This document shows positions 1 through 64,000 of a DNA stretch of 64,000 nt, in pieces. Numbering within the stretch: position 1 is the first letter of the stretch; each line of letters opens with the position of its first letter. The notes beneath the pieces were generated by a model. The model was not told the origin of the DNA. It did not search any database and saw nothing but the letters and a program-made list of their open reading frames with translations. The stretch comes from Octopus sinensis (Eukaryota). Position numbers and translations under genes: made by a program. The stretch is taken from the NCBI RefSeq assembly GCF_006345805.1, contig NC_043011.1, positions 44,590,464 through 44,654,463 of the forward strand. The letters are read 5' to 3'.

Positions 1-233
1 AAGATCAAAGCCTCTGCCCCCACCACTAGAAACCACAAAAATTTAATAATGAACTAGCGGGACCTATGGAAATTCCAGTGTAAGTCAGCATATTTGAACA
101 CACTCTGTTAATATATTAAACACAAGCAAGGAATTTCAAAAAATTCTTTGGAAATCCTACCATTTTAAGATAAAGGTGTAACATCCACAGCTATTTTACA
201 TTATTTTAACTATTTATTGATGTATCTTTTGTG

Positions 234-568
234 TTACCAGCGATGCCTTACTGGCACTTGTGCTGGTGGCACTTGAAAAAAAATTCGAGCGAGGTTGTTG
301 CCAGTGCCGCTAGACTGGCTCCTGTGCAGGTGGCACATAAAAAACACCATTTGAGCATGGCTGTTGCCAGTACTGCCTGACTGGCCCTCATGCCAGTGGC
401 ACGTAAAAGCACCCACTACACTCTTGGAGTGGTTGGCATTAGGAAGGGCATCCAGCTGTAGAAACTCTGCCAGGTTAGATTGGAACCTGGTTCGCCAGTC
501 CTCAGTCAAATCGTCCAACCCATGCTAGCATGGAAAGCGGACATTAAACGATGATGATGATGATGATC
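234..568 (+). mobile_element. RTE-LINE 3' UTR fragment ending in (GAT)n tail
   Basis: Similar to the 3' UTR downstream of the RTE ORF at 23470-23056 (aagggcatccagctgtagaaac...aacccatgctagcatgg...ttaaacgatgatgat). Confidence 0.8.
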
Positions 569-1442
569 TCAACTGAGCCTAAGGTTTAAACACACAAATG
601 CAGAGTAATATAAACTTTCTTCATCTCTTGTGTATTCTCTTTCTATTTTCTTTCACTGATCCTGTTATCTCAGTTTCTCTCTTTGACTCCCCACTTTCAC
701 TTTATATATTTTTCTCCATTCAAGTTATTACCTCCCTTGGTGTAACACACAGACAAAATAAGAAGACTGCAGGTACAAGCAGAATAATATTATAGATGAA
801 AATGCAGTGACTACAAAATATGTAGAGGAGGAGGAGGAAAAATTTAATTAACCACATTGTACCTGCTGTGTGTGTGTGTGTGTGTGTGTGTATCTTTGTA
901 TTTGAATTTGTTCCCCATTAGTGCTTGATGACTGTTGGTTTGTTTATGTCCTCATAACTTAACAGTTTGAGAAAAAGAGGTTGATAGAATAAGTATGAAG
1001 CTTAAAAAATAGGTATTGCGGTCGATTTCGTTTGACTAAACCTTTTAAGGTGGTGCCCCAGCATGGCTGCAGTCGAATGACTGAAACAAGTAAAAGATAG
1101 AAATTTAAGAAACAGGGGGTCTTTCAAAATGATTAAAAAACATGCAGACAAATACACAGCCATGACCCCCAGGGGCTTATACACACACGCACATATAGAA
1201 CAGCACTACAAGGCACTGCAAACATATTACTCGGAGTACGTTTGATACAGGTAACACAACAAAACCACAACAAGATCCGGCACACAGCCAAGGCTTATAG
1301 AGCTGTAACTGGGACATGAATTTGTAAGGGAATTAATTTTTTTGAATATAAATGAGGACACAACATTTCTACGACAGATAAGCAGCAAGGGTTACATGCT
1401 GTGTGTATGTATACGTCAGGGGGAGGGTGCAGTCAAACTAAC

Positions 1443-1502
1443 CTGAATTGGTAGAGGCGGTCGCCATTTACGGACACACCTGACATTCTCGTAAGAATAC
1501 CA
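1443..1502 (-). CDS. Putative 60-nt coding exon: WYSYENVRCVRKWRPPLPIQ
   Basis: Acceptor ttatattttcag|, donor CAG|GTTAGT, phase 0/0. In frame with the upstream exon ending ...SSRK. Confidence 0.7.
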
Positions 1503-1699
1503 CTGAAAATATAACCCAGTATAAATGACATGTATAGCAAATATGCAAATACACACACACACACACACGTATCTCAGTGTGCGTGTGTATATACATACAT
1601 ATATATATATATACACACACACACACAAACACGCACACACATATACATATATGTATATATGACCAAACACAAGTAAAAACACAAAAGGGACAAATTTTC

Positions 1700-2075
1700 A
1701 CAGAATGAAGGAACCTATGTCTCATCAGTCGGGGAAGCAGCTCTGTAGGTGTTTCAGCCCCTTCCACCATGACACCAGAGCTGCCTGGGGGAGGGGGGTG
1801 GAGCACCTATGTAGGCAACAAAACACCCCCCACAAGAGCAGAAGCTTTGTAGAGTCAAATGTTGTGACTCTGAGTATGATGTTTCTATCATCCTCAATGC
1901 TCGTCCTTACTGCACTGTTCATCCTCTCTCTTGAGCTAGATGTAATGGTTTGCTTTCTCAGCAGCATCCAACAATTTTCTGACAACATCTTTTCTCTCCT
2001 TCACAGCTAGTCCAAGATTCCTGAGCATTGAGTGAATCCTGGTACCAACAACTCTTCTAACACCAACCTCAACAC
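1700..2075 (-). mobile_element. Decayed 3' end of a HERO-like (restriction-like endonuclease) non-LTR retrotransposon
   Basis: Minus-strand translation across a frameshift gives VEVGVRRVVGTRIHSMLRNLGLAVKERKRCCQKIV/DAAEKANHYI*LKRE. This resembles the EVGxRG...AEKASxWxWxKR C-terminus of HERO-clade ORFs and is followed by a structured 3' UTR. Confidence 0.7.
1718..1790 (-). ncRNA. Candidate non-circularly permuted hammerhead ribozyme in HERO-like 3' UTR (copy 1)
   Basis: GGUGUC (1776-1771) pairs with GAAACACC (1755-1748). Outer helix is GCAGCUCU/AGAGCUGC. CUGAUGAG lies at 1728-1721. UGG-U-GGAAG can pair with CUUCCCCG as stem I. Confidence 0.55.
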
Positions 2076-2137
2076 AAAAGCATATTAAGATCAATTAAGA
2101 TCAAACCCCAGGAGTTGACCAGTATTGTATTTAATCC

Positions 2138-2355
2138 AAGGCGGCGAGCTGGCAGAAACATTAGCACGCAGGGTAAAATGCTTCGTGGTATTTCGTCTGT
2201 CTTTACATTCTGAGTTCAAATTCTGCTGAGGTCAATTTTGCCTTTCATCCTTTCAAGGTCGATAAATTAAGTACCAGTTGCATATCGGTGTCAAACTAAT
2301 CGACTGACTCCACCTCCCCAAAAATTTTGGGTCTTGTGCCTAGAGTAGAAAAGAG
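2138..2355 (+). mobile_element. SINE family B (tRNA-like head, central gcctttcatcctttcggggtcgataaattaagtacc domain)
   Basis: Head aaggcggcgagctggcaga..., B-box-like gagttcaaatt and a conserved central domain. Many other copies in the window. Confidence 0.85.
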
Positions 2356-2544
2356 TATTTTATTTAATCCCTGAAGGATAAAAGACAAATCTCAAGTCCC
2401 CGATGTGATTTGAACCCAGTGTATGAAGATAAGCACGAGGTACTTTGTTTGTCACTAGCAACAGCAATTATAACAAGTTAGAGAGGAAGCCTATACATGG
2501 TAGTTCAACTATGGTGGCGACGATGACAATAATAATAATAAAAT

Positions 2545-3068
2545 TCCCTGATGCAGTACCAGGCATAGCTTCTGTCCTTAACTGATTGGAAGTGTTATCA
2601 TGTACATGTTTTGTCTTGGTATAAAAGATGGGCTACAGCAAATATTCTGCTCAATACCACAGATTTACTTGTCAGTTGTTTGAAATTAACCAGTTGAGCA
2701 TGTCCCTTAGTGACTGACGATAGGTGCATTTCCGATCGCAATCAGAAATAGTGGAGGAGCATTAGTCATGTGTTGAAAGGAATTCTTTGGGGTTTGGATA
2801 ATTCACCTCTGGATTTACGGGTGTTTCGTTCAACAGCCTTAAACAACCCTTATTTAGGGAACTTTTGAGTGGGATGGGCTACTCAACCTGAAGAAAATTC
2901 TAACTGGGCCCCACCTGCAAGTTCATGTGTTGTTTATCTTGGTATGAGATCACCATGTCCCGCACATATGATTGTGATGCATGTGCCTGGAGTAGTCATG
3001 ATGGGTATATTAAGCTTTGTATATTTTACCTTAGTGTCACTTTGATGGCATGCACTGCTCTCTCACTC
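2545..3068. mobile_element. ~520-bp dispersed element embedded in (TAA)n; partial second copy at 3872-4143
   Basis: The two copies share gggccccacctgcaag...cagtgtcactttga...ctctctcactc(aat)n. Copy 1 is flanked on both sides by TAA repeats. No convincing ORF. Confidence 0.7.
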
Positions 3069-3087
3069 AATAATAATAATAATGATA

Positions 3088-3139
<52 letters not shown>

Positions 3140-3156
3140 TAGGGTTTAGATGTTAC

Positions 3157-3422
3157 CTTTCTGGATGAGTTGAAATCTGGAGTTGAAATACTGATGTCTT
3201 TATTAGCAACTGGCCAGAGTTTAAACATCGTCGACCCACTCCAGCCATCCTTACGAATGCCATCCAATGCACTAAGTCCTTCAGACGGAGAGATGTCTGC
3301 CGTAGAATACAGATCCTTAACAGAACAGGGACGGCTTTCAACAGTGAACAGGTTGCATTCGTAGCCATGTTTTGCATCGAATGGTGGTGTGTTCTTGTGG
3401 AATTTCTTCAAGTCAATGGATG
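3157..3422 (-). CDS. Putative internal coding exon (266 nt): (A)SIDLKKFHKNTPPFDAKHGYECNLF...NKDISISTPDFNSSRK
   Basis: Polypyrimidine acceptor ctttttctcttttattccaacag|, donor AAG|GTAACA and an 88-codon open frame of complex sequence amid repeats. Phase 1 in, phase 0 out. Confidence 0.8.
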
Positions 3423-3655
3423 CTGTTGGAATAAAAGAGAAAAAGAAATTAATAAAATCGCTAAAAGAAGAGGGGAAAATTAGTCGAACAAACATTTGAA
3501 CACAAGATGCAGAGACATGCAAAATATCACTAAGCATTTGGTAATTCGTCCATCACTGTGTTCTGAGTTCAAATCCTGCTGAGGTCGACTCTGTCTTTCA
3601 TCCTTTCAAGGTTGATAAAATAAGTACCAGTGGAATAATAATAATAATAATAATA

Positions 3656-3686
<31 letters not shown>

Positions 3687-4173
3687 CTTCTCTACTATGG
3701 GCTCAAGGCCTGAAATTTGGGAGTGGACTGGTCAATTACATTGACCACAGTGTTTCACTGCTACTTAATTTACCAACCCCAAAAGGATGAAAGGCAAAGT
3801 CGACCTCGGCAGAAATTGAACTCAGAATGTAGTGATGGACAAAATGCCACTAAGCATTTCACCTGACATGCTCTGGATGTTTTGTTCAATATCCTTAAAC
3901 AACCCTCATTCAGGGACATTTTGAGCAGGATAAACTACTCAACCAGAAAAAAATTCTAACTGGGCCCCACCTGCAAGGTCATGCGCTGTTTTCTTTGATA
4001 TGAGATCACCATGTTGCACACATATGGTTGTGATGCATGTACCTAGTGCACCCTTATCAGATAGGTAGACATGATGGGTATATTGGGCTTTGTATATTTG
4101 TACCCCAGTGTCACTTTGACGGCATGCGCTGCTCTCTCACTCAATAATAATAATAATAATAATTATAATAATA

Positions 4174-4211
<38 letters not shown>

Positions 4212-4244
4212 GTAATAATAATAATAATAATTATTATTATTATC

Positions 4245-4470
4245 ATAGACGTCACACAGTATACAATATTGTGAGGTTGCTGATTGAAGATATTGTATCT
4301 ACTGTGGGTTTGTACTGTTTGTCAAGTCACAACAAGGACCTCAGACAGACGGAAATTTACACAATATGTGTGCAGTTCCAAGTAATGCCGACTTTTGCAA
4401 TACACCTCTAGATTGTAGGGTATCTCTAAGGTTTTCAGATGTTTTTCAGATTGGGTGGCATTGAACCCAT
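4245..4470 (-). mobile_element. R4/Dong-like non-LTR retrotransposon 3' end
   Basis: Minus strand encodes LEIPYNL.../LQKSALLGTAHILCK, typical of the R4/Dong C-terminus, followed by a 3' UTR ending in (TAA)n. Confidence 0.7.
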
Positions 4471-4815
4471 TATTATTACTATTATTATTATTAAGCAGGT
4501 GAGATGTCAGAATTCTTAGGGCACCAGAAAAAAATGCTTTGGTAGGAATTTGTTCCAGCTCTTTACATTCTGAACTCGAATCCAAATTTAGGTCAACTTA
4601 GCCTTTCATCCTTTTGGGGGTCGATAAAATAAAATATCAGCGAAGTACATTGAAGATGTAGTCAACTTGTTTCCTCCCTTCAAAACTGCTGGCACGTACT
4701 AAAATTAAAAACAATTATCATCACCATCATCATCATCATTGCCATTGCAATTAATCCATTTGTGGTGCCAGTCATAACATATGGTTCCGTATTAGTGGAG
4801 TGGAGCGTAACATAC

Positions 4816-4882
4816 CTAAATAGATTCCACAGACGGTAATGCGATAAACAGCACCATGTAAAAACACAGTATGACTTGACAT
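4816..4882 (-). CDS. Putative coding exon (first coding exon seen) of an unidentified gene: MSSHTVFLHGAVYRITVCGIYL + 1 nt
   Basis: On the minus strand there is an ACTAAC branch-point-like motif near 4912-4917, candidate acceptors cag|4897 and tag|4882, an ATG at 4882 and a donor AG|GTATGT after 4816. The exon ends in phase 1, matching the phase-1 start of the 3422 exon. Sequence is non-repetitive. Confidence 0.6.
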
Positions 4883-5055
4883 CTAACGAACGTACATCTG
4901 TTTGTGAACAGGTTAGTGGTGGTGTTTGGTGGGGGGTGGGGGTGGATTGAATATCAAGGGAAGAATCAGGGAGTACTTCGAGAAGACAGTTATTAGGTTG
5001 GTCCCTACCTTTTAAACTCACAAAAAGGGCAAGCTACACAGGAATCAATTATAAT

Positions 5056-5410
5056 CATCATCATCATCATCGTTTAACGTCCGTTCTCCATGCTAGCATG
5101 GGTTGGACGGTTCGACTGGGGATCTGGGAAGTCAGAAGGCTGCACCAGGCTCCGGTCTTATCTGGCAATGTTTCTACAGCTGGATGCCCTTCCTAACGCC
5201 AACCACTCCGTGAGTGTAGTGGGTGCTTTTTACGTGCCACCTGCACTGGTGCCAGGCGAGGCTGGCATCGGTCACAGTCGGATTGGTGCATTTTACATGC
5301 CACCTGCACGGAAGCCAGTCGAGGCGGCACTGGCTTCGGCCACGATTCGGATGGTGCTTTTTACGTGCCACCGACACAGAAGCCAGTCGAGGCAGCGCTG
5401 GCATCGGCCA
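5056..5410 (-). mobile_element. 5'-truncated young RTE 3' UTR
   Basis: Nearly identical to 22463-22820, including the internal ~60-bp tandem units and the (CAT)n tail on +. Confidence 0.85.
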
Positions 5411-5432
5411 AAACAAAAATGAAGCAAATACC

Positions 5433-5467
<35 letters not shown>

Positions 5468-5707
5468 CCTTTCTACTAATTGCACAAGGCCTGAAATTTG
5501 GGGGGAGGGGACTAGTCGATTACATCGATCCCAGTGTGTAACTGGTACTTATTTCATTGACCCTGAAAAGATGAAAGGTGTCGACCTCAGCAGAATTTGA
5601 ACTCCGTATGTAATGACGGACGAAATGTTGCTAAGCATGTTGCCCGGCGTGCTAACGATTCTGTCAGCTTGCTGCCTTGTTGCTAATAATAATAATAACA
5701 ATAACAA

Positions 5708-5752
<45 letters not shown>

Positions 5753-5994
5753 GATTTCTTTATTAACCACAAGGGTTTACTTTAAGAAAAAACATTATGG
5801 GCAGTACAGGACAAAACAAAGACCCCAGTGCTCAACTGGTACTTATTTTATCAGCCCCATAAAGATAAAAGGCAAAGTTGACCTCAGCAGGGTTTGAACT
5901 CAGTCATAAGGTAAACAGTTGGAAGAAATGTCACTAAGCATTTTGTCCAGCATGGTAGCAATTCTGCCAACTCACTGCCTTGATAATAATAATA

Positions 5995-6240
5995 AAGAAA
6001 AAATAAAAAACTTGCATGGTAATTGACAAGGCATGTCTTGTTGACAAGATCAAAGAGAAAGAAGAAAAACTGAAGGACTCTGACAATTTGAAGTGGGTAA
6101 TAGGCAGGTTATGGGCAATGAAGAGAGTGAACATGATACCAATAGTAATCAGCACGCTTGGAAATATCAGCACTCAACTACCAACATGGCTCAAAAAGAT
6201 TGGTACAAATGTACAGATAGAACACCTACAAAAATCATCA
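5995..6240 (+). mobile_element. R4/Dong-like endonuclease-domain fragment
   Basis: VIDKACLVDKIKEKEEKLKDSDNLKWVIGRLWAMKRVNMIPIVISTLGNIS...EHLQKS resembles the R4/Dong RLE motifs (IDxACP...KxEK...LW...IPIVIGALG...LQK). It begins next to (TAA)n and is truncated by a SINE. Confidence 0.75.
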
Positions 6241-6642
6241 GACGTAGGAGTGGCTGTGTGGTAATTAGCTTGCTTACCAACCACATGGTTCCAGGTTCAT
6301 TCCCACTGCATGGTACCTTGGGCAAGTGTCTTCTGCTATAGCCTCGGGCCAACCAAAGCCTTGTGAGTGGATTTGGTAGACGGAAACTGAAAGAAGCCTT
6401 TTGGGGTTGATAAATTAAGTACCAGTTATGCACTGGGGTCGATGTAATCGACTTAATCCCTTTGTCTGTCCCTGTTTGTCCCCTCTATGTTTAGCCCCTT
6501 GTGGGCAATAAAGAAATAAGAATAGTAATGAAAGGATTCATAGGTAGAAAAAAAAATGGTTGAGAACCCCTGTACTATAAGGCAGCTAAGCAGATGAAAA
6601 GCAGAAACCAGACTTTGCAGAATTTGAACTCAAAGACATTAA

Positions 6643-6862
6643 CCCTTTCATTACTGTATTTATTTTGAGATGCTCTGTGTTTCTTTCAACTACTTTAAAT
6701 ATTACAAAGAATTTACTAAAATAACATAGTTATCATTCAGCAAGTGTTAGGAACATAAATTGTGACTAAAGTTTGGTGGAAGATTTTAATTCAAAACCTA
6801 TGAAAATAAGGCAGTTGTACTCAGAACCAGAGCCGGTTTTAGCTGGGTTGGTGACGAAAGGG
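6643..6862. mobile_element. piggyBac-type MITE (220 bp) inserted into a SINE B copy
   Basis: TTAA on both sides (6639-6642, 6863-6866) and TIRs CCCTTTCATTAC / GTGACGAAAGGG. The flanking SINE sequence is continuous across TTAA. Related partial copies lie at 39028-39201 and 53910-54523. Confidence 0.85.
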
Positions 6863-7811
6863 TTAAGATGGATGAAATGCTGCTAATCATTTTGTCCAGT
6901 GTGCTAATAATTCTGCCAGGCTTCAGCAACAGCAGCAACCCTTTCTACTACAGACACAAGGCCTGAAATTTTGTGGGTGAGAACACGTTGATTATGTAGG
7001 TCCCAATGCTGCTTGACTGATATTTAATTTATCAACCTCAAAAGGATGAAAAGCAAAGTAGATCTCAGTGGAATTTGAACTCAGAACCAAAGTTTCCTTT
7101 TCATTTCTAATAGGGTCTAAAACAACAATGTGAGGTATACTTGCCATCTCAATATGGCTAACCACTAAGGGTGGGTGTTACTGTAGCTTGTAGCCCCAGG
7201 AGAACATCGTCTCCAGCTGGCTTTAGGCACACTTTCTGTGCCTTATGGTATTTGTCATATTATACCTCGTTCAGAGATTTGTTATTGCTCTAAAACAACA
7301 ATTTGAGGGAAATATGGCTGCTATTTCTAGCAGGTCATATGATCATATAAGAGACACCAGTATTGCTAATTTTGGATAAATAAAATTTAGCCAGGTGCAT
7401 TATGGTGAGATTACATGAGATTTAGGCAGGTGCATATGTTTTATGTATTAAGATAGTTGAGATTACAGGTGAAAGCCAGGTGTGTTGAAAATGTTTTGAC
7501 GAGTTAGACTACAGGTTATATGAGAAATAAATACAATAGAAATGTCTACACACACATGCAGACAGTTATAAAAATTTTTTTTATTCTAGATTAATTTAAT
7601 TAGTATTGGTGACTATAATAGATTTCCTACATATAGTAGAATACAAACCATGTAAGCATGCATATATCTGTGTGTGTGTATGTGTGTGTGTACACATACA
7701 TGCACATCCCAGCTATCCATTTATAATACTTACACACACATGCATAAATACAAAACATTTACATATATACATATATGTATATACACACACATTTTTATAC
7801 AAACATACATG

Positions 7812-7846
<35 letters not shown>

Positions 7847-8146
7847 GAGGCGCAATGGCCCAGTGGTTAGGGCAGCGGACTCACGGTCGTAGGATCGCGG
7901 TTTCAATTCCCAGGCCGGTTGTGAGTGTTTCTTGAGTGAAAACACCTAAAAGCTCCACGAGGCTCCGGCAGGGTGTGGTGATCCCTGCTTTACTCTTTCA
8001 CCACTCTTTCTCCCACTCTTTCTTCTGTTGGCCTGCTCGCTTAGCCAGTGGGGTGGCATCATTCGAAGGCTAAAACAATGCGAACGCATTGTGACCAGCG
8101 ATGTGTAACATGGTCTGGTCGGTCACATGATCACGTGATCACATGA
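7847..8146 (+). mobile_element. SINE family C (tRNA-derived head, tail of cacgtgat units)
   Basis: A-box tggcccagtggttag and B-box-like ggtttcaattccc. Near-identical copy at 58026-58327. Inserted in (TA)n. Confidence 0.85.
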
Positions 8147-8232
8147 TATATATATACACACACACACTTATATATACCTCTGTATATATAAATATATATA
8201 GATATATATGTATGTACACACGTACACATACA

Positions 8233-8878
8233 TAATCTGATCAATAAGTATCCAGACTATTGCCATAGTAACGAAGCTAAAGCATGCAGAGTGAAGCTGC
8301 TTGGCACAGAGTGACCTTGAACTCTGCTGTGCATTCACACTAAGTTTTAATGCTCTATCTCGCTTCTGTTTATAGCAATGCTTAGTAGGAAGGTGTGTAG
8401 CGTGTGATCATCGCATTGACCATAACCGAGAAAGTTGAGCAGAGGATCTGCATCAAATTTTGCCAAAAGCTTGGCGATACCTGCTCAGACACCTATGTAA
8501 AATTTTCAAAAAGTTTTCATCATTCTCAACACAATCAAGATCTTCTCCCCTCACAGCTGCATGCACATCTGCAATGTTTTTCTCAGTTCTGCTGGTTGTG
8601 GGTCTCCCAGAACATTTGTCAATACCGACATTTTTTTGGCCATCTTGAAAATGTTTGAACCACTCATACACTTGTGTGCAGCTCATACACTCCTCTCCAT
8701 ATACTTTCTGCAACTTCACATATACTTCAGAGCAGGTATCGCCATGACAACTTTCTCTGTCATGCTACACACCTTCCTTCCAAGTACTGTTGTAAACAGC
8801 AGAAGTGAGCTAGAACATTAAAACTTAGTGCACATACACAGCTGAGTTCAACAACTATTTGTGCCCAGCAACTTCACA
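8233..8878. mobile_element. Fold-back mariner derivative made of two inverted 5' halves
   Basis: The + strand encodes TEKVEQRICIKFCQKLGDTCS. The minus strand encodes KLQKVYGEECMSCTQVYEWFKHFQDGQKNV...SGRPTTSRT (mariner HTH). Segments 8291-8430 and 8750-8878 are reverse complements. Confidence 0.8.
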
Positions 8879-10649
8879 TTTTTGCCAGCTGAGTGAACTG
8901 GAGCAACATGAAATAAAGTGTCTTGCTAAAGGACACAATGTGTCACCAGGAATTGAACTCACAACCTTATGATCGTGAGCTGAATACCCTAACCACTAAG
9001 CCATGCACGTTCACTATATATATATGTACACATACACACACATAAATACAAATATGTGCATATATATATATATATAATTATACATATACAATACCATTAC
9101 CATGAACACCACCATCACCACCACATCACCACCTTCACCACCATACTCCTAGTCTACTACCACCCACACACTAGTTTTTTCCCAAACATTTCTATAAATT
9201 CTAGTTTTTATTTAATCTCCATATATTTTTATTGACCAGTAAACCTACCTGCACCCACTACCATACCACCACTATCACCACGACAACCACCACCACACTA
9301 CAATAGCCAACACCACACTGTTACAACACACAGCACCGTCACCACCATAAGAGGCATTCCAGAAGTTTTAAAACATTTTTAGGAGACACAGTAGATTTCT
9401 GTAATTTTAGTCTCTCGTTATTATACATCTAATAAGCTGACCTGACATTTTTTTGTTACGCCAGATTGAATGAGACTTTGAACACACCCTGCTAAACACT
9501 GCTTGTCACAACTGACTAGTTAGCAGAATGAAGGTAGGACGTGAAGACAATATGCAAGCTTGTTATGTGCAGTAGTTTTATATCAAACTGGGAGAAAGCA
9601 CTGCAGAAATTTTTGAAATGCTCCAAACTGGATATGGATTAACTTGTAGGAGCTGAGCATTTGTTTTTCACTGGCATAAGGGACCAGGCAATGCAAGTCC
9701 ACTGGGAAGCTCATGATGACCTACTTTTTTGCCAGCACGGACATCATCTACATCCACTGACACTTGTGCTGGTGGCACATGAAAAAATCATTCAAGCGAG
9801 GTCGTTACCAGTGCTGCACCAAGCTATTGCACCAAGCTTCACAGTCTGTTTTAGCGTGATCATTACCTATTTCTTTAATACCCACAAGGGGCTAAACACA
9901 GAGGGGACAAACAAGGACAGACAAACGGATTAATTCGATTACATCGACCCCAGTGCGTAACTGGTACTTAATTTATCGACCCCGAAAGGATGAAAGGCAA
10001 AGTCGACCTCGGCGGAATTTGAACTCAGAACGTAACGGCAGACGAAATACGGCTATGCATTTTGCCCGGCGTGCTAACGATTCTGCCAGCTCGCCGTGAT
10101 CATTACCAGCGTCGCCTTACTGGCATTTGTGCTGGGGGTACATGAAAAACAACATTCGAGTAAGGGCGTTGCTAGTGCCACTGGACTGGCTCCTGTGCAG
10201 GTGATACGTAAAAACACCATTTGAGCATGGCCGTTGCCAATACCACCTGATTGGCCCTCGTACCAGTTGCACGTAAAAGCACCCAGTGTGGTTGCCATTA
10301 GGAAGGGCATCCAGCTGTAGAAACTCTGCCAGATCAGATTGGAGTCTGGTGCAGCCATCTGGTTCACCAGACCTCAGTCAAACCGTCCAACCCATGCTAG
10401 CATGGAAAACGGACGTTAAATGATGATGATGATGATGATGATGACTGGGTTTCCTTTGGCCAGGTGGTCAACAGAATACTTTGCAGGGGTTTTGAAGGAG
10501 TTCAGAAAGAGATTTCATCACAAAAAGCCAAAGCAGTTGCCCCAGGAGAATGCACCAGTTGACAGTTCCATCCTGGTAACCAACAACTTGACACAGATGG
10601 GCATCAAAACTGACCTTCACCTTCCCTCTAGTCTTGACCTTTCTCCAAG

Positions 10650-11010
10650 AAACTGTGGTCTGACATTGCTGAAAAGAGCTCAATGGGATATGGGCAAAGA
10701 GAAATGACCAATGGACCTAGTTATGGATTCCATTTGTTATTTACAAGAACAGAAAGAAGAAGAGAACTGATTCCTTCATCGGTCAGAATGGCCTGGTGGG
10801 CTGAAATACAGACCTGGGAACACAAAGAACAACCTAGGTTCAAATCCCACTGGAGACAGGATTTTGGAAAACAGCAGGAGGACACCTATGTGTCATGACC
10901 TGGGTGGGCCTAGTTCCCGTAGTGTCAAGTATAAGGGCTGAAACACTTGTCAGATGGGAATTCTTCCTCTGAAGAGATCTCTCCATTGTGTGCTTGACTG
11001 TTTTTTTGTT
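10650..11010 (+). mobile_element. Second HERO-like 3' end, inserted in the mariner
   Basis: DIAEKSSM/IWAKRND (frameshifted) resembles the HERO C-terminus. The 3' UTR has the same GTGTC...GGGCTGAAACAC...CTGANGAG architecture as 1718-1790. Confidence 0.6.
10910..10980 (+). ncRNA. Candidate non-circularly permuted hammerhead ribozyme (copy 2)
   Basis: AGUGUC (10921-10926) pairs with GAAACACU (10940-10947). Outer helix is UUCCCGU/AUGGGAA. CUGAAGAG lies at 10969-10976. Stem I is degenerate (5 of 8 pairs). Confidence 0.5.
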
Positions 11011-12329
11011 TGTTTTTTTTGGTGGGGGAGGATGTTCCCTAAGCTGAAGGAGAAGATGAAGGAGGCTGTGACAAGGGCCCTGGATACCTTCACTTTGAAG
11101 GACTTTCATAGGGGCCCTTCACGAAGTAACTGGAACACTACAAGTGCACTGAAGTCAGACGAGCCTACTTTGAAGAAGATTAGAGTTTGGTACTTCTTTG
11201 AAATTAATAAACGTCTCTCCTGAAAAAGTCTTAAAACATCTGGAATGCACGTTATTAAAATCACACATTACTAAAATCACACATTACGACCACACACCAC
11301 TAAAACTACCGAACAAACTACAATTAAACTACAACTCCTCAGAAATCTTGTCATTATGTTTGTTGCTATGGTTGTTGCTGTTTTTGCTTAGTCCTAGGTC
11401 AGCTTCAATCCAGAAGACCTAGTATTGAAGGTGTTCCAGTCATGACCACCCCATCTTTTTATACCATGTACAATGAACTCAGCACTATATATCATCCAAC
11501 ACATCCTTTTCTAACAGTAATGTGTGACTTGAAAGAAGTATGGCTGTTATTTGTAACAGATCAAACAACCACATAAAATTTCACTTGGATCTTGATGATA
11601 TAATATAGTTGTTGTTATTGCTGTTGTTATTGCTGCTGCTGCTGTTGCTGTTGCTGCTGCTGTAGTTGTTGTTGTTGTTTGTTTGTTGTTGCTTCAAAGT
11701 ATCGCCCATTCATGGCTAATCTCTTTCAAATCTATTTTTAGAAACTACTAACTTTATTTGTGATTCCTTAATTACAGAACCTGATGTGGGGGGGGGGTGA
11801 AGTGAAGAGGAGGGAGTTGGGGGGTGGACGACAATGACAAGGAGGAAGGGAAGTGTGGGAGGAGGTGGGAGAGAAGGAGGCAGAGATAACTTTACCATTT
11901 CTACAGAATTCCTTTTTAATTTCCTTCAGATATGAAAGATTTTGAATAGATTTGTTATAGGTGTTGGGTGAGTTGATGGTGGTGGTGGTGGTGGTGGTGG
12001 TGATAGTGAAGATGGTGGAGATAGCAATGATGATAGTGGGGACAGTGATGTTGGTAGTGGTGGAGGTGGGGGTGATAGTGATGGTGATAATGATGGTGGT
12101 GGTGGTGGTGAGGCTTCTGGTGCATTGATGGATGTAGTGGTAGCAGTGGTAATGTTGGGAGATAGTGGTGGTGGTGGTGGTAACTGGTGTAGTAACAACG
12201 GTAATACATTGGTAGTTGTAGTGACGGTTAAACTGTCTAGATCTAAATTTTAGTTCTTTTGAACTGATATTGGTGTACACTGACTTCATGTTTACAACTG
12301 TCAGTTGCAGTTTGACTGTCACTTCACAG

Positions 12330-13045
12330 TTATACCACAGTCACAATTAGTCACATTAATGTTGCATTAGTTACACCATTGGCACACCATTATTACATAA
12401 GTTACACTACTGTCACACTACAGTTACCCTACAGTCACACCTTTGCCACACTACATGCCCACTGCACTCTCCAGTCACACTACATTCACACTACAATCCC
12501 ACTGATGTGATACTACAATTATATTACAGTCACACCAGTTACACACCAATAACACTAGAGTTACAGTGATGCCCCACTTGTCACACTAGACACACTACAG
12601 TTACACTACAATTATGTTAGTCACATTCATACAGCCAGTTACACTCCCATCACACTAGAATTACAGTGATGTTCCACTTGTCACATACAGACACACTAGA
12701 GTGACTACAGCCAACTACAGTTACACTACAATTATGTTCCAATCATATTTAGCCACACAGTTATGTTACACTACTGTCACACTACAGTCACACCTTTGTC
12801 ACACTACATGCCCACTACACTCCCCAGTCACACTACAATCCCACTGATGTGATACTACAATCACATTACACTCACACCAGTTACACACCAATCACACTAG
12901 AGTTACAGTGATGTCCCACTTGTCACACTACAGACACACTAGAGAAACTACAACCAAATTTCAGTTACACTACAATTATGTTCCAGTCACATTTAGTCAC
13001 ACAGTTATGTTACAATACAGTTACATTACAGTTACTGCAGTCGTA
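12330..13045. repeat. Degenerate ~10-bp minisatellite (CAGTTACACT/CAGTCACACT-like) with higher-order duplication
   Basis: Recurrent acactacagt units. The block starting gttacactactgtcacacta recurs at about 12401 and 12765. Confidence 0.8.
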
Positions 13046-13602
13046 TTACTACAGCAACATGACTCTAGTATTGCAGACAGCAACAGAGAAACAAAATGAT
13101 TCCATCTACGTATCCATCCTTCTAGCCACTCCCCCATCCACCTCTTGAACAACCTCCCTATCCTGCCATACATCCATTCACCTCACTGCCCTTCCACCCA
13201 ACAGTCCACCCCACTCCGTCTGTCCACCTTCTGCACCAAAGACTCAAACATCGATTTTTAAGCAGCTTTCTCATAATGCCTGACATTTTCATAAAATCTT
13301 ACAGCAGAACATATGCATGTGTGTGTTTGTATGTGTGTTATGCTTACGGGTTGCATGAATGTGAATTCTGTGTGCGGTATCTGTATGAACATATGTGTGT
13401 CTGTGCATTTGTATGTGGAGGCAGGGAGATCTATGTATGGTATTTCAATAAGCAAGTGGAAGAAAATGTACTCAACACAAGTAGTAGAGCTCATTAATTT
13501 CAATGACAACCCACTTCACTACTACTCGAAGTTTCTTGCCATGCTATCCTAATGGTGGAAATATACATATATGAAATAGACACAGAGAACACACACAATG
13601 TG

Positions 13603-13928
13603 AAGGTGCATGGCTCAGTGGTTAGGCTCACAATCATGAGGTAGTGAGTTCAATTCCTGGACTGGGTTGTGTGTTGTGTTCTTGAGCAAGACACTTTATT
13701 TCATGTTGCTCCAGTTCACTAACCAGTAGAAATGATTTGTGATGTCACAGACACCAAGCTGTATCGGCCTTTGCCATTCTCTTGGATAACACCAGTGGTA
13801 AGGAGAGGGGAAGCTGGTATACATGGATGACTGCTAGTCATCCATAAATAAATCTGCCCAGATTTGTGCCTTAGAGGAGAACTTTCTAGGTGCAATCCCA
13901 TGGTCATTCATGACCGAAGGTGGTCTTT
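13603..13928 (+). mobile_element. tRNA-headed SINE related to family C, with a different body
   Basis: Head tggctcagtggttag...gagttcaattcc followed by gttcttgagcaagacactttatttc. Related minus-strand copies at 8880-9012, 16000-16252 and 29270-29560. Confidence 0.75.
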
Positions 13929-13930
13929 AC

Positions 13931-13968
<38 letters not shown>

Positions 13969-14012
13969 CACACACACACACACATATATATATGCATATA
14001 TATATATATATA

Positions 14013-14859
14013 CAGGGTGTGATGGATAAATTGTCACCATTTTAGCTTTAATTTCGCACATGCGCATTGTTTGTTTTTTATTTTGTCGACTACACAGTAT
14101 AGTAAGGTCAGTTGGGCACTGTTTGTGAGAAAAAACAGCAGCATGACGCAATTCACTCAGCCAGAAATTTGGAAATGACATGCTGTACTGCTTGGCATTC
14201 GTGACAGAGGCTCCAATATGAAGATTTCAGAGTGTTTGTGTGCCTATATGAGAGCAGTGCAATCTGAGGACATGTACTGAGAGTGATAAAAATCAAACAT
14301 CCAGTCAACATCATGGTGTTTGGAGTGATCACTAATGATAGCAACATTATGCCTCCATTCATCTTCCCACATGGCCTCAGACTCATCACAGAGGCCTACA
14401 TCAAGTGCCTGGAGGAGGTGGTGCTGCCCTGGATCAAGAGGGTGGCTGCTGGAAGACTCTGCACCATGCCACAAATGCAGGAGAAAGAAGTCATGTCTGT
14501 CAAATAATTTCTGTGACTACATCAACCCTAACATCTAGTCACCTAACTCCCCAAACTGCAACCCCCTTGATTATTACGTGTGGGACACAGTTGAGCGAGA
14601 GACCAACAAACTCCTTGCAACACCAAAGATGAACTGAAAGCATTCACCAACTTAAACAAGGAGACCATCCAGAAGAGTTGCAGGAGATTCCGAAGTTGCT
14701 CAGGGGCCATGGTTGAAGCCAATGGCGATTTTACTGAATAAATTTACTCTTTAGTATCCCAAGATATTTTTATGCAATCTAAGTAAATATATGTTAAAAT
14801 GAGATGTCAGTGTTATTTTCATTTTTGCATAATTTAAACAGTTTATTCACTGCACCCTG
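14013..14859 (+). mobile_element. Internally deleted Tc1/mariner-superfamily transposon (maT/DD37D-like)
   Basis: TIR CAGGGTG...CACCCTG within (TA)n. Remnants: KHPVNIMVFGVITNDSNIMPPFIF, DSAPCH, PNSPNCNPLDYYVW, VEANGDF. Confidence 0.8.
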
Positions 14860-14890
14860 TGTATATATATATATATATATAATATATATA

Positions 14891-14954
<64 letters not shown>

Positions 14955-15278
14955 GTATTTATACATATGTACAAGCAGACAGAGAGATAGATAGGGAGAG
15001 AGAGAGAGAGAGGGATAGGCTGATAGTGACTTAGTCAAGTGCTGACAGTAAAGTAAGGCTGAGCTTGAGTGAGAGTGAGTGCATATAAAATATGGAAGTG
15101 TTAACAGATATATAGCTATCTTTGTAACGTTGCTTACTAATTTACTTACATACTACTTGAACTACTACTATAATCTCTCTAATCTATCCAAATGAAGCAG
15201 GATTATCTTCCTCAAATGTTTCACATATTTACAGCTATAAATAGACAGATCTTAATATCTGTATTTAAGTGTGTGTGT

Positions 15279-15339
<61 letters not shown>

Positions 15340-16509
15340 TGAGAGAGGGGGGATGAGAGGGAGAGAGAGAGAACTTGTATTAGAGTTGGTTCATGATGCA
15401 CAAGGACTGCTTCATACTTCAGAATCTGTTTTTGCATGATTTCTGTGACTTGATGGCCAGTGCGTACTGGGTGCTTGATTTTTAGTGCCTTATGTGGGAA
15501 GGGTGAACTTTATGTTAGAAGAATAAGGAATAAAAGAGGAGTAAAGTATGAGAGAAAAGGTCTGAAATAGAATAGGTTTCTTGTTGAAGGGGAGTTACAT
15601 CACTACTCATATTTTCAGAAGAGAGGGGGTTCAGGTGGAGATAGAAGAGTGAGTGAATGAGTAAGCGAGTGAGAAAGCGCACGCGCATGCATGCATGCGC
15701 GTGTGTCTATCTATCCATCTATCCATATCTATACAGATATAGATATAATTTAATAAACACAATATACATATTTATGTGCTACTATTAGTTTCATGTGCTG
15801 AGACCATGCCAAACAGTATTTTTTTTAAAATCTGGACCGAAATCTCAAGGTAAACTTAGTAAAGAGCAAGGTACTAGCATGAAGAAAAGCAGACGGAACT
15901 CAATTGTCATCAGGGAAGTAGCTATACTTGATAAAAATTTCATATAGCATAAAGCAGGCAAGGGCAACCTTTTATGAATAGCAGGCTACATGCAGCATAA
16001 AGGTAAATTTACCTTCTCGAGTTGAAGCAACTCATAAGAGTTGGTTACCTGGTTTCATAGCATATATATTTCCCACCTGGACTGGACACCAGTCAGTCAC
16101 AGGATTACTCGTTTTGCCAGCTGAGTAGACAAGAGCAATATGAAACGGACTGTTTTGATCAAGAACATAACACGTCACCCAACTCAGGAATCAAAACCAC
16201 AATCTCACAATCACGAGTCCAACACCCTAACCCCTCAGCCACATGCCTCCACATAAGACATGGTTCATCATCAAGCAAATTGCATTACTAATAGCATTCA
16301 AGGTAATTTTTTGCTGGGCGAGCAATTCAGAAAGCCCTACAAGCTGCAGTTTGCTCATAACTGGTATAAGGTACAGACGAACAGCATGAGGTGTAACCAG
16401 CTCACAGCCTGGTTGACAGAGGAGGTAAGCATCATGTGACAGGTGCATAGATTAATAAATAGTACAATGAATAAGTAGTAGTAGTATAAATGCAAGTGAA
16501 ATAACTAAG

Positions 16510-17095
16510 ACAGCTTACTAGAAGTAATCGATAGCTTTTGTTACCTAGGTGACCTAATTAACAGGGTAGGTGTGTGTACAGATAGCTTTGCAGTCAGAGT
16601 AAGAATGGGGTGGAGAAAGTTCAGGGAGTCACTAATATGCAGACATCAGGGTCTCTCCCCGCCCCCCTTTCTCTCTCTCTCTCTCAGTGAAAAGTAGGTT
16701 GTACGAGACATGTGTGCAGACAACAGCAATGCATGGTAAAGAGATCTGGGCATCGAATGTAAGGTATTTTTGCAAAGACTAGAAAGAAATGGAGTCAGCA
16801 TGCTCTGCTAGGTGTATCATGTTGGTGGACTTGTGAACAAAGGAGCCCAAATGAGCTGAAAGAAAAACTGGGTATAAGAGGGACCAGATAAAGCATGCTG
16901 TAGTGGTATGGGTATGAGATGTGTATGAAGGATGACAGATGCATAAGGGAGTATTGAGTGCTTGAAGCGGATCAAACCCATGGAAGAGGGAGATATGGAA
17001 TGATGTAATGAAGACTGATTTCAAGATGCTGAATCTCATGAAAGACCATAACAATAGGTGACATGAGGTGCTGGACATACCAACCCATCTGTAGA
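16510..17095 (+). mobile_element. Old, decayed RTE LINE ORF 3' fragment
   Basis: LEVIDSFCYLGDLI...RVRMGWRKFRESL...VKSRLYETCVQTTAMHGKEIW, with multiple frameshifts. Confidence 0.8.
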
Positions 17096-17103
17096 AACAT
17101 CAT

Positions 17104-17340
17104 AAGGTGGTGAGCTGGCAGAAACGTTAGCACACCAGGCGAAATGCTTAGCGGTATTTTGTTTGCCATTATGTTCTGAGTTCAAATTCCGCCGAGGTCG
17201 ACTTTGCCTTTCATCCTTTCGGGGTCAATAAATTAAGTACCAGTTATGCACTGGGATCGATGTAATTGACTTAATCCCTTTGTCTGTCCTTGTTTGTCCC
17301 CTTTATGTTTAGCCCCTTGTGGGCAATAAAGAAATAAGAA
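17104..17340 (+). mobile_element. SINE family B, full length
   Basis: Complete head, central domain and 3' tail cccctt...aaagaaataag. Confidence 0.85.
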
Positions 17341-18638
17341 ACATCATAAATTTGTGTTGAAAATGGAGACTGGGGTGTATAATCAATCCTCACCTAGACC
17401 CCTTTCTCTTTTTTTAGTGGTCTCTCTAACACTGACTTTGCAGTTTCTTTGAGAACAATCTACACTGATGATTTTTTTTACCTCCATCAAATTCACATTA
17501 CCTGTACAGGTGCATAGTGTACTACACATCAGATGTTGAAGTGATCGCAGAGTAACATGAAATGAAATATTTTGCTGAAGAACCCAATGAACTACCTGGT
17601 CCAAAAATCAAAACCATGATTTTGCAGTTGTGAGTGCATTAAGCACTAGGCCATGAGCCCATTATATATCCCTGTTAATCTTCTGCCGGCTATCATCGCT
17701 GTCTCTTTGATACCCTCTTATCTCCCCACCCCACACTCTCTCCTACTCACTCTACGATGATGATTAATGATGACAGCTTTGGATCTAGTCCAATCCAATT
17801 GCCACAACCACCATCACTACCTCTCTCCATCTATCTCTCTTATCGCAATGCCTGTTTAGTGATGGATCACATAATTCTCCCTTGCCATCGCCTGCCTCTA
17901 TGACTACTTAAAACTTGGACTCTCAGTAAATGGTAAACATTAGTACCTCTCCTTCAATTACAATCTCTCTTCCATTCCTCCCTCCAACACATTTTAAACA
18001 TTTTTTATTCCCTCCTTTCACACTGATCACTCTGATTCTACTAATCACACTTTCACTCTCTCACTCCAGTTTATCTTCTGTTCTACCCCTCTTTTCTAGT
18101 CACCCTCACAGATCATGTAACCCAGAACAAGTATATATACAATGCAGAGTAGTGAAAACTCTTTAGTCTTGCAGAGAACAAAGCAAATCCACTAGTGCTG
18201 GTGCCATGATAAAATGCATTCAGTATAATCTATAAGGAGGTTAGAGTTATGACGGGCATCCAGCTATAGAAGCCATGATAAAATTAAATATATGAGGAGA
18301 TGCTGAAAACTTCCTGGCTTTGGGTAAAAGAAAATATAGGCGGATCAGTTAATTATGATATTATTAAACACATTCTCCTCTCAGATTCACACACTTATTG
18401 CAGCAGTCCTTCTGTTTTCCTAAGGCCTATAAAAGAACTCCAAAGGTTATGCCTCCGACCAACCAGGCTTTTTGTGATACCCCTAAAGCCAGGAACTTTT
18501 CAGCATTTCAAGAAAGATGAGGCCCATTGCCCTACCTTAGCAGGCAGAGTATCCGAAGAAAAACTAACTTGAATTATAAGGAATCAGCCAACCCATGCTA
18601 TTATGAAAAGCAAATGAAAGATGTGTGTGGGTGTGTGT

Positions 18639-18673
<35 letters not shown>

Positions 18674-18707
18674 TGTGTATATATATATATATATATATAG
18701 CTATATA

Positions 18708-19081
18708 CGAGTGGCTGTGTGGTAAGAAGCTTGCTTCCCAATCACATGGTTCCGGGTTCAGTCCCACTGCGTGGCACCTTCGGCAAGTGTCTTCTACTAT
18801 AGCCTCGGGCCAACCAAAGCCTTCTGAGTGGATTTGGTAATTTGGTAGGCAGAAACTGAAAGAAGCCCGTCGTGCGTCTTTGTGTGTCTGTGTTTGTCCC
18901 TCCACCATCACTTTGGCAACCGATGTTGGTGTGTGTACATTCCCATAACTTAGCAGTTCGGCAAAAGAGAACAATAGAATAAATACTAGGTTTACAAAGA
19001 ATAAGTCCTGGGGTCGATTTCTTTGACTAAAGGTGGTGCTTCAGCATGGCTTTAGTCAAATGACTGAAACAAGTAAAAGAG

Positions 19082-19082
<1 letters not shown>
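18708..19082 (+). mobile_element. SINE family A (tRNA head, ccttgggcaagtg core, internal microsatellite, 3' aaatgactgaaacaagtaaaaga)
   Basis: A-box tggctgtgtggtaag and B-box ggttcagtcc. Many copies or half-copies, e.g. 21153-21565+, 30005-30438-, 31008-31375+, 36868-37246+, 57190-57565-, 58740-59110+. Confidence 0.85.
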
Positions 19083-19143
<61 letters not shown>

Positions 19144-19166
19144 GCTGCAGACCTCGATTAAATTCA

Positions 19167-19248
19167 GGCGACTCGCTGATGAAGCTGGCCTTAGCAAACA
19201 TATTCTGTGTTTTGCTAGAAAGAAGCAGAAACCGCGGTACGAGTTGTT
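19167..19248 (+). ncRNA. Minimal type-I hammerhead ribozyme motif (Penelope-like pLTR fragment)
   Basis: Stem I GGCGACUCG/CGAGUUGUU, CUGAUGA at 19176-19182, long stem II, GAAA at 19228-19231, palindromic stem III ACCGCGGU, and a GUA cleavage triplet at 19237-19239. Confidence 0.75.
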
Positions 19249-19689
19249 AAAGTTATCGGTAAACGTTTTTGATTTTCACTCTCGATAAATTCATCCCCTT
19301 TTTATGTTCCCAGCACTCGGCATCTTTATTTAGGAGCCCTTAATTGTATAACTACATGAATAATATTTTTCTATATGAATAATATTTTTGTCTTATGACT
19401 AATTCGTCTTTTGTGCTGGGCACCTGGTAGTAAATAATATTACTACCCTTCTTGTTTATATATATATATATATAATCACATCTGTTGTTGTTACTGATGA
19501 TGATCGTGTGTGCACCCATAAACACACACACACACACACACAGGGTACACATATTACTACCATCTGTTCTCAAACCAGACAGAGAAAACCTCTCTTCAGA
19601 TACTGCCTCTGGGGACAGAACAGATTATGTATGGGAATTACAAAGAGCATGTGTGCATGCAAGTCTCATATATATATGTGCGTGTGTGT

Positions 19690-20476
19690 GTGTGTGTGTG
19701 TGTTGTGTGTGTGTGTGTATACATATATACACACACACATATATATATATATATCATCATCATCTCTATTAATATTTCACATACACTTTCATGTACAGAA
19801 TGCAAACATACTGCACTCCACCATGAGTTGGAGCCCTGCATCTCACTCATGTGTATGAATGTGGTTTTGTATACCGTTCCATGTCTTGACATCACATGAA
19901 GCGAGCACCGTCATCATATAAGTGAGGTTGTTCATTTCCAGTAGTCTATGAAAAACATTTGACCATGGGGGAAATATTACCTTGTTTGGAATCAGGTGAG
20001 GGATCATGACAAGAAGGGCATCCAGCGATAGAGAATCTGACTTGACAAATTCCATCTTATTACCGCAAGCATGGAAAAGCGGAACTAAATGATGATGATG
20101 ATCGTATGCCTGGCACCTGTGCAGGTGGCATGTAAAAAGCACCCACTACACTCACGGAGTGGTTGGCGTTAGGAAGGGCATCCAGCTGTAGAAACATTGC
20201 CAGATAAGACTGGAGCCTGGTGCAGCCTTCTGGCTTCCCAGATCCCCGGTCGAACTGTCCAACCCATGCTAGCATGGAGAACGGATGTTAAACGATGATG
20301 ATGATGATGATGATATATATATAGGCATGGCTGTATGGTAAGAAGCTTGCTCCCAACCACATGTCTCCGGTTTCAGTCCCACTGTATGGCATCTTGGGCA
20401 AGTGTCTTCTATTATAGCTTAAGGCCAACCAAAGCCATGTGAGTGGATTTGGTAGATGGAAACTGAAAGAAACCTG

Positions 20477-20524
<48 letters not shown>

Positions 20525-21325
20525 TGTGTGTGTGTTGTGTGTGTGTGTATACATATATACACACACACATATATATATATATATATCATCATCATCTCTA
20601 TTAATATTTCACATACACTTTCATGTACAGAATGCAAACATACTGCACTCCACCATGAGTTGGAGCCCTGCATCTCACTCATGTGTATGAATGTGGTTTT
20701 GTATACCGTTCCATGTCTTGACATCACATGAAGCGAGCACCGTCATCATATAAGTGAGGTTGTTCATTTCCAGTAGTCTATGAAAAACATTTGACCATGG
20801 GGGAAATATACCTTGTTTGGAATCAGGTGAGGGATCATGACAGAAGGGCATCCAGCGATAGAGAATCTGACTTGACAAATTCCATCTTATTACCGCAAGC
20901 ATGGAAAAGCGGAACTAAATGATGATGATGATCGTATGCCTGGCACCTGTGCAGGTGGCATGTAAAAAGCACCCACTACACTCACGGAGTGGTTGGCGTT
21001 AGGAAGGGCATCCAGCTGTAGAAACATTGCCAGATAAGACTGGAGCCTGGTGCAGCCTTCTGGCTTCCCAGATCCCCGGTCGAACTGTCCAACCCATGCT
21101 AGCATGGAGAACGGATGTTAAACGATGATGATGATGATGATGATATATATATAGGCATGGCTGTATGGTAAGAAGCTTGCTTCCCAACCACATGTCTCCG
21201 GTTTCAGTCCCACTGTATGGCATCTTGGGCAAGTGTCTTCTATTATAGCTTAAGGCCAACCAAAGCCATGTGAGTGGATTTGGTAGATGGAAACTGAAAG
21301 AAACCTGCTGTGTGTGTGTGTGTGT
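19690..21325. repeat. ~830-bp near-identical tandem duplication
   Basis: For example tccatcttattaccgcaagc occurs at 20051 and 20881. Breakpoints lie in (TG)n. The differences seen are mostly 1-nt indels. Confidence 0.95.
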
Positions 21326-22462
21326 GTGAGCCTTTGTGCTTGCATTTGACCCCCATCACTGTTTGACCAATGGTGTTGGTGTCTTTATGTCCCCATAATT
21401 TAGCAGTTGGGCAAAAGGGGCTGACAGAATAAGTGCTAGGCTTAAAAGAAAATCAAAAATTAAAATTACTGGGGGTAGATTCCTTCAATTAAATATTCTT
21501 CAAGGTGGTGCCCCAGCATGGCCACAGTCTACTGACTGCAACTAGAGAAGGACAAACGATAAAAGATATATATCTGGCCAGCCGTAGAAACGTTGCCAGA
21601 TAAGACCGGAGCCTGGTGCAGCCTTCTGGCTTCCCAGATCCCCGGTCGAACAGTCCAACCTATGCTAGCATGGAGAACGGACGTTAAACAATGATGATGA
21701 TAGACATACATACACAGTGATGTTAATAAGTTCAGTCAAGTTTCTATAATGCGGGGAGAAGAGGGGGCCCCATGGCGCCAGGACATAACCAGACTCACCA
21801 ACATCAGTAGATATAGTGTTTGCCAATGCAAACCAACACCAACACCAGCATCGCTAGACTTGCATTCAACTGTTGAGTGAATTAGTAAAACCGGTCATTT
21901 GGTCAACAAACTACACATGTACACCGGCCATAGTAGTAGTAGTAGCAGTAGTAGTAGTAGTAGTCAATGACTACAATATTGACCAATTGACCAACATGGT
22001 CAGATGATGTTTAAAAAGAACAGCTGGCAATCAATGTACCATTAAACAGTTTGTGTACACAAGTAGTAGTAGTAGTAGTAATAGTAGTAGTAGTAGTATG
22101 TATACACACACACATATATATACAAACTATATTCACATGTATATTTACATATACATGTATGTGTGTATAAATATGTATGTGTAAATACACACACACACAT
22201 ATATATATATATATGCAAACATATATATATGTGTGTGATTTTTATAAGTAAATACACACACACATATATACCCATATATTTATGTATACATGTGTGTGTG
22301 TGTGCATGTGTATGTATGCATGCGTGTATCTGAGTATGAGTGAGTGAAATCAATCAATTTCATTACAATGTAGGCTGTATATATAGCGATAAATATGCAT
22401 GCTTGTTCATAATAATAAAGTCAATAAGGTTATGTGATCTCTATCAATCTCTTTATCTCACT

Positions 22463-23472
22463 CATCATCATCATCATCATCGTTTAACGTCCGTTCTCCA
22501 TGCTAGCATGGGTTGGACGGTTCGACCGGGGATCTGGGAAGTCAGAAGGCTGCACCAGGCTCCGGTCTTATCTGGCAATGTTTCTACAGCTGGATGCCCT
22601 TCCTAACGCCAACCACTCCGTGAGTGTAGTGGGTGCTTTTTACGTGCCACCTGCACTGGTGCCAGGCGAGGCTGGCATCGGCCACGGTCGGATTGGTGCA
22701 TTTTACGTGCCACCTGCACGGAAGCCAGTCGAGGCGGCACTGGCTTCGGCCACGATTCGGATGGTGCTTTTTACGTGCCACCGACACGGAAGCCAGTCGA
22801 GGCTGCGCTGGCATCGGCCACGATTCGAATAGTGCTTTTTACGTATCTCCAGTCCAGGGGTCCTGGCATCTGCCAGGTGCCAGTCATAGGATTGGTTCAA
22901 TTTCGATTCCGATTTCACTTGCCCCAACATGTCTTCGCAAGCAAAGAGGGGTTGGCATAGGTGCCTGTCGTCGGATGAGGTTCGATATCGACTTCGCTTG
23001 CCTCAACAGGTCTTTTGTGTCCAAGGGAGGAAAGGCATGCATAAGTGGGCTGGACTCACTTGTCCTGCCTGGTCTTTTCACGCACAGCATATTTCCAAAG
23101 GTCTCGGTCGCTGGTTATTTCCTCAGTGAGACCTAAAGTTCGAAGGTCGTGCTTCACCACCTCGTCCCAAGTTTTCCTGGGTCTACCTCTTCCACGGGTT
23201 CCCTCCACTGCTAGGGATTGGCACTTTTTCACACACCTATCTTCATCCATTCTCGCCACATGACCATACCAGCGCAATCGTCTTTCTTGCACACCACAAC
23301 TGATGCTTCTTAGGTCCAACATTTCTCTCAGGGTACTAACGCTCTGTCGAGCATGCACACTGACATTACACATCCATCAGAGCATACTGGCTTCATTTCT
23401 CGCGAGCTTACGCATGTCCTCAGCAGTCACGGCCCATGTTTCACTGCCATGTAGCATGGCTGTTCGTACACC
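22463..23472 (-). mobile_element. Young 5'-truncated RTE-clade LINE: ORF C-terminus + 3' UTR + (GAT)n tail
   Basis: AMLHGSETWAVTAEDMRKLARNEASML*WMCNV...RRLRWYGHVARMDEDRCVKKC...GTRGRGRPRKTWDEVV...DRDLW are diagnostic RTE C-terminal motifs. One in-frame stop. Confidence 0.92.
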
Positions 23473-23475
23473 ATG

Positions 23476-23507
<32 letters not shown>

Positions 23508-25259
23508 TCTTTTAGTCTTTTACTTGTTTCAGTCATTTGACTGCAGCCATACAGGAGCACCGCCTCTAGTCAATCAAATCAACCCCAGGACTTATTCTTT
23601 GTAAGCCTCATACTTATTCTATCGGTCTCTTTTGCTGGGGACTAAGTTACGGGGACATAAACATTGTTTTTCTCTAATTTATATATATTATATATTTATA
23701 TCATGAAATTTGATTTAATACTAAATTGAATTTTTCCCTATAAGTTTGGAGTTATGCTCCCTAATATTATTATTATTATTATTATATATTTTATCTTTTA
23801 CTTGTTTCAGTTATTTATCTACAGCCAAGCTGGTGCACCACCCTGAAGGCTTTAATCAAACAAATTAACTGCCTTGTAGTGTGACACTGATTCCATTTGT
23901 TCTTATTGCCAAACTGCTATGTTACAGGGGATGTAAACAAACCAACACTAGTTGTCAAGCAGTGGGACACACACACACAACACACACACACTCACAGGTC
24001 CTACTTTAGAGTGCAGTTTACCACATTTTATCCATAGTGCATGCTGTGAAAAGATCTGATATGAACAAGGGTTTAAGGTTAGGATTAGACTGCATGCTAA
24101 AGTATAAGTGGTCATGTAGGCAACATGTTAGAGCGGCACCTATATATATATCATCATCATCGTTTAATGTCCAGTTTCCATACTGGCATGGACTGTGCTT
24201 CCACAGTTTCCATCTACCAAATTTATGTAGAAGGCATTGGTCAGCGCAGGGCTATAGTAGTGATGGTAAAAGAACATGACACAGTATTGTCTCTACCACT
24301 ACTACAACTTAGACTGCAGGGATGCCCTAAACACTATCACTGCCACCACCACCACCACTACAACCACACTACTACCACAACTACTACCACTACCATCACT
24401 ACTACCACCACCATCACTACTACCACCACCATCACCACTACCACCACCTATATACTACAAGCAGTTTTCACAACATCATCACCATTCACATCAACATTGT
24501 CCTAACACCACCACCATCAACAATGTCCCAACATTATCACCACCACCACCACCTCTACCATCAACACCACTATCCAACATCACCAGCACTAGACACTACC
24601 ACAAACATCACCACTACCACCAGCTAATACCATGCTAATACCATGATCACTACCACCACTACCACCACTAAAATTGTCTTCAGACCACAACCACTACAAA
24701 CCAATGCTACACCACTGTTGTATCTCCCACCACTACCACTAACACCAGCAATGTCCTAACACCATGACCACCACTACTAACCAGTGCTACATCACCGCCC
24801 CAATGTTATATATTGCAGTAGAGAGATTATCTCTCAAGATCTACTTAACTGTGTATTATTTAATGTTTCGTTAATAATCGCTTAATCTCTTCTTAGTTCT
24901 CTCTTTCTTCCTTTCTTTCTCCCCCACCCCCTTCCTATCTCATCTTCATCTTCTCTCTCTCTTTCACACACACACACACACACTTCCTAATAGTACTCAT
25001 CTTGTACATAAACAGCTACTATATGTGTATCTATGTGTCTGTATATATGTGTGTGTGTGTGTGTGCACATGTATGTGTGTGTATATATGTGTGTGAGTGT
25101 GCATCATGTGTGCATGTGTGTGTGGTGTAGTCTTTTGACTTGCCAACTCCTGTCAAAACCATCCAACCCATGCCAGCATGGCAAATGGACGTTAAATGAT
25201 GATGATGATGATGATGATATAGATATATGTATATATTGCACATATTTATATATACATAC

Positions 25260-25297
<38 letters not shown>

Positions 25298-25318
25298 ATG
25301 TATATTTATATATATATA

Positions 25319-25357
<39 letters not shown>

Positions 25358-26559
25358 TATATACACATAGAGACGTATGAGTGTGTGTGTTTATACATAT
25401 ATATATATCACCTACACAGTGAACTATATCATTAACTCCATACCCTGGTACATAAACACTTATTAAATACATGATCAGAGGATGAAGTGCAAAGCAGTGC
25501 TTGTGACCTTTGCAGGTCACACCCAGAGACAGGGGAACCCATGATCTTTGCAGGTCACGCCCAAAGAGAGAGAGAGAGAAAGAGAGAAGATCAATAAAGT
25601 TAACCTTCAAAAATGAACTTTTCTGTAGGTCAATGTTTGTAGAGCAAGGAGGGAAGTGTACGGAGGGTTTGAGGGGATAGCATTCTATGGTGGGAGGGAG
25701 GAGGGGAGGGGGATTCTTGTCTGATCAAACAGATCTATGATCAAAAGCATTCCAACCAAGACTATCCCATCTTTTTCTCATGAAAACTTTGTGGAAACCT
25801 ATTGAGTGTACAAGTGTGTGTGTGTCTTTCAGACTGTGGTGTATGTCCCACCACCACCATCGCTTGACAACCTGTGTTGGTTTGTTTATGCCCCCCATCC
25901 ATAACTTATCAGCTCAGCAGAAGAGACTGTGGTGTGTCATCTTTCTTGCTCTTGTACATCTCCTGTCTACTGTACCATCATTAATATTCTGCTGCTGCTC
26001 TGCACTGTCAGTCGTCTCCTATGCTTTTCACCTCCCTAACTCAAGTATCATTAGTTATCTTGCCACCATTAACCTCATCTGCCCTTCAACCTTACCCAGT
26101 CTTTACAGTAGTTGTCTATCTCTGCTCCATACTCATCTCTCATTCACATTTATACTCTCTTGTAAACTCAACACTCCTGGTCCCTCTGCCTCGCTTATTT
26201 CTGTGCACCTCATACTTTAAAAAGAGTCCATCCTGTCACCTCATCACCTCTATTTTTATTTCTTCCCAGCGCCATTTCAACCACCACCAGACTCTCATCA
26301 AGAATGTGAGCAACCAACAAAACACCATGAGAAATTTAGAATGAAGTAATGTTATGGTTTCATCCAATGTGAGAACTCTTGCTTAAATGAAGAAGACTTT
26401 CACCATAGCATACAAAACATGAGGAGGCTGTGATGAGGGAGATTTGGCTGCTGTTTCTAACAGCTTAATCTACCACATACAGGTCTCCCTTGCTGGTTTG
26501 GGTTTTCTCAATACTCTGTTGATTCATATTTCATTTCCATAAATGACGCCACTGATATT

Positions 26560-26958
26560 CTTTTCTTCTTGAGGCATATGGCCAAAATTTGGGGGGAGGG
26601 GGCTAGTCAATAGGATCGACCCCCAGTATGCAACTGGTACTTAATTTATCGACCCTGAAAGGATGAAAGGCAAGGTCAACCTCCACAGAATTTGAATTCA
26701 GAATGTAAAGACAGACGAAATATCTATATCTTCATTGCCCACAAGGGGCTAAACATAGAGGGGACAAACAAGGACAGACAAAGGGATTAAGTCGATTACA
26801 TCGACACCAGTGCATAACTGGTACTTAATTTATTGACCCCGAAAGGATGAAAGACAAAGTCAACCTCGGCAGAATTTGAACTCAGAACGTAAAAACAGAT
26901 GAAATACCGCTCAGCATTTCACCCGGCGTGCTAACGTTTCTGCCAGTTTGCCACCTTA
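26560..26958 (-). mobile_element. SINE B with a tandemly repeated body
   Basis: Two consecutive central domains (26630-26720 and 26815-26905) under one head at 26958. Confidence 0.75.
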
Positions 26959-28014
26959 ATGACACCACTGATATTGAGAAGGGCATGACTGTCACATAAT
27001 CCCTTTCTCCTAAATATAGAACCAGTCCAACATTACCAGCATTGTTATCACTTCTATAACTACCATCCCATCATCATCAAGACTACCATTATCATCTTTA
27101 TTAACACTTCTCTTAATAGCATTAACACCACTGCCTGCACTGCCGCCACCAACACTACTGACACCAATACCACCAACTATAACAGAGCCATTACAACCAA
27201 TACCAACAAGACCACAATCACTATCACCACCAGTACTACTACCACCACCACCATCACCAAGACCCCAATCACTATCACCACCACTACTACCACCACCACC
27301 AAGACCACAATCACTATCACCACCAGTACTACTACCACCACCACCAAGACCACAATCATTGTCACCACCACCACTACTACTACCACCACCATCACTGTAT
27401 CACTACTATCACTACCACTATAACCATTACAACTACTACCATTGCCAACCCTACCAACATCACGTTACTACCATCAACATCAAAACTGTCATCACTACCG
27501 CTACCACCATCGCCACCACCACCACAACCACCACCACCCTATCCAACCACCAACACTACCACCACCTCTATCCACCACCACCATCACAACCACCACCACC
27601 CTCATCACAATTACCACCACCACCATCATCACAATACACCTCTATCACCATGGTAGTAATACAAGCTCCATTCCAACACACCATCTCCTCTCTCTCTATA
27701 CACGCACCCACCCGCCGCCCGACCGGATCAACCGCACACACTCAAGACTCGGAGTGCACCACTCCTTCAGACGAAACTTTCTGACAGTCCAAGAATATAG
27801 ATTTGCTTCAAAACAACACCATTTCTTGCTATTGATTGGGTTAAGGAGGACAAGGAGGAGGTGGAGGAGGTGGAGAAGGAGGTGTGCGTGTTTACAACAG
27901 AAGTATTTTAGTAAACATGTAACAACAACAAGAACAGGACTATAGCCAACAACAACAACACAAAGACATACAAGTACATATATGTGTGTGTGTGTGTATA
28001 TATATGTATGTATG

Positions 28015-28047
<33 letters not shown>

Positions 28048-28142
28048 ATATATACATATATATATGTATGTGTGTATATATATATATATACATGTGTGTG
28101 TATCTATGTATACATATATATATATATATATGTGTATATATA

Positions 28143-28183
<41 letters not shown>

Positions 28184-28243
28184 ATATATATTTATATATA
28201 TATATATTTTTATATATGTGTATATATGTGTGTGTGTGTGTAT

Positions 28244-28287
<44 letters not shown>

Positions 28288-28372
28288 TACACATGTACAC
28301 ACACACATACATATATTCATTAGCATCATTTAACTTCCATTTGGCCATATAGCATTGATTACACATGTGTTG

Positions 28373-28411
<39 letters not shown>

Positions 28412-28852
28412 CCTGGTGTGTACGTGTGTGTGTTTGTATATATGTATGTGTATGTATGTGTGTGTGTGTGTGCATGTATGTGTATCATCATCATCATTTA
28501 ACATCCGTTTTGCATGCTGGTATGGGTTAGATGGTTCTACAGGAGCTGGCTGGGTAGAAGATTGCACCAAGAAGGCAGCAAGCTAGCAGAAACGTAAGCA
28601 TGCCAGGCGAAATGCTTAGTGGTATTTTGTCTGCCTTTGTGTTCTGAGTTCAAATTCTGCCGAGGTCAACTTTACCTTTTATCTTTTCAGGGTCGATAAA
28701 TTAAGTAGCAGTTGCATACTGGAGTTGATCCAATCGACTGGCCCCATCCCCAAAAATTTCAGGCCTTATGCCTAGAGTAGAAAAGGATATTGCACCCAAG
28801 TTTTTGTAGATATTATCCTTCTATATTTGTATGTATTATCCTTCTACAAGAC

Positions 28853-28949
28853 AAAGGAGTGACAGTGGCTTCGAAGTTTTCTGTCTCTTAGCCTTCAAAA
28901 CTATGATGAAGACCAGAAGACCGAAACTTTAAAGCCACCGACACCCTTT
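28853..28949. repeat. Imperfect ~45-bp inverted repeat with hammerhead-like remnants
   Basis: aaaggagtgacagtggcttcgaagtttt... is roughly the reverse complement of ...ccgaaactttaaagccaccgacacccttt. TGATGA and CGAAAC are present. Confidence 0.65.
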
Positions 28950-30228
28950 ATGTATAAGTGCAACAAATATGTACTCTAAAAAAAAGTATTGAGTAAGTCT
29001 TAGGTTTAATATTGGTTTCAAATTTTAGTACAACGCCAGCAATCTTAGAGGAGCACATAAGTCAATTACATCAACCGTAGTGCTCAACTGGTACTTATAC
29101 TTGTATATGTTTGTAACACCTCTACTCTATTGAAACACATATAGCACAGAATTAAAAATATTCCCTATTTTTCTGTCCTTTGTTTTGATATATATATATG
29201 TGTATATATATATATATCTATATATATATATATATATATATATCTATATATATATATATATAAACCCACTTCAGTCATGAGTAACCATGGGATTGTACCT
29301 TGAAAGGTCCCTTCTGAGGTACAAGTCTGGGCAAGGTTGTTTTGGAAGACCAGCAGTCACCCATGCACACCAGCCTCCCCTCACCATGCCACCGATGTTA
29401 TCTAAGGGAAAGGCAAAAGCCGATACAGCTTGGCACCAGTGACATCACAACTCATTTCTACAGCTGAATGAAATGAAGCAACATGAAATTAAGTGTCTTG
29501 CTCAAGAACACAACACACTGCCTGGTCCTGGAATCGCCCTCACTACTACTGAACTATGGCACTTCACACACACATGTATTTGTGTGTATATGCACACACA
29601 CACACACGTATGAGTGTGTATAGTACTGTATAATTAAGCAAATTAAGAGAAATCATGTGTCTGAGAGACGCTCTAACAAAACAAGTCAAGACCTGCAAGT
29701 ACGGTTACATGGGTTGCATTTTAGCATTTGTGTTACGCTGTTTTCTTGTTTCATCGTGAAAAGCAATGTTGACCTTGAATGTATGCGTGTGTGTGTGTGT
29801 GCATGAGCATGTATGTGCGTGCGTCTCTGTGTGTGTGTAAGAAGTACACTACACGCCCACACATATACAACAGACTTCAGCAAATTTTCCGTCTGCTAAA
29901 TTCGCTTGCAAAACAGGAGAAACTTGCACGATGGGATTCAACTCTAGATCCTGTAACCATGAATATCTTAGCCATATAACAATGTTTACAGCTACATATA
30001 TTCTTTTTCTTTTACTCTTTTATTTGTTTCAGTCATGTGACTGTAGCCATGCTGGAGCATGGCCTATAGTCGAATAAATCGACCCCAGGACTTATTCTTT
30101 GTAAGCCTAGTACTTATTCTATCAGTCTCTTTTGCCAAACTGCTAAGTTACAGGCACGTAAACACACCAACATCAGTTGTCAGTTGATGGTGGGGGACAA
30201 ACACAGACACACATACATACCTATATAT

Positions 30229-30262
<34 letters not shown>

Positions 30263-30266
30263 GTGC

Positions 30267-30305
<39 letters not shown>

Positions 30306-31749
30306 CCCGCCGGGCTTCTTTCAGTTTCCTTGGTCAGCTGAGGCTATAGTACACTTGCCCAAGGTGTCACGCAGTGGGACTGAACCCAGAACCATGAGGT
30401 TGAGAAGCAAGCTTCTTATCACACAGCCACACCTGCACCTTATCATCATCATCATTATCATTACCACTTAACATCTGCTTTCCATGCTAGCATGGGTTGG
30501 ATGATTTGACTGAGGACTGGCGAACCAGATGGCTGCACCAGGCTCCAATCTGATCTGGCAGAGTTTCTACAGCTGGATGCATTGAGGTAGATCCGGCTAC
30601 CCCTGTTAATGGGGACAAAACCCATGATAGTCGAGGGATTACTGTATTTATCTGACGAAAAAGGTTTCTTTACAATGATGTAATGTTCCCATAAATCAAT
30701 AAAAGGGAGTCGTTGGGAGCAGCCATAATGAATTGACACCTATACCTCTTTTGTTACTCACTTGTATTATAATGTGCGTGTGTATATATATATAAGGCAA
30801 GCTGCAAGAATTGTTAGCATGGCGGGCAAAATACTTCGCAGTATTTTTGTCTGTTTTTACATTCTGAGTTCAAATTCCGCCGAGGTCGACTTTGCTTCTC
30901 ATCCTTTTGAGGTCGATAAATTAAGTACCAGTGCGTACCGGGGTCAATCTGATCGACTGCCCCCTCCCCACCGCCACTCCAAAAATTTTTGGGCCTTGAG
31001 CCTAAAGTATGCTTACCAACCACATGGTTGCGGGTTCAGTCCCACCGGGTTCAGTCCCACTGCGTGGCTCCTTGGGCAAGTGTCTTCTACTATAGCCTCG
31101 GACCGACCAAAGCCTTGTGAGTGGATTTGGTAGATGGAAACTGAAAGAAGCCCGTCGTATATATGTATATATATATATGTGTGTTTGTACCCCCACAACA
31201 TCGCTTGACAACCAATGCTGGTGTGTTTACAACTCCTTAACTTAGCGGTTCGACATAAGAGACCGATAGAATAAGTACTAGGCTTACAAAGAATAAGTCC
31301 TTGGGTTATTATTTGCTCAACTAAAAGCAGTGCTCCAGCATGACCGCAGTCAAATGACTGAAACAAGTAAAAGAGTACATACACATGCCTATATATATAT
31401 ACACACACACAGAAACTCACACACATATATGCATTTAAAAATCTACTCCCAGTCAGTGTGCCTTTGTTGGTTTGTAAGAGTTCAAAGTTCAAATTAAAAA
31501 TAATATTCAAAAACTATTTCTGTTGCACATTTCATATGCTTTTATAGTTTGAATGAATAAACGCTTGAGTTACACCCCTACCACAACCACTACCATAATC
31601 CCTAAACTCACTGTTGCTACTGTTACCATCACCCACCACTGTCTCGACTGCCACCAACACCACCACATTTATTATCATCATCGTTATCGTATAGAAAAAA
31701 AATAATAATAAAGGCTTATCAATTATCTTTTTATGTTTAATTCATTCAA

Positions 31750-31950
31750 GTTCCAGGTCAGTTGTGATCAAGCAGGTGTGTGATCAAAGGTATTACAACT
31801 GTAACCATCTAACTCTTTTATTCAGGTACAGAGTATCTAAGACTTACATTACCATGTAAAGCCTTTCTGTTATTAAAGATGGTAGAGCATGATTGGTGGG
31901 GGATTTGGCTGTTATTTCTGACAGAGCAACCCCCAAAATAACCATTGGTT
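31750..31950 (+). repeat. Old dispersed repeat family (...gatcaaaggcattccag...actacattatcc...gatttggctgctatttctag...)
   Basis: Similar degenerate copies at 11385-11590+, 26430-26500+, 33465-33670-, 34210-34350-, 45100-45300-, 55395-55560+ and 55750-55900-. Confidence 0.65.
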
Positions 31951-34429
31951 ATGAATTCATAGCAAGGATTGATCAAAGACATGAGTTTATGCATGGGACA
32001 CACATACACACAGTGTGAATGTGTGTGTGTGTGCATGAGTGTGTTGTGTATACAATAAAACCAGCATAAACTATAAATCCCCTGAAGAAGTCTAACTCTT
32101 CTCAGAACCAGAATCTCAATGAAGGACAATACTGAAACAACGAGAATACGAAATACAAAAGGTCCACAATGTAAAGCATTTACAATTAGACAAACAAAAC
32201 AAATATATACATCCCATCATCAGCTGTCTGACAGATACCACTAGGGTTTCAACACCTGAGCAGTACCACTCAATCCAGACATAAACAAACATATGTACAC
32301 ACATGCATACACTTACAGAAAATTTGTGTGTATGAGTGTGTATGTGTGCGCGCGCTCACATTCAGTCAACCCTTTCACATTTTTGGTGGAGTAAGGGATA
32401 TGATAAAATACTAGTCATGTACTGGGGTAGTATGGAGTTTGGAACTGGTCTAATTGAGTGCACCTAACCCCACTAACCCACCATTCCTTGAAATGTGCAC
32501 CCCTTCTACATGTCAATATCAATAAAAGAACAGAAGTACAAGGTTAATTAATTTCACATTGTGATGAAAAAAGAAATCAGTGTTTGACATTTTGAACAAT
32601 AGGCCCATCATCAAGAAAAAGCACAGGAGGAGAAAAACAAAGAAGAAATTTCCTGAGAAACAGTGTTTTACAATGAAAGCTACATGGATTTCATATGTGA
32701 CTTTTGTTGTAACCACTATTTCCTCAGAACTTTCTATTTCATCCTGATAACGAACCATTTTCCATAACATCGAAACCCTCCCCACTTTGTTTTTGTAAAA
32801 AAAACAAATATCACAGTTTATTACACTATACTTCTGTTGTGTTGTAGTGCTGTTGTTTTTGCTGTTGCATTTGTTCCAGAAAGTTCTTGGACACATTAAT
32901 CAAGGCTGATCATGGGTCTCTGGATTATCACAGGACAGCATTTATGCACTGATGAAATAGTTTTAAAAAAATAATTTTCCATATTGTTTACACTGTAGAA
33001 GACTATGTTTTCAGATTATCAAGCATGCATTCACTCTGTCTTTGTGTTAGCCTAAATAGGTGCTGGATTGGCTGAATGGTCAAGAAGCTTACTTTCCGAT
33101 AATGTGATTTGGGGTTCAGTTCTAATGTGTGGCATTTTGGGCAAATGTCTTCCACTATGGCCCTAGCCTTGTGAGAGGATCTGGTGGTTGAAAACTGAAA
33201 TAAGAATGGCATTGCATTGGAGACAGTTGACAACTCTCACTTGCAAATTGTCTTGCCCTGTGTTGTTCTATGAAATGCAGTTTATGGAGGGTGGAAGGCA
33301 AGGAGGAAGGGTGGCAGGCAGGGAAGAAGAATGACAGGCAGACAGGAAGGGTGGGAGGCAGGGAGGAAAAGTGGGAGGCAAGGAAGGAGGGTGGGAGGCA
33401 AGGAAGGAGGGAAGGAAAGAGTGGTATGAAAGTGTCCTGAAGTAAAACTAATGGGGGGAGAGCCTCTACATGATAGACTGACATGCTAGAAATACCAGCC
33501 AAATCTCCTTTAAATCGGGATGTCCATTTCTAACCCACCATATTAGAAACCAACACACTGAGTAATGTAGTCATGCATTCACTGCACATAAAAAAAAGAC
33601 AGGATGATCATGGCTGGAATACCTTTGATCTTAGTTGTAAATGCTCAGGACTGACTTAGGGTTAAACAACATCATCAACATGTGGGACACATTGACAGTG
33701 TATTTGCATGTCCTGTCTACATGTATGTACATGTAGATTTGGACTAGGGAATGGACTAGATTGGCATGTAGATGTAAGGCGTATTATAGGAATATTATAG
33801 GGGTAGTTTAGGGCCCAGCATCATGATGTAGATGTGTCTGGTTTTGAAGATATTGACAGATGTTACAGCCCGAAAAGAGGTAGGGTGTATGCTTGGTACA
33901 GAAAAATGCTTCATAATCCTAAAACCCCAGTCTTCAACAACATAAAAGAAACTCCTCCAACTACTACTACGACTACTACTACTACCACCACCACCACCAC
34001 CACCACTACTACTACCATCACCTTGCTTAAAAACCACACTCCATGCGGACTTTTAAGCTAGTTCTTGTAGAGGGCTAACTGGGCCAAGGGTTAATTAGGC
34101 CTGTAGCTCAAAACTAAAGAAAGCAATAATAATAAAGCATCTATTGGTACCCTACCAATATGGTAATACATTAATCTAATGAAGAAACCAGTATGTGGTC
34201 ACACAATCTGCATGAAATAGCAGCCAAATCTCACTCAAATTACATCTCACCCTCTCACATGTTGAGTAATGTTCTTCTATGTTCCCTTGTGTGTAAGAAA
34301 ATATGTAATGGGATGGTCACCACTGGATTGCTTTTGGGGGTAAACAGCAACAACAATCATATCCCTTTCTCCCCCCCCCGGCCTCATCTAGCAGCCCCCA
34401 AGTCTTGATATATTTACCCTGCTGCACAG

Positions 34430-34479
<50 letters not shown>

Positions 34480-35349
34480 CAGTGTGTTTATGTGTGAGAA
34501 CATATATGTGTGAGTGTGTGTATGTATGTATGTGTATACATATATGTATGAAGGTTAGTGTGTACATATCCTTGCATGTGTGCATGTGCGTGTATGCGTG
34601 TTTGAACACGTGTACATGTGTATGGAGTTGTGTGTGTGTGTGTTGTGTGTGTGTGTGTGTGTGTATACATGCATATATGTTCATGTGTACATGTGCGTGA
34701 AGGGGACTGGGAGTTGTATTGTGTGCTGGGGGGGAGGATCAGATATGTAAGTATACAAGGGTGCAAAGAGGGGGGTGGAATAAGGGAGAGGTAGTGTGAC
34801 GTGGAGGGCAAGAACAACAACAGCAATAACGGTTAACTTAGTTCCTGTGACTCATTCTAATAACAGATTCCAGCATCACTACATATACACTCGCACGTGC
34901 ATACATACATATACTCACACACATATACATACATACATATACTCACACACATATACATACATATGTACATATATATATATATATATATATCATAAACACA
35001 TACACATATATACACATATGTATACATACACGTACACACATACACATAACTTATGCTAAGTTAGCTAAAAAGTAACCCACACCCTTTCAAAAATGTGACA
35101 GTTAGAGACAGGCAGACAGGCAAACAGACAGACAGACTGAGCAACTGACAGATAGACTGACAGATATACAGACAGACAGACATTCAAGGACATGCTGTTG
35201 GGTTAATAGAGGGAAGACTTGATGATGGTGGTGATGATGATGGGAATGATGACTGTGGTGGTGGTGGTGGTGGTGGTGGTAGAGGTATACACATATGTCA
35301 TAGTTGTACACATACACATAGATATAGAGATGTATACACAAATATAGAC

Positions 35350-35384
<35 letters not shown>

Positions 35385-35420
35385 CAGATATATATATATA
35401 TTATATACATATATATATAT

Positions 35421-35466
<46 letters not shown>

Positions 35467-35573
35467 TATATAGACAGATCATCATCATCATATATATAGA
35501 CAGATATATATATATTACGGAGATGTACTCGCATAGCAAGTAATTTGATCTGAGATCGTGTGCTGAAACGAAA

Positions 35574-35831
35574 ACAATTGCAGCGTGGAAGGTGTTTATA
35601 AGCCATTTAAGAAACACACAAAAGCTGTTCGATTCACTCCAACATTTAAGTTTAATTGTCAAAATATTTTCGTCGCTAAAATCCGCGACCTGTTCACGGA
35701 CTTTGTCAGTGAACAGGTCGCGGATTTTAGCGACGAAAATATTTTGACAATTAAACTTAAATGTTGGAGTGAATCGAACGGCTTTTGTGTGTTCTTAAAT
35801 GGCTTATAAACACCTTCCACGCTGCAATTGT
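35574..35831. repeat. Near-perfect ~258-bp palindrome (3-nt loop TTT at 35702-35704), Penelope-like fold-back
   Basis: Arm acaattgcagcgtggaagg...cctgttcacggac and arm gtcagtgaacagg...ccttccacgctgcaattgt, with only a few mismatches. Embedded in (TA)n. Confidence 0.95.
35703..35750 (+). ncRNA. Minimal type-I hammerhead motif with G3-C8 core swap
   Basis: Stem I UUGUCA/UGACAA, core GUGAACA at 35709-35715, one extra G, stem II GUCGC/GCGAC, GAAA at 35735-35738, palindromic stem III AAUAUU and a UUU triplet ending at 35744. Confidence 0.65.
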
Positions 35832-35844
35832 GTTGATATATATA

Positions 35845-35910
<66 letters not shown>

Positions 35911-35967
35911 ACAAATATAGACAGATATATATATATACAAATATAGACAGATATATATATTATATAC

Positions 35968-36012
<45 letters not shown>

Positions 36013-36032
36013 AATATAGACAGATATATATA

Positions 36033-36297
36033 TATTAGAAGTTTTGGAGATGATGTACAGGTATTATATATTAGAAGAAATGAGGTACTCAGAAATCTGG
36101 ATGGTTTTATATTTACAGATATTTATTAGTATGTTACATGTTTTTATAAATCATATATCATATATTAGCGCTTTCGTCCACTCCAGTGGAGTCTTCAAAT
36201 TGAACTAACTTTTGCAGGAATTTTGACTCTTTTTATAGTATTATTGAGTGTGTAGAGGTGGGGAGAGCTACAAGATAGTACAAGAGGGTGAGGAATG

Positions 36298-36330
<33 letters not shown>

Positions 36331-36723
36331 TTGTGTGTTTGTATCTGAAAGCAGTGTTAAAGAAAAAGAGAAGGAAAGGAAGAAGGAGAGAAAGAAGAAA
36401 AAATTTGTTGATAATCTTTGCAGCTGGTCAGTCTTTCAATAGTAAGTAATTCTTGGCTTTTAGCAATGACAAACCCAGCTGGTCACTCCAGGGGAAGGGG
36501 AAAAATGTCACATGTTTGCCCCCCCACCCAAAAAAAAATTCCTGCAAAAGTTAGTTCAATTTGAAAACTCTACTAGAGTGGACGAAAACGCTAATATATG
36601 ATATATGATTTATAAAAACATGTAACATACTAATAAATATCTGTAAATATAAAACCATCCAGATTTCTGAGTACCTCATTTCTTCTAATATATAATACCT
36701 GAACATCATCTCCAAACCTTCTA

Positions 36724-36726
<3 letters not shown>
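36033..36726. mobile_element. Fold-back element with ~190-bp inverted arms and ~310-bp spacer (Penelope-like)
   Basis: 36033-36224 is the reverse complement of 36535-36726 with few mismatches. Each arm carries a TTGAARA...GAAA.CGCTA hammerhead-like motif. Confidence 0.85.
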
Positions 36727-36758
<32 letters not shown>

Positions 36759-37562
36759 AATATAGACAGATATATATATATAAAGAAAATAAGACAAGGT
36801 AGAAAATGCTAAAATAATTTTATCATGAAGAACATTTTAGTACCGGTTTCAGTCATTGCAACTTTTTCGTAGCTTGCTAACCAACCACACGGTTGCGGGT
36901 TCAGTCCCACTGCGTGGCATCTTGGGCAAGTGTCTTCTGCTATAGCCCCGGGCTGACAAATGCCTTGTGAGTGGATTTGGTAGACGGAAACTGAAAGAAG
37001 CCTGTCGTATATATGTATATATATATATATGTGTGTGTGTGTGTTTGTATGTCTGTGTTTATCCCCCTAGCATTGCTTGACAACCGATGCTGGTGTGTTT
37101 ACGTCCCGGTCACTTAGCGGTTCGGCAAAAGAGACCGATAGAATAAGTACTGGGCTTACAAAGAATAAGTCCCGGGGTCGATTTGCTCGACTAAAGGCGG
37201 TGCTCCAGCATGGCTGCAGTCAAATGACTGAAACAAGTAAAAGAGTATTACTTTTTAAAGCCTGGTGCTTATTATATCAATCTCCTTTGCCAAACTGCCA
37301 AGTTACAGGGATGTAAACAAACCAACACTGGTTGTCAAGCAGTGGTGGGACAGACACAGACACAAACATCACACACACATACAATAGGTTTCTTTCAGTT
37401 TCCATCTACCAAAATTCACTCACAAGGCTTCGGTAAACTCCAAGCATGACACCTCGGCGAAATGTTTGCCAAGGTACCATCCAGCGAGACTGAACCCGAA
37501 ACCATAAGGTTGGGAAGCAAACTTCTTACTACACAGCCATGCCTGCACCTACATGTATATGT

Positions 37563-37616
<54 letters not shown>

Positions 37617-37784
37617 TAGAGAGCGTGGGTGTGTAGCAGTAAGTATATGAATGTGAATATAGATGCGGTGGTGGTGAGAGGGGAGAAGGAAGCAAATGTG
37701 CTTGTGTGAGTGAAGGTGTGTGTATGAATGGATGAGGGTGTGTAGTGTGAGTATATGTGCTTGTGTGGAAAGCATCAGTATTAA

Positions 37785-37829
<45 letters not shown>

Positions 37830-37875
37830 TGTGTGTAAATGAAAGTACATTTTTGTGTGTATGTGCATGAGTGAC

Positions 37876-37906
<31 letters not shown>

Positions 37907-38117
37907 ATGTATGTATTTATTTTGTCAATGTGGAAGTACAAAGATGACAAAAAAGGAAGTATGGGTAGGGCGAGAAAGAGAGCAAGGTAATTAAACGATG
38001 GTAATTAAACTGGTAATTAAATATTGGTGAAAGGAAAAAGGATAAATATAATCCAGATTTACTTTTCGTCAACTATGACATTATAAGAGATAGAGAGAGG
38101 GGGAGGAAGAATATGCA

Positions 38118-38153
<36 letters not shown>

Positions 38154-39289
38154 TAAGTGTGATACACATGAAGGGAAGTGCATATGAGTGTGAAAGAAAG
38201 AGAGCAATAGTGCATATGAAAGTGAGAAAGAGAGAAGAGAGAGAGAGAAAGAGAGAGAGAGAAAGAGAGAGAGAGAGAGGGACGTGTGAATATCTAGAAA
38301 GGCTAATAGAGTGGGAGGAAACGTTTTCAAAGAGAGTGGGAGAAGGCATGTGTATGTGAGAAAGGAAGTGAGAGTACATATGAGAAACGAGTGGGAGAGT
38401 GTCTCTTGTGAGAGCTGGAGAAACAGACTCACTCACACACACAGACAGACAGACACTCACACATATACACACATACACAGACAGACACACCAGCTGGAGA
38501 TTATGTTAGACATATTTATTCAGATGAGAGACACAAAGAGTCACAGAAGGAGGAGTAATGGGAAGAGGAGGTAATTTATTTAATCAGCCACCTCCACCCC
38601 TGCACCCTACGTACCGGCACCCCTTTATCTCAGGATAAAAAGTACAAAGTCCTGGACCTGCAACCATCAACCATACTATGGTACAAACAATAAGTACCAG
38701 ATACATATTGGAGGATTCCAGAACACATAAACACACACACACTGCCCTCCATAATTCTTCTTTCTTTTGTCAGACACAAGCCCTGAAATTCGGTGGGGTG
38801 GAGATAGTTGATTTACATCAAGTGCAATGCTTGATTGGTACTTACTTTATTGACCAACAAAAGGGATAAAAAAAAAAGGGGGTAAAGAATACCACAGTGA
38901 AATTTTGAACTTGGAACGTAAAGCCCAAAGAAACTTCGTTAAACAGTCCTACCATTTCATTGCCTCTTGCCCTTAATAATGATAAATACCAAGTGAAGCA
39001 TAAAAGAGGGAACAATCAATTAAAGTGACAAAGAATTTACTAAAATAACTTCATTGTCATTCAGCTAGTGTTAGGAACATAAATTGTGACTAAGGTTTGG
39101 TGGAAGATTTTAAGAAGATTTTAATTCAAAATTTATGAAAACAAGACATTTGTACTCAGAGCCAGAGCTGGTTTCAGCCGAGTTGGTAACAAAAGGGTTA
39201 ATTCATAGAACTGTTTGATCTAGGGGAATCTTAGGGTGTTCAACCTAGGGTTAGATAACGAGAATTAAATTTTCTTCTTGTGTTTCATT

Positions 39290-39690
39290 CTGTGTACTAT
39301 GCATATAAATTGTGCATGATGATTTCCGGGAGTGAAACATGGGCTCTCAACACTACCATCATGAATGCCCTCATTGTAGCCCAACATAAAATGGAATGAA
39401 CCATGTTTGGCATCAAATTGCAGGACAAGAAAACCAATGCCTGGATTTGAAAGCACATGAAAGTCAACATAAGAATCATGAAGGAGAACAAATACAGATG
39501 GTCTGGCCACATTGTGCAACTGAAGGACAACGGATGGACCATCAGGGTGACAGAATGGAGACTAAGACAATAGACAAAACCAAGAGGTTGACCAAAGACA
39601 GCTATTTGGAGCGTATATGGCCACAACTGGCCATAGATAGACAGCAGTGGAAGGAGTCCAAGGACAAGTTCCTCCTTCAAGAGTGAAGTC
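39290..39690 (+). mobile_element. Decayed RTE-1-like LINE 3' fragment
   Basis: SGSETWALN...VAQHKME*TMFGIKLQDKKTNAWI...KYRWSGHIVQLKDNGWTIRVTEWR. Confidence 0.8.
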
Positions 39691-39847
39691 CTGGACATTG
39701 GATATTGGACAATGCATGTAATTTTGGTTTTCATTTGTCTTTCTTTACTTGCTCCTTCCCCTCTGCCCTTTTATTACTTTCCAACAAATCGCAGAGCACC
39801 TGAACTCTATATATATTATCATATATATTATTATTAAGGTTACAAGC

Positions 39848-40435
39848 AAAGGTGGCAAACTGGCAGAATCATTAGCACACCAGGTGAAATGCTAAGCGGT
39901 ATTTTGTCTGTCTTTACGTTCAGAGTTCAAATTCCGCTGAGGTCGACTTTGCCTTTCATCCTTTCAGGGTCGATAAATTAAGTACCAGTTGTGTACTGAG
40001 GTCGATCTAATCGACTGGCCCCTCCCCCTAAATTTCAGACCTTGTGCCTATAGTAGAAAGGATTATTATTATTATTATTAAGGCGGTGAGCTGGCAGAAT
40101 CGATATGCCACAGAGTTGAAATGCTACAGAGTTCAACTTTCAATCCTTTAGGGGTCGACAAATTAAGTACCAGCTGAGCAGTTGAGTTCATGTAATCAAC
40201 TACCCCTCCACCACCATCACCACCACCACCCCCACAAAATTTCAAGCCTTGTGCCAACAATAGAAATTATTCTCTTTATGTTCTGAGATCAAATTCTGCT
40301 GAGGTTGAATTTGCCTTTCATTCTTTCAAGGTTGATAAATTAAGTACCATTCAAGGACTGGGAGTTGATAAAATTGACCAACACCCATCCCACAAAATTT
40401 CAGGACATATGCCTACAGTAGAAAGGAGGAGGAGG

Positions 40436-40479
<44 letters not shown>

Positions 40480-40685
40480 GGTGGCGAGCTGGCAGAATCA
40501 ACAGCTTGCTGGATGAAATGCTTAGCGGAATTTTGCCCATTGTCATGTACTGAGTTCAAATTCCGCAAGGTCAGGTTCGCCTTTCATCCTTTTGGGGTTG
40601 ACAAAATAAGTACCAGTCAATTAATGGGGTCGATGTACTCGACTTATTCCCTCTCCCATTATGGCTGCCCTTGTGGCAAAATTTG
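39848..40685 (+). mobile_element. Cluster of about four same-orientation SINE B copies separated by (ATT)n
   Basis: Repeated heads at about 39848, 40080 and 40478, and central domains at about 39950, 40140, 40315 and 40580. Confidence 0.8.
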
Positions 40686-41502
40686 AATCCATTATTATTA
40701 TTATTATTATTGCTATTATCATTATCATTATTATAAACAATTTTTACACATTTGTATTGACATAATTTTTCTAATCCTGCTAACATAGTTTTAATACACT
40801 ATTTCTACACACACCCACACTCACACTCACATATGCACATACCTTCCCCCACACACACACACCAATTTTATACAGTATGCTTTTTTCACACATAAAGAAT
40901 TTTTATACACACCTTTTGTACACAATACACAAATCACATACATGCTTAGCTCATATACACATTTTCTTTATCCTTTTTCTTACGTACAGAGTATTAAGCA
41001 GTCACAATCATTTCCAATACACACACCTGTCACACACATACACACACACAAACATATATACACACACTTTTTTCTACACAATTTTTTAAAAATACATTTT
41101 AGAAAATCTCTAAACATTTGCTTTTCTTAATCAAAAACAAAACAAAGAAATAAAGTCTTCTGAAAACGAAGTTATTTGTGTATATCAAACTAATTTTTAC
41201 CTAACAACAGATCAATGTGGAGGAAGTGACACAAGGAGGGGTGGCAGTAGTGGAAGTGGTGATGGTGATGGTGTCGGTGGTGGCGGTGGTGGTGACAGTG
41301 ACGACACATGGTGGGGATGGGGGTGGTGATGACGCATAGGTGGGTAGGGGGTGCTGAACTGAATAAAAAGACTGAAGTTTGAAAAAGCCACATTATCTAA
41401 TCTAGGTTATATATCTTCTTTTGTCCCAATGTTTATATATATATATATATAAGTATACAAATATATGTTTATATATATATATATATATAAGTATACAAAT
41501 AT

Positions 41503-41534
<32 letters not shown>

Positions 41535-41543
41535 AGTATACAA

Positions 41544-41574
<31 letters not shown>

Positions 41575-41608
41575 CATACATATACACATTATATACATAC
41601 ATATTCAC

Positions 41609-41649
<41 letters not shown>

Positions 41650-42664
41650 ACAGGTGTCAATAGATGAGATAGAGTAATACATTTATATACTTCAATAGAT
41701 AGCTGTGTGTGTGTGTGATTATACATACTTAAACGTGTAGATATATATGGAAACAGACTCATACAAATGTACATCTACCTATACATAACTACACTATATA
41801 CATACATATATACATACATATACACATTATATACATACATATTCACATTATATATATATATCCTGTGCTAGCATGGAAGGCAGATGCTAAATGATGAGGA
41901 TTATACACACACATATATGCACATAGTAATTTACATAAGTACATAAATCATTATCACCATGAGATGAACATTAAATAAAGATATATGTATACATACGCAC
42001 ATGCTCACAAAGAAAAGCTAGCGGTAGAAGGTGGAGTGGAGAACCTTGATGCAGACAGTGATTGAGAACGGTGGGGTGGGGTAATTAGGTATTGACACAA
42101 TAATAGCGTAAATGTTACACGTAAGCCTCGCCCCTGGGGGAAGATGTTCTTTAAGGAATTTAGCTCCATTGGTGAGGGTGAGGGTGGGGAGTTAGCTATT
42201 GTTTCATGGTGTCAAGAGATTACTTCAGAAATATTTTACTGGATTGTGGTCAGGTGTAGATGTGGTTGTGCGGTTGAGAAGCTTGCTTGCCAACCATGTG
42301 GACTTGGGTTCAGTTCCACTGCGTGGCACCTTGGGCAAGTGTCTTTCACTATAGCCTCAGCCTGACCGATGCTTTTGTGAGTGGATTTGGTTGAAGGAAA
42401 CTGAAAGAAGCTCATTTTATATTTATATAATATATATATATATATATTCTATTATTCTTTCATTCTTTTACTTGTTTCAGTCGTTTGACTGCGGCCATGC
42501 TGGAGCACTGTCTGTAGTAGAACAAATTGACCCCAGGACTTATTTTTTGTAAGCCTAAAACTTATTCTATCAGTATCTATTACTAAACTGCTAAGTTACG
42601 GGGACGTAAACACACCAACATCAGTTGTCAGACAATGGTGGGCAAGACAAACACAGACACACAA

Positions 42665-42695
<31 letters not shown>

Positions 42696-43528
42696 CACAT
42701 ACACACGCGCACGCGTGTGTATATGCGCATTTTTGTGTTTGTCTTCACAACCACTCAACAACCAGTGTTGGTATGTTTACATCCCTGTAACTTAGCAGTT
42801 TGGCAATAGGGACTGATAGAATAAGCAACAGGCTTAAAAAGTAAAATAAATACCAGGTTAATCTATTCGACTGAGCTATTCAAAGAGTTGCTCCAATATG
42901 GCCACAGTCCAATGACTGAAACAAGTAAAAGATAAAAAGATGTAGAATATAAAGATGAGAGATTACATTTTCCTGGATAGGTGCTAGTCTATCACACAGG
43001 TAACACTCACTGATTTGGAGGAACTAATTAACCAACGAGAATTGTTAGACGGATTTACAAAGGTAGAGTATACAACACTGTCCCAGAGACATGTGCTTAG
43101 CGGTCACTGGTAAGCGAGTGTGACCGAGTAGCTTGGACAACACATTTTCTGGTGGTTTTAGGAGTCTTGTGTTATTATGAGCAAATGACGAGAAAGTGAG
43201 AAAGAGCATGTTAGAGAGAGAGAGTGAGAGTGTGTGTGTGTGAGGGAGAGAGTGTGTGTGAGAGAGAGAGCATGTGTTGTGTCAGAGAGAGAGAGAGTGA
43301 GAGTGAGAGAGCATGTGACAGAGTGTGTGTGTGTGAGAGAGTGAGAGAGAGAGAAAGGGAGAGAGAGAGAGAGTGTGTGTTATGAGAAAAGGAGTATGTA
43401 AGAGTGTCAGAATGTAAGAGAGAGAGAGAGAGAGAGAATGTGATAGAGAAAGAGAATGTGAGAGAGAGCTCAAGAGAATATGAGAGAGAATGTGTGTGAG
43501 AGAGAGTAAATGTGTGTGCAAAATAGAT

Positions 43529-43569
<41 letters not shown>

Positions 43570-43625
43570 ACGTATGTCTGTGTGTGTGTGTGTGTGGTGT
43601 GAGAGAGAGAGAGAGTGTGTATGTC

Positions 43626-43687
<62 letters not shown>

Positions 43688-44189
43688 AAGCGAGGTTGAG
43701 AGACACAGAGAGAAAGAAACAGAGAAATGGGTGTGAGACCAACTTACAAAAACCATATATTTTTTATGATTGCTGTCTCTTTATATATATATATATATAT
43801 ATATATCTCCCCCACCCCTCTCTCTCTACCTCTCTTTCTCTCTATTTCAGAGTCCCAAACTCCTAGGTTCAAATCATACACTGTGTGGTTATGTCTCCAT
43901 AACTTAGCAGTTCAGCAAAAGAGACCGACAGAATAAGTACTAGCTAGGCTTACAGAGAATGACTCCTGTCTGACTAAAGGCAGTGCTCCAGTATGGCCGC
44001 AGTCAAATGACTGAAACAAATAAAAGAATAAAAGAATAAAAGCAGACGTGTTATGTTGGAAACTAAGACAATATGATAGTTGCATCCCCATGTGATTTCT
44101 TTCTTTTCATCTGTTTTTTTTTTTCTGGAAAAAAAGAAAAAACCAACCAACCAAGCCCCAATTCTCAGAAATTTATTGCATACACACAC

Positions 44190-44227
<38 letters not shown>

Positions 44228-44404
44228 ACATATGCCTCAATGTGATTGTGTAATACCAATTTGTCTTACATACAATGATTTTATGTGGGTGTGTATGTGT
44301 GAGTGTGTGTGTGGGGGGCATGGTCATGTGTGAATGTGTCTTTGATTCGAGAAGTAGAAGCACAGAACTCAATCTTTTGTGACTCAAGAGCATAGAATTT
44401 CATT

Positions 44405-44443
<39 letters not shown>

Positions 44444-46087
44444 ATGTGTGTGTGTGTGTGCGCGTGTGTGTGTGTGTGTTACAAAGTGCTTTTTTTTCTT
44501 TCTTTTTCTGCCCTGTATGTTAAGAATTTACCTTTGCAATATACAACACTTGCCAAACAAGTGTGTATAATGGTGATATAAAAGGAAATGAGATACATGT
44601 ATAGATGCAGGGCGGGGGGGGACGTGTGTATGTGTATAATTTCAAAGAATGAGAACTCACTACAAAAGAAAATGTAGTCAAAGGTATTTTATTCGAAAGC
44701 TGGATTGACCATTGATGACATTGCAATTGTTAGTTTCACCTTTTCTTTAAAAAAAACAGTGATGGTTGTGTTTATGCCCCCATAACTTAGTGGTTCGGCA
44801 AAATAGACTAATAGAATAATTACCAGGCTTAACAACACATAAGTTCCACTGGAATCAGTGCATTTGACTACAATTTTTTCAGCATGGAACACACACACAG
44901 ATAGACAAACAGACAGACCAATAACTAATTCATTTGCACAAATTTTTTTGTCATACTTGTGTGGGTTGACTAGGTTTACAATACAATACTCTACAGGGTA
45001 TCTCTTAAACAAACAGAAAAATAAAGTTGACTATATGAAACACTACATTTATGGACCATGTCCATGTCCTTTTTGTTGGACTGATAAACACACTGAAGAG
45101 AGCAGCTAAATCATGTCCCTCAACTTTCACACAACTATCTTAAAAGAAAAGACACACAGATTATTATTATCCAAGATAGACAATGCTTATGGGTACATCT
45201 GAAAATACCTTTGATTATAGTTCTACAACCATCAACTGCATATCTGATATAGGTCTGCTGGACCAGATCTATCTTGTGAGGATGGGGGGAGTGGTCAACA
45301 CAACAGATGGGTACAAACCAACTTTAACTCCACACCTTGGTCACTTCTAGCCCCAGCTCTCTCATATATCAAGACCATCGTTGTTGCCGACATCATCATC
45401 ACTGCCTCTTATAAAGAGCACCCTGTCAATACAGTTTGTTTGCAGTGGTTGCTGATAGGAAGAGCATCCAGCCGTAGAAACCAAGGGCAGGACATGATGC
45501 TCCAGCTCATGAAGGAGGAGGAGGAGGAGGGAAAGTGATAGAACTGAGTCAAACATTGTTGACCTGCCTAACCCATCCCAGTAAAGAAACTGAACACTAA
45601 AGGATAATAAATAATATATATATATATTATATATATATAAACACACACACATATATATATATGATGGACTTCTTTTAGTTTCCGACAACCAAATCCACTC
45701 ACAGGGCTTCAGTTAGCCAGAGGCCATAGTAGAAGACACTTACCCAAGGTGCCACGCAGTGGGACTGAACCCAGAACTATGTGGTTGATAAGCAAGCCAC
45801 TTACCACACAGCCACTTCTGCGCCTAGAGCAAATATATAGACACACATACACACACATGAATGCATGCAAGCATATATATATATATATATATATTATATA
45901 ATATGCACATATATACACATATAATACACACACACACATACAATACACACCATCATCATCATCATCATTTAACATCCATTTTCTATGTTCACATGGCTTA
46001 GATGGTTTGACTGGAACTGATAAGCAAGAAGGCTGCACCAGGTCTCAGTCTGATACATTTATAATATATATACATACATAGACATAT

Positions 46088-46123
<36 letters not shown>

Positions 46124-46239
46124 ATATATTATATCTATACATATATATATATATATACACACACAACACATATATATAATATGCATATGTATATTTTATA
46201 TATATATATAATATATAATATATATTATATATATATATT

Positions 46240-47502
46240 ATGTCATCCCATAATAATGCTATCTTTTTATACTTTTATTTTTCAAAATTAAGATAAAGTT
46301 CTTTTTTATCTAAAATACACTCTCGTTCATTTTCTATAATGCTCTTCCATCTATCTGGTAGACATGCAAGGTCCCACTTCTAAAATTCACTTGTCTGTGA
46401 TGAAAAATACTCTTCCAGATCTGTGCTGACCTCGTCTACAGAATTCACATTTTACCATCCAAATGATTTTGAAAACTGTGAAATAAATGATAATCAGATG
46501 GACACTGTCCAGCAAATATGGTAGATTTCCCATTCAAACTGCTCCAGCTTTTGGAATGTCATCTTTGCCATATGTGACCGAGCATTATCCTGATGGAAGA
46601 ACACCTTTCGTCTTGAAACCAAAGATGGTCATTCTTCTTCTAGCACTGACTTAAGCTGCAAGCTGCTCACAACAGATCTTATTTGTTATCATTTGGTTTG
46701 GGTTTAAATGTTCAAAGTGGACTAAACTTTTCATATCCCACCAAACAGATAACAACACCTTACGTGGGTGACAACCTTCTTTAGCCTAGAGTGCCAGTGT
46801 TTCTCTTTCCTCTACCTACTGTCTTATGCGCTTGACATTTTTATAGAGAATCCATTTCTCGTCACCAATCACTATTTGGTCCAAAAAAAGTTCATTCATG
46901 AGACGTGACAGCAAAGAAGAGCACACATTTAATCACTGCGCATGATTAGACTAGGAAAATTTGTGAGGAACCCACTGACCCAATTTGCTGACTTTTCTGA
47001 TGGCATGCAGGTGTCGAAGAATGGTTGAATGACCAAATCCAAGCTTCTCTACTAGTTCCTTAACAGTTATGATTGAATTTTGTTCCACCAGGGTTTGCAG
47101 GACATCCTCAAGCCCTACAGATCTTGCAAGACGAGGCTCATCTTCTAGGCTGTAGTTTCCGGCTCTGAATCTCTGTAACCCCCATTGACACCATATTACG
47201 CTTATTGTCCAATCCCCATATACTGCATTAATATTCTTCGCATTTTCCATTGTGTTGTTGTCTTTATTGAACTCATAAAGCAAAATATGCCGAATATGCT
47301 TCTTTGTCATTTCCATTATAGCTTTGAAAAAATAACTGTTAAAATCGAACTGCACTCTTCACAACTTGCACTAAGAATAAGGACAAGGTAAAATTACTAC
47401 CTGCTTTTATAGCAAGTTGATGCAGGTAGTTTATCCAATCCCCCTCCGACTTTTAGTTCATGCAATTGAAAAAAAATCACATTATTTATGGAATGACCCA
47501 AT
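46240..47502 (-). mobile_element. Full-length decayed mariner (~1.26 kb)
   Basis: TIRs gtcatcccataataatgc / cacattatttatggaatgac in TA context. Transposase KHIRHILLYEF...RFRAGNYSLEDEPR...KLGQWVPH, DEKWI and HQDNARSH, with frameshifts. Confidence 0.9.
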
Positions 47503-48006
47503 ATATATATTTATTGACATAAATTAACATAATATATAAATTAGCTTTTATAACACAGTACACAAAGAAACACTTGTAAATTGTAGGTGAAAGTAACCAG
47601 TGGTGGTAGTAGTGGGGACAGCAGCGATGGTGGTGGTGGTGGTGGTGTGATGGTTACAACAGTGATGTAGTGCAGCTCATGGTAATGTGGAGGTAGTGAT
47701 GGTTACAGTTGTAGTATATAGATAGTAGTGAGGACAGCAATTACTACTACTGCTACCACTACTACTACTACTATTACTACTGTCTCTGCTGCTGCTGCTG
47801 CTGAGTGGGTGGTGGTCATCGTGGTTGTAATAATGGTGTGGTGAATCATGTCATGGTGCAGTATCGTTTGTGATGGTGTGGTAATGGCTATTGTAGCTTT
47901 GGTGATGGTGGTATGACATTGTTTTTAATTGTAGTAGTAGTAGCAGCAGCAGCAGTAGTAATAGTAGCAGCATTAGTAGCTGTAGTAGTAGCAGAAGCAG
48001 TAGTAA

Positions 48007-48051
<45 letters not shown>

Positions 48052-49339
48052 CAGCAGCAGCAGAGACAGTAGTAATAGTAGTAGTGGTAGCAGTAGTAGT
48101 AATTGCTCTCCTCACTACTATCTATTTACTACAACCGTAACCATCACTACTGCCTATACTACAACCACAACCAGCACTATTGCCTATATTACTACAACCA
48201 TACCAGCACTACTGCCTATACTACAACCATAATTATCACTACTACCTATACACCACCACTACTAGCATCACCACAACTACACCCCATACCACTACCACCA
48301 ACACCAGTACTACCTCTAAAATCAACACCACCACCACTACTACTACTACCAACACCACCACAATTAATGACTCAGAGCCTATTCATGATATCTTGCAAAT
48401 TTTATTGCCGCCAAAAATTTCATTTCCATTGACACAATTTTCTCTTTCTCCTCTCTCTCACTCTCTCTCTACAGGGTATACTACCACCATCACCACACTG
48501 CGAGTATACCACCACTACTAATACCGTTGCTACCCACACTATCCCCACTAATGCACACCGTTACCACCTCCACCACCATCAACATCATCAGTGCCACCGC
48601 CTTCATCACTACCATCATCAACACCACCATCAACATTTCCATCACCATCACCATGAAAACCACCACCACCACCACCACCACCACCATCACCACTGTAGAC
48701 AACCCATCCTCAAACGATCATCTCAGCCACCGCCCTATGTCGTACAAAATTATTGCATTTCCTGTGTATTGCTCTTGCTGTTGGTGTTGCTGTTGGAATT
48801 GTTCAAATTGTTATAGTTGTTGTTGCTGTTGCTGTTGTAATTACCATAGTTGTTTTTCTGCATGTTTCTCTGCCAAGCCACCCTCGCCCATCCTGACAGC
48901 TGCCACAATATGTTTACTGTCCAATTATAAATACAATGAACTAACACATTTTTCTTTTTTATTTTCTCAAAAGTCCTGCAGCTAATGTTGAATTTTTCCA
49001 TGATGCATAATTAATTAGCTCTAATTAGCTTTCTTATGCTAACAACATGTTAACGATAACTCAGTTATTGTTCTGAAGTACAGATAGCAACTCTGAGTAA
49101 TTTCTATCACTGATTTGCGTTGGACATGACTGAGAAGATTAAGGAAAGACACCTTCCTCTTCTGTCAAAGCCTCATTGACCTTTTTTTTTAAGTTCCACT
49201 TGGAAAATAAAGCGAGGGTGGCAAGAAAAGTTCTCTCTCTCCCAGTGAATTTGTAAAAAGGTAGGTGATAGTGGCAAAAATGATTAAGATGAATGAACAT
49301 ACTCCCAGCATGCCCCATGCAAGTGGAAAATAACAGCTG

Positions 49340-50100
49340 GATAAAAGCTCGTGGAGCTGGCACAGTGGAACTTAACAAAAAGCAAAAGGTGTTCCAGCAA
49401 AGATGCTTGAGAAGTGTTCTGAGAATATAGTTAGTTAGTTTGTTCCTTCTCAAGCCATTCCTGGCTCATAAGGGCCAGTTTCCTGGTTTCCGTGGTGTAT
49501 AGGTTCCCCACCTGGACGGGACGCCAGTCCGTCGCAGGTGAGCTGCAAGATGCAGGAGGAAAGAGTGAGAGAAAGTTGTGGCGAGAGTGTCAGCAGAAGT
49601 TTACCATTATCTTCTACTGGAGCCGTGTGGAGCTTAGGGGTTTCGCTCATAAACACAAACATCGCCTGGTCTGAGATTTCAACCCGTGATCCCTCGACCG
49701 CAAGTCTGCTGCTCTAACTAGTAGGCATGTGCCTCCACCTTTCTGAGAATATACTGGTGGTAAGAGTATATAACCAATGAAAATATCATTCTAAAGACAG
49801 CCAACACAAAACTACTTGATGAAGTCATCACAGAATGAAGATTAAAACTAGCAGGTCACATACTCCAGCTATCAGAACAATGCCATTCTAATACAGCTTT
49901 TAAACAGACACCACTAAAGAGAAAAAGAAAGAGTCAGGCCACCACTTGGCACAGAAGATTCATAACAGTTGTGAGAAAGGCCATTACATGGCTAGATGCA
50001 GAGAAAACCTGCAGCTAACAGAAACCAGTATTGGTCAACTTGCTGCCCTGTATACTGGAGAGCACAAAAGAAACTGAGACTGAAGTGAGCCTGTTGATGA
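49340..50100 (+). mobile_element. Old RTE-type LINE 3' fragment split by a SINE
   Basis: KVFQQRCLRSVLRI | ITNENII...RLKLAGHILQL...TWLDAEK. Confidence 0.65.
49430..49740 (-). mobile_element. SINE with family-C head and V-domain-like body, with 13-bp TSD
   Basis: TTCTGAGAATATA is duplicated at 49417-49429 and 49741-49753. The body contains cctgcgacggactggcgtcccgtccagg and ends in a (TAAC)n tail. Confidence 0.85.
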
Positions 50101-50904
50101 AGAGGTTGAAAATTAACAGACTGGTTTTTATCTTGGCATTTATAGCAAGAAGGATGCAGCAGATATGTAGTAACAATAAGTGACTATAATACCAGCAGGC
50201 AATGAAGAGGCTAAATGACAACAGCTAAAAAGCCAGAAACATATGAAATTGTCTCCCTTGCTTGCCCAACCAGTGTGTAATGTTAGCTGAGCAAATCACT
50301 GTATTTAAACCTGCAACAGTGATTTCTAGTTTTTTAAAAAAAGGATCAGAATTAGTTTAAGTGGAATTTTTTATGACTAAACATGGCTATGCTAAAAGTA
50401 GGGGGTCAGTGTTTTTATTACAATATGCAAGTTAGTAAAAACTGGAGGAAGGGATTCAGAGAGGGGAGGAGTCATTGGATGTCATTCAGTGCAAAAGCAG
50501 ATTGTATAGGAAACTGTTCCGCATAGCAAGATTGTGTTTGTGTGTATGTAGGGGTCATAAGGTGCGACAAAATAATAATAATAATAGCAATAATAATTAT
50601 AATAATAGATGTTGAGTAATGTTTGAGAAAGCTGAATGTCAAAAGTGTTCAAGGAACACATATCAGTGTAAGAGGAAGTGTTTGTTGTAATGTGTATGGT
50701 GTAATGTGGTGGTGATGGAAGAGATGCTGGTGGTAGTGATGGTGGTGGTGGTGGTGGTGATGATAATGATGATGATGACAACATGGGCAGTATAACAATA
50801 GTATTTGGGAGTGGTGATGGTGGTGAGGTGGTGACGGTGGTGAGGTGGTGATGGTGGTGGTAGTGGTGGTATTTATTCTATTGTAAACAAACACGTACAC
50901 ACAC

Positions 50905-51100
50905 ATACATCTACATCCACTCCGTATAGATTTCTCAGAGATCTTTGGCAAGACAGCAAGATATCATCGAAGAGCTGTGGACCTCTGAACCGCAAGTTGT
51001 TGCAGTATGAAAACCTGATTCCCGATGGGGGGAAGGTGAGGCCTCGGGGATTATGCAGTGGCAACCAGTTTGTAGGATTGGTGTAGCTTACAATGCTAAT
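50905..51100 (-). mobile_element. CR1/L2-like LINE ORF2 C-terminal fragment
   Basis: IVSYTNP...YCNNLRFRGPQLFD...LRNLYGVDVDV resembles the post-RT 'GPxLFNxLP..LRxL.GV' motif of CR1-group LINEs. Confidence 0.6.
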
Positions 51101-51119
51101 GTGTGCATGCATGTCTATA

Positions 51120-51411
51120 AAAATACTTATGTGTATATATGTATATACATATATATATATAAACATATATATACATATAAACATAAATATACATATATAT
51201 ATATATATATTAAACATATATATATATATATATATAAACATATACATATACATATATATAAACATATACATATATATATATATAAACATATATATACATA
51301 TATATAAACATATATATACTATATATAAACATATATATACATAAAACATAAATATACATATATATATAATAAAATATACATATATATATACATACAAACA
51401 TACATAATACA

Positions 51412-51449
<38 letters not shown>

Positions 51450-51950
51450 TTTTATATACATAATATATATACATTAACATATATAACATACACATAGATA
51501 TATACATACACATATATATATACATACACATATATATATATATATATATACATACACACATTTTATATACATATATACATACATATATATATATATACAT
51601 ACACATATATATATATACATACACATATATATATACATACACATATATATATATATACATACACATAGATGTATATATACATATATATACATATATACAT
51701 ACACAAATATATATATATATACATACACATACATATATACATACACAAATATATATATATACATACACAAATATATATATATATACATACACATAGATGT
51801 ATATATACATATATATACATATATACATATACATGCATATATACATATGCATACATACATATACATACACATACAAACATTATACACACACACATATATG
51901 TATGTAAATACATATATATATGTACACTCACATAAGTATGAGTATATATA
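51120..51950. repeat. Long compound (TA)n/(CA)n microsatellite field
   Basis: About 830 bp of TATA/CATA units. Similar fields at 27975-28480, 41430-41860, 43210-43720 (AG/TG) and 56200-56740. Confidence 0.95.
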
Positions 51951-52824
51951 AATGCGTGCTTATTTACATTGTGAGGAAAACTTTCATTTTGGCTAAATTT
52001 TAACTCAATTTACTACTTTTTTGAAAAATTTTCATTACTTTCTATGAAATTGATCTGGTAACTCTAATAGTGGTGGTGGGGAGGAGGTTAGTGGCAGTGG
52101 GACGGTGGCGGTGGTGATGGTAGAGGTGGTGGTGGGTACTGGCAACGGTTTGGTGATGCTGATGCAATACAGTTGGTGCAACATAATAAAAATATGGGAT
52201 AGGAGGGGGGGCAGAGGGAGGGCGGAAGGAGCAAAGTAAATAAGAACTTTGCGAGAGTTAACAAGGAAGGAAAGGAGCGGCTGATGATGAAGGATGAAGG
52301 AGACCTCTTCCTCCTCACCCCCCGCCATCCTTCCTGTACCCTTATTTACCATCTACCCCCACCACCAACTACAGCGCTTCCCACCTCTAGATCTTTGCCG
52401 AAAGTGAGGTGGGCGTAGATGAAACATCATCATCAACGTCCTTATCATTAATGTTATCTTTATTATCACTATTATTATTATCATCATCATCATCATTATT
52501 GCTATTATTATTATTGTTGTTATTGTTATTATTATTATCACTATTATTACTATATTATTGCGATGGTGGTGGGGGTGGTGGTGGTGGTGAATAAATTGGT
52601 GAGTGTGTTGTTAAATTTAGTACCCGTTAAGTTATGGGGTATATTTCATCAACTTGTTACGCCTCCCTCTATGTTTTCTTTTCTCTTGCATCATCATCAC
52701 TTTTACATCGACGTTTCCACGTTGGCATGGCTTGGAAGAGACTTTCTTTTTCCAGGCAAATCTTTTACAGTCACACTCACTACTTTCTTGAAGTCAACTC
52801 AACTCTCTTCCTTTTAACGCTTCT

Positions 52825-53238
52825 TTTTTACTCTTTTACTTGTTTCAGTCATTTGACTGTGGCCATGCTGGAGCACCGCCTTTAGTCGAGCAAATCGACC
52901 TCGGGATTTATTCTTTGTAAGTCTAGTACTTATTCTATCGATCTCTTTTGCCGAACCGCTAAGTTACGGGGGCGTAAACACACCAGCATCGGTTGTCAAG
53001 CGATGTTGGGGGGACAAACACAGACACACAAACATATACACACACATACATATATATATATATATACAGATATACGACAGGCTTCTATCAGTTTCTGTCT
53101 ACCAAATCCACTCACAAGGCTTTGGTTGGCCCGAGGCTATAGTAGAAGACACTTGCCCAAAGTGCCACGCAGTGGGACTGAACCCGGAACCATGTGGTTC
53201 GTAAGCAAGCTACTTACCACACAGCCACTCCTGCGCCT
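52825..53238 (-). mobile_element. SINE family A, full length, young
   Basis: Complete head ggcgcaggagtggctgtgtggtaag through to the tail aaacaagtaaaagag. Confidence 0.9.
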
Positions 53239-53994
53239 ATATAAATATATTTCTATTAGAATATCTCTTTTTATCTTTTATCTTTTACTTTTTCTGTCAT
53301 TGAACTGTGGCCAAACTATGGTACTGCCAGGAAGAATTTTGGTCAAGCAAATCAACCATGGCTCTTATTCTATCAGCATCTTTTGCCAAACTGCAAAGTT
53401 ATGGGGATCACACCAACACAAACATGCACACACAAACACACACACATGTGTATATTATGTGTGTGTGTGTGTGTGTGTGTGCACGCACCTTTCAATGCTG
53501 TGTATGCCATAAGGTCTGCAAATCTAACTGAGGCCTCAAAAGACATTTTAAGATCCACAAAGATCAGAGCTTAACTGCAGCTTTCGATGGTACAAATCAG
53601 ATGTGCAATTTATGTGGGTGTCTTTTCAATAAAATGTCTGGTTTAAAAAGCCACATCAGATGCCAAATTGGATCTAAGGTGTAAGTACAAGTCGTAGTCA
53701 GACTCTGCATGAGGAGTAGTCAACCACCGTATATATATCTACAGGTTTCTTTCAGTATCTGTTTACCAAATCCACTCACAAGGCTTTGGTTGGCCCACGG
53801 TTATAGTAGAAAGACAGTAGCCTAAGGTGCCACACAGAGGGCCTGAACCCAGAACTATGTCCCCATGGTTGAGAAGCGAACTTCATACCACACAACCAAG
53901 CCTGCACCTGACTTTGTCTTAATTAATTTTAAAGTAATGAAAAATTTAGTATAAAATAATTGTCATTATTAATCTGCTGTTTGGTAGTGGTTAG

Positions 53995-54935
53995 TAGCAT
54001 TCCATCTGGCTCTTTAAATTCTAAGTTCAAATGCCACTGAGGTCAACTTTATGTTTCATCATTCAGGGGTCAATGAACTAAGAACCAGTTGAATGAACAC
54101 TGAGGTTGATGTAACTGACTATCATTCTCCCTAAAAATTCCAGGCCTTGGGCCTTGAAGCTACAATAGAAAGAATTGTTAATGTGTTGTTTGGTGGTAAA
54201 CTGGCAGAATTGTTGGACAAAAATGTTTAGCAGCATTTCATCTGTCTTTACATTCCGAGTTCAAATTCTGCCAAGGTTGACTTTGCCTTTCATACATTTG
54301 AATTCAATGAAATAGATACCAGTTGAGAGCTGGGGTTGATGTAACCAACTAACCCCATCACTTTCCTAAAATTTCAGGCCTTGTGCCTATTAATCTAGTG
54401 TCTGGAACATAAATTAACAGAAAATTTTGATGGAAGATTTTATCATAGATCATTTTAAAACAGGAAGTTTGTTATCAAAGAACCAGAAGCAGTTCTCAGG
54501 TCTGTTAGTATCAAAAGAGTTAATTGCTTCTTGTAATTAATTAGCTCTTTGCATTCTTCATTCAAATTCCGATGAGGTCAACTTTGCTTTCATTTTTCCA
54601 AGGTTAATAAAATAAAGTGCTTATCAAATACTGATGTTGATGGTAGCAATCAATGCCCCTCCCCTCAAAAATTGATGGCCTAGTACCTAAATTAGAAACC
54701 ATTACTGTGACTGCTGCTATTGTAATGGCAGAATGGCTGGAGCATTGATAAAACATTGCCTTGAAGTTTTTATTCAAGCTCTTTACGTTGCAAGTTCAAA
54801 TCCCACTGAGGTCAGCTTTGCCTTTCATCCTTTCAAGGGTCTACCAAATAATGTACCAGGTTAAAGCTGGGGTCAATGATACTAACCAAATCTCCTCCCT
54901 TTCAAATTCCTAATCCTGTGCTCAAATCAGAAACA
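53995..54935 (+). mobile_element. Cluster of old same-orientation SINE B copies
   Basis: Four degenerate gttcaaat...gtcaactttgcctttcat domains at about 54025, 54258, 54560 and 54793. Confidence 0.7.
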
Positions 54936-54949
54936 AATATTATCATCAT

Positions 54950-55345
54950 AGGTACAGGAGTGGGTGTGTGGTAAGTAGCTTGCTTACCAACCACATGGTT
55001 CCAGGTTCAGTTCCACTGCGAGGTACCTTGGGCAAGTGTCTTCAACTATAGCCTTGGGCCGACCAAAGCCTTGTGAGTGGATTTGGTAGACAGAAACTGA
55101 AGGAAGCCCATCGTATATATTTATATATATGCATGTGTGTGTATATGTTTGTGTCTGTTTGTCATCCAACATTACTTGACAACCGATGGTGGTGTGTTTG
55201 CATCCCTGTAACTTAGCGGTTCAGCAAAAGTGACCGATAGAATAAGTACTAGGCTTACAAAGAATAAGTCCTGGAGTCGATTTGTTCGACTAAAGGCGGT
55301 GCTCCAGCATGACCGCAGTCAAATGACTGAAACAAGTAAAAGAGT
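54950..55345 (+). mobile_element. SINE family A, full length
   Basis: Same head, core and tail as 18708-19082. Confidence 0.9.
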
Positions 55346-56417
55346 AAAAAGAGAGTAGAGAGTATCATCATCACCATCATCATTGATGTTGTTGTTTATC
55401 CTTAACTGAACAGGCCAATGATCACAGGTATTGCTGCTGGGACCCAAACAAAATGTATCTAAGACTACATTATCCAATGTGTTCTTGTTCTTCCTATCTT
55501 AAGACAGTAAAGTAAGCTGAGGGAGATGTCACTGTTATTTCTAGCATGCTTTGTGATCACACACCATGTTAGATAGGGTCACGTACATAATTCTGGGGTT
55601 AAAACATAAGTGAATGAGAGTTAAAACTCCTCCTGGATAAGATAATAGTCCATCACAGTAAAGACGAGAAACACAACACACACACACATACACACACACA
55701 CACACCCTCACTCACACACACACAAGAGGAAGCATTAACATGGTCAGTCAACAAGCTAGCAATAGCAGCCAAATCTCATTAAAAATCACACTCTGCTGTC
55801 TAAAAATGGAAGGTCATGTTTGATAATGGATTTTCGTCCTTAAAATGAAACAGGCAGGTTAGTCATGACTGGAATGTTCGTAATTGTAAGTCTACTCAAT
55901 TAGCACTGATTTTAAATAAAAACAGATACATGCACCCACAAGCACAAATACACACACACACACACAACACACACACACACACATACAATAGTGAGAAAAG
56001 TCTTAAGCCCCAACATCACATGACATATCTGTGGAAGCTATAGTTACCAGTGCATTCCCTCAAATGTTGTCAAGGTGTGACCTTTCTCTGTGGCATGTTG
56101 TTGTTGTTGGTGTCAATGCCATTGTTGTTGTTAAAACAATATACAGTGGTGGGGGGAGGACTGAGGATGACTTAAGGATTGCCCTGGGATAAACATTGTC
56201 ATATATACATACGTGTGTGTGTGTGTTGTGTGTGTGTGTGTATAGAATATATGTATACACACACATATACACACACACAAATATATATACATATATACAT
56301 ACATGTGTGTATATATCTATATATATATACATTCATGTGTGTATATATGTGCATGTACATATATATGCATGCATACATGTGTGTGTATGCATATATATAT
56401 ACACACACACAAGTATG

Positions 56418-56448
<31 letters not shown>

Positions 56449-58025
56449 ACATACACATATATGCACAAAGACATGGGTGTGTGTGAATATATAAATATAT
56501 ATAGAGAGAGAGATACACACACACATACATACACATAATATATATATATAGAGAGAGAGAGATACACATACATACACATAATGTATATATATATATATAA
56601 AGAGAGAGAGAGAGAGAGAGAGATACACATACATACACATAATACATATATATATATACACACGCACATATATATATACTACATATATACATACACATAC
56701 ACACACACACACACACATACACATATATATATATATAAATATCAGACATTGAGTACATTCCCATATTTAAACAGTACAAGTCTTGGTGGGACATTCCCAT
56801 AAAACATGAGACAAGCCCGTTAGTTAGTGGTGCTCGGGTCGGAAGAGAGGGTAGAGAGAAAACACCCAAAAAACGAAAAAAAAAAAAGAAAGAAAGAAAC
56901 TGAAACTTAAATCTACTTTAGAAGACATCAGCTGTCTTGCAGATGTGAACGTTTCCATGTGCCCCAAACATCCTATCATTAGCAGCTATTCACTGACGAC
57001 AATTTACCCATCCAATAATTTGCTAATTAGCGAAAAACATCTTTTGAAGAGCCAAAAATATTGGGGACTGTACTGAAAGAATAAAAAAAAAATAGAAGCG
57101 ACTGTTAGGAATTATGAACCAAACGATTCTGTTCTTCCATGTTTGTAAGAATGAACTCAAAGAATCCTCCTCCTCCTCCTCATCATCATTTATTTTTCAC
57201 TCATTAGACTGCAGCCATGCTGGGGCACTATATTGAAGAATTTTTTTAGTCAAATGAATCCACCCCAGTACTTATTTTTTTGTTCAGCCTGGTACTTATG
57301 CTATCAGCCCCTTTTTGCTGAGCTGCTAAGTTATGGGGGAGGGGGCATAAACACAGACACAAATACACACATACATACATATATATAGAGAGAGAGATAT
57401 ATAGATATATATATGACAGGCTTCTTCCAGTTTCTGTCAACCAAATCTACTCACAAGGCTTTGGTTGGCCCAAGGCTATAGTAAAAGACAGTTGCCCAAG
57501 GTGCCAAACAGTGGGACTGAACCCAGAACCATGTGGTTGGGAAGTAAGCTTCTTACCACACAGCCATCCATTTTTTCCATGCTGGCATGGGTTGGACAGT
57601 TTGACAGGATCTGGTGAGCTGTAGGGTTTTCTAAGGCCAACTTTTTGCCTTTCGACCTTTCAGTGTCGATCAAATGATGTACCATTCCGATGCCGAGAGG
57701 TTCAATTATATCAACGAATCCTCCTCCTCAAAATTGCTGGCCTTGTGTCTGAATCAGAAACATTTATTAATTTTATCGTTATTATTATTATTTATTATTG
57801 AGGCAGTGAAATGACAGAATTATTAGCATGCCAGGCAAAACACTTACCAGTATTTTGTCTGCCATTATGTTCTGAGTTTAATTTCACTGAGGTCGACTTT
57901 GCCTTTCATTCATTCGGGGAGGTGGCTTTAGGCCAAGCAAGTGTTGTTGAAAGGCTAAAGTATGACAGAGGGACAAGCATAAGTGGTATAGAGGGGATAC
58001 ATGGCTATATATATATATATATATG

Positions 58026-58327
58026 GAGGCGCAATGGCCTAGTGGTTAGGGCAGCAGACTCGCGGTCGCAGGATCGCGGTTTCGATTCCTAGACCGGGCG
58101 TTGTGAGTGTTTATTGAGCGAAAACACCTAAAAGCTCCACGAGGCTCTGGCAGGGGGTGGTGATCCCTGCTGTACTCTTTCACCACTCTTTCTCCCACTC
58201 TTTCTTCTGTTGGCCTGCTCGCTTAGCCAGCGGGGTGGCGTCATTCGAAGGCTAAAACAATGCGAACGCATTGTGACAAGCGATGTGTAACAACATCTGA
58301 TAGTCTGGTCGGTCACGTGATCACGTT
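58026..58327 (+). mobile_element. SINE family C, full length, in (TA)n
   Basis: Near-identical to 7847-8146. Confidence 0.9.
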
Positions 58328-59231
58328 ATATATATATATATATATATATAGGGATTGGTGGGTAGGAGGAGTTGGAAAGGGGATGAAGCTGGTAGTACTG
58401 GAGGGCCAGAATAAACTCCCAAGGTAAAAGACGGTGAACATAAGGGAAGATGCAGACAGTGAGTCAGGGAAAGAGAGAATGGATGTCACTTTTGGGAAGC
58501 TTTTCCTTATGTTTTAATAATGTTTTTTAGAAGTTTAAAATGAATTTTGTAAGTAATTTTTTTACATTCATCTGTTACTTATTTCAGCCATTAGACTGTG
58601 ACCATGCTGGAGCACCAACTCAAAGGGTTTAGTCCTGTGGTTCTCAACCACGGTCCATAGGGCCCTTAGGGGTCAATATAACAGATTGGTTATACTTCTA
58701 CAGTACACAAAATATGTTAACAATTTTATATATATATATAGGAGCAGGTGTGGCTGTGTGGTAAGTAGCTTGCTTACAAACCACATGGTACCAAGTTCAG
58801 TCCCACTGCATGGCACCTTGCGCAATGTCTTCTACTATAGCCTCGGGCCGACCAAAGCTTTGTGAGTGGATATGGTAGACAGAAACTGAAAGAAGTCTGT
58901 TGTATATATATATGTGTGTGTGTTTGTGCCCCCAACATCGCTTGACAACTGATGCTTGGCTTGTGTATTTATGTCCCTGTAACTTAGCGGTTCGGCAAAG
59001 AGACCGATAGAATAAGTACTAGGCTTACAAAGAATAAGTTCTGAGGTGGATTTGTTTGACTAAAGTCAGTGCTCCAGCATGGCCAGTCAAATGACTGAAA
59101 TAAAACAAAAGAACAGAATATATATATATATATAAATTATATTCACAATATATGGATTTAACTAATTTATTGGTACTCATAAAAAAAATTCCTTGATGTA
59201 ATAGGCTACAAAGCACAGAGAATGTATAATC

Positions 59232-59337
59232 CGATACAACAGAAGAAATATGAGGAGTATATAAATCATAAATAAAGAGAGGAACGATACAACAGAAGAA
59301 ATATGAGGAGTATATAAATCATAAATAAAGAGAGGAA
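59232..59337. repeat. Perfect 53-bp tandem duplication
   Basis: cgatacaacagaagaaatatgaggagtatataaatcataaataaagagaggaa occurs at 59232 and 59285. Confidence 0.95.
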
Positions 59338-59490
59338 GTATACTATGAGTAATATGGATAGCCAATATTTAACTACAATTGTTTCGTAGCTTACTAACAT
59401 GTACTAATAATTCATTTTATTTTATCTTATGAATTTATATTTTACATGTATTGATACAGACATGTAAATATTTTACTATTTATTATAAAA

Positions 59491-59650
59491 CTAGCAGTAT
59501 AACCCAGCTTTGCCTGGGATTAAGTTAGGATTATTAAGCTAATCAAGTTCTTTACATCAAACCAAACTAAGTAACATCAACATCAAATTTGGGCGAAATC
59601 CGTTGAAATTGGTTTATATATATATACATAGGCAACACACACACACACGT
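59491..59650 (-). mobile_element. Non-autonomous Helitron-like 3' end
   Basis: Minus strand shows hairpin CCCAG-GCAAAG-CTGGG (59518-59503), 8 nt, then CTAG (59494-59491) followed by T. Confidence 0.55.
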
Positions 59651-60484
59651 ACATAAGTACACCTATTGCATACGTGTTTTTTGTACGCATACATGTTCGT
59701 GTGTGTGTGAGTGTACATATATATATATGAATGTATTTATGTATATGCATGTGTGTGTGTGTAAATCTATTGAAAAAGCTGTGGTTGGTCTGGGGCTATA
59801 GTAGAACACAGCTAACATCAGGGTGTCATGCAGTGGAACTGAACCCAAGACCACGTGGCCGGGAAGCAAGCTTCTTAATCACACAACCACACTTGCACCT
59901 AAAGGTAATTTATTTTATAATTAATCAATAAATTGCCGTCAGTGACTATGTTAATTGGTTAGTTGTTTGTCAATGATTTTGCTAATCGACTGTCAAATCC
60001 CTAACGAGCAATTTGTTGAGTAAATTCCAGATCTTAATTATTGGTTGATGAATTTTCCTGCAGCCAAACATTTCATTGAAAATTAACGAGAAAAAGATAA
60101 AATATATATATAGATAATTGCTTCTAAATCTCCAATTAATCTACTCATGTCATAAGTCTATGTTTGTATCAGTAATTATTAATGGATTTGAACAGTACTT
60201 TTTGGTAGTAGACGAAACACATTACTTTGTTTAACACTATTACCTGGTACCTTGGGTACTTTAATGTAGTCTACTCTGTTTGTATGTATATGTGTATGTA
60301 TAAATATATTCTTTTATTTGTTTCAGTCATTTGACTGCAGGCCATGCTGGAGCACCGCCTTTAGTCAAACAAATTGACCCCCAGCACTTATTCTTTGTAA
60401 GCCAAGTACTTATTCTATCGGTCTCTTTTGCAGGTTGTCAAGAGATTGTGGAGGGATAAACACAGACACACACTTGTGTATATA

Positions 60485-60543
60485 TATAACAAAACTCTCC
60501 GATGAACGGGAACGTGAAACTCTGAGTAACAGCTTTTGTTATA
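60485..60543 (+). ncRNA. Degenerate type-I hammerhead motif (Penelope-like fragment)
   Basis: CCGAUGA (60499-60505; U4C), stem II ACG-GGAA-CGU, GAAA at 60516-60519, stem III ACUC/GAGU, GUA at 60526-60528 and outer helix UAUAACAAAA/UUUUGUUAUA. Confidence 0.6.
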
Positions 60544-60554
60544 TTTCTGCTGCT

Positions 60555-60944
60555 TTGTGTGGTAAGTAGCTTGCTAACCAACCACATGGTTCCGGGTTCA
60601 GTCCCACTGCGTGGCACCTTGGGCAAGTGTCTTCTGCTATAGCCTCGCGCCGACCAAAGCCTTGTGAGTGGATTTGGTAGACGGAAACTGAAAGAAGCCC
60701 ATCGTATATATGTATATATATATGTATATACGCGTGTGTGTGTTTGAGTGTCTCTGTTTGTCCCCCTAGCATTGCTTGACAACCGATGCTGGTGTGTTTA
60801 TGTCTCCGTTACTTAGCGGTTCGGCAAAAGAGACCGATAGAATAAGTACTGGGCTTACAAAAGAATAAGTCCCGGGGTCGAGTTGCTCAATTAAAGGTGG
60901 TACTCCAGCATGGCCGCAGTCAAATGACTGAAACAAGTAAAAGA

Positions 60945-60945
<1 letters not shown>
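60555..60945 (+). mobile_element. SINE family A, near full length
   Basis: Head, core, internal (TA)/(TG) and tail are all present. Confidence 0.9.
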
Positions 60946-61005
<60 letters not shown>

Positions 61006-61198
61006 TACATATATGTATGTGTGTATATCGTCAGTGAATCATATCCGAAAAAGAAGCACATTCTGAAAGTTCAAGCAGTAATGTATTTACAGGAAGTTAA
61101 TTATATGGCCAGTCAAGGGTGACCATGTCCATAATGCTAAGCTTTTATGGTTTTGCACACCCATTGGTCACTTTATGATCAGATACATATTTAACTTC

Positions 61199-61236
<38 letters not shown>

Positions 61237-63080
61237 TTTAACTTATTTCAGTCATTTGACTGAGGCCATGTTCGAGCCCAGCCTTTTATGTGTGTGTGTG
61301 TGTGTGTGTGCGCGCGCATGTGTGTGTGTGTGTGTGTCCTTGTTTTTGTATACATTCGCTGCTTTCTTCTAAGGAATCTAATGTACTTAGCTTAGTTTTT
61401 CCTTGGGGCTGGCCAGATTGGAGCAATCTCAAGTATAACCAGCTGAAATTGCAAAGATAATCTGGAACACGACTGTTTTCTTTGTATCACCTAACTATCT
61501 GGATGTTTTGTGTTCTTGCCCCATTTTTGTATTTTATATATATATATATATATATGCATGGCTCACCCACATAGCCAGCAGGGTGGCATCATTCAAAAGC
61601 TAAAACAATGCGATGAACATTGTGACCAGCAGTGTATAACAACAACTGATAGTCCAGTTGATAGCAAGTTACATAAGGAGAGGGAGAGAGAGGGAGAAGG
61701 ACGGAGAGCTAATGACAATTAACTACTTCACTAAACTGGAAAATCTGATTTGCATAAATAATGTTGCTTGTAGCTATGACAACTGATTTACTGAGGCATT
61801 AAAATGTATGCTTCGTGAAATGTAGAAATGTATGGTGAAATATAGTCTGTTAGTTAAGTGTAAGGTTGTAACCATGACTGCAGTGCGGCAGGGACAATAC
61901 AAGAATTTGAGCAGTGAAAATATGCAAGACTATTTGAAAGTTTGGGACATACTTTGTTTAAAGCTGTTGAGAGCTGAATTCCGACATGGGGGCTTTGTTT
62001 TCCTGTTAAGGTACATGCATTGCATTATGGGATGGATTTAAAACTTTATAAATAAAGAGAATAAAGATTAGTTTACACAACACACACACACACACACACA
62101 CAAATGCATGAATACACATACACACAGATACACATAGACGAACACAAAACACAGATATATACACATATATACACACAGATACACATAGACGAACACAAAA
62201 CATAGATACACACACACACAGATATATACACATATATACACACAGATATAGAGGTATAGGCACAAACACACATTGACATATATATATATTCAGATACACA
62301 CACACAAGCACAAAGACACACATACATGTACACAAACACCACAATCTGTGTATCCTGGCCACAGAAGAATGAAACAATAGAAGATTGGAACAAGTGGTAG
62401 AATGGATTTGTGTAGTGTTGTAGGGGGAGGGGAGGAGGACTTGCAGTGGTGAAAAGCTGGGAGGATGAACAAACAGAAATGATCTCCCCTTCCCTTTCTG
62501 AATGCCCTCTATACTGCTACCATCACCACAATAGAGATAGATAGAGAGAGAGAGAGAGAAGAGAAGGCAGAATAACTAAAAGGGATAACAGGGGGAAGGA
62601 AGTCTGGGGTGGAGTGGGCCAGAAGTGATATGGAATTTACCTATGTATGAGGTGAGAGGAGGTAGTTTATTTCCGGTGAGGGAAGGAGCAACAGAGGAGT
62701 AGGGGATTGGAGGGGGTGGGGGTGATACACAAATTGCCCCCCACCCCCCACCCCGCCACCACCTATCTCATTCTGATTAAAAAGGAAGTAAAAAAAAATG
62801 GGGATATCCCACCCCAACCCATTCACCCCTAATACCGCCCCACCCTCTGCTGTATTATCACTCAATAGCCTTAGTTAAAACTCAATGTGAGGGGACTAGG
62901 AGAGTAGGGGAAGGATGGGAGTAAAGGGGAAATTGTAAAAATCAATGCAAACCAGAAATGATTCCTTGTTCTAGGTACAAAGGGAAAAAAAGGAAAAAAG
63001 CTTTTAAGGGTCAGACACACCACCCTACACCACTCTGCACCTCCACCATGCCTTCCTGTTTTTCATCAGTCAGAGCAGAA

Positions 63081-63710
63081 TTAGCCCTTTGACATTTAAC
63101 TGGCCATATCTGGCCTAAATACTCCACCAGTTTTATGGCCAGATCCTGCCTATCTACCTACCCTACAATGTCATTCTAAAAATAAACAATCACATCATGG
63201 AAATTTTGAGGTTATGAGATACTCTTTTACTTTTTTTACTTGCTTGTGTCTTTTGACTGCGGCCATGCTGGGGCACTGCCTTTAGTTGAACAAATCAACC
63301 CCAGCACTTATTCTTTGTACTTCCTAGTATTTATTCTATCAGTCTCTTTTTGCCAAACTGCTAAGTTACAGGAGCGTAAACACACCAGCATTGGTTGTGG
63401 GGGACAAACACAGACATACAAACATACATATACATACACACACACATATATTCGAAGATTAAATATGCTAACCCACTGGTTTTAATAAATTAATATCAAT
63501 TTCTACCCTTATTATTATTATATATATATATATGACAGGCTTCTTTTAGTTTCCGTCTAGCAAATCCACTCATATAGTAAAAGACACCTGCTCAAAGTGC
63601 CACACAGTGGAACTGAACCTGGAACCATGTAGTTGGTAGATAATTCAAAACAATGTGGATAAATAAGGATTACATTTGACAAGACTTATCTGAATGCTAA
63701 AAGGGTTACA
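63081..63710. mobile_element. Second piggyBac-type MITE family, interrupted by a minus-strand SINE A (63221-63638)
   Basis: Degenerate ends ttag-ccctttgacatt ... aatgctaaaaggg-ttac, i.e. TTAA-like flanks with CCCTTT TIRs. Confidence 0.55.
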
Positions 63711-64000
63711 AGAAGCTCTCTCCTTATCTCTGAGATAGGCCCTCAGTCCTTTTCAGGCAGCATTTCCTCAGAACTTAGCAACTACGTTGTTATTGATGGT
63801 AGTGAAGGTGGTGGTGTTTAGCCATAGGTCAACCAAGGTCAAGTAGACCCAATGATCAGAGGATAGTCCACCCATGACTGTTGCTTTTTTTTTTTTTTGT
63901 ATGTACATAAAGAAACTCAATCAGTAGAGCATCAGACTTCTAGATGTCAAGTGATCTGAGTCTTTCTGCAGGAGCACTTAACTATTTATATAGGCACAGG

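Follow-up and report, generated by a model that had tools for sequence, protein, structure and literature searches.

Retrotransposons of a HERO-like group carry, in the 3′ untranslated region (UTR) behind a single ORF for a reverse transcriptase (RT) and a restriction-like endonuclease (RLE), a hammerhead core arranged in non-circular order, as the original prediction had proposed from one decayed copy. Comparative analysis across families, with strong covariation, shows a predicted fold whose strands follow the order II-5′, III-5′/UH/I-5′, II-3′/GAAA/III-3′, I-3′/CUGANGA, so that stems I, II and III cross one another. In our estimate there is an even chance that HERO-like elements move by way of a 3.7-kb protein-coding circular RNA, a hammerhead of this seventh wiring and rolling-circle target-primed reverse transcription.

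The copy that gave rise to this study lies on the minus strand of a 64,000-nt stretch of Octopus sinensis DNA (the window), at the 3′ end of a 5′-truncated non-LTR element that we assign to family A. A remnant of the ORF C-terminus, the end of the RLE region, occupies 1894..2094 with one in-frame stop (the family A protein match covers 1900-2082), and its stop codon at 1896-1894 stands 123 nt upstream of the predicted cut. All the segments named in the original prediction were found on the minus strand where it had placed them: GCAGCUCU at 1784-1777, GGUGUC at 1776-1771, GAAACACC at 1755-1748, AGAGCUGC at 1744-1737 and CUGAUGA at 1728-1722, with the predicted scissile bond at 1771/1770. The pattern GAAACAC..CUGAUGA occurs once in the window against 0.01 expected, which is a rough guide since the pattern was taken from the same site. 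Rfam gave no hammerhead match for window positions 1-6000 at E up to 10, and none at the gathering score for 20 loci, 2 of which had intact motifs.

The structural unit, at about 1829-1710, is wider than first proposed. Read along the minus strand, it opens with the 5′ strand of a closing helix, P0 (approximately 1817..1829), which pairs with the bases directly after CUGAUGA and has 3+5 bp in the family majority, retained in the window copy. Hairpin P4 (1801..1816), with 4/6 pairs remaining, separates P0 from the 5′ strand of stem II (1786..1800). The latter is a perfect 6-bp partner in the family majority and is damaged here, a C-rich stretch standing in its place and G10.1 being lost. There follow the 5′ strand of the stem III extension (1777..1784), the 5′ strand of stem III with U16.1 and C17 (1771..1776), the CpG-decayed 5′ strand of stem I with its first pair broken (1765..1770) and, after a 3-nt linker, the 3′ strand of stem II (1756..1761), in which position 11.1 is U here and C in the family majority. 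The remaining segments are G12-A13-A14-A15.1 with the 3′ strand of stem III (1748..1755, core bases kept), the 3′ strand of the extension (1737..1744, pairing with 1777..1784), the 3′ strand of stem I (1734-1729) running into C3-U4-G5-A6-N7-G8-A9 (1728-1722; together 1722..1734), and the 3′ strand of P0 (1721-1710) with the start of the tail (1703..1721), the copy being without the last ~45 nt of the family's 3′ end.

Every hammerhead core base is present in the window copy. In the register of the family majority it keeps 4/6 pairs of stem I, 5/5 of stem III and 8/8 of the extension, so that the extra helix proposed to lengthen stem III is borne out. The stem I pairing originally drawn is possible, but it leaves an A·A mismatch at the pair adjoining the cut. 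With the first pair of stem I, G10.1-C11.1 and part of P4 lost, the window copy is probably inactive, a dead ribozyme. Nested-only MFE folding, which cannot model crossing stems, placed it no better than shuffles (z −0.82). Farther along the window, 3157-3420 on the element's strand is an 88-codon exon-like stretch preceded by AG, with no Pfam or Atlas match; if this exon is real, the dead ribozyme may sit in a host intron in sense orientation.

A search of the Octopus sinensis genome (2.72 Gb), in which 40 of 324 candidates were scored, gave matches about 71-80% identical to the window copy, and two further searches brought the alignment to at least 55 distinct family A copies. These are 5′-truncated and heavily marked by CpG decay, have a 3′ end in common about 65 nt beyond CUGAUGA, and differ from the majority by 21% on average. 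The core bases are complete in 11/55 copies, a strict pattern search of the genome gave 1 match, and no young family A copy was found among those retrieved from this genome. Family A is old and the variation among its copies is neutral decay; structure therefore cannot be tested from them, and the covariation first suggested as a test among genomic copies proved uninformative, with broken pairs far outnumbering two-sided changes and CpG decay mimicking the latter. The expectation that the core would be better conserved than its flanks held in the figures (0.90 versus 0.82 identical), but the copies were fetched with this very region and the flanks include decaying ends. The family majority fits every helix, including the perfect upstream stem II, and in the canonical stem II it has mismatches at positions 2 and 4. 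A homologue search with a short family A protein fragment gave no match. In two family A loci, L016 and L054, the ORF end and UTR are repeated locally in short tandem arrays; L054 has three such units, spaced by about 263 nt.

A protein search of the same genome with an 84-aa family A fragment as query led to a young family, B, at 38-44% identity, and to a third family, C. Family B frames are open up to 793 aa, and the 3,738-nt unit encodes RT (Pfam RVT_1), then a CCHC motif, then a PD..E..K endonuclease motif. The single ORF with RT, CCHC and C-terminal RLE is seen in family B and in the metagenomic locus L200, family A being known by its C-terminal remnant only. Family B is 41% identical over 766 aa to the Tetraodon polyprotein AAN12398, and L200 is 62% identical to it. 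We take AAN12398 to be Zebulon, and BAC82599, a member of the AAN12398 cluster, is presumably HEROTn. The name HERO-like is given from protein identity; the tree, a quick one of the C-terminal region without named HERO, R2, R4, NeSL or CRE references, was used only for the spread of the motif, which extends over the sampled group. A Penelope-like element was considered and rejected: GIY-YIG is absent, the Pfam matches are RVT_1 and zf-RVT only, and the PD..E..K motif is present in the protein alignment A1. The DNA of family C (L333-L346, L104, L110) is 80-87% identical to L200 over 530-870 nt, and the L200 protein is 97% identical to a flatfish protein. The likeness of family C to L200 suggests horizontal transfer between fish and the host's lineage.

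Families B and C have the same core order as family A (UH, GAAA, CUGANGA) with different stem sequences, the wiring being common to three unrelated families of one genome. Alignment A1, made of 20 C-terminal protein halves, yielded 246 confirmed stretches of metagenomic DNA; the best 80 were analysed and are 28-57% identical to the query in the best segment. A descriptor of the core with stems I and III matched the 3′ UTR in 49 of these best 80 loci, and in 39 of the 56 among them whose sequence continues for 300 nt or more beyond the ORF. The antisense strands of these 80 loci, 298,758 nt in all, gave 0 matches, and one extra sense match lay inside an ORF. The 17 misses among the 56 comprise 7 motifs recognisable with one or few changes, 1 cut off after the cleavage block and 9 loci without the motif; sister elements have theirs 700-740 nt behind the ORF, so some of these 9 contigs may end too early. 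Because this descriptor selects for the core, a stems-only search, blind to sequence and built on upstream stem II, stem III and stem I, was added for the 56 UTRs. The best arrangement bore the full core in 33/56, with U16.1 in 33/33, and position 17 in those 33 motifs was C in 14, U in 9, A in 10 and G in 0.

The protein search of viral contigs returned 2 unrelated loci and the pattern search 0, and prokaryote genomes yielded 68 pattern matches, of which 5 passed stems I and III and 3 had the whole architecture. In these three (L268, L278, L304) the motif is complete, P0 and P4 included; the contigs, of 2.6-3.6 kb, are binned in bacterial MAGs and are probably contamination by host DNA.

We then examined stem II in 37 non-redundant motifs, that is, those under 80% identity. 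The canonical stem II, formed by the strand after CUGANGA and the strand before GAAA, had 0 bp in 33/37 motifs, and reached at least 3 bp in 2/37 when a 1-nt insert was allowed. Alignment A2 holds 32/37 motifs, without L196, L229 and L257, in which the upstream stem is missing, and without L186 and L236; its rows were trimmed at the best partner, which inflates the percentage paired and leaves the cross-family control as the fair test. On A2 the canonical stem II had 43% of cells paired, and 118/500 shuffles were as high. It was rejected on this chance-level pairing and the motifs with 0 bp. The original prediction had ascribed a weak stem II to decay of the copy; the canonical helix is in fact absent group-wide. 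The strand before GAAA finds its partner 20-26 nt upstream of the cut instead, and the two form at least 5 bp in 31/37 motifs, as against 241/1,332 (18%) in the cross-family control over the same interval. Through this upstream partner the 10.1-11.1 pair is GC in 31, GU in 2 and AU in 1 of the 34 motifs with at least 4 bp.

On A2 the upstream stem II had 42 two-sided changes versus 8.5 in shuffles, and stems I, upstream II and III together had 104 two-sided cells versus 25.6, with 0/500 shuffles as high and slid controls all far lower; the cross-family control for stem I gave 89/1332. P0 begins at A9+1 in 34/37 motifs, and in most of them its 5′ strand is followed by hairpin P4 ending at G10.1. 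The predicted core is one whose A9-10.1 link is opened, with the closing helix P0 and hairpin P4 in its place. Nested MFE folding supports the nested helices for L200 only (z −3.76), the stretches of L136, of a mis-centred L045 and of the window being no better than shuffles. In L196 and L244 the core and stems I and III are present, with a stem II partner about 90 nt upstream or very short; P0 adjoins stem II differently in this subgroup, which may be a further variant. The P4 loop contains a self-complementary hexamer in 16/37 non-redundant motifs, UGAUCA in 11 and UGGCCA in 5; such loops occur in L189, L191, L192, L193, L195, L197, L198, L200, L205, L206, L217, L222, L236, L242 and L257. 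A double change that preserves self-complementarity, the independence of the cases not being assumed, hints at possible dimerisation by kissing loops.

Hammerhead types I, II and III require the circular order UH, CUGANGA, GAAA, and were rejected on the order found, UH, GAAA, CUGANGA. A direct link from A9 to 10.1, or one of 1-2 nt, is likewise not found in the HERO-like motifs. Viroid hammerheads can accommodate one more nucleotide between A9 and G10.1. In a solved hammerhead, as far as the available text describes it, A9 pairs with G12 and is stacked on G10.1-C11.1 (PMC11300833). This pairing, with the tolerance in viroids, makes an opening at A9-10.1 plausible, the activity of the opened core being a prediction.

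In the available text of Eckert et al. 2023 (PMC10085705), the hammerhead is divided into three indivisible blocks with six possible orders, of which types SGC and CSG were validated, and that text gives no examples in genomes of known organisms save one doubtful bacterial case. The HERO-like motif resembles type SGC as described there in the order of cleavage site, GAAA and CUGANGA, in its three crossing stems, in having all core bases and in the short linker between the stem I and stem II strands. In type SGC, however, the strand that follows CUGANGA supplies the second half of stem II and block C is whole, whereas the HERO-like motif takes its partner from upstream and has P0 and P4 at the opened link. 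The sources also differ: type SGC was found in hairpin-ribozyme metatranscriptome contigs and by searches that took these as seeds, and the HERO-like motifs come from retrotransposons in eukaryotic genomes. Having its stem II partner upstream and not after CUGANGA, the HERO-like motif is not type SGC as that paper defines it. The SGC order with block C opened between A9 and 10.1 gives a different rotation of the same crossed topology, and the wiring as predicted lies outside the six permutations. Two points count against our reading as a whole: the opened A9-10.1 link breaks an assumption of the block scheme (PMC10085705, as available), and 9/56 relatives are without the motif. Intact motifs very probably cleave themselves.

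To see what such a ribozyme could do for the element, we turned to the insertions of family B. Using the first 225 nt of its unit as query, with 40 of 88 candidates scored, we obtained at least 30 loci, one of them without the start. The element's own 3′ tail, at the same junction, directly precedes 29/29 of the intact 5′ ends listed. These upstream tails range from 6 to 984 nt in a smooth spread, with no pile-up at the cut or at the junction. When a 13-locus cluster with a shared breakpoint was counted once, and L136/L137 once, 16 events remained, with tails of 6, 8, 25, 26, 55, 137, 139, 161, 178, 242, 283, 311, 341, 368, 507 and 984 nt. The cut lies at −120: 11 of the 16 tails reach beyond it, and not one ends within 15 nt on either side; from the varied lengths and the lack of stops near the cut, the family B element is without a fixed 5′ end. 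Inspection by eye of the cut-spanning tails found no indel at the bond in 24/24. One metagenomic contig opens (L193:1-90) with a 92% identical repeat of its own 3′ motif, entered two bases past the predicted cut, a single case that is possibly chance.

The cluster itself (L143, L144, L147-L155, L157 and L159, at G000:C18:3.78-5.16 Mb and on unplaced contigs) consists of thirteen loci with one family B breakpoint; its five whole members have identical internal deletions, and it is one insertion amplified in a larger duplicated block. Other internally deleted derivatives of family B (L164, L165, L169, L172, L175), with units of about 560-1,450 nt, retain the 5′ region and the ribozyme tail, mostly head to tail, in the manner of retrozyme-like non-autonomous versions.

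The two repeats of a locus were then compared. Full-length sequence was taken for 20 loci; L092 and L097 included, both repeats were present in ten, nine of which were informative. The upstream and downstream repeats of one locus agreed at 105/109 diagnostic positions, where about 75 would be expected from other copies. Those of L171 agreed at 4/6 sites, those of L092 had 21 variants in common, 6 of them in no other copy, and those of L097 had 4 in common. By distance, the own 3′ end was the nearest match in 2/9 loci only (L092 and L097); post-insertion changes dominate such short repeats and make this nearest-neighbour test weak, and the diagnostic-site test took its place. Nine metagenomic contigs (L191, L192, L195, L199, L205, L225, L226, L242, L250) likewise have a 3′ UTR joined to a related ORF start, or a tail before the ORF. 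For family A, sequence shared downstream of the 3′ ends was seen in one pair only, apparently another repeat, so that the head-to-tail layout is not established there, unlike in family B.

The 3′ ends bear on the role of the cut. Copies continue through it and stop 110-120 nt farther downstream; the cut therefore does not define the integrated 3′ end, and the original idea of a ribozyme that simply processes the 3′ end of the transcript is not supported. In 28 of 45 family B 3′ ends the match to the junction sequence breaks off after 4-5 letters; it extends over 6-10 letters in 13 and is shorter in 4. This pattern fits an internal start on a template that continues, and target microhomology could give part of it.

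On the basis of these insertions we propose the following route. A genomic copy of an active element that begins with a partial tail would hold two ribozymes, and a read-through transcript cut at both would release a unit-length RNA running from cut to cut. The ends of this monomer, clamped by P0, stem II, stem III and the stem III extension, would be sealed into a circle by the ribozyme itself or by an RtcB-type ligase of the host. Target-primed reverse transcription by the element's protein, in many cases at AT-rich targets, would then begin inside the template, about 115-120 nt 3′ of the cut, and copying round the circle until a random stop would produce both 5′-truncated copies and longer-than-unit copies with a matching partial tail. 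Circles sealed by RtcB are described for hammerhead-bearing retrozymes, and internal priming for a Penelope element, in the available texts of PMC7229834 and PMC11167929, respectively. A circle copied for more than one round gives insertions longer than one unit, and it is from this footprint, present in family B, that we infer the circle. The evidence leans towards a cut-to-cut monomer that becomes a circle and is reverse transcribed for more than one round. Against the circle stand the small number of loci with their own 3′ end as nearest match (2/9), the 4/6 agreement at L171, the demonstration of the footprint in family B and not in the window's own family A, and the ability of a linear RNA with a fixed end to give common 3′ ends as well (28/45 after 4-5 letters).

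The same footprint would be expected if the ribozyme cuts but no covalent circle is ever closed, and the RT passes the nick by switching template, either from one clamped end to the other or on to a second monomer. R2-group RTs do jump templates, and the four helices would hold two ends together. Template jumps usually leave scars, however, and the 24 cut-spanning tails have neither gained nor lost bases at the bond, which makes the linear jump unlikely.

It is less probable still, and we regard it as distinctly doubtful, that the fold is a non-catalytic or rarely cutting recognition element for the RT, derived from a hammerhead, with partial tandems arising from uncut read-through transcripts of parents that are themselves tandem. 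Such a binding role would suit integrated copies that always cross the bond and contain the tail, the absence of the canonical stem II, and the U at position 17 in 9/33 motifs, the U17 triplet being usually slower. Yet every core base and the exclusion of G at position 17 are kept across proteins 28-57% identical to the query. In the absence of regeneration, moreover, an upstream repeat would shorten and drift, whereas the repeats track subfamily alleles together.

A linear RNA that begins at the cut, in the manner of the R2 5′ ribozymes, is very improbable. Such ribozymes are known in R2 from the text available, and partial tails do put a ribozyme 120 nt upstream of the 5′ UTR; an RNA starting at the cut cannot, however, template the sequence upstream of it, which 11/16 events contain, none stopping within 15 nt. 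Chance resemblance in a decayed repeat, to which the poor folding of the window copy (z −0.82) might point, is excluded for the family by the specificity of the descriptor, the cross-family covariation and the stems-only search.

The partial tandem layout, as such, has probably been in the literature since 2003, when Bouneau et al. reportedly described partial tandem arrays of the pufferfish element Zebulon without a ribozyme. The literature searched, that outside subscription journals, Repbase and Dfam, held no hammerhead in HERO or RLE elements, no such wiring and no circular HERO intermediate, and a 2026 bioRxiv ribozyme-screen preprint does not name HERO in its main text, as distinct from its supplements. 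The hammerhead variant and the route of LINE-type transposition that it would serve are thus likely to be new. The wiring falls outside the published block scheme and comes with dozens of covarying natural examples from eukaryotes. A motif search designed for types I-III or for the six permutations would overlook it, and a genome with high-copy families holds many such sites. Partial tandem insertions in the RLE clade gain a concrete, testable cause. If the proposed route is true, a LINE-type RT starts inside its template and works on a circle, which matters for gene-insertion tools based on the R2 group.

The systems closest to the HERO-like elements share some of these traits, and the following comparisons hold for the texts of the cited papers as available. 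HERO is one of five RLE clades and has weak target specificity; our elements resemble it in their single ORF, with RT followed by CCHC and RLE, and in that weak specificity (PMC4640811, PMC3636483). The 5′ HDV-like ribozymes of the R2 group, as far as they are described, also free the RNA of an RLE retrotransposon from a longer transcript by self-cleavage, but they are of a different ribozyme class and stand at the 5′ end of an RNA with a fixed start, whereas the HERO-like motif lies in the 3′ UTR of an element without a fixed 5′ end. Penelope-like elements, whose hammerheads lie in pLTRs, have in common with the HERO-like ones their autonomy, an RT joined to an endonuclease, partial tandem repeats, a hammerhead within the repeat and an internal start of reverse transcription; they differ in having a telomerase-like RT, a GIY-YIG nuclease and minimal type I hammerheads, as against a non-LTR RT, a C-terminal CCHC and PD..E..K region and a large pseudoknotted hammerhead (PMC11167929, PMC7229834). 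The metazoan non-LTR retrozymes of Cervera and de la Pena 2020 (PMC7229834) come near the HERO-like model in their hammerhead-bounded monomers, RtcB-sealed circles and tandem spread. Retrozymes, however, are non-coding RNAs of 170-400 nt with type I hammerheads, whereas the HERO-like unit is 3.7 kb long and encodes its own RT-RLE protein (PMC7229834). If the circular route is true, HERO-like elements would have converged with Penelope elements and retrozymes.

Follow-up and report, generated by a model that had tools for sequence, protein, structure and literature searches.

Two permuted hammerhead motifs behind HERO-type LINE remnants

The window, by which we mean the whole stretch of 64,000 nucleotides under analysis, is eukaryotic and rich in repeats, both microsatellites and numerous dispersed ones, the latter including SINEs that we take from their look to be octopus-like. 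It also contains two decayed LINEs of the HERO type, each retaining merely the last 20 to 60 codons of its open reading frame (ORF). The 3' untranslated region (UTR) of each harbors a hammerhead-like motif, copy 1 at 1722-1776 on the minus strand and copy 2 at 10921-10975 on the plus strand, and an RLE-type ORF C-terminus precedes the motif in both cases (Table 1).

An earlier note on this DNA had described the same layout and letters in both copies, little other common sequence and a similar spacing between GUC and GAAA. All of this held: layout and letters are as described in both places, blastn returns no homologous alignment of the two copies beyond short matches, and the spacing is 13 nt in copy 2 and 15 nt in copy 1. 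The core nucleotides C3-U4-G5-A6-N7-G8-A9, G12-A13-A14-A15.1 and U16.1-H17 are present in both copies. The copies belong to different families; the UTR of copy 2 is nearest to those of the related loci L060 and L072, and the copy 1 peptide groups on a long branch with L001 to L006 in a quick protein tree.

A search pattern with a 4-bp stem III matches the window in these two places only. The same pattern yields a mean of 0.42 matches per shuffled window and at least two matches in 5 of 100 shuffles, so the two copies alone are borderline evidence. Neither copy folds better than its shuffles by energy folding (z = -0.41 and +0.26), and stem I has decayed to three of five in-register pairs in each. 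Both copies are decayed and probably inactive. A 9-bp alternative helix in copy 1 was rejected, being out of register and absent from kin. Scanning with Rfam gave no match at the gathering score in the window and only weak unrelated matches at 10700-11200; among the kin described below, L046 gave only weak unrelated matches and 20 loci gave only tRNAs, with no hammerhead. Rfam scans miss the fold because CUGANGA is separated from stem II.

Directly upstream of copy 2 lies a 70-codon frame (10441-10650, plus strand) that resembles the C-terminus of a mariner transposase, a resemblance for which Pfam gave no backing. Elsewhere in the window, 8456-8764 and 46954-47358, both on the minus strand, are fragments of Mariner/Mos1-type transposase helix-turn-helix domains (PF17906).

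Table 1. Positions of the two HERO-type remnants and of the elements of their 3' UTR folds in the window
Feature	Position	Strand	Remarks
Copy 2, HERO-type ORF end (AEKSSM / IWAKR)	10655-10720	+	5'-truncated, frameshifted; stop at 10718-10720; family cover from about 10653
Copy 2, P0 5' strand	10872-10882	+	Partner is the bases directly after A9; family loose ends after 10975 complementary
Copy 2, P4 hairpin	10883-10906	+	Adjoins P0, ends at G10.1; 7/8 pairs in window, 8/8 with family-majority letters
Copy 2, stem II 5' strand	10907-10911	+	G10.1 = 10907; upstream of predicted cut
Copy 2, extension (stem I-II interaction) helix, 5' strand	10914-10920	+	Pairs with 10954-10960
Copy 2, stem III 5' strand and GUC	10921-10926	+	AGUGUC; cut predicted by analogy after C17 = 10926
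Copy 2, stem I strand A	10927-10931	+	Decayed
Copy 2, stem II 3' strand, GAAA, stem III 3' strand	10935-10947	+	11.1 = 10939; GAAACACU at 10940-10947
Copy 2, extension helix, 3' strand	10954-10960	+	
Copy 2, stem I strand B and core	10964-10975	+	CUGAAGA at 10969-10975; A9 = 10975
Copy 2, P0 3' strand	10976-10988	+	Two extra bases relative to family
Copy 1, same fold	1708-1824	-	More decayed; model match E = 9e-6
Copy 1, P0 strands	1809-1816 and 1713-1720	-	
Copy 1, extension helix strands	1777-1784 and 1737-1744	-	8 bp
Copy 1, stem III 5' strand and GUC	1771-1776	-	GGUGUC; C17 = 1771
Copy 1, GAAA and stem III 3' strand	1748-1755	-	GAAACACC
Copy 1, core	1722-1728	-	CUGAUGA
Copy 1, HERO-type ORF C-terminus	1894-2085	-	One in-frame stop

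The motif recurs behind the ORFs of related HERO-type elements

A search with the copy 1 peptide returned 29 proteins. CCHC, PD..ELT and AEKASxWIWLKR motifs occur in the longer ones, and an alignment of 12 of the 29 served as the query for related loci. The resulting set holds 84 loci, namely 79 metagenome loci (from the best 80 of 266 confirmed) and 5 in prokaryote assemblies (L080 to L084); these last HERO-type LINE contigs are most likely contamination from eukaryotic hosts. The viral contigs searched held no relatives. Intact kin encode one ORF of 1147 to 1158 amino acids with RVT_1, CCHC and PD..ELT, for which R2 proteins are the nearest solved structures, and one such ORF has named relatives in teleosts, lancelets and bivalves. 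By eye, 58 of the 71 reverse transcriptase residues shown for HERO-2_DR in the PMC5678591 supplement match L046. We call the kin HERO-type because of their domains, their relatives and this match by eye. The frame of one database protein, P0026, continues past the stop, and its tail is a translation of the ribozyme region in the 3' UTR of the L046-like family.

A strict pattern that required the core letters together with stems I and III, and allowed G at position 17, matches 40 of the 84 loci (best 80 of 266 plus 5), and C17 lies 53 to 289 nt behind the ORF match. We derived 21 families from 37 of these 40, leaving out L084 (internal deletion) and L009 and L055 (contig ends). A covariance model built from 29 kin rows, and from no window sequence, recovers copy 2 at E = 6e-11 and copy 1 at E = 9e-6, the next match having an E value of 0.4. 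It also matches 58 of the 84 loci (29 being the training rows; best 80 of 266 plus 5), all on the strand of the ORF and just behind it. In a quick protein tree, 58 of the 65 loci in one branch are matched and none of the 19 in the other (best 80 of 266 plus 5). The seven misses in the larger branch comprise four loci with less than 130 nt of downstream sequence, two with a decayed motif and one without a motif. The ribozyme core is kept across protein lineages 27 to 61% identical to the query.

Four loci of the branch that lacks the ribozyme (L058, L068, L075 and L078) have another motif in common in their 3' UTRs, one without CUGANGA.

Six helices and a rewired stem II

Two helices, P0 and the upstream stem II, played no part in choosing loci. 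Across the 21 families, P0 forms 9.24 of 10 pairs between its own strands compared with 7.04 between swapped partners, and stem II, when paired with a strand about 21 nt 5' of the predicted cut, forms 4.71 of 5 compared with 3.75; none of 2000 permutations reached the observed pairing in either case. The earlier note instead implied a stem II in which the G after CUGANGA is G10.1. That register pairs at chance in kin: the bases after A9 form 2.29 of 5 pairs in the 21 families compared with 2.22 when swapped, and on the alignment 44.8% are paired, a value that 192 of 500 shuffles equal or exceed. The partner is the upstream strand. Among the 25 full-length loci outside the training set, which include some close kin of training rows and leave out 4 partial matches of 29, at least four of five stem II pairs form with the upstream strand in 21 and in the downstream register in none. 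The apparent G10.1 of copy 2 comes from two extra bases that are absent from the loose ends of its family contigs. The earlier helix set was also incomplete, P0 and P4 having been overlooked.

The helices covary. Both sides change in four of five pairs of stem II, in all five of stem I, in five of six of stem III and in all six of the extension helix, so that the covariation claimed for the last two from the window copies extends across kin families. The closing pair of stem II is G10.1-C11.1 in 18 of the 21 families. A sequence-only alignment of 29 rows, several of them visibly misaligned upstream, has changes on both sides in 37 of 40 pairs and 78% of cells paired, compared with 34 to 47% when slid. 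P4 adjoins P0 and G10.1 without a spacer in 15 of 16 well-paired families, and energy folding returns P0 and P4 together in five of five kin (z = -2.9 to -5.7). In 18 of the 21 families, 0 to 2 nt separate the stem II strand from the start of the extension helix, and C17 lies 13 to 17 nt from G12 in all 21. The six helices thus covary on separate, non-overlapping strands, and the core follows hammerhead rules, including an N7 that takes all four bases across the 21 families. The earlier proposal that selection maintains a permuted, hammerhead-like RNA in the 3' UTRs of HERO elements is supported. The fold is conserved across HERO lineages and, judged from these alignments, is most likely a hammerhead of new connectivity.

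The best explanation of these data is, from 5' to 3', the strand order P0a, P4 hairpin, stem II 5' strand (G10.1), extension, stem III-UH with the predicted cut, stem I-A, linker, stem II 3' strand-GAAA-stem III, extension, stem I-B-CUGANGA and P0b. A9 enters the 10-bp helix P0 and P4 ends at G10.1, so that a perfect four-way junction splits the core block. We infer that A9 and G10.1 exit side by side from stacked P0 and P4 at this junction. According to PMC3705267, a viroid hammerhead tolerates a one-base insertion at the A9/G10.1 step, which is the step where the junction sits. The extension helix is the stem I-II interaction helix of the type-SGC ribozyme discussed below, here joined also to stem III on both strands. 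A chimeric model, in which an element inserted at the ribozyme cut site of another family, is unlikely because the cut-spanning helices match within each family, the mixed array L014 included.

Core signatures and the predicted cleavage site

Position 17 is A, C or U in seven families each and G in none of the 21, with G allowed by the pattern. Similarly, in the same 25 non-training loci, U4, A6, A9, A13, A14 and A15.1 are invariant (25/25) and H17 is never G, and C3, G8 and G12 are kept in 21, 22 and 21 loci, respectively. L032 and L071, which are 81 to 85% identical and form one lineage, carry U3-A8, a single double change; the exchange of C3-G8 for U3-A8 is known as a covariation among natural hammerheads (PMC3088659). 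L029 and L035, of another lineage, carry U3.G8.

G12 is the general base, and its site is a CpG. It is replaced by A in 4 of the 25 non-training loci. Two of these, L062 and L067, are separate insertions, 94% identical, whose flanks differ and whose ORFs are broken. This change should kill catalysis. The G12A common to both suggests that a source with a dead core may have transposed, or that CpG decay struck twice. By analogy with known hammerheads, cleavage is predicted after UH, and we consider putative self-cleavage by the HERO hammerhead to be likely.

The copy 2 family in pooled contigs

The family of copy 2 was read as pooled variants in contigs of four runs aligned to 10640-11000, among the variants listed, and it is multicopy. 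In the family contigs P4 and stem II are restored, as is part of stem I; with the family-majority letters, P4 gains its full eight pairs and one extension pair changes from U-A to C-G. The suggestion that the U before GAAA reflects CpG decay of C11.1 is supported, with C at 10939 at 50 to 56% of the depth and A at 10940 at 20 to 32%. Young copies had been expected to carry C before GAAA together with a perfect stem I. The C is there as expected, and stem I is repaired in part: 10928 A>G reaches 72 to 78%, whereas the change needed for a perfect 5-bp stem I (10930 T>A, 6 to 32%) is a minority variant. Among the loose ends listed after 10975, those of the family lack the two extra bases of copy 2 and are complementary to P0. 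No copy that ends or begins exactly at the predicted cut is evident in the listed contig ends, a kind of end that contigs show poorly.

Relation to known ribozymes and retroelements

The nearest known system is the type-SGC hammerhead (HRIMA-1 and variants), which Eckert et al. 2023 (PMC10085705) describe from metatranscriptomes with the block order GUC-GAAA-CUGANGA. The HERO fold agrees with it in the order of cut site, GAAA and CUGANGA, in its full core, in the stem I strand that a short linker connects to the stem II 3' strand, and in a helix that links stem I to stem II at their distal ends. In type SGC, however, block C is intact and CUGANGA is joined to the stem II 5' strand, whereas in HERO that strand lies upstream, A9 runs into P0 and P4 completes a four-way junction. 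We therefore rejected type SGC proper, since CUGANGA is without a stem II 5' strand directly after it. The best explanation of the fold is that the type-SGC ribozyme has been circularly permuted, with the opening placed between A9 and G10.1 at the four-way junction, where P0 and P4 meet stem II and the core. Eckert et al. assume CUGANGA to be inseparable from its stems and report no SGC RNA in the genomes of known organisms. Hammerhead types I, II and III were rejected as well, the order being S-G-C rather than their C-G-S around a three-way junction, and Rfam giving no hammerhead match.

Other known systems are similar in part. The pseudoknot-containing (PK) hammerhead (PDB 8YDC, PMC11300833) adds a helix to a hammerhead core whose stem II is largely a pseudoknot. 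Among animal retroelements that occur in tandem copies, Penelope-like elements and metazoan retrozymes (PMC7229834; PMC4209133) likewise carry hammerheads, but these are of type I and belong to short noncoding repeats or Penelope ends, whereas HERO, about 4 kb long, is an autonomous LINE of the RLE type with about 27 bp across the predicted cut. R2, also an RLE non-LTR element, has a self-cleaving RNA that processes its cotranscript (PMC3774820); it is an HDV-like ribozyme of another class that sits at the 5' end and cuts at or near its own edge, whereas that of HERO sits at the 3' end with the predicted cut in the middle of the fold. The HERO clade LINEs HERO-2_DR and HERO-1_BF (PMC2790886, PMC9004415 and the PMC5678591 supplement) have the same single ORF with RT, CCHC and PD..E endonuclease, and kin in fish, lancelet and bivalves.

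The available portions of those three sources make no mention of a ribozyme or 3' UTR fold for HERO, nor do those of PMC13725137, PMC13580325, PMC7650587, PMC10162972 and PMC11300833 mention either such a ribozyme or a splitting of block C. Our searches of the openly accessible literature found no paper on either; a prior mention in subscription papers, Repbase notes or bioRxiv supplements is possible.

One locus, L080, has an SGC-order motif at 1127-1252, a single example in a branch otherwise without the fold and unmatched by the model. The bases that follow its CUGAUGA may form the pairings of canonical SGC, namely a stem II of 2 bp and an interaction helix of 8 bp, and this motif is also followed by a second ORF.

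Head-to-tail arrays

A second HERO ORF start on the same strand follows the ribozyme in 12 of the 51 loci with at least 600 nt of downstream sequence (best 80 of 266 plus 5), a count that excludes L066 (weak and on the opposite strand) and may be inflated because short-read assemblies collapse repeats. L046, L053 and L071 are head-to-tail arrays of a single family, and in L052 the 3' part of the element's own ribozyme precedes the element. L014 (1-6420) joins head to tail two HERO elements that are 66% identical in protein and both have long open frames; at this divergence a single circle cannot make such an array, for which template jumping or self-targeting is a candidate origin. Arrays in general may likewise arise by template jumping (PMC11371274). 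Neither window copy is part of an array.

Proposed role and competing explanations

P0, stem II, the extension helix and stem III place about 27 bp across the predicted cut. Since four helices span it, the products may stay clamped together, a weaker inference than that of cleavage. Genomic copies keep both sides of the predicted cut, and the copied template was therefore uncut, re-joined or crossed at the nick. In the model that we favor, two successive predicted cuts in the transcript of a head-to-tail array would free a unit-length RNA, the ends of which would come together to re-form the ribozyme and give a circle, either nicked or ligated. Reverse transcription, primed at the target, would begin in the short tail after the ribozyme, cross the join and could run on, which would explain both the two halves kept in genomic copies and the frequent arrays. 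Retrozymes provide a precedent, as they yield monomeric and circular RNA (PMC7229834). That an active hammerhead would cut array transcripts into self-clamping or circular monomers, cleavage and role taken jointly, we judge to be evenly balanced between right and wrong. We advance more tentatively, as possible rather than probable, the further proposal that the HERO topology falls outside the six proposed permutations and that an autonomous LINE replicates via a ribozyme-closed circle and rolling reverse transcription.

The same helices and core would fit an active ribozyme with a regulatory task. Its predicted cleavage would take off or nick the 3' tail of a single-copy transcript, either to shift that RNA from translation into reverse transcription or to keep the element's activity down. 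Copying would then be confined to RNA that is uncut or re-ligated, and arrays would arise separately, by template jumping or self-targeting. The mixed-family array L014 is in its favor, as are the template jumping of R2 proteins and the tandem transgene junctions obtained with endonuclease-dead R2 protein (PMC11371274), and the G12A common to L062 and L067 would fit escape from a brake. A pure brake should vanish, yet the core is kept across lineages 27 to 61% identical, and the four cut-spanning helices are left unexplained; we regard this explanation as rather unlikely. RLE elements bind their own RNA at the 3' end, as established for R2, and the fold sits at the very 3' end of HERO. It could be a noncatalytic structure on which the element's reverse transcriptase docks, comparable to the 3' UTR of R2 and perhaps descended from a hammerhead, a reading in line with the retention of both sides of the predicted cut, with the lack of a canonical-register stem II and with the existence of G12A copies. 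The upstream stem II partner, however, leaves no competition for strands among the helices, and protein docking does not predict the avoidance of G17, the free N7, G10.1-C11.1 or the change from C3-G8 to U3-A8, all of which makes docking unlikely in our view. Chance resemblance or an assembly artefact would accord with the 5 of 100 shuffles that match the window pair and with copies that fold no better than shuffles. It is extremely improbable given that a model free of window sequence picks exactly these two places, that covariation extends over 21 families and that contigs of four runs repair P4 and stem II and, in part, stem I.

If the fold is an active hammerhead, a non-circularly permuted hammerhead would be placed in animal genomes together with its host element and a testable job. 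A breach of the rule that CUGANGA cannot leave stem II would imply that further ribozymes lie hidden. It would also raise a question for RLE retrotransposons, which are being engineered for gene insertion, namely how copying proceeds from an RNA able to cut itself near its 3' end. A hammerhead with about 27 bp across its cut would be a natural candidate for an RNA circularizer.

A conserved motif at the start of the HERO 5' UTR

Beyond the ribozyme, the start of the HERO 5' UTR contains a conserved repetitive motif with CUGG..CCAG and repeated UGAC and GGAAAGAC units. We observed it in L014 (3600-3720), L046 (3350-3450) and L052 (50-150), as well as in L059, L063, L070, L071 and L084. It begins 50 to 87 nt after A9 in the six strict loci measured and could act as an internal promoter or form a structured RNA.
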